Positions 1-64,000 of a stretch of 64,000 nt of DNA are shown here, piece by piece. Within the stretch, counting starts at the first letter, position 1, and every line of letters begins with the position of its first letter. Source of the stretch: Patescibacteria group bacterium (GTDB lineage Bacteria > Patescibacteriota > Minisyncoccia > Minisyncoccales > GWA2-38-27); NCBI GenBank assembly GCA_020148045.1, contig JAHCRG010000006.1:9909-73908 (forward strand), given 5' to 3'. The notes beneath the pieces are model-generated. The model saw only the letters and a program-made list of their open reading frames with translations, searched no databases and was not told the DNA's origin. The position numbers were made by a program, and so were the translations under genes.

Positions 1-2523
1 AAAAATCTAAAATCAGAGTTAGTGATATTCCCAGGCGTAGAAGTAATTTCTACAGAAGGAATTCATATGTTAGTGGTTTTTGATAAGGATAAGTATATTA
101 AAAAAGATCAGATTAAAAACTGGAGTGATTATATTTCAGACTTTCTTGCTAGAATTAAAGTTCCGATAAAAAGATTTAAAAATAAGCAACCTCAAAAATC
201 TGACATGAAAGCGATTGAAATATTAGAAGAAACGAATAAATATTTTGGGTTGGTAATTTTTCCCCATGCGTTGAGCGATCAAGGAGTTGTGAATGAGTTA
301 CGAAAAGATACCCTTTTAGGGTATGCAACCGCTCAAACAAAACAACAAATTTATACCCATCGCTTAGCGGGAGTTTTAGAAATACCAGATAAAATCGAGA
401 ATTTACCAAAAGGATATTCAGGAATTGTATCAGGTAAAGATAAAAATTACAAATATAAAAAAGTTGCCTGTATAAATTGCTCCGATGCAAGGAGCTTTTC
501 GAAAGTAGGAATTAGTGGAAGTTATACATGGGTCAAGGCAATACCCACCCTTGAGGGCTTAAAACAGATTATTTATGAACCAGAGGAAAGAGTTCATATA
601 GGATTAAAAGACCCTAGAAAATTTAACTATCCCATTCTGTTTAAACTTAAAATTGATAATTGCTCTAAATCCTTTTTCTTTGGAAAAGGATTGGAAGTAA
701 ATCTTAATCCTCATTTCGTCACTATTATTGGAGGTAGGGGAAGCGGGAAATCTGCGTTTCTGGATACGCTTGTTTTATCATTAAATAGAAGTGAGGTTTT
801 AAATAGAGATAATTACATCAATAATTATTTAAAGAAAAAAGAAAGTCTTATTATTAAAGCGGATATTCTTAGTTCAAGTGATGGGACCGAAAAATCACTT
901 TCTTTCAGGAGCCTTAGTAGTGATGAAATTATTAAAGAGTTCCCTTTTGAATATTATCCCCAAAAAGAGATAGGAAAACTAGCTGATCCAAGAAGTAAAA
1001 CAGATTTAAGCAAGCTTATTTTCCAAAAAATCTTTGAGAAAAAAGCCAAGGAGGAGATAAAATTGATTAGAAAATATAATGACGATACACTTTCAGATTT
1101 AGGAGAGAATCGAGAACAAATTCAGAAAATTGAAAGAATTTTAAAAGATGAAGAGATTCTTAAGAAAAATTTGGAAGAAAGTAAAAAACAAATTGAATTT
1201 CTTCAAGATAAGAAAATCGAAACCCTTCTAGAAAAGAGAAAAAATTTTATTCAGATTCAAAACCAATATAAAGAAATAAAAGAAAAAATTAGTGATGAAA
1301 TTAAAATAATAAAAGAAAATCTAGAAGTATTTCAAAAAAATCATTTTGATTATTTATTTTTTCAAACCGAGGGGAATAAGAATTTTTTACCTAAAAAGTG
1401 GATTCAATTTGAAAAGTCTCGTTTACCTCAATTACTAAAAAATATATTCGATGGAAAAGAAAAATTATTTACCGGTTTGGAGATATTACTTCAGGAGATT
1501 GAAAAATATATTAAATATTTCGACCTAGAAAAAGAAATCAAAGAAATTAGTAGAGAAATCCAGAAAGTAGTCAAAACAAAAAGTCTCTCATATTCTGACA
1601 AAGGAGTAGAAGATTTACAGAAAAAAATCTCTGATGTTGAAACTAAGCTTAAAAAAATTGAAGAATTGAAATCCCGAAAACAAGAACTGATAAAAGAAAG
1701 AAAGAAAATTAGGGAAAATTATTTTTTACACCTTAAGGAGATCAGAAAGAAACTAGAAGATGTTTTCGGTAGTTTCTGTAATAATGAAGGTAAAATTTTA
1801 AATGAGCGCATTCGGATAGGCTTCTTTTTAAGTACAAAAAACAAAGAATGTATAAAAATGATTGAGAAAAATCACATAGTAGAGGATTCATTTCGTGGAT
1901 ATTTTCCACGGGAAATATTATTGTGGGTGATGGAAAATAAGGGATTAAATAAAGTAATTGAAGCATTCCGCGAAGGGAGCTTTGATTCGTGGCGGAAATG
2001 GAAAAAGATAGGACCGCAAAAAGTTAGTTATTTAAATAATATCATAAACAAAGAGGGAATTGCTATGAGATTAGAAGAAATATTACCTACCCTTTCATCT
2101 GGCTTAAAATGGCGAGTTGCTAAAAATTATAAACCATTATCCGAATGCTCGATTGGAGAAAGAAGTACGGCTGTATTAAGTATTATATTAGTATCAGGAG
2201 AAACTCCTCTTATAATTGATCAGCCAGAAGATGATTTAGATCACTCATATATATTTAAACCCCTTGCCGATATTATTAAACATGTAAAAAAGAAGAGGCA
2301 GTTAATTTTTGCTAGTCATAATGCAAACATTGTAATAAATGGAGATGCTGAGCAGATTTTAATTATGGAAGCAGAGGGCGGGAAGCACGGTAAGATTACG
2401 ATTTCCACGATCGAGGATATAGAAAAAAGAAATAAATTACTTTCTATTTTAGAGGGAGGAAGAGACGCTTTTGATAAAAGGGAGAAAAAATATGGCCCCG
2501 CAAACTCTCAATCAAAAAATTAA
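1..2523 (+). CDS. PHP-like phosphoesterase fused to ABC/SMC-RecF-SbcC-like ATPase; 5' end cut by window edge
   Basis: Frame is open from nt 1 (KNLKSEL precedes the tracked GTG at 22). N-terminal GVEVISTEGIHMLVVF looks like a PHP strand-His motif. Walker A GGRGSGKS, a roughly 400-aa K/E-rich coiled coil, signature-like CSIGERS, Walker B PLIIDQPEDDLD and H-loop FASHNAN are present. Confidence 0.7.
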   Translation, partial: KNLKSELVIFPGVEVISTEGIHMLVVFDKDKYIKKDQIKNWSDYISDFLARIKVPIKRFKNKQPQKSDMKAIEILEETNKYFGLVIFPHALSDQGVVNELRKDTLLGYATAQTKQQIYTHRLAGVLEIPDKIENLPKGYSGIVSGKDKNYKYKKVACINCSDARSFSKVGISGSYTWVKAIPTLEGLKQIIYEPEERVHIGLKDPRKFNYPILFKLKIDNCSKSFFFGKGLEVNLNPHFVTIIGGRGSGKSAFLDTLVLSLNRSEVLNRDNYINNYLKKKESLIIKADILSSSDGTEKSLSFRSLSSDEIIKEFPFEYYPQKEIGKLADPRSKTDLSKLIFQKIFEKKAKEEIKLIRKYNDDTLSDLGENREQIQKIERILKDEEILKKNLEESKKQIEFLQDKKIETLLEKRKNFIQIQNQYKEIKEKISDEIKIIKENLEVFQKNHFDYLFFQTEGNKNFLPKKWIQFEKSRLPQLLKNIFDGKEKLFTGLEILLQEIEKYIKYFDLEKEIKEISREIQKVVKTKSLSYSDKGVEDLQKKISDVETKLKKIEELKSRKQELIKERKKIRENYFLHLKEIRKKLEDVFGSFCNNEGKILNERIRIGFFLSTKNKECIKMIEKNHIVEDSFRGYFPREILLWVMENKGLNKVIEAFREGSFDSWRKWKKIGPQKVSYLNNIINKEGIAMRLEEILPTLSSGLKWRVAKNYKPLSECSIGERSTAVLSIILVSGETPLIIDQPEDDLDHSYIFKPLADIIKHVKKKRQLIFASHNANIVINGDAEQILIMEAEGGKHGKITISTIEDIEKRNKLLSILEGGRDAFDKREKKYGPANSQSKN

Positions 2524-2527
2524 TTGA
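2509..2527 (+). repeat. A-rich junction motif, copy A (caatcaaaaaattaattga)
   Basis: Shares the core atcaaaaaatt with copies C, D and E. It supplies the last codons (SKN) and stop of the upstream ORF. Confidence 0.8.
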
Positions 2528-2565
2528 CCCATCACTACCAAAAGTTTTCAACTTTGATGTGAGAG
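2527..2565 (+). repeat. REP-like imperfect palindrome R1
   Basis: Arms are cccatcactacca and gatgtgagag. It belongs to the same arm family as 5838-5879, 7710-7746 and 31997-32025, and is the most degenerate copy. Confidence 0.7.
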
Positions 2566-2579
2566 CAAGGAAATAAAAT

Positions 2580-2954
2580 ATGAATGGATATTTTTGTAAA
2601 GAATGTAATCATAGAAAATGGCTTTATGAATGGTTAAAAATCAATTTTTGTTTCTATTGCAAGAAAAAAACACCAAATAATGTTAATATTACTGTTTCTG
2701 ATAAAGTATCGATTAAAGATAATGTAAGGATAAAAATTAAAAGAAAAGGGTTTAAGAAATTTGTAATAGAAACTATAAGCGGATGGTTTAGCAGTGTGAA
2801 TCCAAGATTAAATAAAGGAGTTAATATCACTCGGACTATCGACAAGGAAAAAAAATGGTATGATCACGTCGTGAAAGATGCAAATACCGGGGAAATTATT
2901 CATGAAGAACATGAACCATTGGATGAACATAAAAGCAAAAAGTCAAAGAATTAA
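2580..2954 (+). CDS. small Zn-ribbon protein, unknown function
   Basis: Two Cys pairs (CKECNH and CFYCKKK) sit at the N-terminus. The protein is basic and ends in KSKKSKN, encoded by junction motif copy B. Confidence 0.5.
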   Translation: MNGYFCKECNHRKWLYEWLKINFCFYCKKKTPNNVNITVSDKVSIKDNVRIKIKRKGFKKFVIETISGWFSSVNPRLNKGVNITRTIDKEKKWYDHVVKDANTGEIIHEEHEPLDEHKSKKSKN

Positions 2955-2958
2955 TTGA
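2935..2958 (+). repeat. A-rich junction motif, copy B (degenerate)
   Basis: The sequence is aaaaagtcaaagaattaattgag. It shares aattaattga with copy A and gaaataaaa with the sequence after copy D. Confidence 0.6.
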
Positions 2959-2969
2959 GAAATAAAATT

Positions 2970-3575
2970 ATGATGAACGACATTTTAGAACAAGTCGTAG
3001 AAGATTATTTTAGAAGCAAGGGATATTTTACTCAACATAATGTTAAATATAGGCCTAATAAAGTGGGTCCACAGTATACGGTTTATTCTGATGTGGATGT
3101 CGTTGGTGTGCATCCTAAAAAGAGAGGTAGGGAAAGAGTCGTTGTAGTGAATTGCAAAAGTTGGCAGGTGGGACTTAATATAGATAAAACTTTAAAAACA
3201 CTCGATAAAAATCCTAATAAAAAAATTGCTGGAAAAGAACAATGGAAAAAATTTAGAGAAATAAGTAATAAAGTTTGGGCAGAAGCCCTTAAGAAGAAAA
3301 TATTTAATATAACTGGCCAAAAGAGCTTTAAATTTTATTTAGCAGTTACTAAATATAAAGGGAATAAAGATAGCTGGGAAAAATTTCCTTTATTTAAAAA
3401 AAATCTGATAGGCTGTGATATTGAAGTTATTGATATAAAAGCCATGCTTTTGGATACTTACAAATCAATAGGACGCACTCCGCTACACAGCGAATTAGGC
3501 CGTTTGTTGCAATTAATAAAGGCTAGTGGTGGTAAAATAGAATATATAGAAAAGAATAAAAAATCAAAAAATTGA
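2970..3575 (+). CDS. PD-(D/E)xK-like (restriction-endonuclease fold) protein, unknown function
   Basis: YSDVDVVGV followed by VVVVNCKSW fits a D...(E/N)xK nuclease-core pattern. ATG at 2970 is preferred over the tracked TTG at 2955. The C-terminus is KNKKSKN. Confidence 0.45.
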   Translation: MMNDILEQVVEDYFRSKGYFTQHNVKYRPNKVGPQYTVYSDVDVVGVHPKKRGRERVVVVNCKSWQVGLNIDKTLKTLDKNPNKKIAGKEQWKKFREISNKVWAEALKKKIFNITGQKSFKFYLAVTKYKGNKDSWEKFPLFKKNLIGCDIEVIDIKAMLLDTYKSIGRTPLHSELGRLLQLIKASGGKIEYIEKNKKSKN

Positions 3576-3578
3576 TTA
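3558..3578 (+). repeat. A-rich junction motif, copy C (aaaaaatcaaaaaattgatta)
   Basis: It is 21/21 identical to copy E and contains the palindrome AATCAA-AAAA-TTGATT. Confidence 0.9.
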
Positions 3579-3580
3579 GG

Positions 3581-4156
3581 ATGAAAATCATATTTATAAC
3601 TACAAATAAACATAAGTTTGAAGAAGTGCAGGGTATTTTAAAAGATTATCCTATTGAGTTGGAACAGTTGTCTATGGAGTACGAAGAAAATCATGATTCT
3701 AGAATGGAAGAGATTGCAACAAGTGCAGCAAGAAAACTTGCAGCAGAACTTAATAAACCACTAATATTAGAAGATACGGGTTTGTTCTTTGAGGCTTATG
3801 AGGGTTTTCCAGGAGCACTTCCTAAATTTGTTTTTAACGCTTTAGGATATAAGGGGATATTTAAGTTACTTCAAGGTGAGTCAAGAAAGGCATATTTTAA
3901 AACAGTAGCTGCTTATTGTGAGCCAAATAAAGAGCCTGTTTTATTTGACGGGATTGTGAGGGGGGATATTACTAATAAAGTATATAATAAAGATAAAGAC
4001 GCAATGCCATATGATAGAATTTTTATTCCACAAGGTGTGTCCAAAACAATTTCTGATATGACGTTAGAAGAAAAGAACGCACTTTCTCAAAGAGCAGAAG
4101 CATTTAAAAAATTCGGGGATTATATTGTAAACAAAAATAAAAAATCAAAAAATTAA
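3581..4156 (+). CDS. rdgB: RdgB/HAM1-family non-canonical purine NTP pyrophosphatase (dITP/XTPase)
   Basis: Motifs FITTNKHKFEE, EDTGLFFEA and MPYDRIFIP (FGYDPIF-like) are present at about 190 aa. ATG at 3581 is preferred. The C-terminus is NKNKKSKN. Confidence 0.85.
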   Translation: MKIIFITTNKHKFEEVQGILKDYPIELEQLSMEYEENHDSRMEEIATSAARKLAAELNKPLILEDTGLFFEAYEGFPGALPKFVFNALGYKGIFKLLQGESRKAYFKTVAAYCEPNKEPVLFDGIVRGDITNKVYNKDKDAMPYDRIFIPQGVSKTISDMTLEEKNALSQRAEAFKKFGDYIVNKNKKSKN

Positions 4157-4159
4157 TTA
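4139..4159 (+). repeat. A-rich junction motif, copy D (aaaaaatcaaaaaattaatta)
   Basis: It matches copies C and E at 20/21 positions. Confidence 0.9.
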
Positions 4160-4209
4160 AGAAATAAAAGGTCGGAAAGGTTAATAATTAATTAAATTAT
4201 TTTAAGAAT

Positions 4210-5010
4210 ATGACAAACACAATCTTAATAATTTTAGGAATAATTATCTTCATTATTTTGATTTCTATCAAGCAAATTAATCAGTATCAAAAAGGAGTAA
4301 AGTTTATGCTGGGTAAGTATATTGGTTTGATGAATCCGGGATGGAGATTGGTTTTCCCTATTATTCAGACCTATAGAAAAGTAGATTTAAGAGTAAAAGC
4401 AGTAGATGTACCAAGTCAGGAAGCAATAACTAAGGATAATATTTCAGTGAGCGTTAATGCTGTTATTTATTATAAGGTTCGAAGTGCTGATAAGGCAGTT
4501 TTAGAGGTAGAAAACTTTAATTATGCTATTTCTCAGTTGGCTCAGACAACAATGCGAAATGCTGTAGGTCAGGTGGATTTAGATGAACTTCTTTCCCAGA
4601 GAGACAGGGTTTCGGAAAACATAAGAACTATTGTAGATAAAGCCACTGATCCATGGGGAATTGAAGTTATCAATGTTGAGTTGAAAGATATAACTTTGCC
4701 GGAAGAAATGAAAAGAGTTATTGGCAAACAGGCAGAGGCAGAAAGAGAAAAAAGAGCAATAATTATTAAAGCTCAAGGAGAGGTGATTGCTGCTGACAAC
4801 ATGGCTAAAGCTGCTCAGATTTTGTCAGAATCAAAAGGAGCCCTGCATTTAAGGACTCTTCAGTCAGTTAATGATATAAGTTCTGACCAGTCAAATACTA
4901 TTGTTTTTGCAGTGCCTCTGGAAGTTTTAAGGGCTTTTGAAGCATTTGGTAAAAAATTACCAAAAGAAAACAAGAATGAGGAAGATAATAGCCCTCAATC
5001 TCAACTTTGA
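4210..5010 (+). CDS. SPFH/Band-7 (stomatin-like) membrane protein
   Basis: An N-terminal TM helix is followed by typical Band-7 sequence (VDLRVKAVDVPSQEAITKDNISV ... AEAEREKRAIIIKAQGE). Confidence 0.9.
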   Translation: MTNTILIILGIIIFIILISIKQINQYQKGVKFMLGKYIGLMNPGWRLVFPIIQTYRKVDLRVKAVDVPSQEAITKDNISVSVNAVIYYKVRSADKAVLEVENFNYAISQLAQTTMRNAVGQVDLDELLSQRDRVSENIRTIVDKATDPWGIEVINVELKDITLPEEMKRVIGKQAEAEREKRAIIIKAQGEVIAADNMAKAAQILSESKGALHLRTLQSVNDISSDQSNTIVFAVPLEVLRAFEAFGKKLPKENKNEEDNSPQSQL

Positions 5011-5030
5011 TTTTTTGGTAGAATGAAATA

Positions 5031-5789
5031 ATGAAAGAAGAAACTAAAAAACAATTAAAAGTTTATACAATTTTAGTTATTATTTTGGCTGCGGCGGCAG
5101 CGTTAAGTGTTTTTTTTCTTGGTTCTATTCAAGTTGGCGGGCAGGAGATTCCGATGGAAATAGAAATACCGCTATATTTAGGTGCTTTGGCTAATTTTGG
5201 AATGATGTTAATAGGTTATGGCTTAGTTGGGTTATTGGGTTATTATTTATCAAAGAAATTAGGATGGCCTGGTATTTTTAATGAAAGAGAAAACTGGAAA
5301 AGGTTATTTTTAAGACCATTATATCTTGGTGTAATAGCAGGGATTATTTTAATTATTGCTCAGAAAGTATTTGTTTTATTTCATAATTTAGGAGAATTGC
5401 CTCATCCAGCTTTTCCTCTTTCTTTTTTTGCTTCTATTACAGCAGGAATAGGAGAGGAATTAATGTTTAGATTATTTTTATTATCTTTTTGGGCTTTTAT
5501 TCTTCATTTGCTATTTAAGAGGTTTAAGAAACAAAACATAACAAACTGGATAGCTGTTATCATTGCTGCTTTAGTTTTTGGGGCTGTACACTTTCCAACT
5601 GCAATGATTCTTTATGGATTTACCTCACTTAGCCAGTTTCCAATTATTTTTATAGTTGAAATATTATTATTAAATGGAATTGTTGGCGTGGTAGCAGGCA
5701 GAGAGTTTATTAAATATGGCTTTATAGCAGCTGTTGGTATTCATTTCTGGGTAGACATTGTTTGGCACGTTATGTATGGATTATTTTAG
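5031..5789 (+). CDS. CPBP (CAAX/Abi) family intramembrane glutamic endopeptidase
   Basis: The protein is polytopic and carries the motifs EELMFRLFLL, FGAVHF and HFWVD. Confidence 0.85.
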   Translation: MKEETKKQLKVYTILVIILAAAAALSVFFLGSIQVGGQEIPMEIEIPLYLGALANFGMMLIGYGLVGLLGYYLSKKLGWPGIFNERENWKRLFLRPLYLGVIAGIILIIAQKVFVLFHNLGELPHPAFPLSFFASITAGIGEELMFRLFLLSFWAFILHLLFKRFKKQNITNWIAVIIAALVFGAVHFPTAMILYGFTSLSQFPIIFIVEILLLNGIVGVVAGREFIKYGFIAAVGIHFWVDIVWHVMYGLF

Positions 5790-5816
5790 AAAAAATAGTG
5801 TCAACTCTATTTTTAT

Positions 5817-5837
5817 AAAAAATCAAAAAATTGATTA
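5817..5837 (+). repeat. A-rich junction motif, copy E (non-coding position)
   Basis: It is identical to copy C. It lies 28 nt after the CPBP stop and directly abuts palindrome R2. Confidence 0.9.
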
Positions 5838-5879
5838 ACCCATCACTACCAGAAATCCTACGGATTTTGGTGTGAGGGT
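5838..5879 (+). repeat. REP-like imperfect palindrome R2
   Basis: The sequence acccatcactaccagaaatcctacggattttggtgtgagggt folds as a long hairpin. It has three single-nt bulges (A, T, G) on the 5' arm and a TAC triloop. Confidence 0.9.
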
Positions 5880-5887
5880 AAAAATTT

Positions 5888-6169
5888 ATGGAGAAGATAA
5901 ATAAAAAACAATTTACAGAGGAAGAGGCGAAGAGGATTGGTGAGGAGTTGGGGATTGATTGGAGCAAGTTTGACGTGGAGCAGTTTCGGATGGGATTAGA
6001 TGTGGAGCTGGAGCATGGAACAGTAGATCCAAAGACAAATGTTACTGACGATGATGAAATAATGACTGGCAAGATTGCTCTTGCTCACTTGAATGAATTT
6101 TCAGATTACTACACACGGCTTGAAAAGATGGAAAAAGAGGCAGAAGAATATTGGGAAGGGCTGAAGTAA
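5888..6169 (+). CDS. small acidic conserved hypothetical protein (possibly DUF5661-like)
   Basis: A 93-aa ORF with the motifs LEHGTVDPKTNVT and KIALAHLNEFSDYY. The family name is from memory and unverified. Confidence 0.45.
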   Translation: MEKINKKQFTEEEAKRIGEELGIDWSKFDVEQFRMGLDVELEHGTVDPKTNVTDDDEIMTGKIALAHLNEFSDYYTRLEKMEKEAEEYWEGLK

Positions 6170-6197
6170 AAAATCGCCCTCCGGGCGATTTTTTTGG
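6168..6197 (+). terminator. intrinsic terminator (AAAATCGCC family)
   Basis: The stem aatcgccc/gggcgatt is followed by a T-run. Confidence 0.8.
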
Positions 6198-6461
6198 TGG
6201 AGCGAAGAACTGATATTTTGCAAATCCGAGCATTTCGCTCGGCTTTTTATAAATTGACCCGGCATTATACCTACAATTCTCTTGACAAAGTCCTATCATG
6301 TTATATAACTTTAAGATAGAGTAAAGATAAGAAGAAATTATCTTAATTCAAAGCAATTTAAAAACTTAAAAGGAGATTATAGTGGATAGAAAAATTTGAT
6401 GTGATGTTAGACAGTTTTTAAGATTAGAGTGTTTTTGGTTTTAGACAGAAAGGAGAAAAGA

Positions 6462-7235
6462 ATGAACACAAAACCCAAAACCCTGTTATTTGTGTTTGTT
6501 GCGGCGGGGATGATTTTGTATGGCGGGTGTGCCGTGAGTGCTCCCCTTGTCGAAAAAGAGCCAAAAGAAGGCGTCTATTCGGCAGTAGAGGCAAGGCTCG
6601 TTATGGATCTCGTCTACTATAAGGCCGACCTGGGAAAGAAGATTACGACCACCCCTGTCCATTCAAGTGATTCCGGTTTTTTGTCAGGCGAAACTACAAC
6701 AAAACCTGGCGGGGGAACCACCTTTGCACCCGGTCTGGGTCTGTTCGGCTCAATCGGGACCGAGAACTTGAGGGTTATTGGCGGTATTTCTAGTAGGTGG
6801 AATACGCTGCACCATGAAGACGGCTACCGGGAAGGATTTCACAGCACAAAGCAGCAGGTTTCCGACATCAGGCCGCCATCCAGGGGCTCTTTCGTCTTTA
6901 CCCAACTGGTGCCTGGTACTTTTACCTTCATTCCTTCTGTGGGTCTTGAAGGTAAAATCAGGGAAAATCTTACGATAGGAGCAACTGTGGGCTTTCCTTA
7001 TATGGAATGGACAGCCCGATCAGGCCATGACAGATGGGGCTCTTGGGAAACCGTCCAGGATGACTCCTGGAAGGGTTTCGGTACAAGGTATACCGGAACT
7101 CTTGGCTGGGACTTGAATGATAGCGACAAGATCTTCCTTGGCGTTTTCTGGGAGGAATACCGGCCCGAGTTTGCCGGCGAGGGGGCCGAGATATCTGGTA
7201 TAGGTGGCTTATTTGGTTTTATTCGTAGATGGTGA
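6462..7235 (+). CDS. GC-rich putative lipoprotein, beta-rich with aromatic C-terminus
   Basis: An RBS (aaaggagaaaag) precedes ATG 6462. The signal peptide has a lipobox-like LYGGC. The protein is G/T/S-rich and ends FGFIRRW. One counted line gave about 50% GC. Confidence 0.5.
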   Translation: MNTKPKTLLFVFVAAGMILYGGCAVSAPLVEKEPKEGVYSAVEARLVMDLVYYKADLGKKITTTPVHSSDSGFLSGETTTKPGGGTTFAPGLGLFGSIGTENLRVIGGISSRWNTLHHEDGYREGFHSTKQQVSDIRPPSRGSFVFTQLVPGTFTFIPSVGLEGKIRENLTIGATVGFPYMEWTARSGHDRWGSWETVQDDSWKGFGTRYTGTLGWDLNDSDKIFLGVFWEEYRPEFAGEGAEISGIGGLFGFIRRW

Positions 7236-7354
7236 AGCTACAATCGTCGCCCAGTATGTTTGGGACACATTTTGCGTAAAAAGGGCTGAAGTTTATTCAG
7301 CCCTCTTTTATTTGGGCGTTTTTTGACAATTACAGGGAGGCGCAGCGTAAGCCC

Positions 7355-7383
7355 TTGACAGGTTATTTTAATTGCGCTATATT
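7355..7383 (+). promoter_or_regulatory. sigma70-type promoter
   Basis: TTGACA (7355-7360), a 17-nt spacer, then TATATT (7378-7383). Confidence 0.6.
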
Positions 7384-7388
7384 GCTCA

Positions 7389-7705
7389 ATGGTAATGGGT
7401 GAGCCAGATGAAGAGAGAAAGGTAAAAATAAGTTCAGTTTACAATAACATAAAAAAAAAAGAGCTTGAACTATTAACCTTTTAGCTCTTCATCATTAGGT
7501 TCTTCCCATTAATCACGGGTGAGAAGAGAGGCTGTTAGCGATCGCACAAAGAGGACATCTAGCTTAACCGACTAAGTTATTAATACAAGCAGAGAGAGTT
7601 AATACCCAAACCGGGTATAGATCGTTGCGTGTCTCTCTTTCTCATCCTATTGCTCTTTTAAAAGGGGCTTTTATCAAGCCCTTTTTTATTTGGGCGTTTT
7701 TTGGC
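7389..7705 (+). ncRNA. candidate ~300-nt transcript: leaderless 31-codon ORF (7389-7484) plus a structured 3' region and terminator
   Basis: ATG lies 5 nt after the -10 box. A long-range helix pairs GGGTGAGAAGAGAG (7517) with CTCTCTTTCTCATCC (7634), and AGCGATC pairs with GATCGTT. A conserved box CTCATCCTATTGCTCTTTTAA sits at 7641-7661. The hairpin GGGCTT/AAGCCC is followed by a T-run. Confidence 0.35.
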
Positions 7706-7709
7706 TTGT

Positions 7710-7746
7710 CCTCACACCAAAATTGGAAGATTTCTGGTAGTGATGG
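7710..7746 (-). repeat. REP-like imperfect palindrome R3 (inverted relative to R2)
   Basis: Its reverse complement is ccatcactaccagaaatcttccaattttggtgtgagg. This matches R2 over 18 nt and then 13-14 nt around a variable loop. Confidence 0.9.
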
Positions 7747-7758
7747 TAAAATGAAGAA

Positions 7759-8346
7759 ATGGAAAAAGCAACGCCTGTGACTTCAGCGGCTCCGGTTCCT
7801 CCTAAAAGCGGTGGCAGATCAGGATACGGGGCTGGTTGCGCAATAGGGTGTTTAATAATAGTGCTGATAACACTGTTAATCTTAGGTGCTTTGATTGGAA
7901 CAGGGTATTATTTCCTTTTTATGAGAGAAAAAGAGCCGGGAAGTTATTTTGATGTTGATAAAAAAGCTGAAAAAACAATTAAATGCGACACTGCTTCCTG
8001 CTTGGAAGAAAATCTTAAGAAATGCGCCCCAGCTAATGGCGGGGCAGAGATAGGAGAGTTTGCCGAGGTTGAATTTGAAATCTTAGGGCAAAGTGGTGAT
8101 TTCTGTGTGGTCTATGCTGAAGTAACTGAATTAAAAGAAATTCCTTCTCAATTGGAAGTAGCCCCTGATTTCATTCTTGAGAAATTGTTGGAAAATCTGA
8201 CACTGGAGTGTTTAATTCCAGAGAGAGTTTATACTCAAGGGATAGAGGAAGTCGGGGATTACATTGGAGAAAATCCCCACGCTGCCTGCAAAGGTCCTTT
8301 ATTTGATTTAATGGACAAATTTGGAATAAAAATAGAAGAATATTAA
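7759..8346 (+). CDS. membrane-anchored Cys-containing hypothetical protein
   Basis: An N-terminal TM helix is followed by a soluble domain with six Cys. An extended -10 box TGGTAAAAT ends 6 nt before the ATG. Confidence 0.5.
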   Translation: MEKATPVTSAAPVPPKSGGRSGYGAGCAIGCLIIVLITLLILGALIGTGYYFLFMREKEPGSYFDVDKKAEKTIKCDTASCLEENLKKCAPANGGAEIGEFAEVEFEILGQSGDFCVVYAEVTELKEIPSQLEVAPDFILEKLLENLTLECLIPERVYTQGIEEVGDYIGENPHAACKGPLFDLMDKFGIKIEEY

Positions 8347-8425
8347 ATTAAGAAAGTGTCCTGGCTGCGGAGCAAAACTTTAATTAGATTTGACAAAGTT
8401 TTAGGGCTGTGTATTATGATACATT

Positions 8426-8731
8426 ATGGTGCTGAGGAGAAATATAATAATTATTTCGCTGATTATCTTGATTTTGGTTATTGGTTTTGTTGTTTTTAAA
8501 GAAGGATTAAAAGAAGAAGAAAAAGAGCAAGAAGCAGAACAAGGAATTTCCCTAGAAGAAAAACAGCAGATTGAGGCCTGGATAGAAGAAAATAATTTAA
8601 ATCAATACGGGGATCCCAAAGATACAGTTTATACTGGAGGGACCCCGCTTTTTAATGAAAAGACCGGCGAGAGAATTGATAAATATGAATATATTTTAAG
8701 AAAACATCCGGATAGACCCTGGTTAAGGTAA
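8426..8731 (+). CDS. small membrane-anchored hypothetical protein
   Basis: An N-terminal TM helix and an E/K-rich linker. The promoter TTGACA-16-TATTAT ends 8 nt before the ATG. Confidence 0.45.
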   Translation: MVLRRNIIIISLIILILVIGFVVFKEGLKEEEKEQEAEQGISLEEKQQIEAWIEENNLNQYGDPKDTVYTGGTPLFNEKTGERIDKYEYILRKHPDRPWLR

Positions 8732-8800
8732 AAATTGGAGGACTGAAAGGTCGACCGAGGTCATAAAGAATAAAAAATTAATTAAGTAGAAAGCAAAAAT

Positions 8801-9145
8801 ATGAAAAAATTAATTCTATTTGGAGCAATAGCAGTATTTCTAATGGCATCGATAGGAACAGTAGTAGCTAAGGGACCATATAATCCAAATGCAATTGACA
8901 AAAATCCAAATCTAAATGATTTTAGTGAGATTTGGCCCACAGCATTAGATTTACAGACGAATCTGGATGGCGACTTTGTTCAGTGGTTTCACAACAGACA
9001 CTACATTTGTCAATGCACAGATGGTATGAATCCAGATGCGATAGCTAGCAAGCTAAGTGAAGGTTGGTTTATATGGCATCCAGCAACAGATGATCCACGC
9101 TACGAATGGTGCAGCAATCATGAATACATCATAAAAATGATTTAA
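8801..9145 (+). CDS. secreted hypothetical protein
   Basis: A signal peptide (MKKLILFGAIAVFLMASIGTVVA), and a W/H/C-containing domain with RYEWCSNH. Confidence 0.5.
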   Translation: MKKLILFGAIAVFLMASIGTVVAKGPYNPNAIDKNPNLNDFSEIWPTALDLQTNLDGDFVQWFHNRHYICQCTDGMNPDAIASKLSEGWFIWHPATDDPRYEWCSNHEYIIKMI

Positions 9146-9267
9146 TTTCGTTCTTTTTCGAGATTCTCAATAGTCCACCCATTACATTAGAAACCCACAT
9201 CTTTGAATAGAGATGTGGCAAAGGTCGACAATAATTAAATAATTAATAAGTAAAAAGAAAGAAAAAA

Positions 9268-9774
9268 ATGAAATCATTAATCGCTTCAATTTTGATTTTA
9301 GGATTAGTTGGAATGGTAGTGGGAGCGGCAGTGAAGGCAGCTACAGAGGGAAGTGTTACTGCTACTGTAACTCCGGGAGTAGTTTCAGTGATAGTATCTC
9401 CAAACAGTTTCGATTATGGTTATATGACATTGAATACATCAAAGACTTCGCATGAGGCAGGCCAGACATCAGGAATAACTGCTACTGTTGGTGGTGTTAA
9501 TACCGACCTCGAGATTAAAGGAGCTGATGCAACCTCTTCTAGTGGGTCATGGACACTTGTTGGTACCCCTGGATCAGATGAATATGTGCATGAATTTGGT
9601 GAAGGCGCTGATCCTAGTTCATACACTACTTTAACTACAACCTATGTTGATCTTGCTAGTGTGTCTGCAAGTGGGAGTTACGTCTTCGGGTTAAGAATTA
9701 CTACACCTACTTCATCAACATATACAGAGGAATACTCTGTGCCTACTATTGTTCTGGCGAGCTGGGGAGGCTAA
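9268..9774 (+). CDS. secreted T/S/G-rich beta-sandwich-like surface protein
   Basis: It has a signal peptide. The domain pattern (VSVIVSPNSFDYGYMTL ... SWTLVG ... FGLRITTP) recurs at the C-terminus of the adjacent S8 protease. Confidence 0.55.
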   Translation: MKSLIASILILGLVGMVVGAAVKAATEGSVTATVTPGVVSVIVSPNSFDYGYMTLNTSKTSHEAGQTSGITATVGGVNTDLEIKGADATSSSGSWTLVGTPGSDEYVHEFGEGADPSSYTTLTTTYVDLASVSASGSYVFGLRITTPTSSTYTEEYSVPTIVLASWGG

Positions 9775-9887
9775 TTACCCTAAATATTCTTAGAAAATGG
9801 TGTCAATTCTATTTTAAACGCTAAAATCCCTGCCCTGCTAAGCAGGGCAAAGCGTAAGTTTATATGATTAAAAAAGGGAATTTTTAT

Positions 9888-11672
9888 ATGTCAAAAATTT
9901 CTAAAATTTTGATATTGGTTTTGATTATTGGTGGGATGGTTTTTGGATTTGGTTTAAATAAAGGCACAGCTCAGTCAGAGCCGCCTTTTCCAATAATAGA
10001 AAAACCCTTCCCAAAAGCACTTTCGTCTCGATACGTTTCTGATGAAATTATCGTTAAGTTTAAACCAGGAGTATCGGCAGAAAGAATTAGTGAGATTTAT
10101 CAGAAAGAAAAAATTCCTGAAGAAAAATATATTAGCCCCTTCGTTGGTTTTCGAGTTCTTAAAATCCCTGCCGGCAAAACCGTCGAAGAAATGGTTAATA
10201 TTTTCCAAAAAAATCCGTTAGTTGAATATACGGAGCCAAATTCGATTTGTTATGCCTTTATGATTCCCGCTGATGAACATTATCCTTGGCAATGGAACTT
10301 TGATGATGATAATACCATTAATACCGGTGGTGCTTCTTCTAATCCCTATGGTGGGGCAAACGGAGGAGGGATTAGAATGGAGGAGGCTTGGGATATTGAT
10401 ACTACAGCTCCTTTATATGGGGGTGATCCTAATGTGGTAGTGGCTGTGTTAGATACCGGGATTGCTTATGAAAATTATAAAGGGTTTTGCCGCTCTCCGG
10501 ATTTTGCTGGTTCATATCCTGGTTTTACTGCTGGTTATGATTTTGCTAATAGTGATATCCATCCTAATGATGATGAGGGTCACGGTACCCATGTAGCTGG
10601 AACAATAACCAGCTCTACTAATAATGACTACGTAGCTGGAATTGCTTTTAATTCGACCTTGATGCCAGTTAAAGTTCTCAACCGAAAAGGAGAAGGAACA
10701 GCCGATTGGGTAGCCGATGGGATTTATTATGCTGTCAATAATGGGGCAGATATTATTAATATGAGTTTAGGTTGGCCACCGGGTTACGATCCAGGAGAAA
10801 CAGTTTATAATGCGATTAAATACGCTTACGATCATGGCGTTGTTCAAATTGCCGCCACTGGCAATGAGAGTGCCAGCCAAATTTCTTACCCGGCTAAATA
10901 TTCAGAAGTTATTGCGGTTGGGGCGACAAGATATGATGAGACGCGAGCTTCTTACTCTAATTACGGAGAAGGAATTGACTTGGTTGCTCCTGGGGGAGAT
11001 TTGGGTGTTGACCAAAATGAAGATGGATATGGTGATGGAGTTTGCCAGATTACATTTTCTGGAGGAGCCTGCAGCTGGTATTACGTTTGGGCGGATGGAA
11101 CCTCAATGTCCACTCCTCATGTTTCAGGGGTTGTTGCTTTGCTTTTGGCTCAAGATTCTAATCGAACCCCTGATGACATAAGAAATATTCTTCAAAGTAC
11201 TGCCGAAGATAAAGGAACAACTGGTTGGGATCAATACTATGGACACGGAATCGTTGATGCCTATGCTGCCTTGACTTACGCACCAGCTGTTTCTATTAGC
11301 TTAACCACTGATGGCTTGGTGGAATTTGGAACTTTACCATTGGAGGCAACAGCAGACAGTTCTGAAGATGTTCAAACTGTCAGTATTAATATAGGACCAG
11401 CTAACTTAGATGTTAGAAGCACGGTTTTTTCCGACAATGGAAACAGTTGGTCTCTGGGAACAACCAATGGTGACAATCAGGTAGTTTGGGAATATTCAGA
11501 GGATGGAAGCATTTGGACTATTTTTGAAGCTCCCGATACCCTGTATGATTTGGCTGATAATGTGGCCCAAGGAAATACTCAAAATCTATATTTACAGATA
11601 ACTATGCCCACTGAAACCTCTTCTTCAAATCAATATAGTTCAGTAGTAACTATTGTTGCAACTGAACCTTAA
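9888..11672 (+). CDS. secreted subtilisin-like serine protease (peptidase S8) with C-terminal surface-protein-like domain
   Basis: Catalytic motifs VAVLDTGI (Asp), HGTHVAGT (His) and GTSMSTPHVSG (Ser) are present. ATG at 9888, which follows aaggga, is preferred over 9864. Confidence 0.9.
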   Translation: MSKISKILILVLIIGGMVFGFGLNKGTAQSEPPFPIIEKPFPKALSSRYVSDEIIVKFKPGVSAERISEIYQKEKIPEEKYISPFVGFRVLKIPAGKTVEEMVNIFQKNPLVEYTEPNSICYAFMIPADEHYPWQWNFDDDNTINTGGASSNPYGGANGGGIRMEEAWDIDTTAPLYGGDPNVVVAVLDTGIAYENYKGFCRSPDFAGSYPGFTAGYDFANSDIHPNDDEGHGTHVAGTITSSTNNDYVAGIAFNSTLMPVKVLNRKGEGTADWVADGIYYAVNNGADIINMSLGWPPGYDPGETVYNAIKYAYDHGVVQIAATGNESASQISYPAKYSEVIAVGATRYDETRASYSNYGEGIDLVAPGGDLGVDQNEDGYGDGVCQITFSGGACSWYYVWADGTSMSTPHVSGVVALLLAQDSNRTPDDIRNILQSTAEDKGTTGWDQYYGHGIVDAYAALTYAPAVSISLTTDGLVEFGTLPLEATADSSEDVQTVSINIGPANLDVRSTVFSDNGNSWSLGTTNGDNQVVWEYSEDGSIWTIFEAPDTLYDLADNVAQGNTQNLYLQITMPTETSSSNQYSSVVTIVATEP

Positions 11673-11708
11673 TGTAATAATTAATTAATAACTAAAATCA
11701 TTAAAAAT

Positions 11709-12299
11709 ATGCAAAAAATTATTATTCTTTTTCTAACAGCTTCTTTAATTCTTCCTTTAATGGTTTTTGCCGGGATTGGTGTTGGGGTAAATCTTGGCAA
11801 AATAGAGATTGATGAGGCCTTGAAACCAGGAGGAATTTATAATTTTCCAAGTATTGGGGTAATCAATACCGGGGATGAACCAGGTGAATATGAATTGGCA
11901 GTTACTTATCATCAAGACCAGCCTCAAATAAGGCCAGCTCAAGAGTGGTTTAGTTTTAGCCCTTCTTCCTTTCATTTAGAGCCGGGTCAATCTCAAAGCG
12001 TGGCAGTAAAATTGGCTTTGCCAGTTAGAGTAAAGCCCGGAGATTATTTTGCCTATTTGGAAGCTCATCCTATTATTGAGGCAGGCCCGGGAACAACGAT
12101 TGGCATAGCAGCTGCAACCAAAACTTATTTTACGATTGCTCCAGCTAATATCTGGCAGGCGATTTATTATAAAATTGCTTCTTTCTTTACGATGTATGCT
12201 CCCTGGACTTATGTAGCTTTAGCAATAGTGATAGGGGCTATAATTATTGTCATTTTTAGAAAGTTTTTTGCTTTGCGAATTGGAATTAAAAGAAAATAG
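11709..12299 (+). CDS. cell-surface protein with signal peptide and C-terminal TM anchor
   Basis: The signal peptide is followed by an Ig-like beta-sandwich-type pattern (LKPGGIYNFPSIGVINTGDEPGEYEL, LEPGQSQSVAVKLALP). A hydrophobic helix plus a basic tail closes the protein. Confidence 0.5.
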   Translation: MQKIIILFLTASLILPLMVFAGIGVGVNLGKIEIDEALKPGGIYNFPSIGVINTGDEPGEYELAVTYHQDQPQIRPAQEWFSFSPSSFHLEPGQSQSVAVKLALPVRVKPGDYFAYLEAHPIIEAGPGTTIGIAAATKTYFTIAPANIWQAIYYKIASFFTMYAPWTYVALAIVIGAIIIVIFRKFFALRIGIKRK

Positions 12300-12347
12300 G
12301 ATGCGAATATTTATATGCGATTTTTGTCAATTGCGGATACTATTTAT

Positions 12348-12878
12348 ATGCCAAAGTATATAAAAAAAATTTTACTTTCAGTTTTTGTAATTTCTGTTTT
12401 GTTCCTCGTCTTTTTAGGAGTAAGCTATACCAAGAACAATTTAGCTTCTCTTTCTGGTATTATTACTGCTTGGGTGACCATCAATCCTTTAGAGGTTAAT
12501 ATTTCTTCTCCTAAGAAGGTGGAAGTAAATAGAGTTTTTTTAGTAAAAGCAGAAATAGAAAATAAAGGAGAGGAAAAAATTGAAAAAATGAAGACCAAGA
12601 TTTTTCTTCCTGATGAGTTAGAATTGATTAAAAAAAACAAGGAACAGAAAACAGGAGTGTTAAATCCTGGGGGCAAAAAACTTATTTCCTGGTCAGTAAA
12701 AGGAAAAGAGATAGGGGAATATATTATTTCAGTTAAAGCTTCCGGAGAATTAAGAGGAGATTTAATTAGCGCTGAAGATAGCGCAATGGTTAAGATAAAA
12801 AAACCATGGAAAGAGGGTTGGCCCCAAAGATGGTTTCAGGGTATTATTGATTTTTTTCGAGTAAAGCCCGGCTATTAA
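12348..12878 (+). CDS. membrane-anchored protein with CARDB/NEW3-like beta-sandwich pattern
   Basis: An N-terminal TM helix, and the motifs FLVKAEIENKGEE and LNPGGKKLISWSVKGKEIGEY. The start could be 12315 or 12348. Confidence 0.4.
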   Translation: MPKYIKKILLSVFVISVLFLVFLGVSYTKNNLASLSGIITAWVTINPLEVNISSPKKVEVNRVFLVKAEIENKGEEKIEKMKTKIFLPDELELIKKNKEQKTGVLNPGGKKLISWSVKGKEIGEYIISVKASGELRGDLISAEDSAMVKIKKPWKEGWPQRWFQGIIDFFRVKPGY

Positions 12879-13041
12879 TTATAAGTTTGCTTGACAAATT
12901 TACCCCTATGATTAAAATGGGAATATCAAGTCCTCTTATTAGGGCAGCTCTTTAAAAAGAAGGCGTCTGATTGAGTAAAAACAGGAAGAAATTACAAAAT
13001 TTTCCTTCTTTTTTTGTAATTACAAAACAGGAGATGGAATA

Positions 13042-13692
13042 ATGGATAAAAAGGAAATTATTCAGGAAGTAAAGGAGCAAATCAAGCTAGAGTATATTAA
13101 ATACCTGGTCTGGTATGGTAATCTGAGGGGGAACGACATTAATGTGATGGCAGTAATAGATAAAAGAGCCAGAGTTCGCCTTTATAAGTTGCCAAAATCA
13201 AAATTAGATATTTTGACGATTGGTAAAGACGAATTTCGAAGGAGATTGAGGATGCTTGACCCTGCAATTACCGAGCCCCTCATAACTGGTTTTCGATTAT
13301 TAGGTGACGAGAGAGAGTTTAGTCTACTAAGAAGCAAAACATTTTTATCTTTACCTCTTTCAAACAAAGCACTTCAGTTTCTTAAAGAGAAAGCCAGGGA
13401 AAGGTTAGGAAATGCCAAAGAGCTGTTACAAGCTTCTGGGCAGGAAGATGAAGATAATTTGCTTCCCTGTTTGGTCAATCTTTCTTGGGCTTGCAGCTAT
13501 TTTGGATTTGCTGAGTATTATGGGGACAGTCCCGAATTCGTTCCTATCACCTTTGCTCACTTATTGGCACAAGATGGAGAATTCGTACTCGGAGAAGTTA
13601 TGGGAGTTTTGAAAGCTGTTAAATCAGGTAGAGAATTTAATAAAGACCAAGCGGTTGATTTGTTCAAAAGAACTCAGAAGATGTTAAGATAA
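13042..13692 (+). CDS. hypothetical protein (degenerate nucleotidyltransferase-like N-terminus plus helical C-terminus)
   Basis: YGNLRGNDINVMAVID weakly resembles the GS..D.D minimal NTase motif. I have no firm assignment. Confidence 0.3.
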   Translation: MDKKEIIQEVKEQIKLEYIKYLVWYGNLRGNDINVMAVIDKRARVRLYKLPKSKLDILTIGKDEFRRRLRMLDPAITEPLITGFRLLGDEREFSLLRSKTFLSLPLSNKALQFLKEKARERLGNAKELLQASGQEDEDNLLPCLVNLSWACSYFGFAEYYGDSPEFVPITFAHLLAQDGEFVLGEVMGVLKAVKSGREFNKDQAVDLFKRTQKMLR

Positions 13693-13704
13693 ATATATCG
13701 TGGC

Positions 13705-13893
13705 CGTTTGTGAGAAAAGGAAGCGTGGTAATGCTCACTTGTTATATTCGTCTGCTTCCTTTCCTCACCCTATTGCTCTTTTAATTTGCTGCGCGCAGGA
13801 ATGGGAGCGCTCTTAATAGTTTAGCACTGAGTTCGCGCTCTCATCCTTGTTTTCAATAAGAGGTCCCAAAAGACCTCTTTTTTTGGTATAGTA
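13705..13893 (+). ncRNA. candidate structured RNA / 3' UTR element
   Basis: One helix pairs GTGAGAAAAGGAAGC with GCTTCCTTTCCTCAC. It is followed by the box CTCACCCTATTGCTCTTTTAA (13764-13784). A second helix pairs GGGAGCGC with GCGCTCTC plus ATCC. The terminator is AGGTC-ccaaaa-GACCT followed by a T-run. Confidence 0.3.
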
Positions 13894-13898
13894 AAAAT

Positions 13899-14384
13899 AT
13901 GAGACAGGCAACACTTTGTTTATTGGTCAAAGAAAATCAAAACAACAAAGAGCTTCTTTTGGCAATGAAAAAGAGAGGGTTTGGAGTTGGAAAATGGAAT
14001 GGAGTTGGGGGGAAGATAGATTCAGAAAAAGGAGATAAAAACATAGCAGACGCAGCTATTCGGGAGACCGAGGAAGAAATTGGAGTGAAGATTAAAGATT
14101 TAGAAAAAGTTGCTGTTTTAAGTTTTTATTTCCCTTATAATCGGGCATGGAATCAAGACGTTCATGTCTTTTTAGTTAAAAATTGGGAAGGAGAGCCAAT
14201 AGAATCTGAAGAAATGCTGCCAAAATGGTTTAAGGTTAAAGACATTCCTTTTAAACAAATGTGGGAGGATGATAGATTTTGGCTTCAGCAGGTTTTGGAA
14301 GGCAAAAAATTAAAAGCTAAATTTATTTTCAAAAAAGGAGAAAAGATTTCTAAAAAAGACGTTAAGGTTATAGAAAATATTTAA
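13899..14384 (+). CDS. NUDIX hydrolase (MutT-like)
   Basis: The Nudix box GGKIDSEKGDKNIADAAIRETEEEIG is present. The extended -10 box TGGTATAGT ends 6 nt before the ATG. Confidence 0.85.
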   Translation: MRQATLCLLVKENQNNKELLLAMKKRGFGVGKWNGVGGKIDSEKGDKNIADAAIRETEEEIGVKIKDLEKVAVLSFYFPYNRAWNQDVHVFLVKNWEGEPIESEEMLPKWFKVKDIPFKQMWEDDRFWLQQVLEGKKLKAKFIFKKGEKISKKDVKVIENI

Positions 14385-14388
14385 AATT

Positions 14389-14907
14389 ATGCCTGTTATT
14401 AAAACAAAAAACTTTATTTTGAGGCCGTTTAAAAAAGGGGATGAAGTATCTTTAGCTAAGAATATAAATCATAAGAAGATTTATCGAAACACTTGGACGG
14501 TTCCTTATCCTTACAATTTAAAACATGGCAAAGAATTTATAAGAAAAGATTTAAAAGAGCAGAGAAAGAAGAAACCAGCAGAGATAAACTTTGCAATTGA
14601 TATTAATAAGGAGGTTATTGGTGGAATTGGATTTAAAGAAATAGAGAGTCATCAAGCAGAAATTCATTATTGGCTTGCTCCGAAATGTCATAATAAAGGC
14701 ATAATGACCCTTGCCCTGAAAAAAATGACAAAGTATGGGTTTGAGAAACTAAAAGTTAGAAGAATTTATGCTTGCGTTTTTCCTTTTAATAAAGCTTCAA
14801 TGAGGATTTTAGAGAAAAACCACTATAAATTGGAGGGAATTTTAAGAAAAGAAGTTAAAAAAGGAAGGAAATTGTTTGACGATCATCTTTTCGCTAAAGT
14901 TAGATAA
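14389..14907 (+). CDS. GNAT family N-acetyltransferase (RimJ/RimL-like)
   Basis: NFILRPFKKGD and HYWLAPKCHNKGIMT match the acetyltransferase pattern. Confidence 0.8.
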   Translation: MPVIKTKNFILRPFKKGDEVSLAKNINHKKIYRNTWTVPYPYNLKHGKEFIRKDLKEQRKKKPAEINFAIDINKEVIGGIGFKEIESHQAEIHYWLAPKCHNKGIMTLALKKMTKYGFEKLKVRRIYACVFPFNKASMRILEKNHYKLEGILRKEVKKGRKLFDDHLFAKVR

Positions 14908-14911
14908 AAAT

Positions 14912-15604
14912 ATGTTTGAGGTTTTTAAAGAGTATGCTAATTTAATTGTTGTTCTTTCTGAAAAAAGTGATGGAGCGATGAAATTTTCACCTGAGAATAA
15001 AGAAAGATTTTTAGGAAAATTGGGGATTAAAGATAAATTGGCAGTGAAAGCAGGTTTGGTTTATGGGAATAATGTAAAGGTTGTTTCTAATGAGGAAGCC
15101 GGGAAGACAATAGAAAAAACCGATGGATTAATAACAGCAGATAAAAATTTATTTTTGACTATTACAATGGCTGATTGCCTGCCGATTTTTATTTTTGACC
15201 CGGAAAAAGAAATTATTGGTTTGGTTCATGGAGGGTGGCGGAATTTGGCTCAAAATATTTTGACTTTGAGTGTTGAGAAAATAGCTGAAAATTTTGGTAG
15301 TTTGCCAAAAGATATTTTAGTTGGAATAGGGCCAGGGATTTCCCAATGCCATTTTGAAGTGAAAGAAGATTTGTTAGTAGAATTTAAACCTTATTTGGGA
15401 AACGCTTTATTAAATAAAAACGGGAAATTATTTTTAGACCTAAAAAAAATAGCTAAAATTCAATTAATTAATTTAGGAATAAAAGAAGAAAACATTGAAA
15501 TCAGTCCGGAATGCACTTTCTGTCTTTCCGATAAATATTTTTCTTATAGAAGGGATAGATTTAAAGAAATCAAAACAATGATGGCAGTTATTGGAAGGAA
15601 ATAA
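14912..15604 (+). CDS. YfiH/PgeF (DUF152) laccase-domain purine nucleoside/peptidoglycan-editing enzyme family
   Basis: The motifs DGLIT, MADCLPIFIFDP and GLVHGGWRNL are present. ATG at 14912 is preferred. Confidence 0.8.
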   Translation: MFEVFKEYANLIVVLSEKSDGAMKFSPENKERFLGKLGIKDKLAVKAGLVYGNNVKVVSNEEAGKTIEKTDGLITADKNLFLTITMADCLPIFIFDPEKEIIGLVHGGWRNLAQNILTLSVEKIAENFGSLPKDILVGIGPGISQCHFEVKEDLLVEFKPYLGNALLNKNGKLFLDLKKIAKIQLINLGIKEENIEISPECTFCLSDKYFSYRRDRFKEIKTMMAVIGRK

Positions 15605-15628
15605 AAAATCGCCCAAAAGGCGATTTTC
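15603..15628 (+). terminator. intrinsic terminator (AAAATCGCC family)
   Basis: The sequence is aaaaaatcgccc-aaaa-ggcgatttt. Confidence 0.8.
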
Positions 15629-15639
15629 TGGTAGAATGA

Positions 15640-16161
15640 ATGTATGGAATAGAATTAGAAAGAACTTTTTTACTAAAAGAAATACCAAAAAATTTAAAAA
15701 ACTGTAAATCTATTGAGATTCTCGATATTTATATTCCTCAGTCAGTAGAACATCCAATTTTGAGAATTCGAAAAAGGGGAGATGTTTTTGAGATGACTAA
15801 AAAATCACCAGTGGAAAACGATTCTTCAGAACAGGGAGAGCAAACCATTTCTTTGTCAGAGAAAGAATTCTATGAATTATCGGTAATGGAGGGAAAGAGA
15901 TTAAGAAAAATTCGTTATTTTTACCCTGTAAATAATAAAATAGCAGAAATAGATTTTTACTTAGATGATTTAGAAGGGCTGGTAACTGCAGATTTTGAAT
16001 TTGATTCGGTTGGAGAGAAGGCAAGCTTTGTAATGCCGGATTTCTGTTTAGCAGACGTTACCCAAGAGAAAGGGGCTGCTGGAGGTATTCTTGCTGGAAA
16101 AAAATACTCTGATGTCCAGTCCACTTTGGACAAATATAATTACCAAAAAATTAAATTATAG
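15640..16161 (+). CDS. CYTH-domain (triphosphate tunnel metalloenzyme) protein
   Basis: The N-terminal IELERTFLL resembles the EIERKFLV signature, and the size fits. Confidence 0.7.
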   Translation: MYGIELERTFLLKEIPKNLKNCKSIEILDIYIPQSVEHPILRIRKRGDVFEMTKKSPVENDSSEQGEQTISLSEKEFYELSVMEGKRLRKIRYFYPVNNKIAEIDFYLDDLEGLVTADFEFDSVGEKASFVMPDFCLADVTQEKGAAGGILAGKKYSDVQSTLDKYNYQKIKL

Positions 16162-16169
16162 TAAATTAT

Positions 16170-16481
16170 ATGGATTTTGTTTTTGTTTATATAACTAATC
16201 CGACAAAGAGGGAGGCGAGAAAGATAGCTAAGCATTTACTTAAAAAGAAATTAATTGCTTGTGCGAATATTTTTCCAATAAATAGTTTATATTGGTGGGA
16301 AGGGAAGATTATTGATGATAATGAATTTGTTTTGATTGCCAAGACAACCAAGGCAAATTTTAAAAAAGTTAAAAAAGAAGTTGAAAAAGTTCATTCATAT
16401 AAAATTCCCTGCATCGTCAAAATTCCCGTAAGTTCAAATAAAAAATATTTCAATTGGCTAAAAAGAGAAATTAAAAAATAA
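16170..16481 (+). CDS. cutA: divalent-cation tolerance protein CutA
   Basis: The CutA1 pattern LIACANIFPINSLYWWEGKI is present at 103 aa. Confidence 0.85.
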   Translation: MDFVFVYITNPTKREARKIAKHLLKKKLIACANIFPINSLYWWEGKIIDDNEFVLIAKTTKANFKKVKKEVEKVHSYKIPCIVKIPVSSNKKYFNWLKREIKK

Positions 16482-16482
16482 T

Positions 16483-16806
16483 ATGGAATACACAGATTTT
16501 AGGGAGATTTTAGAAATTATTGCCAAAGCTGCCGGGAAAATAGAGACAGTGGAGATTTATTATCCTAAAACTGAAAATACTCCTGAGGGATGGAGAGAAG
16601 TTGAGCCATATAGTTTAACTACTGATATAGGTGACGAAGGGGAACATTTAGTTTATGGAAAAGATCGTTTAAGCCCAGGTCATATTTTTAATGGATACAC
16701 TGTGGGGAGTAATGATAAGCACTGTGACTCTTTTATAATTGGGAAAATTAAAGCAGCTAAACTTACTAATAAAAGATTTAAGCCAAAATGGCCAGTAGAA
16801 TTTTAA
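16483..16806 (+). CDS. small hypothetical protein (WYL-like pattern)
   Basis: VEIYYPK ... WREVEPYSL and a C-terminal FIIGKIKAAKLTNKRF weakly resemble WYL domains. Confidence 0.3.
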   Translation: MEYTDFREILEIIAKAAGKIETVEIYYPKTENTPEGWREVEPYSLTTDIGDEGEHLVYGKDRLSPGHIFNGYTVGSNDKHCDSFIIGKIKAAKLTNKRFKPKWPVEF

Positions 16807-16809
16807 ATT

Positions 16810-17601
16810 ATGAGCAAGGTTTCGCGAGTCAAAGTTGATAAAAATTTAAAAAGGACAATTTTGGAGGCAGTGGATGGGGTAAGTGGGTTTAAGAAATTTA
16901 TCAAGAAAGGAGATGTGGTTTTGCTAAAGCCGAACTTTAATACTGCTGACCCTTTTCCAGGTTCCACTGATTTTAAGTTTTTGAAAACTGTAGTTGAATT
17001 GGTTTACGAATACAAGCCTAAGATGGTGCTGCTTGGCGATTCTTCTACAATGAGTTTGAACACACGGAGAGTAATGAAGAAATTAAGAATCTTTGATTTG
17101 GAGAAGATGAAGAGGCCTCCCCGGGTTTATGTTTTTGATGAGAGACCCTGGGTAAAAAAAGAGATACCAAATGGTAAATATCTAAAAAGAGTTTATATTA
17201 CTCATTATTTAGATAGAGCTGATAAATTGATTCTTCTTCCTTGTTTGAAAACTCACTTTTTGTCTCAGTTTACCGGGAGCTTGAAGCTTTCCATGGGCTT
17301 TATAAAACCTTTTCACCGGGTTCACTTTCATATAAAACATCTTCAAGAGAAAATAGCAGAATTAAACAAAATTATTCATCCTGATTTGGTTATTATGGAT
17401 GCTCGGAAGTGTTTTGTTAATAAAGGACCGGGACAAGGCAAGCTTGCTGAGCCGAATTTAATTTTAGCTTCAACAAGCAGGATTGCTATTGATGTTGAAG
17501 GGATAAAAATAATTCAGAGCTTTAGAGGAAATTCCCTTAAAGGTATTGACCCTTGGGAATTACCCCAAATTAAAAAAGCAAAAGAATTCGGAATTAAATA
17601 A
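16810..17601 (+). CDS. DUF362 domain protein
   Basis: GDVVLLKPNFNTADPFPGSTD is typical of DUF362. Confidence 0.65.
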   Translation: MSKVSRVKVDKNLKRTILEAVDGVSGFKKFIKKGDVVLLKPNFNTADPFPGSTDFKFLKTVVELVYEYKPKMVLLGDSSTMSLNTRRVMKKLRIFDLEKMKRPPRVYVFDERPWVKKEIPNGKYLKRVYITHYLDRADKLILLPCLKTHFLSQFTGSLKLSMGFIKPFHRVHFHIKHLQEKIAELNKIIHPDLVIMDARKCFVNKGPGQGKLAEPNLILASTSRIAIDVEGIKIIQSFRGNSLKGIDPWELPQIKKAKEFGIK

Positions 17602-17605
17602 AATT

Positions 17606-17800
17606 ATGGAATGTAAAAAGGAAGAAAATTTAAAAGATTGTCCTTGTACTTATCCCAATTGTCCCAGAAAAGGGACTTGTTGCGATTGTATAAAATATCA
17701 TTGGCAGACGGGTGAACTCCCAGCTTGTTTTTTCTCTTCAGAAGCAGAGAAAACTTTTGACCGCTCAATTGAAAAATTTATTGAAGACCAAAAGAAATAG
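17606..17800 (+). CDS. small Cys-rich protein (CPCTYPNCPRKGTCCDC)
   Basis: A 64-aa ORF starting at ATG 17606 just after the DUF362 stop, with eight Cys. Confidence 0.55.
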   Translation: MECKKEENLKDCPCTYPNCPRKGTCCDCIKYHWQTGELPACFFSSEAEKTFDRSIEKFIEDQKK

Positions 17801-17809
17801 CTATTGGGC

Positions 17810-17837
17810 TTGACAAAGGTTTTTGATGGACTAATAT
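17810..17837 (+). promoter_or_regulatory. sigma70-type promoter
   Basis: TTGACA (17810-17815), a 16-nt spacer, then TAATAT (17832-17837). Confidence 0.6.
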
Positions 17838-17850
17838 AGAAAAAAGAAAA

Positions 17851-17961
17851 ATGTTTGGAGATATAACTAATAAATTGAATAATCATAACCTCTTAATCGG
17901 TTTACTTGGCTTGCTTCTTTTGCTGGAGAAGCCGATTGGGAGGTTTAACAAAAATTTCTAA
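17851..17961 (+). CDS. candidate Leu-rich leader peptide (36 aa)
   Basis: My translation is MFGDITNKLNNHNLLIGLLGLLLLLEKPIGRFNKNF. Nine Leu fall within residues 14-25. The ORF overlaps attenuator segments 1 and 2 and is below the ORF-track size cut-off. Confidence 0.45.
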   Translation: MFGDITNKLNNHNLLIGLLGLLLLLEKPIGRFNKNF

Positions 17962-18019
17962 TTTCTAATTACTAATTTCTAAACATTGAACCTCCCAACC
18001 AGGAGGTTCTTTCGTTTTT
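17887..18019 (+). promoter_or_regulatory. four-segment terminator/antiterminator (attenuator-like) leader
   Basis: Segment 1 (aacctcttaatcgg) pairs with segment 2 (ccgattgggaggtt). GGGAGGTT (17938-45) pairs with AACCTCCC (17989-96). GAACCTCC (17988-95) pairs with GGAGGTTC (18002-09), which is followed by tttcgttttt. Confidence 0.6.
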
Positions 18020-18072
18020 GTACCTTGAAAAGTAAATAAGAAAAGGAATCTTTTTAAAGAAAGGAGCGAAAA

Positions 18073-18645
18073 ATGAGTAGCGAAGCACAAACAGCTGTTT
18101 TGAAGGGAAGATTAGAGGGCATTGGTTATGAGTTGTCAGAGGACGAATTGATATTAGTTTGTAGAGGATTCGATAGCCTGGTTCAAGTAAAAGCTCCTCT
18201 TAATAATGGCGATCTCTATATGCTTGTCCAGGAAGTTCTTGTTCAAGAAGAGACAACAGCGGAGGGCTTGATTACAGTAAAAAGGGTTGATTATCGCCGT
18301 GAGCATGATGTTTTATCTGCTACAGTAGTTCTTTCCCAAAACGAAGTTGAATTTGAAGCCACTGGAAGTGGAGGTGGGCCAATTGCCTCGGTTTGGACGG
18401 CTATTACGGGGGCTGTTTTCGAGAAAGGAATTCTTTTAGGAGAAGTAAAGCTTAAAGATTTTAAGATTTTTGCAGAGCCAGGGGGAGTTGAGGCTAAGGG
18501 ATTATCTACTATTTGTATGGAGAATGACGGTAAGATAGGTTATGCTAGAGGAGTTGACCAAGATATTATTTTAGCTTCTGCCAAGGCCATAGTCTCAGCC
18601 ATTAACCATCTCCTGTATGTTCCTGTAGAATCTGCGCTCGTTTAG
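18073..18645 (+). CDS. stand-alone LeuA allosteric (dimerisation/regulatory) domain protein
   Basis: ATGSGGGPIASVWTAI and GYARGVDQDIILASAKAIVSAINHLL match the C-terminal regulatory domain of 2-isopropylmalate synthase. The catalytic TIM-barrel part is absent. The RBS is aaaggagcg. Confidence 0.65.
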   Translation: MSSEAQTAVLKGRLEGIGYELSEDELILVCRGFDSLVQVKAPLNNGDLYMLVQEVLVQEETTAEGLITVKRVDYRREHDVLSATVVLSQNEVEFEATGSGGGPIASVWTAITGAVFEKGILLGEVKLKDFKIFAEPGGVEAKGLSTICMENDGKIGYARGVDQDIILASAKAIVSAINHLLYVPVESALV

Positions 18646-18656
18646 CACCAACAAGC

Positions 18657-18695
18657 AAAGGCTCAAGTGAAATTCTTGGGCCTTTTTATTTTTGA
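18657..18695 (+). terminator. intrinsic terminator
   Basis: The stem aaaggctcaag/cttgggccttt is followed by a T-run. Confidence 0.75.
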
Positions 18696-18772
18696 GTTTT
18701 CTATTTTAGGAGAATAAGGTAGAATAAGAATTAGAAAACGGTCGGAGTAATAAATAGTAACTAAATAAAAAT

Positions 18773-18847
18773 ATGTGTGAGACTTGTGGTTGTACCCCAG
18801 CAGAACCAGAAAAAGAAGGAGAAGCAGAGGAAGAAAAAGAAGAATAA
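18773..18847 (+). CDS. candidate 24-aa Cys-rich/acidic micro-ORF
   Basis: My translation is MCETCGCTPAEPEKEGEAEEEKEE. It is preceded by a TAGAAT -10 box (18720-18725) and an AAACGGTCGG motif (18736-18745). Confidence 0.3.
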   Translation: MCETCGCTPAEPEKEGEAEEEKEE

Positions 18848-18996
18848 AATATGGCTTTGTGTTGTAGAAGATAATTCCTCGAGAACTGTTCTCGGGAAGT
18901 TTGTTTTGTGTTAAACCCCGTAGAAGAATTTTGAATTGAGCTTTGCTCAATCAATACTATTGTTCAAAATTTCTCTACGGGGTAAAATAATTTAAT

Positions 18997-19665
18997 ATGA
19001 TTACTTTAGCCCAAGTAAAAAAGAATCCTCAGATTTTAGAGTTTATTAAAGGGACAGAAAATGTTCTGGCTGCTCTTTCTTATACTGATCATGGTTTTAG
19101 GCATGCCGATTTAGTAGCTGATAGGGCAAGGACAATTGCTAAAGAAATTGGTTTGAGTGGAGAAGAAGGAGAGTTGGCGGCAATTGCCGGTTTTTGTCAT
19201 GATATGGGAAATTTCTTGAGCCGTACTTACCATAACTATTTTGGTGCTTTACTTTTTTCACAAGTTTTTAAAGATAAATTTGAGCCAAAAGAATTAGTAA
19301 CTATTATGCAGGCCATTGCCAATCATGATAAGAAGATAGAAGATGTGAGTTTTGCAAGTCCAATTTCTGCTATTGTTGTTTTAGCCGATAAATCCGATGT
19401 TCATCGCTCAAGAGTGAGTGCCAGGGTTATGGAGGAAATAAAATCTGATATTCACGACAGAGTTAACTATGCCACCAAGCTGAGTCGTCTAAAAATTGAT
19501 AAAAACAAAAAAAGGATTACTTTGACATTAAGAATTGATACTAATTTTGTTCCGATAGTGGAATATTTTGAAATTTTTACTGACAGAATGGTTTTTTGCC
19601 GAAAAGCAGCAGAGTATTTGGGTTATGATTTCGGTCTGATAATTAATAAATTTAGGTTACTTTAG
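18997..19665 (+). CDS. HD-domain phosphohydrolase
   Basis: The motifs HGFRHAD, FCHDMGN and ANHD are present. Confidence 0.75.
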   Translation: MITLAQVKKNPQILEFIKGTENVLAALSYTDHGFRHADLVADRARTIAKEIGLSGEEGELAAIAGFCHDMGNFLSRTYHNYFGALLFSQVFKDKFEPKELVTIMQAIANHDKKIEDVSFASPISAIVVLADKSDVHRSRVSARVMEEIKSDIHDRVNYATKLSRLKIDKNKKRITLTLRIDTNFVPIVEYFEIFTDRMVFCRKAAEYLGYDFGLIINKFRLL

Positions 19666-19709
19666 CACTAAAGGTCAGATAATTATTGTTAAAAAATTAA
19701 ATAGAAACT

Positions 19710-19907
19710 ATGGAAGAATTTATATTAGGAAACTCATGGGTTCTTTTATTAATAGCTCTCTGGACTCTCCCCTGGAAGGGAGTGGCTTTATGGAAATCAG
19801 CCCGCAACAAACAAATGGGCTGGTTCATCATCCTCTTGATTTTGAATACCCTGGCCATCCTGGAAATCATTTATATTTTCTACTTCAGCAAAAAGAAAAC
19901 CCGGTGA
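19710..19907 (+). CDS. small two-TM membrane protein (DUF5652-like)
   Basis: The pattern LPWKGVALWKSARNKQMGWFIILLILNTLAILEIIY is present. The family name is from memory. Confidence 0.55.
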   Translation: MEEFILGNSWVLLLIALWTLPWKGVALWKSARNKQMGWFIILLILNTLAILEIIYIFYFSKKKTR

Positions 19908-19930
19908 GCAATAAACAGTAAACAAAAGAA

Positions 19931-19955
19931 ACAGAGGCCCGTCCTCTGTTTTTTA
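19931..19955 (+). terminator. intrinsic terminator containing AGAGGCCCGTCCTCT
   Basis: CAGAGG-cccgt-CCTCTG is followed by a T-run. The same 15-mer recurs inside rplW at 53818-53832. Confidence 0.8.
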
Positions 19956-19963
19956 TTGCGCTA

Positions 19964-19992
19964 TTGACAAAAAATAACAATAATGCTATAAT
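19964..19992 (+). promoter_or_regulatory. sigma70-type promoter
   Basis: TTGACA, a 17-nt spacer, then TATAAT. Confidence 0.65.
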
Positions 19993-20055
19993 TTTGGATA
20001 ATTGTGGTCTTTGAAAAGTTAATTTGGAACTGAATATACAGAAAGGAAATAAACG

Positions 20056-21270
20056 ATGAAAAAGATAGAACATATTCTCAGAAGATACGATACGATGTTA
20101 AAGATAGTTTTGCTTGCGCTGTGGTTGTTATGGGCGCTTCCGTTATTCTCTCCTCTGAAAGAATTTCTTGCGAGAGAAGCAGAATCTCTGGTAAGCCGCG
20201 ATACCAAGAAGATAAAACAAGAAAGTTTAGAGTTGTTAGAGTTTGCTGGAGAGGAAGTAAAAAGAGCAAAGGTAGAAGGAATTTCCTACAGCCCTCAAAA
20301 ATATTTTGAAGATTTGAAAGAAATCGAAGAAAAGAGGGACTCTAGTGAAACCTTCTATCCTCAATATGAAGTGGATCAATTGAGAGGGCTCGCTTCGGAT
20401 AACCTTAAAAAAGGATATTATAAATGGCACAAATGGGAGAAGGCTTGTTCCATTTATAACAACTGGCGTAAAGAAAATACGCCTGAGGAGAACTTCTTTC
20501 CGATTGAAAAAGTTAGCTTGCGAGGGGTACTGTCTCGGTCAACAATCTTCTACCTGCGTTCGATGCTTTTAGTCCTTTTCTTTTATCTGATAAGGATGGC
20601 CCAGAGATACAAAAGCATTCTTGGAACCATCCTTGCTGATAAAAAGAAGTTCATTTTGGCAATTCTAGGATGGTTCTTCTACATCTATGAGTATCCCTAC
20701 AATGTTGTCCGTGAGATAAGAGTAGAAGCAGAACTCCGTAGATTAAAGGGGCTATTCCGAGTTTTCAGTGCTAAAGAGTCAAAATTAGTCAGAGAAGTTG
20801 CTAATAGTAGTTATTACAAGCAATGGATTGCTGAATACCGTCAGCAAAACAGAGGTAGTTTTAGACGAGGACTATTCTTGGCTCTAATGGCAACTTTGTT
20901 CCTTCATCTATTGCTTTCCTCTAGTCTCAGAGCTTCGGAAAAGAGAATAAGAAGTCCAGGATTAATACTTTGTCGGGCAGAGAATCAGATTGAGACAGAA
21001 CAGAATCTAAACGATGATACCAGTGAAGACACTCATCAAGTTGAAAGGTGGGGAATACCCCCAGAGATTGGATTACCTGAACCTCCATTACTGGTAATGA
21101 TTGTAAGATTTCTAAAAGAGATTTGGCGCAGCAGACAACCAGATAGTATTGATCGTGTCCCTCGTTCCTCTCTGTTTGGTGTAATTAACGTCAACATTAA
21201 CCAAACAATGAAAGGAAAAAGAAATGAATACGGTCAAAAAGATAATTTGGTTGGTTGTCTTATTAACTAG
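20056..21270 (+). CDS. hypothetical membrane protein
   Basis: A 404-aa ORF with several hydrophobic helices and no motif I recognise. Its 3' end overlaps the next ORF by 47 nt. Confidence 0.4.
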   Translation: MKKIEHILRRYDTMLKIVLLALWLLWALPLFSPLKEFLAREAESLVSRDTKKIKQESLELLEFAGEEVKRAKVEGISYSPQKYFEDLKEIEEKRDSSETFYPQYEVDQLRGLASDNLKKGYYKWHKWEKACSIYNNWRKENTPEENFFPIEKVSLRGVLSRSTIFYLRSMLLVLFFYLIRMAQRYKSILGTILADKKKFILAILGWFFYIYEYPYNVVREIRVEAELRRLKGLFRVFSAKESKLVREVANSSYYKQWIAEYRQQNRGSFRRGLFLALMATLFLHLLLSSSLRASEKRIRSPGLILCRAENQIETEQNLNDDTSEDTHQVERWGIPPEIGLPEPPLLVMIVRFLKEIWRSRQPDSIDRVPRSSLFGVINVNINQTMKGKRNEYGQKDNLVGCLIN

Positions 21271-21988
21271 GGTAACAGGAGTTGTATTTGCTGGTGATGA
21301 GAGTCAAGATATTTCTGTAACCCTATCGTCGAAGATTTACTCAAAGTATCTTAATGAGGGCGGTGGTAACATTTTGCATGACAAGCCAGTTATTCAAACT
21401 GATTTGTTTGCTTCACTGCCAAAAGGATTTTATCTGGGTATTTGGCATTCTGCCGGGCTTGATGGAACGGGTTTGTCCTCTGACAATGGCGACGAAATTG
21501 ATTATATTGTCGGTTGGAGCGGAAAAGTAGGAAAGGTTAATTTAGATATCGGCGCATACTACTTTGACTTGGTTGATATTTTTAAATCACCCCACGGTGA
21601 TATAATCGAGCCTTATTTTGAAATAAGTAAAGGCTTTGATATCTCTGACAAACATTGCTTAACGCCCTATGTATGGTTTGGATTCCCTTATTCAGCAAAA
21701 GGTGATGAATTTGGGCATGGGTTTTACGTCCGTCCCGGCGTTAAACATGCTTGGCAGATAACTCCGAAACTCACGCTTAATCAGAAAGCTAATTTATTCT
21801 TTGACGATGGTGCTTGCGGTTTCGATAGCGGTCTATTTGGAGAATACCGCTGCAGTTTCAGTTGGCAGATATCTAAATCAACTACAATTGACTTGATATC
21901 TGTAAAAGGTATTACCCCTTTTACTTCGCTATCCGACAATCGCAAGACCGAAATTGTATATGGAGCGGGCATAACATACCGTTTCTAA
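21224..21988 (+). CDS. putative outer-membrane-type beta-barrel protein
   Basis: The RBS is aaaggaaaaag and a signal peptide is present. Alternating beta-strand pattern, repeated G-W/Y motifs and a terminal ITYRF (C-terminal Phe signature). It resembles the proteobacterial Gcw_chp/TIGR02001-type family, from memory and unverified. Confidence 0.5.
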   Translation: MNTVKKIIWLVVLLTRVTGVVFAGDESQDISVTLSSKIYSKYLNEGGGNILHDKPVIQTDLFASLPKGFYLGIWHSAGLDGTGLSSDNGDEIDYIVGWSGKVGKVNLDIGAYYFDLVDIFKSPHGDIIEPYFEISKGFDISDKHCLTPYVWFGFPYSAKGDEFGHGFYVRPGVKHAWQITPKLTLNQKANLFFDDGACGFDSGLFGEYRCSFSWQISKSTTIDLISVKGITPFTSLSDNRKTEIVYGAGITYRF

Positions 21989-22081
21989 AAAGTAAGGCCC
22001 TTTGAGGTTTGTAAATCTCAAGGGGCTTTTTCTTTAAAAATTATTGAAACCTGTTATAATATATAATCAAATATTATATTT

Positions 22082-23221
22082 ATGAAAAAATATATTTTCG
22101 CTATTTTTGTTTTAGGGTTGTTATTTGGTGTTTTTGATTTTGTCTTAGCTCAAGAGAATCTACTTGAGATTAATTTTTTTTATACCAGGGGCTGCCATTA
22201 TTGTGCTGAAGAAAAAAAGTTCTTGAATGAGTTGGAGCAGCAATACCCCCAAATAGAGATAAAAAGATTTGATATTTCCAAAAGGGAAAGCATTGAGTTA
22301 TTAAAGAAATTTTATCAGGAATATGAGGTAGCAAAAGAAGAGTGGGGCTTATTCCCAATTACTTTTACTAGTGAGCGTTATTTCTTGGGCTTTGATAATA
22401 TAATTAGCCAAGAAATAGAATCTTGTATTGAAAAGTGTGTTACTGGTAGAGAACAAGAAATTAAAGAAAAAATTACTCTCCCAATTATTGGTGAAATAGA
22501 TGTCAGGAAGTATTCTTTACCTACACTAGCTGTTATTTTAGGAACTTTGGATGGTTTTAATATTTGTTCTTTAGGGGCTTTGATTTTGATTTTAGGCCTG
22601 GTCTTAGCTCTTCGTTCAAGAAAGAAAACTTTGCTTTTCGGTGGGCTTTTTATCCTGACAACAGCTATTGTCTATGGATTTTTAATAGTTCTTTGGTATC
22701 AAATTTTCTCTTTTCTTGTTCCTTATATGAGAACTATGGAAATTTTAATAGGTCTTTTAGGAATAGGAGCAGGGATTTATTTTTTAAGACAATTTATCAG
22801 ATTTAGGAAATACGGCCCAACTTGTGAAGTAGGTTTAGGAAAAGAAATAATATCAAAATTTTCTTTAAGATTTCAAAAATTTCTTAAAGAACCAGGAAGT
22901 ATTTTATTACTCTTAGGAAGTGTACTTTTATTTGCCGGAATAATTACCATTGTAGAATTTCCTTGTTCAGCTGCGGTTCCCGTTGTTTTTGCTGGTATTT
23001 TATCCCAGTCTCAGCTTCCTGGACTTTTTTATCTTTTATACATTGCTCTTTTTCTCCTCTTTTACATGCTAGATGAAATTATTGTTTTTCTGGTTGCTTT
23101 CTTGACAATGAAAGTTTGGCTTGCTTCAAGCAAAGCAATAACTTGGATTACCTTAACTGAAGCAATAATTCTTTTCCTACTTGGATTTTATTATCTTTTT
23201 GGATTTGGTGCTTTGTTATGA
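22082..23221 (+). CDS. thioredoxin/glutaredoxin-like domain fused to DsbD/CcdA-like thiol-disulfide membrane transporter
   Basis: The N-terminal domain has CHYC. The polytopic part has membrane-embedded Cys residues (FNICSL, EFPCSAAVP). Confidence 0.55.
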   Translation: MKKYIFAIFVLGLLFGVFDFVLAQENLLEINFFYTRGCHYCAEEKKFLNELEQQYPQIEIKRFDISKRESIELLKKFYQEYEVAKEEWGLFPITFTSERYFLGFDNIISQEIESCIEKCVTGREQEIKEKITLPIIGEIDVRKYSLPTLAVILGTLDGFNICSLGALILILGLVLALRSRKKTLLFGGLFILTTAIVYGFLIVLWYQIFSFLVPYMRTMEILIGLLGIGAGIYFLRQFIRFRKYGPTCEVGLGKEIISKFSLRFQKFLKEPGSILLLLGSVLLFAGIITIVEFPCSAAVPVVFAGILSQSQLPGLFYLLYIALFLLFYMLDEIIVFLVAFLTMKVWLASSKAITWITLTEAIILFLLGFYYLFGFGALL

Positions 23222-23793
23222 AAAACATAAACCAAGAACTAAAAGAAATTAAAGAGGAGGTTATAAATTGTAGAAAATGTCCTTTATATAAAACAAGAAC
23301 TTATCCAGTAATCGGAGAAGGAAACCATCAGGCAAAAATAATGTTTGTTGGGGAAGCACCCGGGGTTCAGGAGGATAAAACCGGTCATCCCTTTTGTGGA
23401 GCAGCAGGAAGGATTTTGGATGAGCTTTTAGAATCGGTAGGGATAAAAAGAGAAGATGTTTACGTTACGAATTTGTTAAAGGACAGACCGCCAGGTAATC
23501 GTGATCCTCAAAAAGAAGAAATTGAAGCCTGTGTTCCTTATTTGGAGAGACAAATTGAAATTATCAAGCCAGAAATCATTTGTCCTTTGGGTAGGTATTC
23601 AATGAAATTTTTAATGGAGAAGTTTGACTTAAAAGACGAGATTCAACCAATTAGCAGAATTCATGGGAGAGTTTTTAAAATAAAGGAAGGATTGTCCCTA
23701 ATCCCTCTTTATCATCCAGCAGTAGCAACTTACAACCCAAATATGAAAGAAATTCTAAAAAAAGATTTTAAGATTTTAGAAAAATTTAATTAA
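23218..23793 (+). CDS. udg: uracil-DNA glycosylase, family 4
   Basis: CRKCPLY and GEAPGVQEDKTGHPFCGAAGRIL are present. Confidence 0.85.
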   Translation: MKNINQELKEIKEEVINCRKCPLYKTRTYPVIGEGNHQAKIMFVGEAPGVQEDKTGHPFCGAAGRILDELLESVGIKREDVYVTNLLKDRPPGNRDPQKEEIEACVPYLERQIEIIKPEIICPLGRYSMKFLMEKFDLKDEIQPISRIHGRVFKIKEGLSLIPLYHPAVATYNPNMKEILKKDFKILEKFN

Positions 23794-23794
23794 A

Positions 23795-24547
23795 ATGAAT
23801 GTTTTATTTTATATCTTAATTAGTACATTTTTAATCAGTATCATTGCTTTTATTGGAGCTGTAACTTTATTTTTAAAAGAAAAACTTTTGAATAAAATCC
23901 TTTTAATCTTAGTTGCTTTCTCTGCCGGTGCTTTAATTGGGGGAGCATTTTTACATTTAATTCCAGAGGCAATTGAAAAGGTTGGCTTGGAAGAAAACTC
24001 ACTTTTAAAAATATTCTTATATCTAATTTTTGGTTTCTGTATCTTTTTTATCTTAGAACAGTTTATCAGATGGCATCATCACCACGCAACCCAGCATCCA
24101 GAAATAGCTCCTTTTTCTTATCTAATTTTGATCTCGGATGCTGTCCATAATTTTATTGATGGCTTGATTATTGCAGCTTCCTTTGTTGTGGCCTTACCAA
24201 TTGGAGTAGTTACTGCCTTGGCAGTAGCTCTCCATGAAATTCCTCAAGAAATCGGGGACTATGGAGTTTTGGTCTACGGCGGATTTAAAAGAGTTAAGGC
24301 CTTGTTTTTAAACTTTTTCTCAGCAAGTGCTGTAATTTTTGGAGGAATTGTTGGCTTTTTGCTTTCAGAGAAAATCGGTCAGTCAATTATTTTCCTTTTA
24401 CCTTTTGCAGCTGGCAACTTTATTTACATTGCTTCTTCAGACCTAATTCCTGAAATTAAGCATAAAGAAAGTTTTAAAAAATCAATAATTTATTTTCTTG
24501 TATTTCTGCTTGGGATAGCTTTAATGTTATTGATAAGAATTATATAA
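23795..24547 (+). CDS. zupT: ZIP family metal (Zn/Fe) transporter
   Basis: A His-rich loop (WHHHH), HNFIDGL and HEIPQEIGDYG are present. Confidence 0.85.
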   Translation: MNVLFYILISTFLISIIAFIGAVTLFLKEKLLNKILLILVAFSAGALIGGAFLHLIPEAIEKVGLEENSLLKIFLYLIFGFCIFFILEQFIRWHHHHATQHPEIAPFSYLILISDAVHNFIDGLIIAASFVVALPIGVVTALAVALHEIPQEIGDYGVLVYGGFKRVKALFLNFFSASAVIFGGIVGFLLSEKIGQSIIFLLPFAAGNFIYIASSDLIPEIKHKESFKKSIIYFLVFLLGIALMLLIRII

Positions 24548-24570
24548 AAATGTTTTATAAAATTATAGAC

Positions 24571-24598
24571 AGCCGAGAGTTATTCTCTCGGCTTTTTA
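24571..24598 (+). terminator. intrinsic terminator
   Basis: AGCCGAGAG-ttatt-CTCTCGGCT is followed by TTTTT. Confidence 0.85.
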
Positions 24599-24618
24599 GT
24601 TATTAACAGGTTAGGGTC

Positions 24619-24647
24619 TTGACAGGGTATTATTATGGGTATATACT
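24619..24647 (+). promoter_or_regulatory. sigma70-type promoter
   Basis: TTGACA, a 17-nt spacer, then TATACT. The AAAGGTCGG motif starts 9 nt after the -10 box. Confidence 0.65.
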
Positions 24648-24697
24648 CATAATAGAAAGGTCGGAATTATGATTACAAAATTAAGTAGAACAAAAAC

Positions 24698-24934
24698 ATG
24701 CCAAGATTTGACCAAACTGGTCCTTTGGGTCAAGGTCCTATGACTGGAAGAGGTTTAGGCCCTTGCGGAGGCGGAATGGGCTATGGCAGAGGCTATGGCC
24801 GTGGCTTTGGCTGGAGAAGATTCTATACCAGAAGAGAGGAAGCGGAAATTTTGAAAGAAGAAACAGAAGTTTTAGAAGAAGAATTAAGAGCAGTTAAAGA
24901 ACGTTTGACTGAACTAAAGGGTCAAAAAAAATAA
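24698..24934 (+). CDS. DUF5320-like Gly/Arg-rich protein with C-terminal coiled coil
   Basis: The N-terminus is MPRFDQTGPLGQGPMTGRGLGPCGGG. Confidence 0.65.
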   Translation: MPRFDQTGPLGQGPMTGRGLGPCGGGMGYGRGYGRGFGWRRFYTRREEAEILKEETEVLEEELRAVKERLTELKGQKK

Positions 24935-25014
24935 AAGAAGGCCGTAAACCTGGCTCCTCCTAAGGGGGGGCCAGGGTAGCCTTCTTATTTAAACAATAAC
25001 ATTAAATTTTGATT

Positions 25015-25290
25015 ATGCCAAGACCAAGACTTTGTAGAAGAATTAGATTTCATCCAAATATAACCTATTTTAAACCTCGAGGTGTACCAATGAGACATTT
25101 GGAGATTGTTGAATTAACTACTGAAGAAGTAGAGGCTTTGAGATTAAAAAATATAAAAGATTTAGATCAGGTTGATTGTGCCAAGCAAATGAAAACATCG
25201 CAGAGTACTTTCCAGAGGATTTTATCATCTGCTTACAAAAAAATTACAGAGGCCTTAATAAAAGGCAAGGCAATTCAGATAAAAAAGTAG
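25015..25290 (+). CDS. DUF134 (UPF0251) putative DNA-binding protein
   Basis: PRPRLCRRIRFHPNITYFKPRGVP is present, with a sigma-70 region-4-like HTH at the C-terminus. Confidence 0.75.
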   Translation: MPRPRLCRRIRFHPNITYFKPRGVPMRHLEIVELTTEEVEALRLKNIKDLDQVDCAKQMKTSQSTFQRILSSAYKKITEALIKGKAIQIKK

Positions 25291-25310
25291 AGACCGGGTC
25301 TCTACTTTTT
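25287..25310 (+). terminator. intrinsic terminator TAGAGACCGGGTCTCTA (stop codon in stem)
   Basis: An identical 17-nt hairpin recurs at 63082-63098. Confidence 0.85.
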
Positions 25311-25358
25311 GATTAGTAGGTGAAAACTACTTTTTTGTTTTTGGAGCGAGTTTTTTGA

Positions 25359-26489
25359 TTAATCTCCAGGAGGAGGTAAAGTAATATCCTCGGGTTCGAA
25401 GATAACTTTTCTCTCACCTTCTTCCACTATACCAAGATCAATTAAATGGTAATTAGATTTTTCGCCAGTATTAATAGTCCTCTCTACAGCAGATGGGGGC
25501 ACGAACATGTAGTAACCAATTCCCCAGTTAAAAGTTGTAAGACAATCTTCCAGCCCTACCCCAAGTTCTCGCATAAACAGAAATAAAGGAGGTATTTCTT
25601 TTACCCAAGTATGGATACGGTAAGTGAGCCGCCGTTTATCAAAGGCTATCTTGCTTACACCACTACCAGTACCTGGCAAAAGAGCATGGATTTCTATCTC
25701 GTTTTCTAATAGCGCTTCAACCAGAGCTACATATGACCTGGTAGGAATAAGGGCTTCTTCTCCAAGCGTCCTACCAGTGGCAGGTAATTTGGTAAGAAAT
25801 TTTTCTGGAAGCATTAGAGCACGTTTGATAACAAGCGAAATCCCGTTGGCGTGTAAGCCCGAAGACGTAACACCGATTATATGATCACCCGGTTGCAATT
25901 TTTCTCCAGTGATAAGTCGATGGGATGGAGCAATAATCCCGGTAACGCAACCACTCAAAGAGGGAGCACTTTTTACGGGTCGCTTAGATTTGATTAAATA
26001 ACGGAGAGAAGGAGACTCGCCTGCGGGTAGGGCCATACCAACCATTTTGCATACTTTTAAAAAACCATTAGCTAAATCTTCGCTCCTTTTTTCATCTTGA
26101 AACCACTCGCTATCACCGGCAGCGACTTCGTCAGTGTAGACAACCGGCATTGCCCCTTGAGCAATTACATCATTCACCGCCATCAGGGCAGTATCCACGC
26201 CGATGTCATTATAGAAAGTTTTACCTGTGCCAGAAAACTGATACATCCATTCAGAAATCCAATTCTTATTTCCAAGACCTTCCTGAGTGTTGCACCAGAG
26301 GTGAGGATGGTTGCCCCGGTATTCATAGACAGCTCCATGGGGGTCTATTAAATCCATACGAATAAAGACCTTCCGTCGATTGGGAAAACTTAATGTTTGC
26401 TTTCCTGTTCTTATCATTGCTCGTTTAAAAGCTTCGATTTTACTGTAATCTACGCCAGCTTGAGCATAAGCACTTTTTTTCTTTGCCAT
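25359..26489 (-). CDS. AIR synthase-related (PurM-like) protein, divergent
   Basis: GVDTALMAVNDVIAQGAMPVVYTDEVA and LPAGESPSL match the PurM/AIRS fold. The canonical DGVGTK motif is replaced by QEGLGNK. ATG at 26489 follows aaaggg. Confidence 0.65.
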   Translation of the reverse strand: MAKKKSAYAQAGVDYSKIEAFKRAMIRTGKQTLSFPNRRKVFIRMDLIDPHGAVYEYRGNHPHLWCNTQEGLGNKNWISEWMYQFSGTGKTFYNDIGVDTALMAVNDVIAQGAMPVVYTDEVAAGDSEWFQDEKRSEDLANGFLKVCKMVGMALPAGESPSLRYLIKSKRPVKSAPSLSGCVTGIIAPSHRLITGEKLQPGDHIIGVTSSGLHANGISLVIKRALMLPEKFLTKLPATGRTLGEEALIPTRSYVALVEALLENEIEIHALLPGTGSGVSKIAFDKRRLTYRIHTWVKEIPPLFLFMRELGVGLEDCLTTFNWGIGYYMFVPPSAVERTINTGEKSNYHLIDLGIVEEGERKVIFEPEDITLPPPGD

Positions 26490-26500
26490 TTTTATCCCTT

Positions 26501-26743
26501 TCAATGATACCGTATTGTCATACTTGTAATTCCCCTTGATCCTTTTCGAGGTGTAAAGCCAAAATATTTTTTGAATTCATAAATGGCCATCTCGTCTATT
26601 TTACGTACTCCATTTGAAGAATACCACCGGCCCTCAGTTTTTTTTAATTCTGCTTTTATAGGCCAACGGCGAATCCAAGATTCAGAAGAAGACTCGCTTG
26701 GATTGTCTCTTGTTACAATAAATTCCTTTGTGATTATCTTCAT
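26501..26743 (-). CDS. hypothetical 80-aa protein, tightly coupled upstream of the PurM-like gene
   Basis: The RBS is aaagggg. Its stop lies 11 nt before the PurM-like ATG. I recognise no motif. Confidence 0.4.
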   Translation of the reverse strand: MKIITKEFIVTRDNPSESSSESWIRRWPIKAELKKTEGRWYSSNGVRKIDEMAIYEFKKYFGFTPRKGSRGITSMTIRYH

Positions 26744-26791
26744 TTTCTACCCCTTTCAATTATAAATGAACAGTTTTCTTTTTCCAATGCT

Positions 26792-26819
26792 ATTTTAATT
26801 ATTATGATAAATTTGTCAA
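26792..26819 (-). promoter_or_regulatory. sigma70-type promoter (minus strand)
   Basis: The minus strand reads TTGACA, a 16-nt spacer, then TAAAAT. Confidence 0.6.
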
Positions 26820-26832
26820 CTGAAATTTAAAG

Positions 26833-26861
26833 AAAGCCCGTTTTATAAAACGGGCTTTTTT
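26833..26861. terminator. bidirectional intrinsic terminator after purL
   Basis: The sequence is AAAGCCCG-ttttataaaa-CGGGCTTTTTT. Confidence 0.8.
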
Positions 26862-26890
26862 ATCAACAAGATTGTGTTTCGTTGATACTA

Positions 26891-29800
26891 TTAATGTTCT
26901 TCACACCATTTTCTGGCGTTTTGGAAAAGTTTTAGCCAGGGGGAAACTTTGAGCTTTGGCCATTTTCTTGACCAATAAAACCATTGCCAGAAAGTGAATA
27001 ATCTTTCAGGGTGAGGCATCATTGCCAAGTGCCTACCATCAGGTGAACACAAAGCAGTAATACCCAGGATTGAACCATTGGGATTGTAAGGATATCTCAT
27101 TGTGGGAACTCCGTCATCATCAACGAAGCGAAGGGGAGCCAAGTTTTTCTCCAGGACCTCCTTAAGAATCGAGTCGCTAGGGAAGAAACAACGACCCTCG
27201 CTGTGAGCTACCCAGATACCGAGAACTGAGCCCTCCATATCCTGGAGCATTAACGCTGGGCTGGGCATGACTTTAACTGCTATAGGTCGCGATTCGAAGA
27301 TTCTTGATTCATTCCGGACAAAACGCGGCTGTTTTATTAGCTCAATGCCTGGCCGAGGTATCCAACCGAGAAAAGGCATAACCTGAGAGCCATTACAGAC
27401 ACCCAGAGAAAAAGTGTCTGGCCGAGAGTAGAAGTTTTCAAACTCTTTTTGGACTCGCTCGTTGGTCTTAATTACCCAAGCCCAACCTTTGCCTGCATCC
27501 AAAACATCTGCGTAACTGAAGCCACCTGAGAAAGCAATGCCTCGAAAATCATTCAAGCTAATTCTTCCTTCAACCAAATCAGTCATGGTAACATCCCAGG
27601 CCTCAAAACCGGCAGCATCGAAAGCTCCAGCCATTTCCTTATCTCCGTTAGTGCCTACTTCACGGAGAATAGCCACCTTTGCTTGCTTAACTTTCATCTT
27701 TATCTCCGGGGTTGCTTCGGGCTTAAAGCGAAGCTCTAGAGGAAGGCCTTTCCGGTCATAAGTATTTTTCCTTTCAGCTTCTACACAGGCCGGATTGGCT
27801 TGGAGTTTATCCAGCCGATAGGAAGTTTCTTGCCATATGTTTCGAAGTTTTCTCATATCTTCAGACAAGACAGGCTGACCTTTGTGATGAATCTTTATCT
27901 GATAATCATTAGTGGTACGTCCGAGTATATGGCAGCAACCCTCTAGTCCTTGGCCTAGCAAGAATCTCAGGATTCTCCTTTCATCTTTGGGCAGATATTC
28001 AATGACTAGGCCTAACTCTTCTGAGAAAAGTATAGGTAGGATGTTTGTTTTCCAAATAGGCCTGCGAAAGCTAATATACAAACCACAGTTTCCCGCAAAA
28101 GCCATCTCTAAGAGGCAGGTTATTAAACCACCATCAGAACGGTCATGGCCAGCTAAGATTAAATCCCTCCTGATTAGCTCTTGAATCGCTTCAAATCCCT
28201 GACGCAAAATTTGGGGATTTTCAACATCAGGGGCTTGATTACCAATCTGATTGTGAACCTGAGCTAAGGCTGAGCCCCCGAGTCGCTGCTTGTCCCTGGA
28301 AAGGTCAATTAACATCAATTTGCTTTGACCCGGCATTTTAATATCTGGGGTGACAACTCTAGTAATATCTGGGCAGGGGGCAAAACTAATCATTTGGACA
28401 GTGCCTGGTGACTTAACAGGATGTTTCTGGTCATTTTTGGTAGTCCAGGCAGTCATTGAGACGGAATCCTTGCCAACTGGAATTCGCAGTCCCAACTTAC
28501 GGCAGAGACCGCTAGTTGCTTTAACTGCTTCATAAAGCCGGGCATCTTCACCTGGCTGCTTGCAAGGCCATTGCCAGGTAGCTGAAAAGTTAATTGACTC
28601 AAAGCTTTCAACCAGTGCCCAGACCAGATTGGTTAAAGATTCACCTAGGCTCATTCTTCCTCCGGCTTTTGGATTAACCAGACCTTTAATTGGCTGTTCA
28701 CCAATAGCCATTGCTGTACCAGTAGTTACAAAGAAGCTATCAGCAGTTACAGCACAGTCAGCCAAGGTAAGTTGGCAGGGCCCAACTGTTTGTTGCTGAG
28801 CAACCAAACCACCTACTGAACGGTCAACCTTGCGAGTTAGGAATTGTTTTGAAGCAACCTTTGGCAAACGAAGAACTCGCTCTAAGGCCTTCATAACTGT
28901 TAATCCTTCTGGTAGTTGAAGTGGTTTAAGTTGGCGGAGTATCTTTTGGCACTTGATAGTCATCTGAGGTAAATTAGCCAGCAGGAAATTCATATCAACA
29001 TCAATGGGTATTTTTTGCTCCCGAGGTGCGTCATCGGGGGCTGAGCGGTCAGTGACCACCAATTTCCCATCACCAGTAATTTCTCCAACCACATACATTG
29101 GGCAACGATTTCGCTGACAGATTTTTCGCAATGTTTCTAATCTCTCTGGCCAGACAATCATTACCATACTCTCTTGGGACTCATTGCACCAGAAGACATA
29201 GACAGGCATGGTTTTATCTCCGCAGGGAATCTCCCGGAGTTCATAGCGGGCTCCAGCAGGAAAACTAATTTCAGGTAGGGCTACACTTTCACCACCAGCT
29301 CCTAAGTCAGTAGTGCTGACAATAGGATTTTCGTCTCCTAATTCTGAGCAGGCCTGAAAGACATCATTCATTCGATTTTCCATTTCCGGATTAGCCCGCT
29401 GGACTGAATTCCAGTCAAGTTCTTCCTCTTGAGCACCAGCATCTTTGCTTGAACCAGAACCTCCACCCAAACCAATCCAATATCTGTCTCCACCCAACTG
29501 AACAACTGGATACCCCTTTTCGGGCTTCATTTTATAGGCATGTTTCTCGTCAATATAGCCAAAGTTCCCAGCCACCATACAAGTTTTTCTCCAGCCATGG
29601 TGTTCTTTGCCAATCATTTGTTCAAACGAAGTAAAAGAGCCCAAGATTACTGGCTGTCCGAACATGTTGCCATAGTAACTGGCTCCATTGGAAGCTTGGA
29701 TGATAATCTCTAAAGGTGTTTGGAAACGCTTGGGATGGGACGCATACTCTTTTTCCCAAAGTAAAATATAATCTGGGATAAAGAGATTGGCTACATAATA

Positions 29801-30826
29801 ACAAGCTAAACCAACAGTCACGATGCCTCCTCTGCCAGTACCCATTGGATCGCGGATAACACCCCCGAGACCGGTTGCTGAACCATCATAGGCGTCGATA
29901 GCTGTTGGATGGTTATGGGTCTCGACCTTGGCAAGAATGCAGGAGCTTATGGGTCGGCAGGCAAAAGGCGAGGGCCTGGTAGGGTCTGATGTCACAAGTG
30001 CTGTTACCGGCCTCCCGGAAAGCACAGCAGCATTATCAGTATAGGCAACCAGGACATTAGCTTGATTTGCTTCGGTCGTTGCCTTAATCATGCCAAAAAG
30101 AGTGTCGGGCATTTCTTGGCCGTCAATAATATATTTTCCGTTGAAACGGTGATGCCGGCAGTGCTCAGAATTAAGCTGGCCAAACATGAACAATTCAGCA
30201 TCAGTAGGATTACGCCCTATCTTTTTGCAGTACTGATGGATATACTCTGCCATTTGTTCATCTATTGCTAAGCCTAACTGCTCATTAGCTTGTTTAATAG
30301 CCTTGACTCCTTTTTCCAGAAGAGGAATTAGCTGAACTGGTGCTGGTTTTACATCTATCTCAAAGCTGGTTACTGGCTCTGGATAAACTTGTTCTGTCAT
30401 TCGGTCATGAATCAAGGCATAAATTTGCTTCCGTTGGGCAGAAGTAAGAAGAGAATTCCCTCTGGTTGTAATCTGAAAACGTCGGTTAGTTTCTATTCTG
30501 GTAACTAAGTCTAATTCACAAGCATGGCAGATAGAAACTGCGCTGGTGCTTTGGGGAGAAACCCAGGCTAAACGAGGACCAGCCTCGAATACTGGTTCAG
30601 CTAATCTGGTCTGACTTCCGAATTTTTCTGGTTCAAAAGTCTCACGCAGTAGCCCTTCCAAGCGCTCTAATTCTCCGGACCTAAAGGGCCTCTTAGAATC
30701 AACATAGAATCTTCGTTCAATCTTAACCCCTTCAATTAATGGCGAAACTTCTTTCTTAAGATCTTTTAACCATAACTGTTCTTCAATCTCCCAAAGTTTT
30801 GAAGTTCGAAAACGTGAAACAATCAT
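26891..30826 (-). CDS. purL: phosphoribosylformylglycinamidine synthase, single-chain large form
   Basis: A 1311-aa protein with FGAM synthase core motifs and a C-terminal amidotransferase (GVCNGSQ nucleophile, MMPHPER). Confidence 0.95.
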   Translation of the reverse strand: MIVSRFRTSKLWEIEEQLWLKDLKKEVSPLIEGVKIERRFYVDSKRPFRSGELERLEGLLRETFEPEKFGSQTRLAEPVFEAGPRLAWVSPQSTSAVSICHACELDLVTRIETNRRFQITTRGNSLLTSAQRKQIYALIHDRMTEQVYPEPVTSFEIDVKPAPVQLIPLLEKGVKAIKQANEQLGLAIDEQMAEYIHQYCKKIGRNPTDAELFMFGQLNSEHCRHHRFNGKYIIDGQEMPDTLFGMIKATTEANQANVLVAYTDNAAVLSGRPVTALVTSDPTRPSPFACRPISSCILAKVETHNHPTAIDAYDGSATGLGGVIRDPMGTGRGGIVTVGLACYYVANLFIPDYILLWEKEYASHPKRFQTPLEIIIQASNGASYYGNMFGQPVILGSFTSFEQMIGKEHHGWRKTCMVAGNFGYIDEKHAYKMKPEKGYPVVQLGGDRYWIGLGGGSGSSKDAGAQEEELDWNSVQRANPEMENRMNDVFQACSELGDENPIVSTTDLGAGGESVALPEISFPAGARYELREIPCGDKTMPVYVFWCNESQESMVMIVWPERLETLRKICQRNRCPMYVVGEITGDGKLVVTDRSAPDDAPREQKIPIDVDMNFLLANLPQMTIKCQKILRQLKPLQLPEGLTVMKALERVLRLPKVASKQFLTRKVDRSVGGLVAQQQTVGPCQLTLADCAVTADSFFVTTGTAMAIGEQPIKGLVNPKAGGRMSLGESLTNLVWALVESFESINFSATWQWPCKQPGEDARLYEAVKATSGLCRKLGLRIPVGKDSVSMTAWTTKNDQKHPVKSPGTVQMISFAPCPDITRVVTPDIKMPGQSKLMLIDLSRDKQRLGGSALAQVHNQIGNQAPDVENPQILRQGFEAIQELIRRDLILAGHDRSDGGLITCLLEMAFAGNCGLYISFRRPIWKTNILPILFSEELGLVIEYLPKDERRILRFLLGQGLEGCCHILGRTTNDYQIKIHHKGQPVLSEDMRKLRNIWQETSYRLDKLQANPACVEAERKNTYDRKGLPLELRFKPEATPEIKMKVKQAKVAILREVGTNGDKEMAGAFDAAGFEAWDVTMTDLVEGRISLNDFRGIAFSGGFSYADVLDAGKGWAWVIKTNERVQKEFENFYSRPDTFSLGVCNGSQVMPFLGWIPRPGIELIKQPRFVRNESRIFESRPIAVKVMPSPALMLQDMEGSVLGIWVAHSEGRCFFPSDSILKEVLEKNLAPLRFVDDDGVPTMRYPYNPNGSILGITALCSPDGRHLAMMPHPERLFTFWQWFYWSRKWPKLKVSPWLKLFQNARKWCEEH

Positions 30827-30841
30827 ATCTTTTCTCCTTTC

Positions 30842-30871
30842 CCAACCTATGGTTGGTCAGCCGTAGGCTGA
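30842..30871 (-). repeat. double-hairpin 30-mer, copy 1 (5' UTR of purL)
   Basis: The plus strand reads ccaacctatggttggtcagccgtaggctga. The minus strand reads TCAGCC-TAC-GGCTGA-CCAACC-ATA-GGTTGG. It is identical to 46006-46035. Confidence 0.95.
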
Positions 30872-30949
30872 TTTTCCAAAAAATATTGTCAATGAGCTAC
30901 TTGCCCCGCACCGAAGTTGTTCTGGTGCGGAGTTCGCATACGATACTCA

Positions 30950-31011
30950 ACCATAGAAAATTTTATATTGTTTGTCAAATTTTTTGACAAAGTTTGGAAA
31001 TTTGCTAAGAT
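30950..31011. promoter_or_regulatory. divergent purL/purC promoters sharing a 21-bp palindrome
   Basis: The plus strand has TTGACA (30984-89), a 16-nt spacer, then TAAGAT. The minus strand has TTGACA (30978-73), a 17-nt spacer, then TATGGT. The palindrome is tttgtcaaa-ttt-tttgacaaa (30971-30991). Confidence 0.55.
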
Positions 31012-31069
31012 AATTCATTAACTAATAGTTCTTTGAGTTTTTAATAATTGAATTAGAAAGGAGATAGAG

Positions 31070-31978
31070 ATGAAGCAGACGATAATAATAAGAACAATGG
31101 TTTCAGGACACAAACGCAGACAGGGTAAGGTTAGAGATATTTATAATCTCGGAGATGGCAGATTAGTTATTATTGCCACTGACCGGATTTCGGCTTTTGA
31201 TGTGGTTATGGAAAATGGTATTCCTGATAAAGGAAAAGTACTGACTGCACTTACTAAGTTCTGGCTGCAAAAACTTCAGTCTGTGGCTTCGCCGCACCAT
31301 CTTGTGAGTACAGAGCTTGATCGTCTTCCAGAGGAGTTTCAAAGAGAATGTTTTGAAGGCAGAGTTATGGTTTGTCGAGAAGCAGAGCCCTTACCTGTTG
31401 AGTGTGTGGTCCGAGGATACTTAGCTGGTAGTGGTTGGAAAGAGTATCAAAAGACAGGTCAGATTTGTGGCATTAAGCTTCCTTCAGGATTAAAGCAATG
31501 TGACAAATTGCCAGAACCAATTTTTACTCCAGCAACTAAAGCTCAAGCTGGCCATGATGAGAATATTACATTTGAAGATGTTTGTAAGTTATTAGCTAAT
31601 CGATCCCTAGCAGAAAGCTTGAGAGATAGAAGCATAAATCTATACCGAAAGGCGCATGATTTTGCGTTGAAGCGGGGTGTTATCATTGCTGATACCAAGT
31701 TTGAGTTTGGTAGAGTTGATGGTACAATTCTCCTTATTGACGAGGTATTGACTCCAGATTCCAGTAGGTTTTGGCCTGTTGATGAATATGAACCAGGTCA
31801 TGACCAGGTAAGCTTTGACAAACAGTTTGTCCGTAACTATTTAGAGACGCTCTGCGAGAATGGCAAATGGGATAAAACTCCTCCTGGGCCAAGATTGCCT
31901 GACACTATTGTTGCAGGAACATGGAACAGATATCGAGAACTTTACAGACGTTTAACGAGAAAAGATTTAAAGCCCTGA
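31070..31978 (+). CDS. purC: phosphoribosylaminoimidazole-succinocarboxamide (SAICAR) synthase
   Basis: GKVRDIY and ATDRISAFD are present. It is the long form of about 300 aa. The RBS is aaaggagat. Confidence 0.9.
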   Translation: MKQTIIIRTMVSGHKRRQGKVRDIYNLGDGRLVIIATDRISAFDVVMENGIPDKGKVLTALTKFWLQKLQSVASPHHLVSTELDRLPEEFQRECFEGRVMVCREAEPLPVECVVRGYLAGSGWKEYQKTGQICGIKLPSGLKQCDKLPEPIFTPATKAQAGHDENITFEDVCKLLANRSLAESLRDRSINLYRKAHDFALKRGVIIADTKFEFGRVDGTILLIDEVLTPDSSRFWPVDEYEPGHDQVSFDKQFVRNYLETLCENGKWDKTPPGPRLPDTIVAGTWNRYRELYRRLTRKDLKP

Positions 31979-31996
31979 TTATAAAATTGGGGTTTG

Positions 31997-32036
31997 CCCT
32001 CACACCAAAATTTTGGTAGTGAGGGCTTGTTTTTTT
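31997..32036 (-). repeat. REP-like palindrome R4 acting as the purC terminator
   Basis: ccctcacaccaaaattttggtagtgaggg is followed by a T-run. The arms match R2/R3 with the inner hairpin absent. Confidence 0.85.
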
Positions 32037-32084
32037 ATTTTGAAAATTATAAAATAGAATATTACAAGTAATTTTAATAAAACT

Positions 32085-33578
32085 ATGAGTAAAAAAATAA
32101 TTTTAATAATTGTTATCGTCGTTGTTTTAGGTGTTATTATTTACCAGTTTTTCATTAAAGACGAAGAGCCAGAATTTGCTTTGGAAAAAGTAGTTATAGG
32201 TATGGTCTTAAAAGAAGTTTCAGAAACTGGAACAGTTAAAATTTCAGAAGAGATAAATCTTAGTTTTAAGAATTCAGGAAGAATTGATGAGATATATGTT
32301 AAAGTTGGAGATAATGTTGAAGCTGGCCAGAAGCTGGCTAAACTTGATACGAGTCAGTTATATATTGAACTAACTGAAGCTCAGGCTGCTCTTGAAGTAG
32401 CCCGGGCAAAAAAAACAGATACCGAGATTTCTCTTAAAAATGCTGAACAGAATTTAAAAGATGTAAAAGCTGATGCTGAGGAAGATTTAAATAGCGCTTG
32501 TGAGGATGCTCTTAATGTTTTAGATGATTCTTATTTGAAAACTTACGATGCCTATAATGCAGTTTATGAAATTCAGCGAGATTATTTTACTTCCTTTGAT
32601 GAAAAATCAACAGAAGTAATAGAAGAAAAGTATAAAATTAAGAGTGATTTAGAGAGGATTGAAGCTTATGTTAATGATGCTAAAAACAACCCCCAAGAGG
32701 AGAATATTGATTTAATCCTTTCTAAAGTAAAAGAGCAATTAGAGGCGGTGAGTAATTCCTTAGAAATAGTTCGAGATATTACAGAAAGCGAAGCTTACCG
32801 CAGTTCTGTTTCAACCACTGACAAAACATCTTTAGATACTCAAAGAACAAACATAATTAATGTTATCGCTGATATTGTTAATGCCCAGCAAACTATTTCA
32901 ACAACTAAAATTGTTAACGAGACCAATATTAATAATGCTGAAGCGGAAAGTTCTTTAATTAAAAACAAGTTACAAGAAGGCGGTTTATATCAAGCGCAAA
33001 TAAGCCAAGCTCAAGCTAAAGTTTCTCTTTTGCAGAATAAAATTCAAGAAGCTGTTCTAAAAAGTTTTAATGGGGGGCAAATAATAAAAATTAATAAAAG
33101 AGAAGGAGAAGTAGTTCAGCCAACCGATTCTGTAATTTCTTTTCTCTCGGTCGGCCCTTTTCAAATAGAAGTAGATATTTATGAAGAAGATATTGTTGAC
33201 GTTAAAGTTAATAATCCGGTAGAGATTACTTTGGCTGCTTTTTCCGATGAGATTTTAAAAGGCAGAGTAATTTCAATTGACCCGGCAGAAAAGTTGATTG
33301 GAGGAATAGTTTATTATGGAATAACTATTGACTTTGAGGAAACCAAGGAGGGGATTAAACCGGGCATGACAGCTGACATTATTATTGAAAGTGATAAAAA
33401 GGAAAATGTATTAGTTATTCCAAAAAGGGCAGTAAAGAAAATGGATGGCAAAAAAATAGTTCAGGTTTTTAAGGACGGCGAGGTTAAAGAACGAGAAATA
33501 GAAATCGGCTTGGAAGGAGACGAGTTTTTTGAAATTATTTCTGGATTAAGCGAAGGAGAGGAAGTTGTTATTGAATAA
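32085..33578 (+). CDS. HlyD/MacA-type periplasmic adaptor (membrane fusion) protein
   Basis: An N-terminal TM helix, a lipoyl-like motif GRIDEIYVKVGDNVEAGQKLAKLD and a long coiled coil. Confidence 0.75.
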   Translation: MSKKIILIIVIVVVLGVIIYQFFIKDEEPEFALEKVVIGMVLKEVSETGTVKISEEINLSFKNSGRIDEIYVKVGDNVEAGQKLAKLDTSQLYIELTEAQAALEVARAKKTDTEISLKNAEQNLKDVKADAEEDLNSACEDALNVLDDSYLKTYDAYNAVYEIQRDYFTSFDEKSTEVIEEKYKIKSDLERIEAYVNDAKNNPQEENIDLILSKVKEQLEAVSNSLEIVRDITESEAYRSSVSTTDKTSLDTQRTNIINVIADIVNAQQTISTTKIVNETNINNAEAESSLIKNKLQEGGLYQAQISQAQAKVSLLQNKIQEAVLKSFNGGQIIKINKREGEVVQPTDSVISFLSVGPFQIEVDIYEEDIVDVKVNNPVEITLAAFSDEILKGRVISIDPAEKLIGGIVYYGITIDFEETKEGIKPGMTADIIIESDKKENVLVIPKRAVKKMDGKKIVQVFKDGEVKEREIEIGLEGDEFFEIISGLSEGEEVVIE

Positions 33579-33585
33579 AAAATCT

Positions 33586-34302
33586 ATGGCAGAGCCATTG
33601 ATAAAATTAGAGAATGTCTGGAAAATTTACCAGTTAGGAGAGGTAGAACTTACTGTTTTAAGGGGAATAAGCCTGGAAGTATTTCCAGGTGCTTTTGTTA
33701 CAATAATGGGACCATCTGGTTCTGGGAAATCAACCCTTATGCATATTATCGGTTGTTTAGATGTTCCCACTAAAGGTGAGGTTTTTTTGGAAGGACAGGA
33801 TGTTGCAGAACTTTCTGAAGATGAGCTTGCCCAGATTAGAGGACAAAGAGTTGGTTTTGTTTTTCAGCAATTTAATTTGCTTCATAATCTTAATGCTCTT
33901 GAAAATGTAATGCTTCCAATGATTTTTCAAGGCGTCCCTGAAAATAAGAGAGTAGAGAGAGCAAAGAAATTACTCGCCTCTATAAATTTAGGAAAAAGAA
34001 TTTTCCATAGGCCTGGCGAGCTTTCTGGTGGAGAACGGCAAAGAGTTGCTATTGCCAGAGCTCTATCCAATGACCCTGAGATTATAGTTGCTGATGAGCC
34101 TACTGGGAACTTAGATTCTACTACTGGAAAGATGATTATGGAGATTTTAATTGACCTTCATAAAAAAGAAAAAAAGACCATTGTTGTTGTAACTCACGAT
34201 CCTCATATCGCAGGATACACTGAAGAGGTAATTAATATTAAGGATGGACAAATAGTTGCTAATCATAAAACAGCTGGAAAAGTTCTATGGGAAAAGCAAT
34301 AA
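33586..34302 (+). CDS. ABC transporter ATP-binding protein (MacB/LolD-like)
   Basis: The motifs GPSGSGKST, LSGGERQR and IIVADEPTGNLD are present. Confidence 0.9.
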   Translation: MAEPLIKLENVWKIYQLGEVELTVLRGISLEVFPGAFVTIMGPSGSGKSTLMHIIGCLDVPTKGEVFLEGQDVAELSEDELAQIRGQRVGFVFQQFNLLHNLNALENVMLPMIFQGVPENKRVERAKKLLASINLGKRIFHRPGELSGGERQRVAIARALSNDPEIIVADEPTGNLDSTTGKMIMEILIDLHKKEKKTIVVVTHDPHIAGYTEEVINIKDGQIVANHKTAGKVLWEKQ

Positions 34303-35507
34303 AAGAATATATCAAAATTGCTATAAGGAGTTTAAGAAAAAGGCGTTTAAGGAGCTGGTTAACTATGATTGGTGTTGTTATTGGTGTTTTTCTGATAATG
34401 TCGTTACTTTCTTTAAGTGAAGGAATAAAAACAGCAGTTATGACCCAGTTAAGGATGATGGGCAAGGATTTAATTATGATAATGCCTGGAGAGATTACTG
34501 ATATAGTAAGCATGATGGTCGGAGGATTAGAATTAACTGATGATGATATTAAAGCGATAGAAAAAGCGGAAGGAGTAGATATTGTTGTTCCTATGACCTA
34601 TAGGGGGGAGGCAATGAGATATCAAGGAGAAAAAAGAACAGTTTTATTATGCGGAATTCCCTTGGGAGAAAGCTTGGATATATTTAAAACTGATATGGGC
34701 TTTGAATTAGTAGAAGGACGTTGGCCAACTCCTGGAAAAAGAGAAATTTTCGTTGGTTTTTTAGTGCCCGAAGAAATTTTTCCCGGAATGAAAACAGGAA
34801 CTCAGATTACTCTCAAAGGAAAGCAGTTTGAAGTTGTCGGAGTATTAAAATCTGTAGGGAGCAAGCAAGACGACTCTCAGGTTTATATAGATTTAGATAT
34901 TTACCGAGAAATTACCGGAGAGAGAACAGGGGCTAAAATGGCTATGGCTAAAATTAAACCCGGTTATTCAGCCGACGAGGTAGTGGAAAACATAAAAGAA
35001 AATCTTGAAGAAAGCAGAAAGAGGAAACGGGGAGAAGACTTGCCATCTTATACAGTTATTAGCAGCGAGAAAATGACTGATATAGTTGGCAATGTAATGG
35101 GTTTGATACAAGTAGCAATTTTTGGGTTTGCCTCAATAGCCATTGTTGTTGGAGGAATAGGAATAATGAATACTATGTATACTTCAGTTCACGAAAGGAT
35201 TCGGGAAATTGGAATTATGAAAGCAGTTGGGGCGAGAAGGAAAACTATAATTGCTATCTTTTTAATTGAATCTGGTATGTTTGGTTTGGTTGGCGGATTG
35301 GGAGGGATAGTTTTAGGATTGGGATTGGCTAAAATGGTGGAAATTTATTGCCAAACCCAAAATCTCTTTCTATTAAAGGCTTCAATTAGTCCCCAACTTG
35401 TTCTTTTTGGCTTAACATTTTCTTTCTTAATTGGCTGTATCGCAGGATATTTACCAGCTCGTTCTGCTTCAAAGCTCAACCCGGTCGATGCCCTCCGTTA
35501 CGAGTAG
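34287..35507 (+). CDS. ABC transporter permease, FtsX/MacB-like
   Basis: A MacB periplasmic-domain architecture with a C-terminal FtsX-type four-TM region. Confidence 0.85.
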   Translation: MGKAIKEYIKIAIRSLRKRRLRSWLTMIGVVIGVFLIMSLLSLSEGIKTAVMTQLRMMGKDLIMIMPGEITDIVSMMVGGLELTDDDIKAIEKAEGVDIVVPMTYRGEAMRYQGEKRTVLLCGIPLGESLDIFKTDMGFELVEGRWPTPGKREIFVGFLVPEEIFPGMKTGTQITLKGKQFEVVGVLKSVGSKQDDSQVYIDLDIYREITGERTGAKMAMAKIKPGYSADEVVENIKENLEESRKRKRGEDLPSYTVISSEKMTDIVGNVMGLIQVAIFGFASIAIVVGGIGIMNTMYTSVHERIREIGIMKAVGARRKTIIAIFLIESGMFGLVGGLGGIVLGLGLAKMVEIYCQTQNLFLLKASISPQLVLFGLTFSFLIGCIAGYLPARSASKLNPVDALRYE

Positions 35508-35509
35508 GA

Positions 35510-35563
35510 GTTCGAGTCCTGTCCCCGGAGCAGGCTAGTGAGGCGTTCGGGAGACCGAGACGC
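35510..35563 (+). repeat. tRNA-3'-end-like repeat, copy A
   Basis: The sequence is ggagttcgagtcctgtccccggagcaggctagtgaggcgttcgggagaccgagacgc. GTTCGAGTCC...CCCCG resembles the T-loop/acceptor end of tRNA-Pro at 46053-46126. Confidence 0.8.
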
Positions 35564-35566
35564 GTC

Positions 35567-35592
35567 AAAAATCGCCACAATGGCGATTTTTT
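35567..35592 (+). terminator. intrinsic terminator (AAAATCGCC family)
   Basis: The sequence is aaaaatcgcc-acaat-ggcgatttttt. Confidence 0.8.
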
Positions 35593-35629
35593 GGTAGGAT
35601 GAAAGAAGATATTAATTATTATTAATATT

Positions 35630-36496
35630 ATGAAAGCAATCAATACAGCTATGGGTGTTGCTTATGTAAGAGCTACAGGAATGTTGTATCCGAAAGAAAA
35701 ACGACTTTTTGAAGATCCATTTTCTGAAAAATTATTGTCGCCTTTTTACAAATTTTTTATATTTCTCCAGCATTCATCTAAAATAAATGATGCCATTGTA
35801 AAATTGAAAGAAATGGGTTGGTTTTTTTGCCGCTTTCGTTATATAGATGACGTATTAAAAAATAGTATTGCAAAAAAGGATCTTGAATCAGTTGTCAACC
35901 TTGGTGCTGGAATGGACTGCCGGGCTTATTATGTTCCCGGTATAGAAAATATACGTTACTTTGAAGTGGATTATCCATCTATAATAAAAAAGAAAAAAGA
36001 AAAAATAAAGAAAATATTAGGAAAACTTCCAGATCACGTTGTTTATGTTCCTGTTGATTTTGAGAAGCAAAGTCTTGATACTGAATTAAAAAAAGCAGGA
36101 TACAATTTAATCTCTAAAACGCTTTTTATCTCGGAAGGAGTTACGCAATATATTTTAAAAGAAGCCAATGATAGTATATTAAAATATGTAGCACAGGCTG
36201 CTCCTGGCAGTAAAATTGTCTTTACCTATATTCTAAAAAGTTTCATTGAGGGTAAAAACCTCAGGGGGGCTACAGAAAAGAGCATGTATAAATGGCTGGT
36301 TAAAGGATTTAAGATGTTTATTTATGGCCTGGACCCAGCTGAAATGCGCGATTATCTTTCAAAATATAATCTTTCTCTTATTGAAGATATTGGAAGAGAG
36401 GAGGTTCAGGAACGTTATATGAAATTAGTAGACCTTGATTTAAAAGTATTTGAAATTGAAAGGATTGCTCTTGCTAGGGTTGTGAAAACGGATTAG
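35630..36496 (+). CDS. class I SAM-dependent methyltransferase (Leu carboxyl/O-methyltransferase-like)
   Basis: AYVRATG, FEDPFSEKLL and VVNLGAGMDCRAY are present. Confidence 0.7.
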   Translation: MKAINTAMGVAYVRATGMLYPKEKRLFEDPFSEKLLSPFYKFFIFLQHSSKINDAIVKLKEMGWFFCRFRYIDDVLKNSIAKKDLESVVNLGAGMDCRAYYVPGIENIRYFEVDYPSIIKKKKEKIKKILGKLPDHVVYVPVDFEKQSLDTELKKAGYNLISKTLFISEGVTQYILKEANDSILKYVAQAAPGSKIVFTYILKSFIEGKNLRGATEKSMYKWLVKGFKMFIYGLDPAEMRDYLSKYNLSLIEDIGREEVQERYMKLVDLDLKVFEIERIALARVVKTD

Positions 36497-36543
36497 AGTT
36501 TTTCAGAATAATTAATTCGACAACAGGAAACCCCTCCATAAAC

Positions 36544-36605
36544 CAAGTTCTAATATTGTACCATCCCCGGAGCAGGCTAGTGCTCGGTTCGAGAGACCGA
36601 GAGGC
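36544..36605 (+). repeat. tRNA-3'-end-like repeat, copy B
   Basis: The sequence is caagttctaatattgtaccatccccggagcaggctagtgctcggttcgagagaccgagaggc. The 3' part matches copy A and the 5' part matches copy C. Confidence 0.85.
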
Positions 36606-36609
36606 ATAG

Positions 36610-36634
36610 AAAATCGCCAATAAGGCGATTTTTT
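36610..36634 (+). terminator. intrinsic terminator (AAAATCGCC family)
   Basis: The sequence is aaaatcgcc-aataa-ggcgatttttt. Confidence 0.8.
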
Positions 36635-36648
36635 GATACAATTGATGT

Positions 36649-37509
36649 ATGGGTATTTTATCAGGATTATTAAGTATGTTTGGTTGGGGGACGTCAGATT
36701 TTTTAGCTGCTAAGTCCTCGCGAAAAGTTGGCTATCTCATAACTTACTTTTGGACACAACTTTTTGCTTTCTCTATTGCTTTTGTTTACCTTTTAATAAA
36801 ACTCCCAACACTTAATATAAATAATGTATTTCAGTTCCTCGTTTTTATTTTGCCTGCTGGATTTTTGTATATGGTGGGTACCTTATTTTTTTACAAGGGG
36901 TTTACAAAAGGACAGGTTTCGCTTGTTAGTCCGATAGGAGCTTCGTGGGCGATGATTACTGTCATTTTAAGTTTTGTATTTTTAAAAGAAGTTTTAAAAA
37001 CGAACCAAATAGCAGCTATTATTTTAATGATCATTGGTGTTGTGTTAGTTTCCATAAACTTAAAAGAATTGCTGAAAGTAAGAAAACTTGCTCTTCTTGG
37101 TGGGATAAAGGAAGGACTTATTGCTATGTTGGCTTGGGGATTTTCCTTATTCTTAATAGTTATTCCCAGTAAGACCTTTGGCTGGTTTCTTCCGGTATTC
37201 GGGTTAAAGTTATTTGGAATAATGTTCATAGTCATTTATGCAATGCTTATCAAGCAATCTCTTAAGGTAAAGCTTCAGTTGTCTCTTCTTGCTTTATTCT
37301 TCTTAGTTGGTTTTTCAGATATGGTAGCTTTCTTTGGCTACAGTTTTGGAGTAGAAGGGGAATATGCTTCAATCATTGCTCCTGTTGCTGCTTCCTTCCC
37401 ATTAGTGACCATCATATTAGCAAGGATATTCTTAAAAGAGAGAATAGTTTTAAATCAAGCTTTTGGAATAGTTGGAATCATAGCAGGACTAATTCTAATT
37501 TCTCTATAA
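36649..37509 (+). CDS. EamA/DMT family transporter
   Basis: Ten predicted TM helices in two EamA-like halves. The -10 box TGATACAAT ends 6 nt before the ATG. Confidence 0.8.
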   Translation: MGILSGLLSMFGWGTSDFLAAKSSRKVGYLITYFWTQLFAFSIAFVYLLIKLPTLNINNVFQFLVFILPAGFLYMVGTLFFYKGFTKGQVSLVSPIGASWAMITVILSFVFLKEVLKTNQIAAIILMIIGVVLVSINLKELLKVRKLALLGGIKEGLIAMLAWGFSLFLIVIPSKTFGWFLPVFGLKLFGIMFIVIYAMLIKQSLKVKLQLSLLALFFLVGFSDMVAFFGYSFGVEGEYASIIAPVAASFPLVTIILARIFLKERIVLNQAFGIVGIIAGLILISL

Positions 37510-37511
37510 GA

Positions 37512-37541
37512 CAGGTTCTAACATCGTCCATCCCCCGGAGC
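37512..37541 (+). repeat. tRNA-3'-end-like repeat, copy C (partial)
   Basis: The sequence is caggttctaacatcgtccatcccccggagc. Confidence 0.75.
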
Positions 37542-37719
37542 CATTTAGGGCTCATTATAACTTTTCAGGTTTTGTTTTTAGGATTTTTTTAGTATAATAA
37601 TAGAATATATTAATAAATTAGTTTTTACTTAATCAGGAGAAGGCCGGAATAGAATTTTAAACGAGGATAAAATAATTATTTCAAAAAAGGTCGACACTTT
37701 TTATTAAATAAATTATTCT

Positions 37720-38409
37720 ATGATAAAAAAATACCCATTTCTTATATTCGGTTTGCTAGTCGCTGTTTTATTAGTTAACCTTGTGGTGCTATTTAATGAG
37801 TTTTTGACACGAGATATGCTAGCTAAGATATTACCAGGGAAGCTAGGCAAAGGGAGTGTCTGTGCCACTATACAAGATGGTTTAATTTATACCCCTGATG
37901 GGGAGTTGATAAACACCGGCTACAGTGAGTGGGGGTATAACTACCAGGCGCATATGTTTAACGGCATGTATTGTGATTACCACCCAATGTACCGCCCCGG
38001 AGGTGCTTACTACGAGTGGTGTCAAGAGCATTATGGAGATGATAGATTGATGATGAAATGGAATGATCCCTGGTTGGCGAAAAAAGATTGTGACAGTGAT
38101 GATCTTTTAGACCGTCATTATGGATATGATAGTTATATTGGCTCTGGCGCCTGGTTGACAAACCATACAAGCGGTTTATATCAAGAGGGTGAGCAGTCCT
38201 GTTCCTGGAACTATTTTGTCAAGATTTTAGCCGTGCCCAGCGATGCCGAAAAGATAGATAATGTTTGGTATTTAGCTGATGGTACAGAATTAGGAGAGGT
38301 TATCTGGGGATCATTTGCTATAGTTGAAAGTATATACAACGATACCTGCACAGGCGAACACGGAGTTGAGTATCTAAGTCCGGCAGGTCCTGGTTTTGGC
38401 AAGTTTTGA
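37720..38409 (+). CDS. secreted/anchored hypothetical protein, W/Y/D-rich
   Basis: An N-terminal hydrophobic segment. The YYEWCQEH motif resembles RYEWCSNH in the 8801 protein. Confidence 0.5.
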   Translation: MIKKYPFLIFGLLVAVLLVNLVVLFNEFLTRDMLAKILPGKLGKGSVCATIQDGLIYTPDGELINTGYSEWGYNYQAHMFNGMYCDYHPMYRPGGAYYEWCQEHYGDDRLMMKWNDPWLAKKDCDSDDLLDRHYGYDSYIGSGAWLTNHTSGLYQEGEQSCSWNYFVKILAVPSDAEKIDNVWYLADGTELGEVIWGSFAIVESIYNDTCTGEHGVEYLSPAGPGFGKF

Positions 38410-38547
38410 TCTGCCTCCAATCTACTAATCTGAAATTATCTAATGTGGTTAGCAGCGAGAACCTCTTAAGTGTCCTGTTTTTTTAAATCAACCGCCAAGG
38501 CAGGATATTTAGCTAGTAGCTATTTGTTTTTTGCTGTTAGCTGAATT

Positions 38548-38569
38548 GTCGCCAAAAAGGCGGTTTTTT
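38548..38569 (+). terminator. intrinsic terminator (AAAATCGCC-related)
   Basis: The sequence is gtcgcc-aaaaa-ggcggtttttt. Confidence 0.7.
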
Positions 38570-38585
38570 GATATAATGAGATAAT

Positions 38586-38996
38586 ATGAGAAAGAAAAAA
38601 CTCATAAAAGTTATAGAACCGAATCCTAAACCTGTCCGTTTGTTCTTCTTTTGGGCAGGCATAACCGCTACTATCGCATACAGGATAATTATTATATTAA
38701 ACTGGTATAGTCCTTTATGGGTAAAAGTTGCTTGGTATATTGGTACTGTTGGCTTTGTTCTTTATTTTGGTCATCGTTTTAATATTGCCAGAAAAAGAGC
38801 AAACTTAGTTAAAGATTATAAATTGATTGAGACTGTAGATAAGGCTGATTGTATTAGTTCCCAAAAGAAGTTGGCTCTTCATTATTTGGTTAAAACTAGT
38901 TTGACCTCAAAATCGAGATGGAATTCAGCAGTTATTTTTATTCTTTCCGTTATAGCGCTGCTTGTAGGTATCTTCATAGATATTTATAGTGTTTGA
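38586..38996 (+). CDS. hypothetical membrane protein
   Basis: A 136-aa ORF with three hydrophobic helices. The -10 box TGATATAAT ends 8 nt before the ATG. Confidence 0.5.
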   Translation: MRKKKLIKVIEPNPKPVRLFFFWAGITATIAYRIIIILNWYSPLWVKVAWYIGTVGFVLYFGHRFNIARKRANLVKDYKLIETVDKADCISSQKKLALHYLVKTSLTSKSRWNSAVIFILSVIALLVGIFIDIYSV

Positions 38997-39065
38997 GTAA
39001 AACAGGTTGACATAGTATCTTGCTATTTGTTATACTAAAACCGACGAAATTAGTCGGTTTTTATT

Positions 39066-39470
39066 ATGAAAATCTCAAAGAAATCACAATATGGAGTTCG
39101 GGCAATGGTTTATTTGGCAAAGAATGCTCTGAAAGATAAAGTTTGTCCAATAAAAGAAATCTCTGAAAAAGAAGAGATTCCTTTTGATTTTTTAGAGAAG
39201 ATAATTTCAGAGTTAGAAAAAGCAGGTTTGGTAAAAGCTAAGAAAGGTGTTCAAGGGGGATATTTTTTGGCTAAAGAGCCAAAAAATATTACAGCAGGGG
39301 AGATTGTTAGGGTTTTGGAGAGCACGGTGCCAGTTAGTTGCGCAGGATGCCAAATGGCAAGAATATGTTCAGCGAAAAGTGTTTGGGAGAAAGTCCAGGA
39401 TTCTTTAGAATCCACTTTAGATTCTGTAACTTTAGCAGATTTAATTAAAAAAAATGGCAAGAAAAAATAA
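39066..39470 (+). CDS. Rrf2 family transcriptional regulator (IscR-like)
   Basis: The Rrf2 winged-helix N-terminus (KKSQYGVRAMVYLA) and a Cys cluster (VSCAGCQMARIC) are present. Confidence 0.85.
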   Translation: MKISKKSQYGVRAMVYLAKNALKDKVCPIKEISEKEEIPFDFLEKIISELEKAGLVKAKKGVQGGYFLAKEPKNITAGEIVRVLESTVPVSCAGCQMARICSAKSVWEKVQDSLESTLDSVTLADLIKKNGKKK

Positions 39471-40617
39471 AAAAATCTATTTTGATTACGCAGCTACAAC
39501 TCCAGTAGATCCTCGCGTGAAAAAAGTGGTGGAACCTTTTTTTATTGAAAAGTTTGGTAACACAATGTCTCTTCATAGCTTTGGCCAGGATGCTAAAATT
39601 GCTTTGGAAAAAAGCAGAGAAGCAGTGGCAAATCTAATAGGTGCTAAACCAAATGAAATAATTTTTACTGGTTCTGCAACTGAAAGTAATAATCTTGTTT
39701 TAAAGGGAATAGTTTTTGCGAATCGTAATAAAGGCCGCCACATCATTATTTCCCAAATTGAGCATCCTTGTATTATGGAAACAGCAAATTGGTTGGAGAA
39801 ACAAGGATTTAAAATAACCAGATTACCGGTTGATAAATATAGTTTAGTTAATCCTTTGGATGTTAAAAAGGCAATAAGAAAAGATACGATTTTAGTTTCA
39901 ATAATTCATGGTTCAAATGAGATTGGTACTATTCAGCCAATTGAGAAAATTGGAAAAATCTGCAAAGAAAAAGGAGTTTATTTCCACACTGATGCTGTCC
40001 AGAGTTTTGGAAAAATTCCTATTGATGTAATGAACATTGATTTATTGACAGCCAGCTCTCATAAAATGTATGGGCCAAAAGGAGCAGCTTGCTTATTTGT
40101 TAGGGAGGGAACTAAAATTGAGCCTCTTTTACACGGTGGGGGCCAAGAAATGGGTTTGAGGGGTTCAACAGTAAATGTGCCGGCAATTGTTGGTTTTGCT
40201 AAGGCCTGTGAGATTTGTAAAAAAGAAATGAAAAAAGAAAGCCAGAGATTAACTAAGTTAAGAGATAAATTGATAAAAAATGTTCTTAAAATAGAAAACT
40301 CTCATTTAAACGGTCACCCTACCAGAAGATTGCCAAATAATGCTAATTTCTGGTTTTCTTTTATTGAAGGGGAATCTTTAGTTACCCAACTTGATCTTTT
40401 AGGAGCTGCTGTTTCAACCGGCTCTGCCTGTTCTTCTGCAAAATTAGAACCAAGCCATATTCTTTTGGCAATCGGCTTAAAACCCCAGGAAGCTCACGGC
40501 TCTTTAAGGATTTCTTTGGGCAGATGGACAAAAGAAAAAGATATTGATTATTTAATCAAGGTATTGCCTGGGATAGTTAAGAAATTAAGAAAAATCTCAC
40601 CATTTAAACATGAATAA
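39454..40617 (+). CDS. nifS: cysteine desulfurase (NifS/IscS class)
   Basis: The PLP-Lys motif SSHKMYGPKG and the active-site motif GSACSS are present. Confidence 0.9.
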   Translation: MARKNKKIYFDYAATTPVDPRVKKVVEPFFIEKFGNTMSLHSFGQDAKIALEKSREAVANLIGAKPNEIIFTGSATESNNLVLKGIVFANRNKGRHIIISQIEHPCIMETANWLEKQGFKITRLPVDKYSLVNPLDVKKAIRKDTILVSIIHGSNEIGTIQPIEKIGKICKEKGVYFHTDAVQSFGKIPIDVMNIDLLTASSHKMYGPKGAACLFVREGTKIEPLLHGGGQEMGLRGSTVNVPAIVGFAKACEICKKEMKKESQRLTKLRDKLIKNVLKIENSHLNGHPTRRLPNNANFWFSFIEGESLVTQLDLLGAAVSTGSACSSAKLEPSHILLAIGLKPQEAHGSLRISLGRWTKEKDIDYLIKVLPGIVKKLRKISPFKHE

Positions 40618-41083
40618 ATCTGGTCCCTATTCAAAAAAAGTTATTGAGCATTTTTCAAGTCCTCATAATTACGGAAAAATAAAAAATCCTTCTGGCATTG
40701 GAAAAGTGGGGAACATCGTTTGCGGCGATGTCCTCTGGCTTTATATTAAAGTAGAGAAAGATAGAATTAAGGATATAAAGTATGAGACTTTTGGCTGCGT
40801 GGCTGCAATTAGCACCAGTAGTGTTGTTACTGATTTGGCGAAAGGAAAAATCCTGGAAGAGGCACTAAAGATTGACAGTAACAAAGTTGTAAAGTCATTA
40901 GGAGGATTGCCCTCTCTAAAATATCATTGTTCATTACTTGGTGTTGATGCTTTGTCTGAAGCAATTTATGATTATTTATTAAAGAATAAAAAAGAAATTC
41001 CAGAAGAACTTCAGAAAAGACACCAGAAAATAGAAAAAGAGAGAAAAGAAATAGAGAAAAGATATAAAAAATGGATGAAATAA
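40610..41083 (+). CDS. nifU: Fe-S cluster assembly scaffold (IscU/NifU N-terminal type)
   Basis: The three conserved Cys contexts VCGD, FGCVAAI and YHCSLL are present. Confidence 0.85.
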   Translation: MNKSGPYSKKVIEHFSSPHNYGKIKNPSGIGKVGNIVCGDVLWLYIKVEKDRIKDIKYETFGCVAAISTSSVVTDLAKGKILEEALKIDSNKVVKSLGGLPSLKYHCSLLGVDALSEAIYDYLLKNKKEIPEELQKRHQKIEKERKEIEKRYKKWMK

Positions 41084-41643
41084 AAAAATTAACCAGAAGT
41101 TTTTACGTAAGGCCAACTTTAGAGGTAGCCAAAGAACTTTTGGGTAAGTATATTGTTAGGAAAATTGGCAGAGAAAAACTGGTTGGGAAAATTATAGAAA
41201 CCGAAGCTTATATTGGTCCCCAAGATAAGGCCTCTCATGCTTTTGGAGGGAAAATAACGCCAAGAAACAGGGCTGAATATTTTGTCGGCGGCCATATTTA
41301 TATTTATTTGGTCTATGGAATGTACTGGCAAATGAATATTTCCACCAGCAAAAAGGAAAAGCCAGAGTGTGTGCTTATTCGTGCCATAGAACCTGAAGAA
41401 GGTGAAATTTCTTCAGCTAATGGACCAGGCAAGCTTTGCCGTTATTTAAAATTAGATAAGTCGTTTTATGGAGAGGATTTAACGAAAAGCAAAAGAATTT
41501 GGTTGGAAGATCGCGGCGAGAAAATTAAACCATCTCAAATCTTAGCAACAAAAAGAATTGGCATTGATTACGCCGGTTCCTACTGGTCCCACCGCAAATT
41601 GCGATTTTTAATAAAGGATTTTAAAAAATATTTAGTGAAATGA
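41071..41643 (+). CDS. mpg: DNA-3-methyladenine glycosylase (Mpg/AAG family)
   Basis: The motifs VAKELLGK, IIETEAYIGPQDKASHAF and YIYLVYGMYWQMN are present. Confidence 0.85.
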   Translation: MDEIKKLTRSFYVRPTLEVAKELLGKYIVRKIGREKLVGKIIETEAYIGPQDKASHAFGGKITPRNRAEYFVGGHIYIYLVYGMYWQMNISTSKKEKPECVLIRAIEPEEGEISSANGPGKLCRYLKLDKSFYGEDLTKSKRIWLEDRGEKIKPSQILATKRIGIDYAGSYWSHRKLRFLIKDFKKYLVK

Positions 41644-42686
41644 GAAAAAAAACTAAAAAAGTAATAATTGCTATATCTGGGGGTATTGATTCAAGTGTGG
41701 CAGCGGCTCTATTAAAAAGAGATGGTTTTGATGTTGTTGGAGTTTTTATGAAGTTATGGCCAAGTTTTGATGAAAAAAGAGCCAAAAGAGTAGCTAAGAA
41801 GTTAGGTATTCCTTTTTATGTCTTTAATTTTGAAAAAGAATTTAAAAAAAGAATTGTGGATTATTTTTTAAAAGAATATAAAAAAGGAAGAACTCCTAAT
41901 CCTTGCGTGGTTTGTAATAAAGAAATTAAGTTCGGCATTTTGCTAAACAAGGCATTATCTCTGGAAGCTGATTACGTTGCAACTGGGCACTACGTTAGAA
42001 GAAAGGGAAACAAACTATTAAAAGGCAAAGATAAAGAAAAGGATCAGTCATATTTTTTATGGCAATTGGACCAAAAAATATTGGGGAAAATTTTATTCCC
42101 AATTGGAGATTATACAAAGACTGAAGTTAGGGAATTAGCAAAGAAATTTAAATTGCCTGTTTTAGATATTCCAGAGTCCCAGGAAATTTGCTTTATTCAG
42201 ACGACTACAGTAGATTTTCTAAAAAAGCATCTTAAGCTGGAACCAGGCAAGATTATTGATAACAAAGGCAAGGTAATTGGACAACATCGAGGTTTGTGGT
42301 TTTATACTATTGGCCAGAGAAAGGGAATAGAACTTCCTAAGGGTCCTTTTTATGTATTAGATAAAGATTTAAAAAAGAATGTTTTAATCATCACTAAAAA
42401 CAAAAAGGACTTGTATAAAAAAGAACTAATTGCTAAAAATGTTAATTGGGTTTCAGACAAAGAGCCAAAAATGCCCTTGAAGGTGAAAGCAAGGATTCGT
42501 TATCGTCATAGCGAGGTTTCAGCTACTATTAAAAAACAAAAGAATGGTAGAATAAAAGTAGTTTTTTCCAGAGGCCAGAGAGCAGTCACCCCTGGCCAGT
42601 CAGTAGTTTTTTATAAAGGCCAGGAATTATTAGGCGGCGGCATTATTTCAAATTACCCTCAGACCAAATCGGTATTAAGGGCTTGA
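41640..42686 (+). CDS. mnmA: tRNA 2-thiouridine(34) synthase
   Basis: The PP-loop AISGGIDSS, NPCVVCN and the ATGHY pattern are present. Confidence 0.9.
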   Translation: MRKKTKKVIIAISGGIDSSVAAALLKRDGFDVVGVFMKLWPSFDEKRAKRVAKKLGIPFYVFNFEKEFKKRIVDYFLKEYKKGRTPNPCVVCNKEIKFGILLNKALSLEADYVATGHYVRRKGNKLLKGKDKEKDQSYFLWQLDQKILGKILFPIGDYTKTEVRELAKKFKLPVLDIPESQEICFIQTTTVDFLKKHLKLEPGKIIDNKGKVIGQHRGLWFYTIGQRKGIELPKGPFYVLDKDLKKNVLIITKNKKDLYKKELIAKNVNWVSDKEPKMPLKVKARIRYRHSEVSATIKKQKNGRIKVVFSRGQRAVTPGQSVVFYKGQELLGGGIISNYPQTKSVLRA

Positions 42687-42794
42687 CTATTGTTTTTGCT
42701 TAAATTAAGGTAAAATATATATAATAAAGGTGTGAATAACTTTATTAAACTCTTAAAGGTCGGTTTTAAAAATTGCTAACCAAAATATATTACT

Positions 42795-42953
42795 ATGCAA
42801 GGATATTGCGTTAAATGTAAAGCAAAAAGAGAAATACAAAATGAAAGAGAAGTAGCAATGAAAGGAAAAGGTAAGGTAAAAAGGAGAGCTCTCACCGGCA
42901 CTTGTCCAAATTGCGGCACCAAGATGTTCCGAATTTTAGGAAAGAAGGATTAG
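42795..42953 (+). CDS. 52-aa Zn-ribbon protein (DUF5679-like)
   Basis: My translation is MQGYCVKCKAKREIQNEREVAMKGKGKVKRRALTGTCPNCGTKMFRILGKKD. It is below the track cut-off. AAAGGTCGG lies 40 nt upstream, and a hairpin follows at 42973-42996. Confidence 0.55.
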   Translation: MQGYCVKCKAKREIQNEREVAMKGKGKVKRRALTGTCPNCGTKMFRILGKKD

Positions 42954-43011
42954 GGAGTTTCGTTTCGAACCACAGCCCCGTCTGCCGGGGCTGTTTAGTT
43001 AAAGAAGGTAG

Positions 43012-43854
43012 ATGTTTAGACAAAAAAAATTAGTTTGGGTTGTTTTAGGGATTTTGGTTTGTTTGAATGTTGTTGCTTGGATTGTTGTTTGGGATTTGAG
43101 TCAACCGAGGTTTCTTGAAGTAGTGTTTTTTGATGTTGGCCAAGGAGATGCCATTTTTGTTGAAACGCCTGATAGGCATCAGGTTTTGATTGACGGAGGA
43201 CCTGATTTAACTGTTTTAGAGAAGTTGGCAAAAGAAATGCCTTTTTATGATAGAAGTATAGATTTGATAATTTTAACTCATCCGGAGCATGATCATTTCT
43301 TTGGCTTGCTTGAAGTTTTAAAAAGATATGAAGTAAAAAATATTTTATGGACAGGAATTATTAGGGATACTGCTGAGTGGGAAGAGTGGGAGAAATTGAT
43401 TAGAAAAGAGGGGGCTGATATAATAATAGCTGAGGCTGATCAGAAAATAGATTTATCTGAAAATATATATCTTTCCATTCTTTATCCGTTTGAGAATTTA
43501 GAAGGTCAGGAATTTAAAAACAGCAATGATACCTCTATTGTTGCTGAATTAGTTTTTAATAATGTTTCTTTTCTATTTACTGGAGACATTTCAAAGAAAA
43601 TAGAAAAGCAATTAATTGTTGATTCAGATATATTGAAAGTAGCCCATCATGGAAGCAAGACATCAAGTTGTTTAGAGTTTTTAGAAGCAGTTTCTCCTGA
43701 GGTTGCTGTTATCAGTGTTGGAGAGAATAATTGGAATCATCCACACCCTGAGGTCTTGGCAAATCTTAATCAATTTGGTATACAAGTATTAATAACCAAA
43801 GAATTAGGAGATATAAAAATTGTTTCTGATGGAAACAATTTTAAAATCCAATGA
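43012..43854 (+). CDS. ComEC/Rec2-related metallo-beta-lactamase-fold protein
   Basis: An N-terminal TM helix, plus FFDVGQGDAIFVE and HPEHDHFFG. Confidence 0.75.
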   Translation: MFRQKKLVWVVLGILVCLNVVAWIVVWDLSQPRFLEVVFFDVGQGDAIFVETPDRHQVLIDGGPDLTVLEKLAKEMPFYDRSIDLIILTHPEHDHFFGLLEVLKRYEVKNILWTGIIRDTAEWEEWEKLIRKEGADIIIAEADQKIDLSENIYLSILYPFENLEGQEFKNSNDTSIVAELVFNNVSFLFTGDISKKIEKQLIVDSDILKVAHHGSKTSSCLEFLEAVSPEVAVISVGENNWNHPHPEVLANLNQFGIQVLITKELGDIKIVSDGNNFKIQ

Positions 43855-44924
43855 GAAATTTAGAGTTTCCAATTTTTAAAACTAAAGTTAATAATTCTTC
43901 AAAGAAGTTTGACCTGACTGATTTTAAGCAACGTCAGGCCTATTTTGATTTCAAAGCTGGAGAAGAAATTAAAAAACTTAGAGAATACTTAAAAGAGAAT
44001 ACTTTTATTGCTTATCTCTTGGGCAAAAAGAATTCTGGCAAAGGAACTTATGCCAAAATGTTTAAAGAAGTGGTTGATAAAGATAGGGTAGAGCACTTCT
44101 CTATTGGGGATATGGTTCGCAAGTTTGATGAAGTTGTACAAGATAAAAAGAAAAGGAAAGAGTTAATTTCTTTTTTGGAGAAAAATTATCGGGGATTTAT
44201 ACCTTTAGAAGAAATAATTAAGTCATTAGAGAAAAGAAGCACCAAAACCCTTTTGCCCTCTGAGCTAATTTTGGCTTTGGTAAAAAAAGAAATAGCAAAA
44301 AGAGGAAGAAAAGTTCTTTTTATTGACGGCTTTCCCAGAGATTTAGGTCAGGTTGCTTATTCATTATTTTTTAGAGATTTAATTGATTATCGGGAAGACC
44401 CCGATATTTTTGTGCTTATTGATGTTCCGGAAGCAGTAATTGATGAAAGAATAAAGTATAGAGTGGTTTGTCCTCTTTGCCAAACTTCAAGGAATTTAAA
44501 ACTTCTTCCGACAAAGAAAGTTGAATATGATAAAAAAGAAAAAAAGTTTCATCTTATCTGCGATGATTCTGATTGTCAAGGAGCAAGAATGGTTCAAAAA
44601 GAAGGTGACGCATTAGGGATAGAGCCGATTAAGGAAAGATTAAAGACAGATGAAAAACTAATAAAACAGGCTTTTTCGCTCTATGGAATTCCCAAAGTTC
44701 TTTTAAGAAACTCTGTTCCAAAGGACAAAGCTAAAAAATTTGTTGATGATTATGAAATTACTCCAGAATATAGTTATCAATGGGATGAGAAAAAGGGAAG
44801 GGTAAAGATAACTGAAAAGCCCTGGCAGGTCTTGGATGATAACGGAGTTCCTTGTTATAGCTTGATGCCTCCACCAGTAGTAGTTTCTTTAATCAAACAG
44901 ATAACGGAAGCCCTCGGGGGTTGA
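43851..44924 (+). CDS. adenylate kinase-family nucleoside monophosphate kinase paralog (long, Zn-lid)
   Basis: A degenerate P-loop GKKNSGKGT, IDGFPRDLGQ and lid cysteines CPLCQ/CDDSDCQ. It is distinct from the canonical adk at 62389. Confidence 0.55.
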   Translation: MRNLEFPIFKTKVNNSSKKFDLTDFKQRQAYFDFKAGEEIKKLREYLKENTFIAYLLGKKNSGKGTYAKMFKEVVDKDRVEHFSIGDMVRKFDEVVQDKKKRKELISFLEKNYRGFIPLEEIIKSLEKRSTKTLLPSELILALVKKEIAKRGRKVLFIDGFPRDLGQVAYSLFFRDLIDYREDPDIFVLIDVPEAVIDERIKYRVVCPLCQTSRNLKLLPTKKVEYDKKEKKFHLICDDSDCQGARMVQKEGDALGIEPIKERLKTDEKLIKQAFSLYGIPKVLLRNSVPKDKAKKFVDDYEITPEYSYQWDEKKGRVKITEKPWQVLDDNGVPCYSLMPPPVVVSLIKQITEALGG

Positions 44925-44950
44925 CTTATTATTTTGCTATATGGTATAAT
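44921..44950 (+). promoter_or_regulatory. strong sigma70-type promoter with extended -10
   Basis: TTGACT, an 18-nt spacer, then TGGTATAAT. No plus-strand ORF lies downstream. Confidence 0.6.
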
Positions 44951-44956
44951 AAAATA

Positions 44957-45131
44957 GCCCTGTGATTATCTGGTTAGATCTTGGACTATACTTGTTTTTT
45001 GGGTAAATCCTATATCTGTACTCGCCGTGGCGGGTATGTGCGGACAACCACTTGGAAGTTTTTCCTAAAGATTCTTTCTAGATGTTGCGGGGCTTTAAAT
45101 ATAGAAATAGCCGGGACTAACGGCTATTTTT
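44957..45131 (+). ncRNA. candidate ~175-nt small RNA
   Basis: It runs from the promoter at 44921-44950 to the terminator AAATAGCCG-ggactaa-CGGCTATTTTT (45105-45131). No ORF is present. A closing helix pairs AGCCCTG with GCGGGGCT, with internal hairpins CTCGCC/GGCGGG and GGAA/TTCC. Confidence 0.4.
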
Positions 45132-45151
45132 GATTCCAAAAACTTCCTTTC

Positions 45152-45976
45152 TTATTTTGAGTTTATCTTAAATTGATCTATGAGATTTAAGTCAGCATCA
45201 AATACATCTACAACCAATTGATTATCAGTAATAGACAATCTGCAGAAATGATGAACTTTTATAAATAATTGGCTGTAAGGACTTGTTCGTGCTTGGTCAT
45301 AAAGAGGGGCTCCTCCTCCACCGGTAATAATATAATAAATATCATTATATAATAATTTTTCATAAGCATGGGTATGTCCATTGAAAACTATATCTACACC
45401 ATATTGTTCAAATAAAGGCACAATCGTCTGTCTAAGTCCTTTTTCATCTTCAGGGTGTGGGCCAGTGCTTAAAGGTGGATGGTGAAAGATTACTATGGTA
45501 AATTTGATTTTGTCGCTAATATTTCTTAAATCAGATTCAAGCCATTTATATTGTTCTGAATCCTTGCTGTTATCAGAATTGCTATCCAATACAATAAAAT
45601 GGATATCATTTTTTTCTACAGAGTACCATTGTTCATTGTTTGGTAAATCAAATTTATCAAAAAACAATTGAGAATTACCTTCGTGGTTTCCTAAAGCAGG
45701 ATAAAACTCCGCAGTTTTAGTTAATTCGGAAGTTATCGCATTAAAGATTGCCCACTGGTCGGGATCTGCGCCGTCTTCTACAAGATCGCCTGCGTGGAAG
45801 ACAACCGTGGGTTTTATTCCTGCAATGGCATTTACAATTTTTTGGTGAGCAGCGTGACCAGTTCGACTATCTCCGTAAATAACAAAGGTTTCTAAGGAAG
45901 GTTGGTATAGAAACCAAAATAATACAGCGGCAATTAAAATTACAATTGCTGCTAATAATAATTTTTTGAGTTTCAT
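45152..45976 (-). CDS. calcineurin-like metallophosphoesterase, membrane-anchored
   Basis: The motifs GDSRTG, GDLVEDG, GNHE, HHPP and GHTHAYE are present. Confidence 0.85.
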   Translation of the reverse strand: MKLKKLLLAAIVILIAAVLFWFLYQPSLETFVIYGDSRTGHAAHQKIVNAIAGIKPTVVFHAGDLVEDGADPDQWAIFNAITSELTKTAEFYPALGNHEGNSQLFFDKFDLPNNEQWYSVEKNDIHFIVLDSNSDNSKDSEQYKWLESDLRNISDKIKFTIVIFHHPPLSTGPHPEDEKGLRQTIVPLFEQYGVDIVFNGHTHAYEKLLYNDIYYIITGGGGAPLYDQARTSPYSQLFIKVHHFCRLSITDNQLVVDVFDADLNLIDQFKINSK

Positions 45977-46005
45977 ATGATATTGTTGTCGGGGTGCCGA
46001 GAATT

Positions 46006-46035
46006 GCCAACCTATGGTTGGTCAGCCGTAGGCTG
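46006..46035 (-). repeat. double-hairpin 30-mer, copy 2
   Basis: It is 30/30 identical to 30842-30871. It lies between tRNA-Pro and the phosphoesterase start. Confidence 0.95.
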
Positions 46036-46052
46036 AAACTCTTAATATTATA

Positions 46053-46126
46053 GTCGGGGCACCCGGACTTGAACCGGGAATCACGCGCACCCCATGCGCG
46101 TATGTTATCCAATTACACCATGCCCC
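46053..46126 (-). tRNA. tRNA-Pro (anticodon GGG)
   Basis: A manual cloverleaf fits. Acceptor CGGGGCA/TGCCCCG, D-arm GTGT/ACAT, anticodon stem CGCGC/GCGCG with loop AT-GGG-GT, T-arm CCCGG-TTCAAGT-CCGGG and discriminator A. It is 74 nt with no encoded CCA. Confidence 0.85.
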
Positions 46127-46128
46127 GA

Positions 46129-46350
46129 TTATTTCCTTTTTCCTATTGCTTTGATACACTTCGTGCAAGCCAAAACTCGCTTACCAGCAAACTTTCGATA
46201 AGCTCTCTTTTTTACATCAATAGGAATACGTACCCATTGTAAATTGGGATATTTTCTTTTCTTGACGGTTGGATTGTATTTCCCTCTGAGTTTTTTTAAC
46301 CTCCAAACCATTATTGATTTTTTCCCACAAATCGTGCATTCTTTTGCCAT
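46129..46350 (-). CDS. rpmB: 50S ribosomal protein L28 (Cys-containing form)
   Basis: CTICGKK and YPNLQ match the L28 pattern, and a second Cys pair CTKC is present. Confidence 0.7.
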   Translation of the reverse strand: MAKECTICGKKSIMVWRLKKLRGKYNPTVKKRKYPNLQWVRIPIDVKKRAYRKFAGKRVLACTKCIKAIGKRK

Positions 46351-46413
46351 AGTGGTTTTATTTTACCAGAATATTTTAATCTTAGCAAGATTTATGTTAT
46401 TATTGTTAATAAT

Positions 46414-47037
46414 ATGGAAATTTTATTTCAGATTATTGTTTTAGTTTTCTCTATTGTTATTCATGAAGTTTCTCATGGGACAGTAGCAAATTATTTAGGC
46501 GACCCTACGGCAAAATATGCTGGCAGGTTGACTTTAAATCCTCTAAAACACTTAGATCCAATTGGCTCGGTGATTGTACCAGTTTTTTTAATTCTTATGA
46601 CAGGTACAGGTGTTGGCTGGGCGAAGCCAGTGCCAATTAATCCTCGTAATTTTCGCGACCAAAAATATGGTTCTCTTAAAGTAGCTTTAGCTGGACCAGG
46701 AGCAAATTTAGGCATAGCTTTAATTTTTGGCTTGATTCTTCGTCTTGGTTTCTTTTTAGATTTAATTCCTATTAATCTCTATGCAGCTTTTTCTTTTATT
46801 GTGATTATAAATATACTTTTAGCTATATTCAACTTGATTCCTATTCCTCCTTTGGATGGTTCCCACGTTCTTTTCGCTTTCTTGCCTTATTCAATGCAAA
46901 AAATAAAAATATTTCTAAGTCAGTTTGGTATTTTTATTTTAATTTTTCTTATTTTCTTTTTTCCGTGGTTTTTCTCATTTTTGTTTTATATTGTTAATTG
47001 GATTTCCGCCTTAATTGTTGGTGTTCCGTTCCCTTAA
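46414..47037 (+). CDS. site-2 protease (M50) family metalloprotease
   Basis: The HExxH motif (HEVSHG), NLIPIPPLDG and a polytopic topology are present. Confidence 0.8.
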   Translation: MEILFQIIVLVFSIVIHEVSHGTVANYLGDPTAKYAGRLTLNPLKHLDPIGSVIVPVFLILMTGTGVGWAKPVPINPRNFRDQKYGSLKVALAGPGANLGIALIFGLILRLGFFLDLIPINLYAAFSFIVIINILLAIFNLIPIPPLDGSHVLFAFLPYSMQKIKIFLSQFGIFILIFLIFFFPWFFSFLFYIVNWISALIVGVPFP

Positions 47038-47080
47038 AAAATATTGACACCATTAAGTTTATTTGTTAACTTTAAAAATT

Positions 47081-47494
47081 ATGCCTACAATTCATCAACT
47101 AATCAAAAAGGGCAGAAAAAAAGAAAAAAAGCGTTCAAAGACGCCTGCTTTAGCATTTAGTTTCAACATTCTCAAAAATAGACCAAAAGGATATCCTTCA
47201 CCGTATAAAAGAGGAGTTTGCCTTAAAGTTTTTACTGCTACTCCCAAAAAACCCAATTCAGCTCTAAGAAAGGTGGCTAGAGTTCGTTTGACTAATGGAA
47301 TGGAAGTTACCGCTTACATTCCTGGAGAAGGGCACAATATTCAAGAGCACTCAATTGTCCTGATTCGGGGAGGAAGGGTTAAAGATTTGCCCGGGGTAAG
47401 ATATCATATAGTTAGAGGAGTTTTAGATACAGAAGGAGTGGAAGGAAAAAAACAAGGGAGGAGTAGGTACGGAACGAAGAAAGAGAAAAAATAA
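47081..47494 (+). CDS. rpsL: 30S ribosomal protein S12
   Basis: [11 protein letters not shown] and [11 protein letters not shown] are present. ATG at 47081 is preferred over the tracked TTG. Confidence 0.95.
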
Positions 47495-47507
47495 GACCTT
47501 TTGTAAC

Positions 47508-47978
47508 ATGGCTAAAGGGAAAAAGATAAAAAAACATCCAATAATGCCTGACCCTGTCTATAACAATGTTATTGTTGCTAAGTTTATTAACCAAATTATG
47601 AGGCGGGGAAAAAAGACGATAGCTAGGAAGGTTGTTTATCGGGCTTTTGATATTATAAAAGAAAAAACTAAAAAAGAACCTTTAGAAGTTTTTGAGGTAG
47701 CTCTTGAAAATGCTTCTCCCTTACTTGAAGTAAAATCAAAAAGAGTTGGTGGAGCAACTTATCAAGTTCCGGTAGAAGTGAAAGGGGATAGAAGATTAAC
47801 CTTAGCTATGCGTTGGATAATTTTAGGAGCTAAATCAAAAAAAGGAAAACCAATGAGAGAGAAATTAGCTGCTGAATTAATGGATGCGGCAAATAACACT
47901 GGCTGGGCGATAAAAAAGAAAACCGACACCCACCGGATGGCCGAAGCCAACCGCGCCTTTGCCCACTTCGCCTGGTAA
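47508..47978 (+). CDS. rpsG: 30S ribosomal protein S7
   Basis: [15 protein letters not shown] and the C-terminal [13 protein letters not shown] are present. Confidence 0.95.
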
Positions 47979-47980
47979 AT

Positions 47981-48036
47981 AAAAGAGCACCTACTGATCC
48001 TCGGTGTTTCCACCTACCGATCTTCGGTGCTTTTGT
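47981..48036. terminator. bidirectional terminator with internal direct repeat CACCTAC(T/C)GATC(C/T)TCGGTG
   Basis: The outer stem pairs aaaagagcacc with ggtgctttt. It lies between convergent rpsG and the 48063-48269 gene. Confidence 0.65.
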
Positions 48037-48062
48037 AAAAAAGAACTGAGGAGACCCCATTT

Positions 48063-48269
48063 TTAGATATCTGAATGGCCGTAAGGTGATCCAGGGGCTC
48101 CGTAATGATAATCGTCGTCATACTTCGGTTTGTCTTTACGGGAACACCAGGCATCGGCAAGAATCCCTATAGCGACTATAATCATAAAAGCAAGAAAGCA
48201 AATCGCCAAATTGGTAAATGCTCCAGCTAAAACTCTACCACCTGAAAATTCGATAACACTCGTAAACAT
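48063..48269 (-). CDS. 68-aa single-TM membrane protein, own promoter, antisense insert between rpsG and fusA
   Basis: The RBS is aaaggataaac. A hydrophobic helix (VLAGAFTNLAICFLAFMIIVAIGILADAW) is followed by a D/Y/P-rich tail. Confidence 0.55.
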   Translation of the reverse strand: MFTSVIEFSGGRVLAGAFTNLAICFLAFMIIVAIGILADAWCSRKDKPKYDDDYHYGAPGSPYGHSDI

Positions 48270-48320
48270 CTTGTTTATCCTTTCAAAAGAATAATTTATT
48301 TCGTTTTCGATACTAATATA

Positions 48321-48349
48321 ATATTAACAGATTAAATTATGAATGTCAA
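48321..48349 (-). promoter_or_regulatory. sigma70-type promoter (minus strand)
   Basis: The minus strand reads TTGACA, a 17-nt spacer, then TAATAT. Confidence 0.65.
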
Positions 48350-48378
48350 GGTTTGAAAATTAAATTATTAAAAATTCA

Positions 48379-48413
48379 TTCATAATTCATAATTCTTAAT
48401 TCATAATTCAAAT
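48379..48413 (+). repeat. tandem heptamers (TTCATAA x5, two imperfect) abutting the fusA start
   Basis: The units are ttcataa ttcataa ttcttaa ttcataa ttcaaat, followed by tt and the ATG. Confidence 0.9.
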
Positions 48414-48415
48414 TT

Positions 48416-50521
48416 ATGCCGAGAGAATATCCAATTGAAAAAGTTAGAGATATAGGAATTATTGCTCATATTGATGCTGGAAAGACAACCGTTACTGAAC
48501 GGGTGCTTTTCTATACTGGAATTTCTCATAAAATAGGCGAGGTTCATGATGGTCAGGCAATTATGGATTGGATGGAGCAGGAAAGAGAAAGAGGAATTAC
48601 CATTACTTCAGCTGCTACCACTTGTTTTTGGGTACCCGGAGGCCAAGAGAGAAAAAAAGAAAATGAATACAGGATAAATATTATTGATACTCCTGGCCAT
48701 ATTGATTTTACTGCTGAAGTTCAAAGATCATTAAGAGTTTTGGATGGGGCAGTGGTGGTTTTTGATGGAGTGGCTGGAGTTGAGCCACAGTCAGAAACTG
48801 TCTGGCATCAGGCAGATAAATTTAAAGTGCCAAGAATTTGTTTCATTAATAAGTTAGATAGAACAGGAGCTGATTTTAAAAAGAGCTTAGGGTCTATTTT
48901 AGAGAAGTTAACTCCAAATGCAGTAGCTTTGCAAATACCAATTGGGGAGGAAGATAAGCATGAAGGAATAATTGATCTTTTAGAAATGAAGACCTTAAAA
49001 TTTGAGGGTGATTTTGGTCAGATAGTAAAAGAAGAGGAGATTCCAAAAGATTTATCAAAAGAGGCGAAGAAATGGCAAGAGAAAATGGTTGAGAAGATTG
49101 CTGCTGAAGATGAGAAGCTTTTAGAGAAATATTTAAGTGGCAAGGAAATTCCAATAGAAGACCTTAGAAAGACCCTACGGAAGGCTACTTTAGAATATAA
49201 ACTTATTCCGGTATTTTGCGGAGCTGCTCTAAAAAATAAAGGAATTCAACCCCTGCTTGATGCTATTTGTTATTATTTCCCAAGTCCAAAAGATATGCCA
49301 CCGGTTAAAGGAATTGACCCTAAAACTGACAAAGAGATAAAGAGAGAGCCGGATGATTCAGAAAAATTTTCAGCCCTCGCTTTTAAAATCGCAGCTGACC
49401 CTTATGTTGGTACGCTTACTTATTTTAGGGTCTATTCCGGTTCCTTGACAGCCGGCTCTTATTTGTTAAACTCAACCACAAGTGAAAAAGAAAGAATCGG
49501 CCGAATTTTAAGAATGCATGCTGCTGAGAGAGAAGAAGTAAAAGAAATTTTTACTGGGGATATTGCCGCTACGGTCGGCCTTAGAAATACCAGGACAGGT
49601 CATACCCTTTGTGATGAGACCGCTCCAATTGTTCTTGAGAAAATTGTCTTTCCAGAACCAGTTATTTCTATAAGAATTGAGCCAAAAACAAAGGCAGACC
49701 AAGAAAAAATGAGTTTAGCTCTTAAAAGATTATCAGAAGAGGACCCAACCTTTAAGATGAAAAGCGATTTGGAAACCGGGGAGACCATTATTTCGGGAAT
49801 GGGTGAGCTGCATCTTGAAATTATTGTTGAGCGAATGAAAAGAGAATTTAAGGTTGAGGGTTCAGTTGGAAAACCCCAGGTTGCTTATAAAGAGACAATT
49901 AAACAAGAAGCTGAAGCAGAAGGAAAGTATATTAGACAGTCAGGAGGCAGAGGTCAGTATGGACATGTTTGGTTGCGGCTCAAGCCGAAAAAGCGAGGTG
50001 AGGGATTTGAGTTTATAGACAAGATTAAAGGAGGTATTATCCCCCAAGAATTTATTCCGGCAGTGAAGAAGGGAGTAAAAGAAGCAATGGATAAAGGGAT
50101 TTTAGCAGGCTATCCAATGGTAGATTTAGAGGCCACTTTATATGACGGGTCTTTTCATGAAGTGGATTCTTCAGAGAATGCTTTTAAAATTGCCGCTTCG
50201 GCTGCTCTTCAGGAAGCAGCAAAGAGAGCAAATCTAGTTTTGCTGGAGCCGATTATGAGATTAGAAGTCATTGTTCCTTCAGAGTTTTTTGGAGATGCGA
50301 TAGGGGATTTGTCTGCTAGGCGTGGAAAAGTTGAAGAAACTAAAGACCGGCTAAATCTAAAAGTTATTGATGCTAAGGTTCCTTTAGCTGAAATGTTTGG
50401 ATATGCTACCGCTTTAAGGTCTCTAACTGAAGGAAGGGGAAATTTCACAATGGAATTTGACCATTATGAAGAAGTGCCTTCAAATATTACCCAGGAGATT
50501 ATTGAAGGAAAAAGACGGTAA
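48416..50521 (+). CDS. fusA: elongation factor G
   Basis: The G-domain motifs [14 protein letters not shown] and NKLD are present at 701 aa. Confidence 0.97.
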
Positions 50522-50527
50522 TTAACA

Positions 50528-50555
50528 TTGACAAATTTTTTAAAAATAATAAGAT
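50528..50555 (+). promoter_or_regulatory. sigma70-type promoter upstream of tuf
   Basis: TTGACA, a 16-nt spacer, then TAAGAT. Confidence 0.55.
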
Positions 50556-50610
50556 AATAATATAACCTTAAAATCATGAAACCTGGGGCCTGAAACCCGA
50601 AACATTTAGA

Positions 50611-50645
50611 AGTTTCAAGTTTCAAGTTTCAAGTTTCAAGTTTAA
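50611..50645 (+). repeat. tandem heptamers (AGTTTCA x4 plus AGTTTAA) abutting the tuf start
   Basis: Three inverted GAAAC copies lie upstream at 50578-50605. The array ends 1 nt before the ATG. Confidence 0.95.
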
Positions 50646-50646
50646 C

Positions 50647-51846
50647 ATGGCGGAAAAAGAAAAATTTGAGAGGGCAAAACTCCATATTAATGTTGGCACC
50701 ATTGGTCATGTTGACCATGGGAAGACTACTTTGGTTGCTGCAATTTTAAAGGTTTTAGGCCTAAAAGGTTTGAAAGCCCAAACAAAAACAGTTGAGCAAA
50801 TTGACGCAGCTCCAGAGGAAAAAGCCAGAGGTCTTACAATCTCTGTTTCTCACCTTGAATATGAATCAGAGAAAAGACACTACGCTCACATTGATTGTCC
50901 TGGTCACGCAGATTATATCAAGAATATGATTACTGGAGCAGCCCAGATGGATGGGGCAGTTTTAGTTGTTTCAGCTTCTGATGGCCCGATGCCTCAAACC
51001 AGAGAGCATATTTTGCTTGCTCGCCAAGTAGGGATACCTTCAATAGTTGTCTTCTTAAATAAATGTGATCAGGTTGATGACAAAGAAATTATTGATTTGG
51101 TTGAGTCTGAGATTCGAGAGCTTTTGAAAAAATATGAATTTCCTGGAGACAAAATTCCAATAATCCGGGGTTCTGCCTTAAAAGCTTTGGAAGTTAAGTC
51201 AGCAGACGATGAGGCAGCTAAACCGATTTTAGATTTAGTCAAAGCTTTAGATGAGCATATTCCAGAACCCACCCGAGAGATTGATAAGCCCTTTTTAATG
51301 GCTATTGAAGATGTTTTCTCTATTGAGGGTCGAGGTACTGTTGCTACTGGAAGAGTTGAAAGAGGAATAATTAAACCCAATGAAGAAGTGGAGTTAGTTG
51401 GTATAAAGCCCACCACAAAAACAGTGGCAGTAAGCATTGAAATGTTTAACAAGATTCTTGACGAAGGAAGGGCAGGAGATAACGTCGGTGTTTTGCTTAG
51501 AGGTCTTAAAAAAGAGGAGGTTGAAAGAGGACAGGTTTTAGCAAAACCAGGAACAGTTACTCCTCACACTGAGTTTGAAGGTGAAATTTATATCTTAACT
51601 AAGGAAGAAGGTGGACGACACACCCCTTTCTTTAAAGGATATAAGCCCCAGTTTTATATCCGAACCACTGATGTTACAGGAGATGTAACCTTGCCAGAAG
51701 GAACAGAAATGGTTATGCCTGGTGATACCGTTAATTTGGCAGTTAAATTGATTGCTCCGGTTGCCCTTGAAGAAAAACAAAGATTTGCAATTAGGGAAGG
51801 AGGAAAGACAGTGGGAGCTGGAGTAGTGGTAAAAATCATTAAATAG
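50647..51846 (+). CDS. tuf: elongation factor Tu
   Basis: The motifs [14 protein letters not shown] and NKCD are present at 399 aa. Confidence 0.97.
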
Positions 51847-51881
51847 ATATTCGCTCATTCGGTAACCGAATGGGCGAATAT
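51847..51881 (+). other. 16-bp stem-loop (TAA triloop) between tuf and rpsJ
   Basis: The sequence is atattcgctcattcgg-taa-ccgaatgggcgaatat. It has no clear T-run. Confidence 0.7.
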
Positions 51882-51912
51882 TGTTAAATATCCATAAAAG
51901 TGTTCCTTTAAG

Positions 51913-52260
51913 ATGCCAGCCAAGGCCAAAAAGAAAGCAGTTGAAGAAGAAGAAATAAAACCAAAGCTTAGGATAAAGCTGAAAGCTTATGATTATAAAG
52001 TGATTGATAATAGCACTCGACAGATTGTTGAAACAGCTTTGAGACATGGAGCTGAGGTTTCCGGACCTGTCCCTTTACCAACCGAAATTCACAAGTATAC
52101 AGTGAATCGCTCTTCTTTTATTCATAAAGATAGCCGTGAGCAGTTTGAAATGCGAGTCCATAAACGTTTAGTTGATATTTTGAACCCTAATCCCAATGTG
52201 ATTGACGCTTTGATGGGTTTAACTCTGCCCGCCGGAGTTGACATTGAAATAAAAATATAA
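51913..52260 (+). CDS. rpsJ: 30S ribosomal protein S10 (short K/E-rich N-terminal extension)
   Basis: LRIKLKAYD and PLPT are present, and the position is right. Confidence 0.95.
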
Positions 52261-52318
52261 TATGTTTAATATTTTTAAAACCTGAAAATTTTGTTAAAAT
52301 AAATTAACATTGCCTTTT

Positions 52319-52348
52319 AAAAAAACTGGGCGATGGCCCAGTTTTTTT
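52319..52348 (+). terminator. terminator-like hairpin between rpsJ and rplC
   Basis: AAAAAACTGGGC-gatg-GCCCAGTTTTTTT lies 13 nt before the rplC ATG. Confidence 0.7.
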
Positions 52349-52360
52349 ATTCCCATTGTT

Positions 52361-52933
52361 ATGAAATTCATCCTTGGTAAAAAATTAGAAATGAGTCAAA
52401 TTTTTGATGATAAAGGAAATGTTATTCCAGTGACTTTAATTGGAGCTGGCCCTTGTTATGTTACTCAAATAAAAAAAGAATCAGTTCAAATTGGATTTGA
52501 AAAATTAAAAGAGAAAAAAATTAAAAAACCCCAGAAAGATAGACCCTATCGATATCTTAAAGAGTTCAAAAATGATGTCTCAAAATATAAAGTCAAAGAT
52601 AAGATTGATGTGTCAATTTTTAAACAAGGTGATAAAGTAAAAATTTCTAGTGTTTCTAAAGGAAAGGGATTTGCTGGTGCAGTTAAAAGATGGGGATTTC
52701 ACGGCAGACCGGCTACTCACGGAACAAAACATGAAGAAAGGACACTGGGTTCAATTGGCTCATCTTTCCCTCAAAGAGTTATCAAAGGAAAGAAAATGCC
52801 TGGCAGAATGGGAGCCGAAAGAGTCACAGTTAAAAATTTAAAAGTAGTAAAAATTGACCCAGAGAATAATTTATTAGCAGTAAAAGGAGCTGTCCCCGGC
52901 AGAAGAGGAACATTATTGGAGATTAGAGGGTAG
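52361..52933 (+). CDS. rplC: 50S ribosomal protein L3
   Basis: MKFILGKKLEMSQIFD and FAGAVKRWGFHG are present. ATG at 52361 is preferred because the tracked TTG start would read through the hairpin. Confidence 0.9.
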   Translation: MKFILGKKLEMSQIFDDKGNVIPVTLIGAGPCYVTQIKKESVQIGFEKLKEKKIKKPQKDRPYRYLKEFKNDVSKYKVKDKIDVSIFKQGDKVKISSVSKGKGFAGAVKRWGFHGRPATHGTKHEERTLGSIGSSFPQRVIKGKKMPGRMGAERVTVKNLKVVKIDPENNLLAVKGAVPGRRGTLLEIRG

Positions 52934-53029
52934 TGTTTAAAGTGATACTTTAAACATTTCCGCAAACCTAAGAACGTTGTCAAGAGCAAATAAAAAAGCA
53001 CTCCGTAATCGAGGCGCTTGCGAAAAACT

Positions 53030-53659
53030 ATGATTGTAAAAGTATATGATCAAAAAGGTAAAGAGGTTGGAGAGGCAAGATTACCGAAAGAGATATTTAA
53101 GGTAAAAATGAACCCTGATTTGGTGCATCAGGTTGCTTTGGTCCAGACTGCAAATCGGAGAAGAAAGATAGCTAAAACAAAAGGCAGGGCAGAGGTCCGT
53201 GGTGGGGGAAGAAAGCCCTGGCGGCAAAAAGGAACAGGAAGGGCAAGAGCAGGTTCAATTCGTTCTCCAATCTGGAGAGGAGGAGGAGTAACTTTTGGGC
53301 CTACAACTGTGAAAGTTTTTAAAAAGAAAATTCCCAAAAAAATGAGAAGAAAAGCTTTATTTATGGTTTTGTCAGCCAAAGCAAAAGAAAATTTACTTTT
53401 GGTTTTAGATAAGTTAGAAATTGAAAAAGCAAAAACGAAAGCAATGGCAGAGATTTTAAATAAATTATTTTTGAAAAAAGGTTCTGGCTTGGTGGTTTTG
53501 CTCCGGAAAGATAAGAATATAATTAAAGCAACAAGAAATATTCCAAAAACTGCTACAATGCAGGCAAAAGATTTAAATGTCTTGGATTTGCTTTCATATA
53601 AATATTTAGTAATGCCAAAAGAGGCAATAAAAATAATTAAAGACACATTCTTGAAATAA
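53030..53659 (+). CDS. rplD: 50S ribosomal protein L4
   Basis: GGGRKPWRQKGTGRARAGSIRSPIW is present. Confidence 0.95.
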   Translation: MIVKVYDQKGKEVGEARLPKEIFKVKMNPDLVHQVALVQTANRRRKIAKTKGRAEVRGGGRKPWRQKGTGRARAGSIRSPIWRGGGVTFGPTTVKVFKKKIPKKMRRKALFMVLSAKAKENLLLVLDKLEIEKAKTKAMAEILNKLFLKKGSGLVVLLRKDKNIIKATRNIPKTATMQAKDLNVLDLLSYKYLVMPKEAIKIIKDTFLK

Positions 53660-53674
53660 TTAATTCAAATTTTT

Positions 53675-53697
53675 TTAGAAATTAGAAATTTTAGAAC
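53675..53697 (+). repeat. heptamer repeats TTAGAAA x2(+1) abutting the rplW start
   Basis: The sequence is ttagaaa ttagaaa tt ttagaac. The unit is the reverse complement of the ATTTCTA array at 17954-17981. Confidence 0.8.
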
Positions 53698-53698
53698 C

Positions 53699-54160
53699 AT
53701 GGGTTTATTTGATTTTTTCAAAAAAAAGAAAAAAATAGAAAAGAAAAAAGTTGAGAAAAAACCAGAGAAGAAGATAGACCAACCTACGGTTGGCCAGCCG
53801 AAGGATGGGAAGAAAGTAGAGGCCCGTCCTCTACCCGAAGTTAAACCAGCAGTTAAGAGGCCAAAGAAGAGAATTTTAGGCAAGTCATCTCAAATTTTAT
53901 ATTCTCCTCATGTAACAGAGAAGACAACTGCGATAGAGGGAGAAAATAAATATGTTTTTAAAGTTTCGCCAAGAACTAATAAAAATGAAATAAAAAAAGC
54001 AATTGAGGGTTTATACGGAGTAAGTATAATTAGTGTTAAAATTATTAATATTCCTAAAAGAAAAAGGAGATTAGGAAAGCAGAAGGGATGGAGAAAGGGA
54101 TACAAAAAAGCAATTGTAAAGATAAAGAAGGGGCAGAAGATTGAGATTTTGCCTCGTTAA
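53699..54160 (+). CDS. rplW: 50S ribosomal protein L23 with ~60-aa N-terminal extension
   Basis: The core starts near ILYSPHVTEKT. No in-frame ATG, GTG or TTG lies between 53699 and the core. Confidence 0.85.
   Translation: MGLFDFFKKKKKIEKKKVEKKPEKKIDQPTVGQPKDGKKVEARPLPEVKPAVKRPKKRILGKSSQILYSPHVTEKTTAIEGENKYVFKVSPRTNKNEIKKAIEGLYGVSIISVKIINIPKRKRRLGKQKGWRKGYKKAIVKIKKGQKIEILPR
53779..53834 (+). repeat. GC-rich palindromic elements embedded in frame in the rplW extension
   Basis: 53779-53808 (ccaacctacggttggccagccgaaggatgg) matches the 30-mer at about 25/30 positions. 53816-53834 (gtagaggcccgtcctctac) shares a 15-mer with the terminator at 19931. Confidence 0.85.
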
Positions 54161-54163
54161 AAC

Positions 54164-54964
54164 ATGAAAAAAAAGAAATTATCACAGAAGAAAATATTAA
54201 CCAAAAAGAGGCCTGAGAAGAGGTTGCTTTTGAGTTTGAAAGAGAGAGCAGGGAGGGGAAGGTCTGGACGGATAACTGTTCGTCATCGAGGAGGTGGGGC
54301 AAAAAGGCGATATCGGCTGGTTGATTTTGGCCAGGAGAAGATTGATATCCCTGCCAAAGTTATTGCCTTAGAATATGACCCTTACCGAACTGCTTTTCTT
54401 GTTCTTTTGGAGTATAATGATGGAGAAAAGCGTTATCGGTTAGCTCCCAGTGATATAAAAGTTGGAGATGAGATAATTTGTGCTGAAAAAGCCGAAGTTA
54501 AAATAGGAAACAGAATTAAAGTTAAAAACATTCCGGTAGGAACTATGGTTTATAACATTGAACTTGTGCCTGGAAAGGGAGGAAGAATGGTTAGAGCAGC
54601 AGGTAATGCTGCAAAAGTTTTGGCCCACGAGGGGAAATATACGAATTTGGAAATGCCTTCGGGAGAAATTAGAAAAGTGTTTCAGGATTGTTTCGCTACC
54701 GTAGGGACAGTTTCCCATTCAGAGTGGCGATACCATACCATAGGAAAAGCTGGAAGGAGTCGTTTAAGAGGAAGAAGGCCAACCGTCCGTGGGACAGCAA
54801 TGGTTCCAGCAGACCATCCTCATGGAGGAGGGGAAGGAAGGTCACCCATTGGTTTAAAGTATCCGAAAACACCTTGGGGAAAACCTGCTTTGGGAGTAAA
54901 GACAAGAAAGAAGAAAAAGTGGACAAATAAATATATTATTAAGAGAAGAGAAAAGAAGAAATGA
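54164..54964 (+). CDS. rplB: 50S ribosomal protein L2
   Basis: RHRGGGAKRRYRLVDF and HPHGGGEGRSP are present. Confidence 0.95.
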   Translation: MKKKKLSQKKILTKKRPEKRLLLSLKERAGRGRSGRITVRHRGGGAKRRYRLVDFGQEKIDIPAKVIALEYDPYRTAFLVLLEYNDGEKRYRLAPSDIKVGDEIICAEKAEVKIGNRIKVKNIPVGTMVYNIELVPGKGGRMVRAAGNAAKVLAHEGKYTNLEMPSGEIRKVFQDCFATVGTVSHSEWRYHTIGKAGRSRLRGRRPTVRGTAMVPADHPHGGGEGRSPIGLKYPKTPWGKPALGVKTRKKKKWTNKYIIKRREKKK

Positions 54965-54988
54965 AGATAATAAACTATTTACATAATT

Positions 54989-55303
54989 ATGGCTAGATCG
55001 CTCAAAAAAGGTCCATACGTAGACGAGAAATTATTAAAGAAGGTTAAGAAATTAAAGCCAGGCGATGAGACAGTGATTAAAACCTGGGCAAGGTTTTGCA
55101 CTATTACTCCTGAAATGGTTGGTTTTACTTTTGGAGTTCATAATGGCAAGGAACACATTCCAGTTCAGGTAACTGAAGATATGGTTGGTCATAAACTGGG
55201 AGAATTCGCTCCAACTACGAAGTTTATGAGACACGGTGGAAAAATGCAGCGAGGATTGGAACAAAAAGTAGCCCAGAGAGAAGCGGAAAAACTAAAAGAA
55301 TAA
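54989..55303 (+). CDS. rpsS: 30S ribosomal protein S19
   Basis: [14 protein letters not shown] and HNGKEHIPV are present. Confidence 0.95.
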
Positions 55304-55306
55304 ATT

Positions 55307-55876
55307 ATGGCAGTGACAGTTAAATTAAAATATCTTCGGATAGCGCCCAGAAAAGTTAGATTAGTAGCTGATATGATTCGGAAAAAGAAAATTGAGGAAG
55401 CTCAGAATTTTTTAAATTTTACTACAAAAAAAGCAGCAAAACCCTTGCTCAAACTTTTAAAAACAGCTGTTGCCGATGCCCGTCACAATTTTCAACTTGA
55501 CCCAGATAATTTATATATCTCAAAAATTACTGTTAATGAAGGGCCTAAGCTTAAGAGATGGAGGCCGAGATCAAGAGGTATGGCTCATGAAATCCAGAAA
55601 AAAACTTCCCATCTGACTTTAGTTTTAGACGAGATTACCCCTGGCAAGAAAGTTAAAAAAGCGAAGAAGGTCAAAAAAGAAAAAGTTAAAAAGAAACCCG
55701 CCCTCGTTAGGCCTGCCCGTCCGGTAGGCAGGGCCCCGGCAGGCAAAGGAAAGAGGGAAGAAGAGACCAAAGAAATTCCGGAGATTGAAAAACCGAAGTT
55801 AAGACCGGAAACAGAGGCTCCGAAACCTAAAATTACGAGAGGAATAAAACGTATTTTCAGGCGAAAGGCCTTCTAA
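55307..55876 (+). CDS. rplV: 50S ribosomal protein L22 with long basic C-terminal extension
   Basis: LRIAPRKVRLVADMIR is present. The protein is 189 aa and holds a GC-rich patch at 55696-55746. Confidence 0.9.
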   Translation: MAVTVKLKYLRIAPRKVRLVADMIRKKKIEEAQNFLNFTTKKAAKPLLKLLKTAVADARHNFQLDPDNLYISKITVNEGPKLKRWRPRSRGMAHEIQKKTSHLTLVLDEITPGKKVKKAKKVKKEKVKKKPALVRPARPVGRAPAGKGKREEETKEIPEIEKPKLRPETEAPKPKITRGIKRIFRRKAF

Positions 55877-55879
55877 ATT

Positions 55880-56626
55880 ATGTCTCACAAAGTTCATCCA
55901 AAAGCATATCGAGTAAAAGAAATAACTGATTGGGATTCACGAGGATTTTATAGAAAACCTGCAGAATGCTTGGAGGAGGATTTTAGAATTAGAGAATTTT
56001 TAAAAAAGAAATTAAGCAGGGTTGGAGTAGAAAAGATTGAAATTGAAAGGTTTCCCAACAAGCTAAATATTATTATTTCTAGTGCTAGGCCAGGTCTTAT
56101 TATTGGTCGAGGAGGAGAAGGAATTGAGGAGTTAAAAAAAGAGCTGGAGCAGAAAATTTTAAAGAAATCTCTTGCCAAGAAAACGGATAAAGAAGAAAAG
56201 AAGACAAAGAAACAAAGAGGACTCGCCTCCGCCCGCCTTGGGCGGGCTTCGGCCTATGGCCAGACGAAGTCGGCGGGCAAAGAAAAAGAACTAAGAATTG
56301 AAATCAGGGAAATTAAAGATCCTTGGACTTCTGCCAGCTTGAGTGCCCAGTGGATTGCTCAACAAATTGAAAAAAGAGTTCATTACAGACGAGTTCTAAA
56401 ACGAGCACTAAGTAAGATTACTGGTCACAAAGAAATTCAGGGAGCAAGAATAGAAGTATCGGGCCGGCTCAATGGAGTAGAAATTGCCAGAAGAGAGTGG
56501 TTAGGAACAGGTCAACTTCCTCGTCAGACCATTAGGGCTGATATTGATTATGCAAAAGCTGAGGCACATTGTAGTTACGGAGTAATTGGAGTGAAGGTCT
56601 GGATATATAAAGGAGAAAAATTCTAA
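55880..56626 (+). CDS. rpsC: 30S ribosomal protein S3 with internal insertion
   Basis: HKVHPKAYRV and the KH motif LIIGRGGEGIEELK are present. A GC-rich patch at 56219-56278 encodes GLASARLGRASAYGQTKSAG. Confidence 0.92.
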   Translation: MSHKVHPKAYRVKEITDWDSRGFYRKPAECLEEDFRIREFLKKKLSRVGVEKIEIERFPNKLNIIISSARPGLIIGRGGEGIEELKKELEQKILKKSLAKKTDKEEKKTKKQRGLASARLGRASAYGQTKSAGKEKELRIEIREIKDPWTSASLSAQWIAQQIEKRVHYRRVLKRALSKITGHKEIQGARIEVSGRLNGVEIARREWLGTGQLPRQTIRADIDYAKAEAHCSYGVIGVKVWIYKGEKF

Positions 56627-56627
56627 T

Positions 56628-57038
56628 ATGGCTATATTAATGCCTAAAAAAGTTAAACATAGGAAATGGAGAAAGGGAAGGTCTAAAGGCATTGAAGCCA
56701 GATCAACTGAGCTGGCTTTTGGTAGTTATGGGTTGAAGTCAATGGGCACAAAGTGGATAACATCACGTCAGATTGAAGCAGCCAGAAGGGCTATTATTAG
56801 ATATCTAAGAAAAGGAGGAAAGCTTTGGATTAGGATTTTTCCAGATAAACCAGTAACTAAAAAAGGAACTGAGGTGCCGATGGGCGGTGGAAAGGGCTCG
56901 GTTGACCATTATGTTTTTCCTATAAGGCCGGGTAGGATTATCTTTGAACTTGAGGGAATACCTGAGGAAAAAGCCAGAGAGGCATTTAGAAAAGCAGGTG
57001 ATAAACTGCCAGTAAAGACAAAGTTTATTAAAAGATAA
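56628..57038 (+). CDS. rplP: 50S ribosomal protein L16
   Basis: LMPKKVKHRKWRKGR is present and gene order fits. Confidence 0.95.
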   Translation: MAILMPKKVKHRKWRKGRSKGIEARSTELAFGSYGLKSMGTKWITSRQIEAARRAIIRYLRKGGKLWIRIFPDKPVTKKGTEVPMGGGKGSVDHYVFPIRPGRIIFELEGIPEEKAREAFRKAGDKLPVKTKFIKR

Positions 57039-57040
57039 TT

Positions 57041-57229
57041 ATGAAGGCAAAAGAATTAAAACAAAAATCCCGAAAAGAATTGCAAAAACTTTTACAGAAT
57101 AATCAAGAGAAATTAAGACAGTTTCGTTTTGATTTAACATCGGGTAAGGTAAAAAATGTGAGAGAAATTAGACAAACTAAAAAGGATATAGCTCGTATCC
57201 TTACAAGATTATGCCAAAAAAAAGATTAA
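57041..57229 (+). CDS. rpmC: 50S ribosomal protein L29
   Basis: A 62-aa helical protein in the position between rplP and rpsQ. Confidence 0.85.
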   Translation: MKAKELKQKSRKELQKLLQNNQEKLRQFRFDLTSGKVKNVREIRQTKKDIARILTRLCQKKD

Positions 57230-57438
57230 AAGGAACCATAGTATCAAATAAAATGCAAAAAACAGTAGTTGTTAAAGTGGAGAGAGTAAAAAAACATCCT
57301 AGATATAAAAGAAGATATAAGGTTCATAAGAAATATAAAGCCCATTATGACAAAGGAGAGTATAAAGTAGGAGATAAAGTTACTATTGAAGAGTGTCGTC
57401 CAATAAGTAAAGATAAAAAGTGGAGAATAGTGTCATGA
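57211..57438 (+). CDS. rpsQ: 30S ribosomal protein S17
   Basis: [27 protein letters not shown] is present. Confidence 0.92.
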
Positions 57439-57803
57439 TACAGCCGCAATCAATGTTAAAAGTTGCAGACAATAGCGGAGCAAAGATAATTCAATGCATC
57501 CGGGTTTTAGGCGGTACGCGTCGAAGATATGCTCAAATCGGTGATATTATTGTAGGAGCAGTTAAAGTAGCTGAGCCAAGAAGACCAGTTAAAAAACACG
57601 ATGTGGTAAAAGCAGTTATCGTTAGGCAGAAAAAAGCCTTAAGAAGGTCTGATGGTTCCTATATTCGCTTTGATGACAATGCAGTAGTAATTTTAGAGAC
57701 AGGGAATAATCCAAAAGGGGGAAGAATTTTTGGCCCAGTAGCCCGGGAATTAAGGGAAAAAGGATTTGAAAAAATAATCAATTTAGCCAAAGATATTGTA
57801 TAA
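57435..57803 (+). CDS. rplN: 50S ribosomal protein L14
   Basis: [17 protein letters not shown] is present. ATG at 57435 is preferred. Confidence 0.95.
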
Positions 57804-57824
57804 ATTATAGAAATGTTTTAAATT

Positions 57825-58130
57825 ATGAAAATTAAAAAAGGTGATACAGTATTAATAATTTCTGGGAAAGACCGTGCTCGAAAAAGTAAGGTTATAGAAG
57901 CTTTCCCTAAACAAGGGAAAGTTGTTGTTGAGGGAATTAATTTGAGAAAAAAACATATGAGACCGAAAAAGTCTGGCGAGAAAGGCCAGATTGTTGAGAC
58001 ACCTGCCCCTCTTAATGTTTCCGATGTTAAACTTATTTGCTCAAAGTGTGGGAAACCGACCCGAGTAGGATATAAAATGGAGGGAAAAAGAAAATGTCGC
58101 ATTTGTAAAAAATGTAAACAAGAGATATGA
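57825..58130 (+). CDS. rplX: 50S ribosomal protein L24 with four-Cys C-terminal ribbon
   Basis: The KOW motif IKKGDTVLIISGKDRARK is present. The C-terminus reads CSKCGKPTRVGYKMEGKRKCRICKKC. Confidence 0.9.
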   Translation: MKIKKGDTVLIISGKDRARKSKVIEAFPKQGKVVVEGINLRKKHMRPKKSGEKGQIVETPAPLNVSDVKLICSKCGKPTRVGYKMEGKRKCRICKKCKQEI

Positions 58131-58684
58131 TGCGCTTAAAAGAGAAATATAAAAAGGAAGTAATACCAGCAATGATGGAGAAATTCGGCTATAAGAATTC
58201 TATGGCTGTTCCTAAAATTGAAAAGGTTGTGGTAAATACTGGATTTGGTAGGTTGATTGTTGGTAAAACCTCAGAAGAACAGAAAAAGATTTATAGCCTT
58301 ATTTTAGACGATTTAGCTCTAATTTGCGCTCAGAGACCGGTTTTAACCAAGGCAAAGAAATCAATCGCAGGATTTAAAATAAGAGAGGGGATGCCAATTG
58401 GGGCTGTGAATACTTTACGAGGTAGAAAAATGTACGATTTTTTAGAAAGAGTAATTCATGTCGCTCTTCCTCGCCTTCGTGACTTTCGGGGAATTGACAT
58501 GAAATCTTTTGATAAAGAAGCAAATCTTACCATCGCTATTAGAGAACATATTGTTTTTCCCGAGGTTTCACCGGAAAAAGCTAAAACAATTTTTGGATTT
58601 GAGATAACCGTAGTTACAACAGCAAAAACTCGTGAAGAGGGAATTGCATTGTTGAGGTTGTTGGGATTTCCTATTAAGAAATAA
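58127..58684 (+). CDS. rplE: 50S ribosomal protein L5
   Basis: [21 protein letters not shown] and gene order fit. Confidence 0.95.
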
Positions 58685-58685
58685 A

Positions 58686-58871
58686 ATGGCCAAGAAATCA
58701 CAAATTGCAAAATCTAAGAAAAAACCTAAGTTTAGCACAAGGGTTGTTCGTCGCTGTTTTAGATGTGGGAGAAAAAGAGGATATATGAGAGAATTTGGCT
58801 TGTGCAGAATATGCTTTAGGGAATTAGCTAATAAAGGGGAAATCCCTGGAATAAAAAAATCATCATGGTAG
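58686..58871 (+). CDS. rpsN: 30S ribosomal protein S14, type Z (Zn-binding, 61 aa)
   Basis: [23 protein letters not shown] is present. Confidence 0.95.
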
Positions 58872-59278
58872 ATCCAATCGCAGATATGCTCAATAGAATA
58901 CGGAATGCTCTAATGGTTTTACACTTAACGGTTTCTATTCCTTTTTCTAAGTTAAAATATGAAATCGCCAAGATTTTAGAAAAAGAAGGATTTATTGAAA
59001 AGGTGGAGAAAAAAGGAAGAAAAGAAAAAAAAGTTATTGAAATTACTTTGAAGAAGGAAGAAATTTCTGAAGAAAGCGGGGAAAAAATAAAACCGGCAAT
59101 TTCTGGCTTAAAAAGGATTTCAAAACCAGGACAAAGAATTTATGCTGGAGCTAAAGAGATTAAGCGAGTTCGAGGAGGTTATGGGACAGCGATAATCTCT
59201 ACTCCAAAAGGAATAATGACAGACAAGGAAGCGAGAAAAAAGAAATTAGGAGGAGAAATTATTTGTGAAATTTGGTAA
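58865..59278 (+). CDS. rpsH: 30S ribosomal protein S8
   Basis: [13 protein letters not shown] is present. Confidence 0.95.
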
Positions 59279-59285
59279 AAAAACT

Positions 59286-59834
59286 ATGTCAAGAATAGGT
59301 AAAAAACCAATTCCAATACCAGAGGGTGTGGAAGTTAAAATAGAAGGTCAGAATGTTATTGTTAAGGGTCCAAAAGGGGAGCTTCAAAAAGAGGTTCGTC
59401 CTGAGATTAAAGTTGAGATAAAAGAAAATGAGATTTTAGTTAGTCCTGAAAAGGAAACCAAAAAAACTAATGCTTTTTGGGGGCTAACTAGGACCTTGAT
59501 TTCTAATATAATAAAAGGAGTTACCGAAGGTTATGAAAAGAAATTGGAGATACAGGGTGTTGGTTATAGGGCGAATTTAGAGGGAGAAGATTTGGTTTTG
59601 CAGGTTGGGTTTTCCCATCCAGTTAAAATAGATAAAGTTGAAGGTATAAAGTTTGAAGTTGAGAAGAATATTATAACTATTTCAGGTATTGATAAAGAAT
59701 TAGTTGGCCAAATTGCCGCTAAAATTAGAAAAGTCAGAAAGCCTGAACCCTACAAGGGAAAGGGTATTAGATATTTAGGCGAAGAAGTCCGTCGCAAACC
59801 CGGCAAGAAAGTGGTTACTGCCGAAGAGCAATAA
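59286..59834 (+). CDS. rplF: 50S ribosomal protein L6
   Basis: MSRIGKKPIPIPEGV is present. ATG at 59286 is preferred. Confidence 0.95.
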   Translation: MSRIGKKPIPIPEGVEVKIEGQNVIVKGPKGELQKEVRPEIKVEIKENEILVSPEKETKKTNAFWGLTRTLISNIIKGVTEGYEKKLEIQGVGYRANLEGEDLVLQVGFSHPVKIDKVEGIKFEVEKNIITISGIDKELVGQIAAKIRKVRKPEPYKGKGIRYLGEEVRRKPGKKVVTAEEQ

Positions 59835-59843
59835 TGATTAATC

Positions 59844-60191
59844 ATGTTAGAGAAGCAGCAAAAAAGAAAAAGGCGTCATAAGAGAGTCAGGGCTAAAATA
59901 TTTGGCACATCAAAAGTTCCTCGGCTTTGCGTTTTTAGATCAGCCGGCCATATTTATGTTCAATTGATTGATGATGAGAAAGGGAAAACATTAGCTTCAG
60001 CCAGCGATTTAGAGATTAAGAAAAAAAAGGATAAAAAAGCAGCTCTTGCCACAAAGGTTGGAAACTTGATTGCCAAAAAGGCAATTGAGAAAAAGATAAA
60101 TAAAGTTGTCTTTGATAGAGGAGGATACAAGTATCACGGCCGAGTTAAGGCGCTTGCAGAAGGGGCACGAGAAGGAGGACTAAAATTTTAA
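59844..60191 (+). CDS. rplR: 50S ribosomal protein L18
   Basis: [18 protein letters not shown] and [24 protein letters not shown] are present. Confidence 0.95.
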
Positions 60192-60195
60192 AATT

Positions 60196-60702
60196 ATGTT
60201 TATAAAAAAAGGACAATCAAGAAGAAGAATATTTGAGAAAAAACAAGAAGAGTTTGAGTCCAAACTTTTGGATTTGGCAAGAGTTACCCGGGTGACGGTC
60301 GGGGGTCGGCGTTTTCGGTTTCGGGCAGGAGTAGTGATTGGAGATAAAAAAGGAAGAGTTGGTTTTGGGGTAGCTAAAGGAAAAGATGTTGCCCAAGCAG
60401 TAGAAAAGGCGACAAGAGTAGCTAAGAAGAATTTAATCAGAGTTCCAACCACAGAAGAGACTATCCCTTATCCTGTTGAGGCAAAATTTGGAGCAGCCAG
60501 AGTTATATTAAAACCCCAAAGAAAGGGAAGGGGCTTGGTGGCAGGAGGAACAGTTCGGGTTATTTGTACTTTAGCCGGGATAAGAAATATTTCTTCAAAA
60601 ATTATTGGAAAAACAGGAAACAAAATTAACAACGCCAAAGCCACAATTGAAGCGTTAAAAAAATTAAAGTATGCAACTACATCAGCTAAAACCAAAACAT
60701 AA
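60196..60702 (+). CDS. rpsE: 30S ribosomal protein S5
   Basis: RVTRVTVGGRRFRFRAGVVIGD is present. Confidence 0.95.
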   Translation: MFIKKGQSRRRIFEKKQEEFESKLLDLARVTRVTVGGRRFRFRAGVVIGDKKGRVGFGVAKGKDVAQAVEKATRVAKKNLIRVPTTEETIPYPVEAKFGAARVILKPQRKGRGLVAGGTVRVICTLAGIRNISSKIIGKTGNKINNAKATIEALKKLKYATTSAKTKT

Positions 60703-61102
60703 ACTAAAGAAGAAGAAACGGATTGGCCGCGGGGGTAAAAGGGGTACTTATTCCGGCAAAGGAATCAAGGGCCAGAAATCCCGAGCTGGCAGAAAATTCG
60801 CCCCAGTTATTCGAGAATTGATAAAAAGATATCCAAAATTAAGGGGCTATAGATTCAAAAGGCACGAGGGAGATCTTGTGGTTGTCAATGTCGGAATTTT
60901 AGAAGAAAGGTTTAGAAGTTCAGAGATTGTTACTCCTAAGCTCTTGCTTGAAAGAAAAATAATTCGTAGAATAAAAGGAAAGGTGCCCAAAGTAAAAATT
61001 TTAGGCAGAGGAGAGATAACTAAGAAACTAATCATTGAGAATTGCGAGATTTCAAAAGTTGCAAAAGAGAAGATAGAGAAAGCCGGCGGCGAAATAAAAT
61101 AA
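60671..61102 (+). CDS. rplO: 50S ribosomal protein L15
   Basis: LHQLKP and KKKKRIGRGGKRG are present. It overlaps rpsE by 32 nt, leaving no room for an L30 gene. Confidence 0.93.
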   Translation: MQLHQLKPKHKLKKKKRIGRGGKRGTYSGKGIKGQKSRAGRKFAPVIRELIKRYPKLRGYRFKRHEGDLVVVNVGILEERFRSSEIVTPKLLLERKIIRRIKGKVPKVKILGRGEITKKLIIENCEISKVAKEKIEKAGGEIK

Positions 61103-61106
61103 AAAT

Positions 61107-62402
61107 ATGTGGTATCACAAAATCATCCAAGTTTTCAAAATACGTGATTTACGCAAAAAGATTATTTTTGTCTTGCTAATTTTCGTTGTTTTTAGATTGA
61201 TGGCAAACATTCCAATGCCGGGAATTGACGCTGATAATTTACAGAAATTTTTTGAACGATTTAAAATGATGGGTTTTTTAAGTATTCTTACCGGTGGAGC
61301 TCTGAGCAGATTTTCTATTATTATGTTGGGATTGGGCCCTTATATTACCTCAGTCATCATTCTCCAACTTTTAACAATGATTTTTCCTCAATTGGAGAGA
61401 ATGTACAAAGAAGAGGGAGAAGCTGGACGTCAGAAATTTAACCAATATGGAAGATTACTAACTATTCCCTTAGCTATGCTTCAGGGGTATGCAATGCTGA
61501 GCTGGTTACAGCGGCCGCCAGATGCAGTAATTTCTCCTCCTCTTACTCCCTTTCAAACTTTAACTTCAATTTTAACTATTACTGCCGGAACTATATTTTT
61601 AATGTGGTTAGGAGAGTTAATTTCAGAAAAAGGGATTGGCAATGGGGTTTCCCTTTTAATTTTTGCTGGAATTATTGCCAGTTTTCCAATGAGCGTTTTC
61701 CAGGCCTATTCCGATATTAGTGTTGACCCAGCTAAAATTCCAAATTATCTATTCTTTGCTGCTATAGCTTTGTTTATTATTGCCGGGGTAATTTTAATTA
61801 CTGAAGGAAGACGCAATATCCCGGTTTCTTATGCCAAAAGAGTTAGGGGAACGAAAATGTACGGAGGAGTTTCTACTTATTTACCTATGAATATTAATCC
61901 GGCTGGAGTAATCCCTATAATTTTTGCTATGTCAATTTTACTTTTCCCTGAAATGATTGCCAATTTTTTTACTGGAACTGGGGGAATGATGGGTAATATC
62001 GCTGGAAGTATAGCTGCTTTTTTGGCAAACCCGTGGGTTCGGGGAATTTTGTATTTTCTATTAGTTATTCTTTTTACCTTTTTTTACACCGCTGTTACCT
62101 TTGACCCAAAAGCGATTTCTACAAATCTTCAGAAAATGGGTGGATTTATTCCAGGAATTAGACCAGGAGGGTCAACTGCTAAATTTATCCATTATATTTT
62201 AAATCGGGTTTTGCTTATTGGAGCTTTATTCTTAGGCACAATCGCGGTAATGCCATCTATTGTTGGAGGAATTACCGGAGTTCAGAATGTTTTTGGTTTT
62301 TTAATAGGAGGAACTTCTGTGTTGATTGTTGTTTCAGTTGTTTTGGAAACAATGAAGCAGATTAATTCTCAGCTTCAAATGCGCGAATATGAAACTTTCT
62401 AA
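61107..62402 (+). CDS. secY: preprotein translocase subunit SecY
   Basis: A 431-aa protein with ten TM helices, the motif GISIIIFAGI-like LLIFAGIIASFP, and the right position. Confidence 0.95.
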   Translation: MWYHKIIQVFKIRDLRKKIIFVLLIFVVFRLMANIPMPGIDADNLQKFFERFKMMGFLSILTGGALSRFSIIMLGLGPYITSVIILQLLTMIFPQLERMYKEEGEAGRQKFNQYGRLLTIPLAMLQGYAMLSWLQRPPDAVISPPLTPFQTLTSILTITAGTIFLMWLGELISEKGIGNGVSLLIFAGIIASFPMSVFQAYSDISVDPAKIPNYLFFAAIALFIIAGVILITEGRRNIPVSYAKRVRGTKMYGGVSTYLPMNINPAGVIPIIFAMSILLFPEMIANFFTGTGGMMGNIAGSIAAFLANPWVRGILYFLLVILFTFFYTAVTFDPKAISTNLQKMGGFIPGIRPGGSTAKFIHYILNRVLLIGALFLGTIAVMPSIVGGITGVQNVFGFLIGGTSVLIVVSVVLETMKQINSQLQMREYETF

Positions 62403-63084
62403 ACAAATTATAATTCTTCTTGGGCCGCCAGGAGCAGGGAAAGGAACCCAGGCTGAACTTTTAGCTGATAAGCTTGATTTTTATTATTTAGAAACAAGCA
62501 AAATTTTAGAACAGAAGTTTAAGGAACCTGATAAAGAATCTATTAATATCAAAGGGAAGAAATACAATGTTTTAAAAGAAAAGAAATTATGGGAAGATGG
62601 GATTCTTTGTAGCCCATCTTTTGTTTCTTATTTGGTCAAAGAAAAAATAAAAGAGCTATTTAAATTGGGTGAAAATTTGGTTTTAGGAGGTTCCCCCAGA
62701 ACTCTTTATGAAGGAAAAGAGGTAACGCCTTTGCTAAAAAAACTTTATGGGCCAGAAAACATTAAAGTATTTTTAATTGAAATAAGCCCAAAAGAAACAA
62801 TTTTTCGAAATTCTCATCGACGGATTTGCGAATTGATACGTCACCCCGTTTTATATAATAAAGAAACTGTAAAACTAACAATGTGTCCTTTGGATGGCTC
62901 GAAGTTAATAAGAAGAAAAGGTTTAGATGACCCCGAAACTATTAAAGTTAGATTGAAAGAATACAAAGAAAGAACATTTCCTTTGATTGAACTTTTTGAA
63001 AAGCAGGGAATAAAGGTTAAAAAGATTAATGGAGAACAATCAGTAGCCAATGTCCACAAAGACATTTTAAAAACAATAAAATAG
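62389..63084 (+). CDS. adk: adenylate kinase
   Basis: The P-loop LLGPPGAGKGTQ is present, and the gene sits after secY. Confidence 0.9.
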   Translation: MKLSKQIIILLGPPGAGKGTQAELLADKLDFYYLETSKILEQKFKEPDKESINIKGKKYNVLKEKKLWEDGILCSPSFVSYLVKEKIKELFKLGENLVLGGSPRTLYEGKEVTPLLKKLYGPENIKVFLIEISPKETIFRNSHRRICELIRHPVLYNKETVKLTMCPLDGSKLIRRKGLDDPETIKVRLKEYKERTFPLIELFEKQGIKVKKINGEQSVANVHKDILKTIK

Positions 63085-63106
63085 AGACCGGGTCTCTACC
63101 TTTTTT
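63082..63106 (+). terminator. intrinsic terminator TAGAGACCGGGTCTCTA (stop codon in stem)
   Basis: Its 17-nt hairpin is identical to the one at 25288-25304. Confidence 0.85.
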
Positions 63107-63108
63107 GA

Positions 63109-63861
63109 ATGATAACTATAAAAACAGAAAAAGAGATTCAGGTGATGAGAGAAGGTGGTAAGATTTTGGCAGAGATTATGGCAGAGCTGGAAAACAAGGT
63201 TGAGCCAGGCATTACCACTAAGCATTTAGACAAGGTCGCAAGCGGCCTTGTTTTAAAATATGGAGCAAAGCCATCTTTTAAAAACTATCAGGGTTTTCCA
63301 GATACTCTTTGTACTTCAGTAAACGAGGAACTTGTCCATTGCCTCCCTTCTAACAGAAAATTACAACAAGGGGATATAGTTTCTCTTGATTTGGGAATCC
63401 GTTATAAAGGTTTTCATACCGATATGGCAATTACAATTCCAGTGGGGAAAATTTCGCCAGAAGCCCAAAGATTAATTAGAATAACAAAGAAAGCTTTAAA
63501 AAGAGGGCTAAGAAAAGTTCGGCCTGGCAATACTTTTGGTGATATTGGCAATACTGTTCAGAGATATGTTGAGGACCAGGGATATAATGTGGTCAGAGAG
63601 CTTTGCGGTCATGGAATTGGAAAAGAAGTTCATCAAGAACCGCAAGTTCCGAATTATGGTAAAAGAAAGTCAGGCCCTAAGCTTGCTGAAGGAATGACTT
63701 TTTGCATAGAACCAATGGTAACAGCAGGAGATTGGCATTTAAAAAAAGCCGAAGATGGCTATGGTTTCCAAACAAGAGACAATTCTCTCTGCGCTCATTT
63801 TGAGCACACCCTCGCTGTCACCCAAAACGGTTGTAAGATTTTAACTGGCAAGGTAAAATAG
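63109..63861 (+). CDS. map: type I methionine aminopeptidase
   Basis: The metal-ligand contexts DIVSLDLG, FHTDMAIT, CGHGIG and FCIEP...EHT are present. Confidence 0.93.
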   Translation: MITIKTEKEIQVMREGGKILAEIMAELENKVEPGITTKHLDKVASGLVLKYGAKPSFKNYQGFPDTLCTSVNEELVHCLPSNRKLQQGDIVSLDLGIRYKGFHTDMAITIPVGKISPEAQRLIRITKKALKRGLRKVRPGNTFGDIGNTVQRYVEDQGYNVVRELCGHGIGKEVHQEPQVPNYGKRKSGPKLAEGMTFCIEPMVTAGDWHLKKAEDGYGFQTRDNSLCAHFEHTLAVTQNGCKILTGKVK

Positions 63862-63865
63862 AATA

Positions 63866-64000
63866 ATGGCTAAAAAATCAAAAAAATTGAGGTTTCCTTC
63901 GGAGTTGAGGATGGATTTGGTTAGTCAGGATTGGGTTGTCATTGCCACAGGCAGGGCAAGGAGGCCGGAAACATTTAGGAAAGAGAAAAGGGCTGCTGAA
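63866..64000 (+). CDS. galactose-1-phosphate uridylyltransferase-like protein, 3' end cut by window edge
   Basis: The N-terminus SELRMDLVSQDWVVIATGRARRPETF fits the GalT (HIT superfamily) start pattern. Only 45 codons are visible. Confidence 0.5.
   Translation, partial: MAKKSKKLRFPSELRMDLVSQDWVVIATGRARRPETFRKEKRAAE

Follow-up and report, generated by a model that had tools for sequence, protein, structure and literature searches.

How does a Patescibacteria chromosome come to carry, with an MFP/ABC-exporter operon on one side and a ZIP transporter gene on the other, a compact block of genes for a large PurL, a PurM-like protein, PurC and a small ORF of 80 residues, and do these genes serve purine biosynthesis or something else? 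The stretch of DNA analyzed here, 64,000 nucleotides in length, is referred to as the window. An earlier sequence-only reading had described the block, and the ORFs that it listed, the raised GC content, a perfect 9-3-9 palindrome and a REP-like hairpin are indeed all present in the sequence. The same gene arrangement recurs in two other public assemblies (L001 and L002). From the gene identities, the breakpoints, the discordant divergence and the gene contexts in relatives, all of which were observed directly, we arrive at an explanation that we consider probable: three purine biosynthesis enzymes and an unrelated orphan ORF would share a mosaic, recombination-prone site. The ORFs of the block are:

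25359..26489, minus strand: variant PurM (AIR synthetase-like), 376 aa when counted from its ATG; a TTG at 26504 is the start of the listed ORF
26501..26743, minus strand: putative orphan ORF of 80 aa, basic and rich in tryptophan, its stop 11 nt before the ATG of the PurM-like gene
26891..30826, minus strand: single-chain FGAM synthetase (large PurL) of the A-type, 1311 aa, TIGR01735
31070..31978, plus strand: SAICAR synthetase PurC of the PRK13961 type, NF010568, PF01259

PurL reaches 1484.4 bits with TIGR01735 (cut-off 1123.05) and thus passes the equivalog threshold; with NF003672 it reaches 1449 bits (cut-off 783). N-domain, linker, FGAM-synthetase halves and C-terminal glutaminase are all present in one chain, with five Pfam domains in the order PF18076, PF18072, PF02769 (two copies), PF22689 and PF13507, and this architecture together with the TIGR01735 score bears out the earlier assignment to the single-chain form. 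The motifs GVCNGSQ and HPE occur at residues 1142 and 1272, and we take the cysteine of the former and the histidine and glutamate of the latter to be the glutaminase catalytic residues, as in class I amidotransferases. PurC matches NF010568 with 414.4 bits (cut-off 251) over residues 9–300 of 302 and PF01259 with 257.8 bits. Both proteins thus score above curated family cut-offs, and their catalytic motifs appear intact.

The PurM-like protein is more divergent. The N- and C-terminal AIRS domains (PF00586 and PF02769) are both found above their gathering scores, the match to TIGR00878 stays below the cut-off (154.5 versus 236.35 bits), and the profile of the variant family to which the protein belongs aligns full-length with the solved PurM structure 9jzy (positions 7–363, E=2e-37). 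The protein contains the motifs DVIAQGAMP (residue 107), EGLGNK, AGES, SSGLHANG and GTGSG. The first of these fits DX4GAXP, the nucleotide-binding motif of the PurM superfamily. The protein had been said to lack DGVGTK, which holds for the canonical motif, whereas the region itself is present and has diverged to QEGLGNK, a sequence that is invariant across the family. An AlphaFold2 model of the variant (pLDDT 56, from a shallow alignment of near-identical sequences) was too poor for a fold search. Scans of PHROGs and viral contigs with the PurM variant and the 80-aa ORF revealed generic AMG families as the only link to phages, and the variant family was not found on viral contigs.

On this basis, the block would encode working enzymes for three steps, namely FGAM synthetase for step 4, a variant AIR synthetase for step 5 and SAICAR synthetase for step 7. 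Steps 4, 5 and 7 without step 6 do not make a pathway, and homologues of PurF, PurD, PurN, PurK, PurE, PurB and PurH are absent from the 64-kb window; the remaining pur genes presumably lie elsewhere in the genome. It had been assumed that CPR bacteria usually lack the pathway. At least 17 of the CPR loci that were fetched carry large pur operons, which speaks against the assumption, as does a survey in which de novo purine synthesis was scored complete in 32% of 399 CPR MAGs (PMC11608272). Could the three genes then be what is left of an eroding pathway in a host-dependent CPR bacterium that has given up de novo synthesis? Incomplete nucleotide pathways are frequent in CPR genomes (PMC11809585), the other pur genes are missing from the window, and one relative (L094) has lost every pur gene at this site. 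The three ORFs are, however, intact and retain their catalytic motifs, the PurM-like gene is under purifying selection (omega 0.22 in the comparison with the related locus L091), and purL and purC, each equipped with its own promoter and terminator, resemble gains rather than relics. We therefore regard a pathway remnant as unlikely.

Information about the genetic environment of the PurM variant was obtained from a survey of 80 GTDB loci. The gene is located in a pur operon or beside purL in 21 of the 80 loci, beside a gene for a half-size mini-PurL in 39, and without any pur neighbor in 17, among them the complete 689-kb Nealsonbacteria genome L003. Further members occur in the complete genomes OY970382.1, CP070825.1 and CP070801.1, and the pairing with mini-PurL extends to other phyla and to one archaeon (DPANN). 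A canonical PurM was not encoded within 10 kb of any family member. The locus L035 is particularly instructive: a single stretch encodes PurL, F, N, D, E, C, B, the PurM-like protein and PurH, and the variant is the sole PurM homologue there. Judged from such contexts, the variant appears to take the place of PurM in the complete pur operons that many CPR genomes carry; an enzymatic activity as AIR synthetase is what we infer for it. It would then be a form of PurM that does PurM's job, is widely distributed, evolves under strong constraint and moves horizontally.

The suggestion that the module had been repurposed has to be weighed against this background. In such a case, PurM-like protein, PurL and PurC would act together on a substrate other than FGAM and catalyze a new ATP-dependent cyclization or amidation. 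A score below the PurM equivalog cut-off, the change from DGVGTK to QEGLGNK, the unusually tight conservation across phyla (67–84% identity), the non-canonical half-size PurL as partner in 39 of the 80 loci, the occurrence alone in 17 of them and the window devoid of other pur genes could all be read in this way. On the other hand, the variant is the only protein to occupy the PurM slot in operons that encode all other steps, the relative L093 has a canonical PurM (314 bits, though truncated) at the equivalent position downstream of an A-type PurL, the ATP- and substrate-binding motifs of the PurM-like protein all have conservative counterparts, and its gene adjoins that for a PurL which passes the equivalog cut-off. 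Repurposing accordingly has a small probability in our view; what the locus documents is gene swapping at one site and no new chemistry.

A broader proposal is tentative, and we hold it to be possible yet doubtful: the PurM variant and its partner may constitute an unrecognized, horizontally mobile alternative module for steps 4 and 5 of purine synthesis. Mini-PurL (about 365 aa) would correspond to the first AIRS half of PurL alone and would presumably be homodimeric and perhaps ammonia-dependent, the pair of mini-PurL and variant AIR synthetase would cross phyla and domains at 73–83% identity, and in CPR lineages, including the one studied here, recombination would have brought the variant PurM together with ordinary PurLs. 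A stronger version would have the pair act on a wholly different substrate. A literature search for the PurM variant family or the half-size PurL returned nothing relevant.

Returning to the explanation of a mosaic of ordinary purine enzymes, we compared the window with four related CPR loci (L091, L093, L094 and L096), with L092 considered alongside L091. The features relevant for this comparison are:

25279..25313, unstranded: hairpin between the convergent DUF134 and PurM-like genes, 17-nt arms, 94% complementary
26792..26819, minus strand: promoter-like site of ORF80 and the PurM-like gene, TTGACA-16-TAAAAT, 11 of 12 matches, inside a stretch homologous to L091
26826..30871, minus strand: putatively replaced segment as delimited by the L091 breakpoints, i.e., the purL cassette (RBS-proximal hairpins, purL, terminator)
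26833..26858, minus strand: terminator-like hairpin of the purL cassette, 11-bp stem and T-rich tail, directly 3' of the purL stop
30827..30945, minus strand: structured purL leader with three hairpins, MFE -38.8 kcal/mol, z=-3.9
30950..30978, minus strand: promoter-like site of purL, TTGACA-17-TATGGT, conserved in L091 and L093
30971..30991, unstranded: perfect 9-3-9 palindrome TTTGTCAAA-ttt-TTTGACAAA, formed by two -35 boxes arranged back to back at the junction of the purC insertion
30979..32042, plus strand: purC cassette, comprising promoter, purC and hairpin, which is an insertion when compared with L091 and L093
30984..31011, plus strand: promoter-like site of purC, TTGACA-16-TAAGAT, TG-extended
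31997..32025, unstranded: REP-like hairpin CCCTCACACCAAAA/TTTTGGTAGTGAGGG followed by a T-run, 3' of purC

In L091 and L092, DNA identity to the window is 93% for ORF80 plus the PurM-like gene and 95% for the purL leader, whereas their PurL proteins are only 39–41% identical to that of the window and purC is absent. Homology to L091 breaks off at 30872 and begins again at 26825, with a 39% identical PurL in between; it ends at 25339, beside the hairpin that separates the DUF134 and PurM-like genes. A B-type PurL (83% identical to that of L091) followed by the PurM-like gene and the ZIP gene is found in L096, and L094 holds only MFP, ORF80 and ZIP at this site. In a quick neighbor-joining distance tree, as opposed to a maximum-likelihood tree, the window PurL forms one clade with proteins from Sedimentisphaerales/Planctomycetota at 100% bootstrap, and the L091 protein falls into a distant clade. 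The closest relatives of the window PurL are 62–68% identical and comprise proteins of Planctomycetota (Sedimentisphaerales) as well as unnamed metagenome proteins; no donor above 68% identity was found. The notion of an acquired module thus stands up for purL and purC. An in-situ xenologous replacement of the relatives' purL allele is supported by the sequence comparison, as is a recent date for what would be the acquisitions of both purL and purC at this locus. L091 was considered as the lineage that had replaced its purL, and this was dropped in view of L096 as a second lineage with B-type PurL and PurM-like protein. The direction, an A-type purL displacing in situ the B-type purL carried by relatives, is deduced by parsimony over four loci, and the A-type PurL of L093 would also permit the opposite direction.

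Synonymous divergence adds a further layer. Between the window and L091, dS amounts to 0.48 for MFP, 0.16 for the PurM-like gene and 0.06 for ORF80; with L094, it is 1.43 for ZIP, 1.27 for p379 and 0.18 for ORF80. Because its synonymous divergence from relatives is far below that of the flanking genes, the ORF80-PurM-like segment would have been exchanged between lineages.

Is transfer needed at all in order to explain the GC content of the block? It amounts to 43.1% versus 35.7% in the remaining window, and the GC-richest 4-kb stretch of the window (26901–30900) has a GC content of 0.451 compared with a median of 0.363 and 0.407 for the next best stretch elsewhere. Part of this excess is driven by amino acids (GC1 0.54 and GC2 0.42 in purL). 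The block could then have been inherited vertically, its GC content raised by conserved enzymes rich in Gly, Ala and Arg: EF-Tu and EF-G show a similar rise in GC1 and GC2, GC3 of the PurM-like gene (0.345) and purC (0.317) lies within about one standard deviation of the window mean (0.286, sd 0.048), and PurL (67% identity) and MFP (59%) are similarly diverged between the window and L093. This is nevertheless highly improbable when the 39% identical PurL within flanking DNA of 93–95% identity in L091, the differing presence of purC between relatives, the 3–8-fold difference in dS between segment and flanks and the GC3 of purL (0.396, i.e., +2.3 sd) are taken into account.

The small ORF upstream of the PurM-like gene had been assigned to the same transcription unit, and a functional tie to PurM finds no support in the comparison, in which the ORF is present without pur genes in L094 and absent between the PurL and PurM-like genes of L096. 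It has no match in Pfam, NCBIfam or PHROG, only three homologues among 5.8 billion clusters and none in a JGI metagenome scan; AlphaFold2 gave a pLDDT of 40 and a model too poor for a fold search. Omega is 1.2 in comparison with L091 and about 0.5 with L094. A PurS-like subunit was considered and rejected in view of the lacking Pfam PurS match and the occurrence without pur genes in L094. The ORF would thus be an orphan unrelated to the purine genes.

Window positions 32043–32089 match L091 1218–1264, positions 30872–30978 match L091 1286–1391, and in L091 just 21 bp separate the two segments that flank the purC cassette in the window. L093 has a 319-bp spacer between MFP and purL and likewise no purC. 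From these alignments, purC appears to be a lineage-specific promoter-gene-terminator insertion. The protein is only 37% identical to PurC of CPR operons, and a donor search yielded cluster representatives of at most 58% identity, mostly unnamed and including one Acidobacteriota cluster, and no nameable donor. The REP-like hairpin downstream is probably the purC terminator; stem and TTGTTTTTTT tail are evident in the sequence, and the site is not among the matches of a consensus terminator scan. Other copies of this repeat family lie at 2529, 5840–5878 and 7709–7746, with paired arms at 5840/5865, 7709/7733 and 31997/32012 and 12 motif matches versus 5.4 expected, and a 135-bp relative is present in L091.

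The palindrome between purL and purC contains TTGACA in either strand, accompanied by plausible -10 boxes, and had been taken for an obvious operator. Such an operator would allow a dedicated purine regulator to control the two divergent promoters, those of purL and purC, together; a perfect 9-3-9 symmetry over both -35 boxes is the geometry typical of repressor sites, and an exact palindrome copy is not expected by chance. Each arm, however, equals TTGACAAA, which occurs 15 times where 5.8 occurrences are expected, is found upstream of numerous genes (that for EF-Tu among them) and is the generic (extended) -35 motif of this genome. The palindrome is single-copy in the 64-kb window even when three mismatches are allowed, a regulator gene does not adjoin it, homology to L091 stops within it at 30978, and the orthologous purL promoters of L091 and L093 have one arm only. 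Because it is not conserved, the palindrome is unlikely to be an operator, and a dedicated regulator acting through it has a slim chance in our estimate. Insertion of purC beside the purL promoter may instead have created the palindrome out of two generic -35 boxes. The distal part of the purL leader is 95% identical in L091. A conserved riboswitch in the leader was considered and rejected, as the homologous leader of L096 lacks the first hairpin and the L093 leader is unrelated. Rfam searches (whole window at the gathering threshold; the purL/purC intergenic and ORF80 regions at permissive E-values) returned only noise and therefore no riboswitch or known leader.

Taken together, the site between the MFP/ABC-exporter operon and the ZIP gene would be prone to recombination, and the locus a mosaic of cassettes, every one of which is self-contained and comes with a TTGACAAA-type promoter and a hairpin terminator of its own. 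An integrase or transposase is not encoded among the neighbors of the block, the only tRNA of the window is located at 46053, and an integron attC site was not seen at the borders, where generic TTGACAAA promoters and REP-like hairpins are the only recurrent features. Much of the window is thereby demystified, with what look like ordinary purine-synthesis enzymes, a palindrome as probable by-product of two generic promoters and a seemingly unrelated small ORF. What emerges is an unusually clean, breakpoint-resolved candidate case of in-situ xenologous replacement and cassette insertion affecting core metabolic genes in CPR, with a bearing on how reduced CPR genomes acquire and shed biosynthetic capacity. 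NCBI's PurM model does not recognize the PurM variant family, whose members commonly bear annotations such as 'hypothetical' or 'AIR synthase-related'; where a survey of pathway completeness relies on models of this kind, purine synthesis may consequently be counted as incomplete in CPR, in Aminicenantes and in further lineages.

Among known systems, the large PurL of Salmonella and E. coli (TIGR01735/NF003672) shares the full five-domain architecture including GATase_5 with the window protein, which differs in residing in a CPR genome whose relatives hold a 39%-identical allele at the site. Canonical PurM (TIGR00878; PDB 9jzy, 1cli) has the two-domain AIRS fold family, the full-length alignment, DX4GAXP, SSGxHxNG, the C-terminal FNxGxG and the pathway context in relatives in common with the PurM-like protein, whereas the latter is only about 28–29% identical, has extra insertions and shows the changes DGVGTK to QEGLGNK, GGET to AGES and ITGGG to GTGSG. 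A precedent for a divergent PurM of about 390 aa annotated only as putative is provided by the Bacteroidetes type (PDB 3mdo, 3kiz), of which the variant profile matches just the C-terminal domain (E=4e-13 and 8e-10), its similarity to canonical and archaeal PurM being far greater. The pur operons of CPR bacteria of the Paceibacteria/Kaiserbacteria type also use the PurM variant (about 70–73% identity), and they combine it with a split PurL (about 980 aa) plus PurQ, a PRK12607-type PurC, PurE/K/B and others, unlike the window with its large PurL, PRK13961-type PurC and no further pur gene within 64 kb. Known cassette systems at recombination hot spots differ by the integrase, integron attC site, tRNA or transposase that the borders of the block lack, but, just as in xenologous in-situ displacement at such hot spots, a distant but functionally equivalent allele is found here between conserved flanks.

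The block consists of four genes, all found at the positions where a sequence-only reading had placed them, including the close spacing of the 80-aa ORF and the PurM-like gene:

25359-26489, minus strand: PurM-like gene, 376 aa counted from the ATG, hereafter the PurM variant
26501-26743, minus strand: 80-aa ORF (ORF80), its stop 11 nt ahead of the PurM-like ATG
26891-30826, minus strand: PurL, 1311 aa
31070-31978, plus strand: PurC, divergent from purL

The raised GC content noticed in that reading was confirmed, with 43.1% in the block versus 35.7% in the remaining window and with purL as the highest-GC 4-kb stretch of all (45.1%). GC3 is clearly raised in purL only (0.396 versus a window mean of 0.286, sd 0.048; 0.345 for the PurM-like gene and 0.317 for purC), and amino-acid composition accounts for part of the GC excess, GC1 and GC2 being high as in EF-Tu. 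The window is cellular Patescibacteria chromosome; it carries a ribosomal-protein cluster at 48-64 kb, and its gene arrangement recurs in two further public assemblies. No integrase, transposase or tRNA was found at the block borders. Across positions 1-64000, nearly all genes lie on the plus strand and GC skew is steadily positive, the main strand exceptions being the purL/ORF80/PurM-variant trio (negative GC skew at 26-31 kb), a metallophosphoesterase gene (45152-45976) and tRNA-Pro (46053-46127).

The general picture that emerged from a comparison with four relatives, which have flanking MFP/ABC-exporter and/or ZIP genes in common, is that the locus appears to be a mosaic of ordinary purine genes and a variant PurM.

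Gene order in the window and at related CPR loci (A and B, the two purL alleles; MFP, gene of the MFP/ABC-exporter operon; ZIP, ZIP transporter gene; p379, flank gene)
Window: MFP, purC, purL(A), ORF80, PurM variant, DUF134, DUF5320, ZIP, UDG, p379
L091/L092: MFP, purL(B), ORF80, PurM variant
L096/L095: purL(B), PurM variant, ZIP, p379
L093: MFP, purL(A), canonical PurM
L094: MFP, ORF80, ZIP, p379

The DUF5320 and DUF134 genes (24698-25290) and UDG (23218-23793), which occupy the interval from the PurM variant to ZIP/p379 in the window, are missing from the equivalent interval of L094, L095 and L096 and thus add to the indels at this variable site.

PurL reaches 1484 bits on TIGR01735 (cut-off 1123), has all five Pfam domains complete and keeps the glutaminase motifs GVCNG and HPE; these features identify it as a genuine single-chain FGAM synthetase, as already proposed. 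The DNA of the window and L091 is 93% identical across ORF80 and the PurM variant (26825-25339) and 95% identical across the purL promoter and leader (30872-30978), whereas the PurL proteins encoded between these stretches share just 39% identity, which points to replacement of the intervening segment:

~26826-30871, minus strand: replaced purL segment, complete with RBS-proximal hairpins and a terminator hairpin of its own
26858-26833, minus strand: terminator hairpin, inside the replaced segment
26819, minus strand: strong promoter-like site for ORF80, beyond the purL terminator hairpin

B-type PurL accompanies the variant in two lineages (L091 and L096, whose PurL proteins are 83% identical), and by parsimony the A-type purL of the window would be the derived allele, having displaced a resident B-type allele in situ. 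In a distance tree with bootstrap, the clade of the window PurL (100% support) holds Sedimentisphaerales/Planctomycetota proteins with 62-66% identity to it and unnamed proteins at 67-68%, including that of the CPR locus L093; a Uhrbacteria protein branches deeper, and the L091 protein lies in a distant clade with one from Doudnabacteria. The GC content of the putative donor loci (~49%) fits the high GC3 of purL. Three hairpins (z=-3.9) form in the purL 5' leader (~30826-30945, minus strand), for which Rfam gave no match. The two next to the RBS (TCAGCCTACGGCTGA, CCAACCATAGGTTGG) would have arrived with the A-type cassette; the distal one is common to L091 and missing in the homologous L096 leader.

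PurC scores 414 bits on NF010568 (cut-off 251). Just 21 bp separate the homologues of window 32043-32089 and 30872-30978 in L091, and the MFP-purL spacer of L093 (~290-319 bp) is devoid of purC. Relative to both loci, purC therefore presents itself as an insertion:

~30979-32042, plus strand: inserted unit of TTGACA-16-TAAGAT promoter, purC and REP-like hairpin

PurC of the window is only 37% identical to PurC of CPR operons, and no donor can be named, since the closest of 1.84 billion cluster representatives do not exceed 58% identity and are mostly unnamed. The L093 spacer (644-962) has tRNA-like ends (GGGTGCGGGATTCGAACC ... GGTTCGTATCCCGTACCA), and ARAGORN detected no tRNA or tmRNA in it.

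The insertion bears on the palindrome TTTGTCAAAtttTTTGACAAA (30971-30991) between purL and purC, which had been taken as an obvious operator candidate. It is indeed a perfect 9-3-9 palindrome with TTGACA on both strands and plausible -10 boxes 16-17 nt away, and a search for further copies showed that it occurs only once in the window. The purL-side arm and the promoter TTGACA-17-TATGGT are kept in L091 and L093; the second arm is present in the window only, and homology to L091 stops within the palindrome. Furthermore, the arm motif TTGACAAA has 15 copies in the window versus 5.8 expected, a number never reached by shuffles, mostly directly upstream of genes and in sense orientation (EF-Tu, ORF80 and several more).

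Examples of the extended -35 motif TTGACAAA in the window
6282, 8390, 12891, 17810, 19964, 26819 (minus strand), 30978 (minus strand), 30984, 50528

A regulator may bind this perfectly symmetrical element. Because the arm motif is enriched upstream of genes and the second arm is confined to the window, the palindrome is nevertheless most readily explained by two generic extended -35 boxes that purC insertion beside the purL promoter would have put back to back, and a dedicated operator is not supported. TTGACAAA also precedes every cassette in the related loci.

The REP-like element recognized earlier at the right edge of the block is a hairpin after purC, one member of a small group of repeats whose arms read CC[CA]TCAC..CCAAA / TTTGG..GTGAGGG.

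Copies of the hairpin repeat (those in the window intergenic and after gene ends)
2529-2542
5840-5878
7709-7746
31997-32025, after purC
L091 1083-1217

The L091 copy, MITE-like and 135 bp long, has the same termini; it is inserted right at the beginning of the MFP gene, which then starts at a GTG inside the element. Two REP-like hairpins also bracket the region (flanks 5840-7746) of a 268-aa ORF (6429-7235, plus strand) with the most deviant composition in the window, beyond that of purL (GC 0.50, GC3 0.52). The protein has no Pfam match; an N-terminal signal/lipobox-like LYGGC and the C-terminal ...GFIRRW recall an outer-membrane protein or lipoprotein. Given the bracketing hairpins, this region is possibly another acquired cassette.

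ORF80 matches no family, has only three homologues and no relatives among viral or JGI-metagenome sequences, and its predicted fold is not confident (pLDDT 40). A role as purine-pathway component is ruled out by L094, which carries ORF80 without any pur gene and whose homology to the window ends exactly at the PurM-variant start codon, and by L096, which lacks ORF80 between PurL and the PurM variant. Its omega values are 1.2 versus L091 (14 nonsynonymous and 3 synonymous changes) and ~0.5 versus L094, next to 0.22 for the neighboring PurM variant. ORF80 could be a small protein under weak constraint; alternatively, its nucleotide sequence could be conserved for some other reason. Between the window and L091, dS is 0.48 for MFP, 0.16 for the PurM variant and 0.06 for ORF80; between the window and L094, it is 1.43 for ZIP, 1.27 for p379 and 0.18 for ORF80. 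The ORF80(-PurM) segment thus has a much more recent common ancestry than its flanks, which points to its passage between related CPR lineages by recombination.

Beyond purL, the PurM variant and purC, the 64-kb window contains no further pur genes, in line with the first reading. Steps 4, 5 and 7 by themselves fall short of a pathway, as the route from PurM to PurC requires at least PurE. We lean toward the remaining genes being located elsewhere in the genome, since none of the three genes is disrupted, purifying selection acts on the PurM variant, and purL and purC resemble gains, not relics. De novo purine synthesis was scored complete in 32% of 399 CPR MAGs (PMC11608272) and is missing in other CPR lineages (PMC11809585).

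The PurM variant belongs to a widespread and tightly conserved family. A protein search returned 1889 matches, the best 120 clusters all being 69-84% identical, and GTDB representative genomes yielded 143 matches, every one 67-77% identical, in many CPR lineages, Aminicenantes, Acidobacteriota, Aerophobetes, Planctomycetota, Desulfaltia, 'Clostridia' MAGs and an Aenigmatarchaeota chromosome. When 80 variant loci were sorted by gene context, 39 had the variant adjoining a half-size PurL of 363-376 aa (mini-PurL; L028 8884-9987, L064 8889-9989, L010 11166-12296, L097 3710-4813 and 35 other loci), 21 had it in a pur operon or adjoining a true PurL, 17 had no pur neighbor, and three were left unassigned. 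Mini-PurL comprises just the first AIRS N+C half of PurL, its match to small PurL being confined to the first half (TIGR01736 positions 51-351 of 718), and has a CxCGKC stretch. It is paired with the variant in Aminicenantes, Acidobacteriota, Planctomycetota, Desulfaltia, Aerophobetes and the Aenigmatarchaeota chromosome, amid housekeeping genes that differ between loci. Median identity is 72% for the variant versus 57-60% for its operon partners PurC, PurE and PurB, and outside CPR both members of the pair are conserved at 73-83% identity between phyla and domains, which indicates strong constraint and suggests joint transfer. No description of the variant family or of a half-size PurL was found in the literature; although it lies outside the window, the pair is the most promising lead.

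The sequence-only reading had left two options, an acquired module or one repurposed for another chemistry. Acquisition stands for purL, given its 39% allele between flanks of 93-95% DNA identity and its position in the tree, and for purC, given the insertion. Repurposing finds no support, as the variant takes the place of PurM in pur operons. CPR operons with the variant encode validated PurF, PurD, PurL, PurQ, PurK, PurE, PurC and PurB together with recognizable though divergent PurN and PurH, L035 combines PurL, F, N, D, E, C, B, the variant and H in one stretch, and no canonical PurM was found within 10 kb of the variant at any examined locus. Mainly on this operon context, the variant probably does the PurM job in purine synthesis. 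The main caveat to so simple a role is the stand-alone loci, which include a closed 689-kb Nealsonbacteria genome. The protein contains both AIRS domains but, with 154.5 bits, stays below the 236.35 cut-off of the PurM equivalog model; the family profile aligns full-length to solved PurM structures (best 9jzy, E=2e-37). Compared with canonical PurM, the variant keeps DX4GAXP (DVIAQGAMP), while GGET is changed to AGES, SSGxHSNG to SSGLHANG and ITGGG to GTGSG. DGVGTK, previously described as lacking, is replaced by QEGLGNK; since every PurM motif has a counterpart in the variant, this motif has diverged and is not missing.
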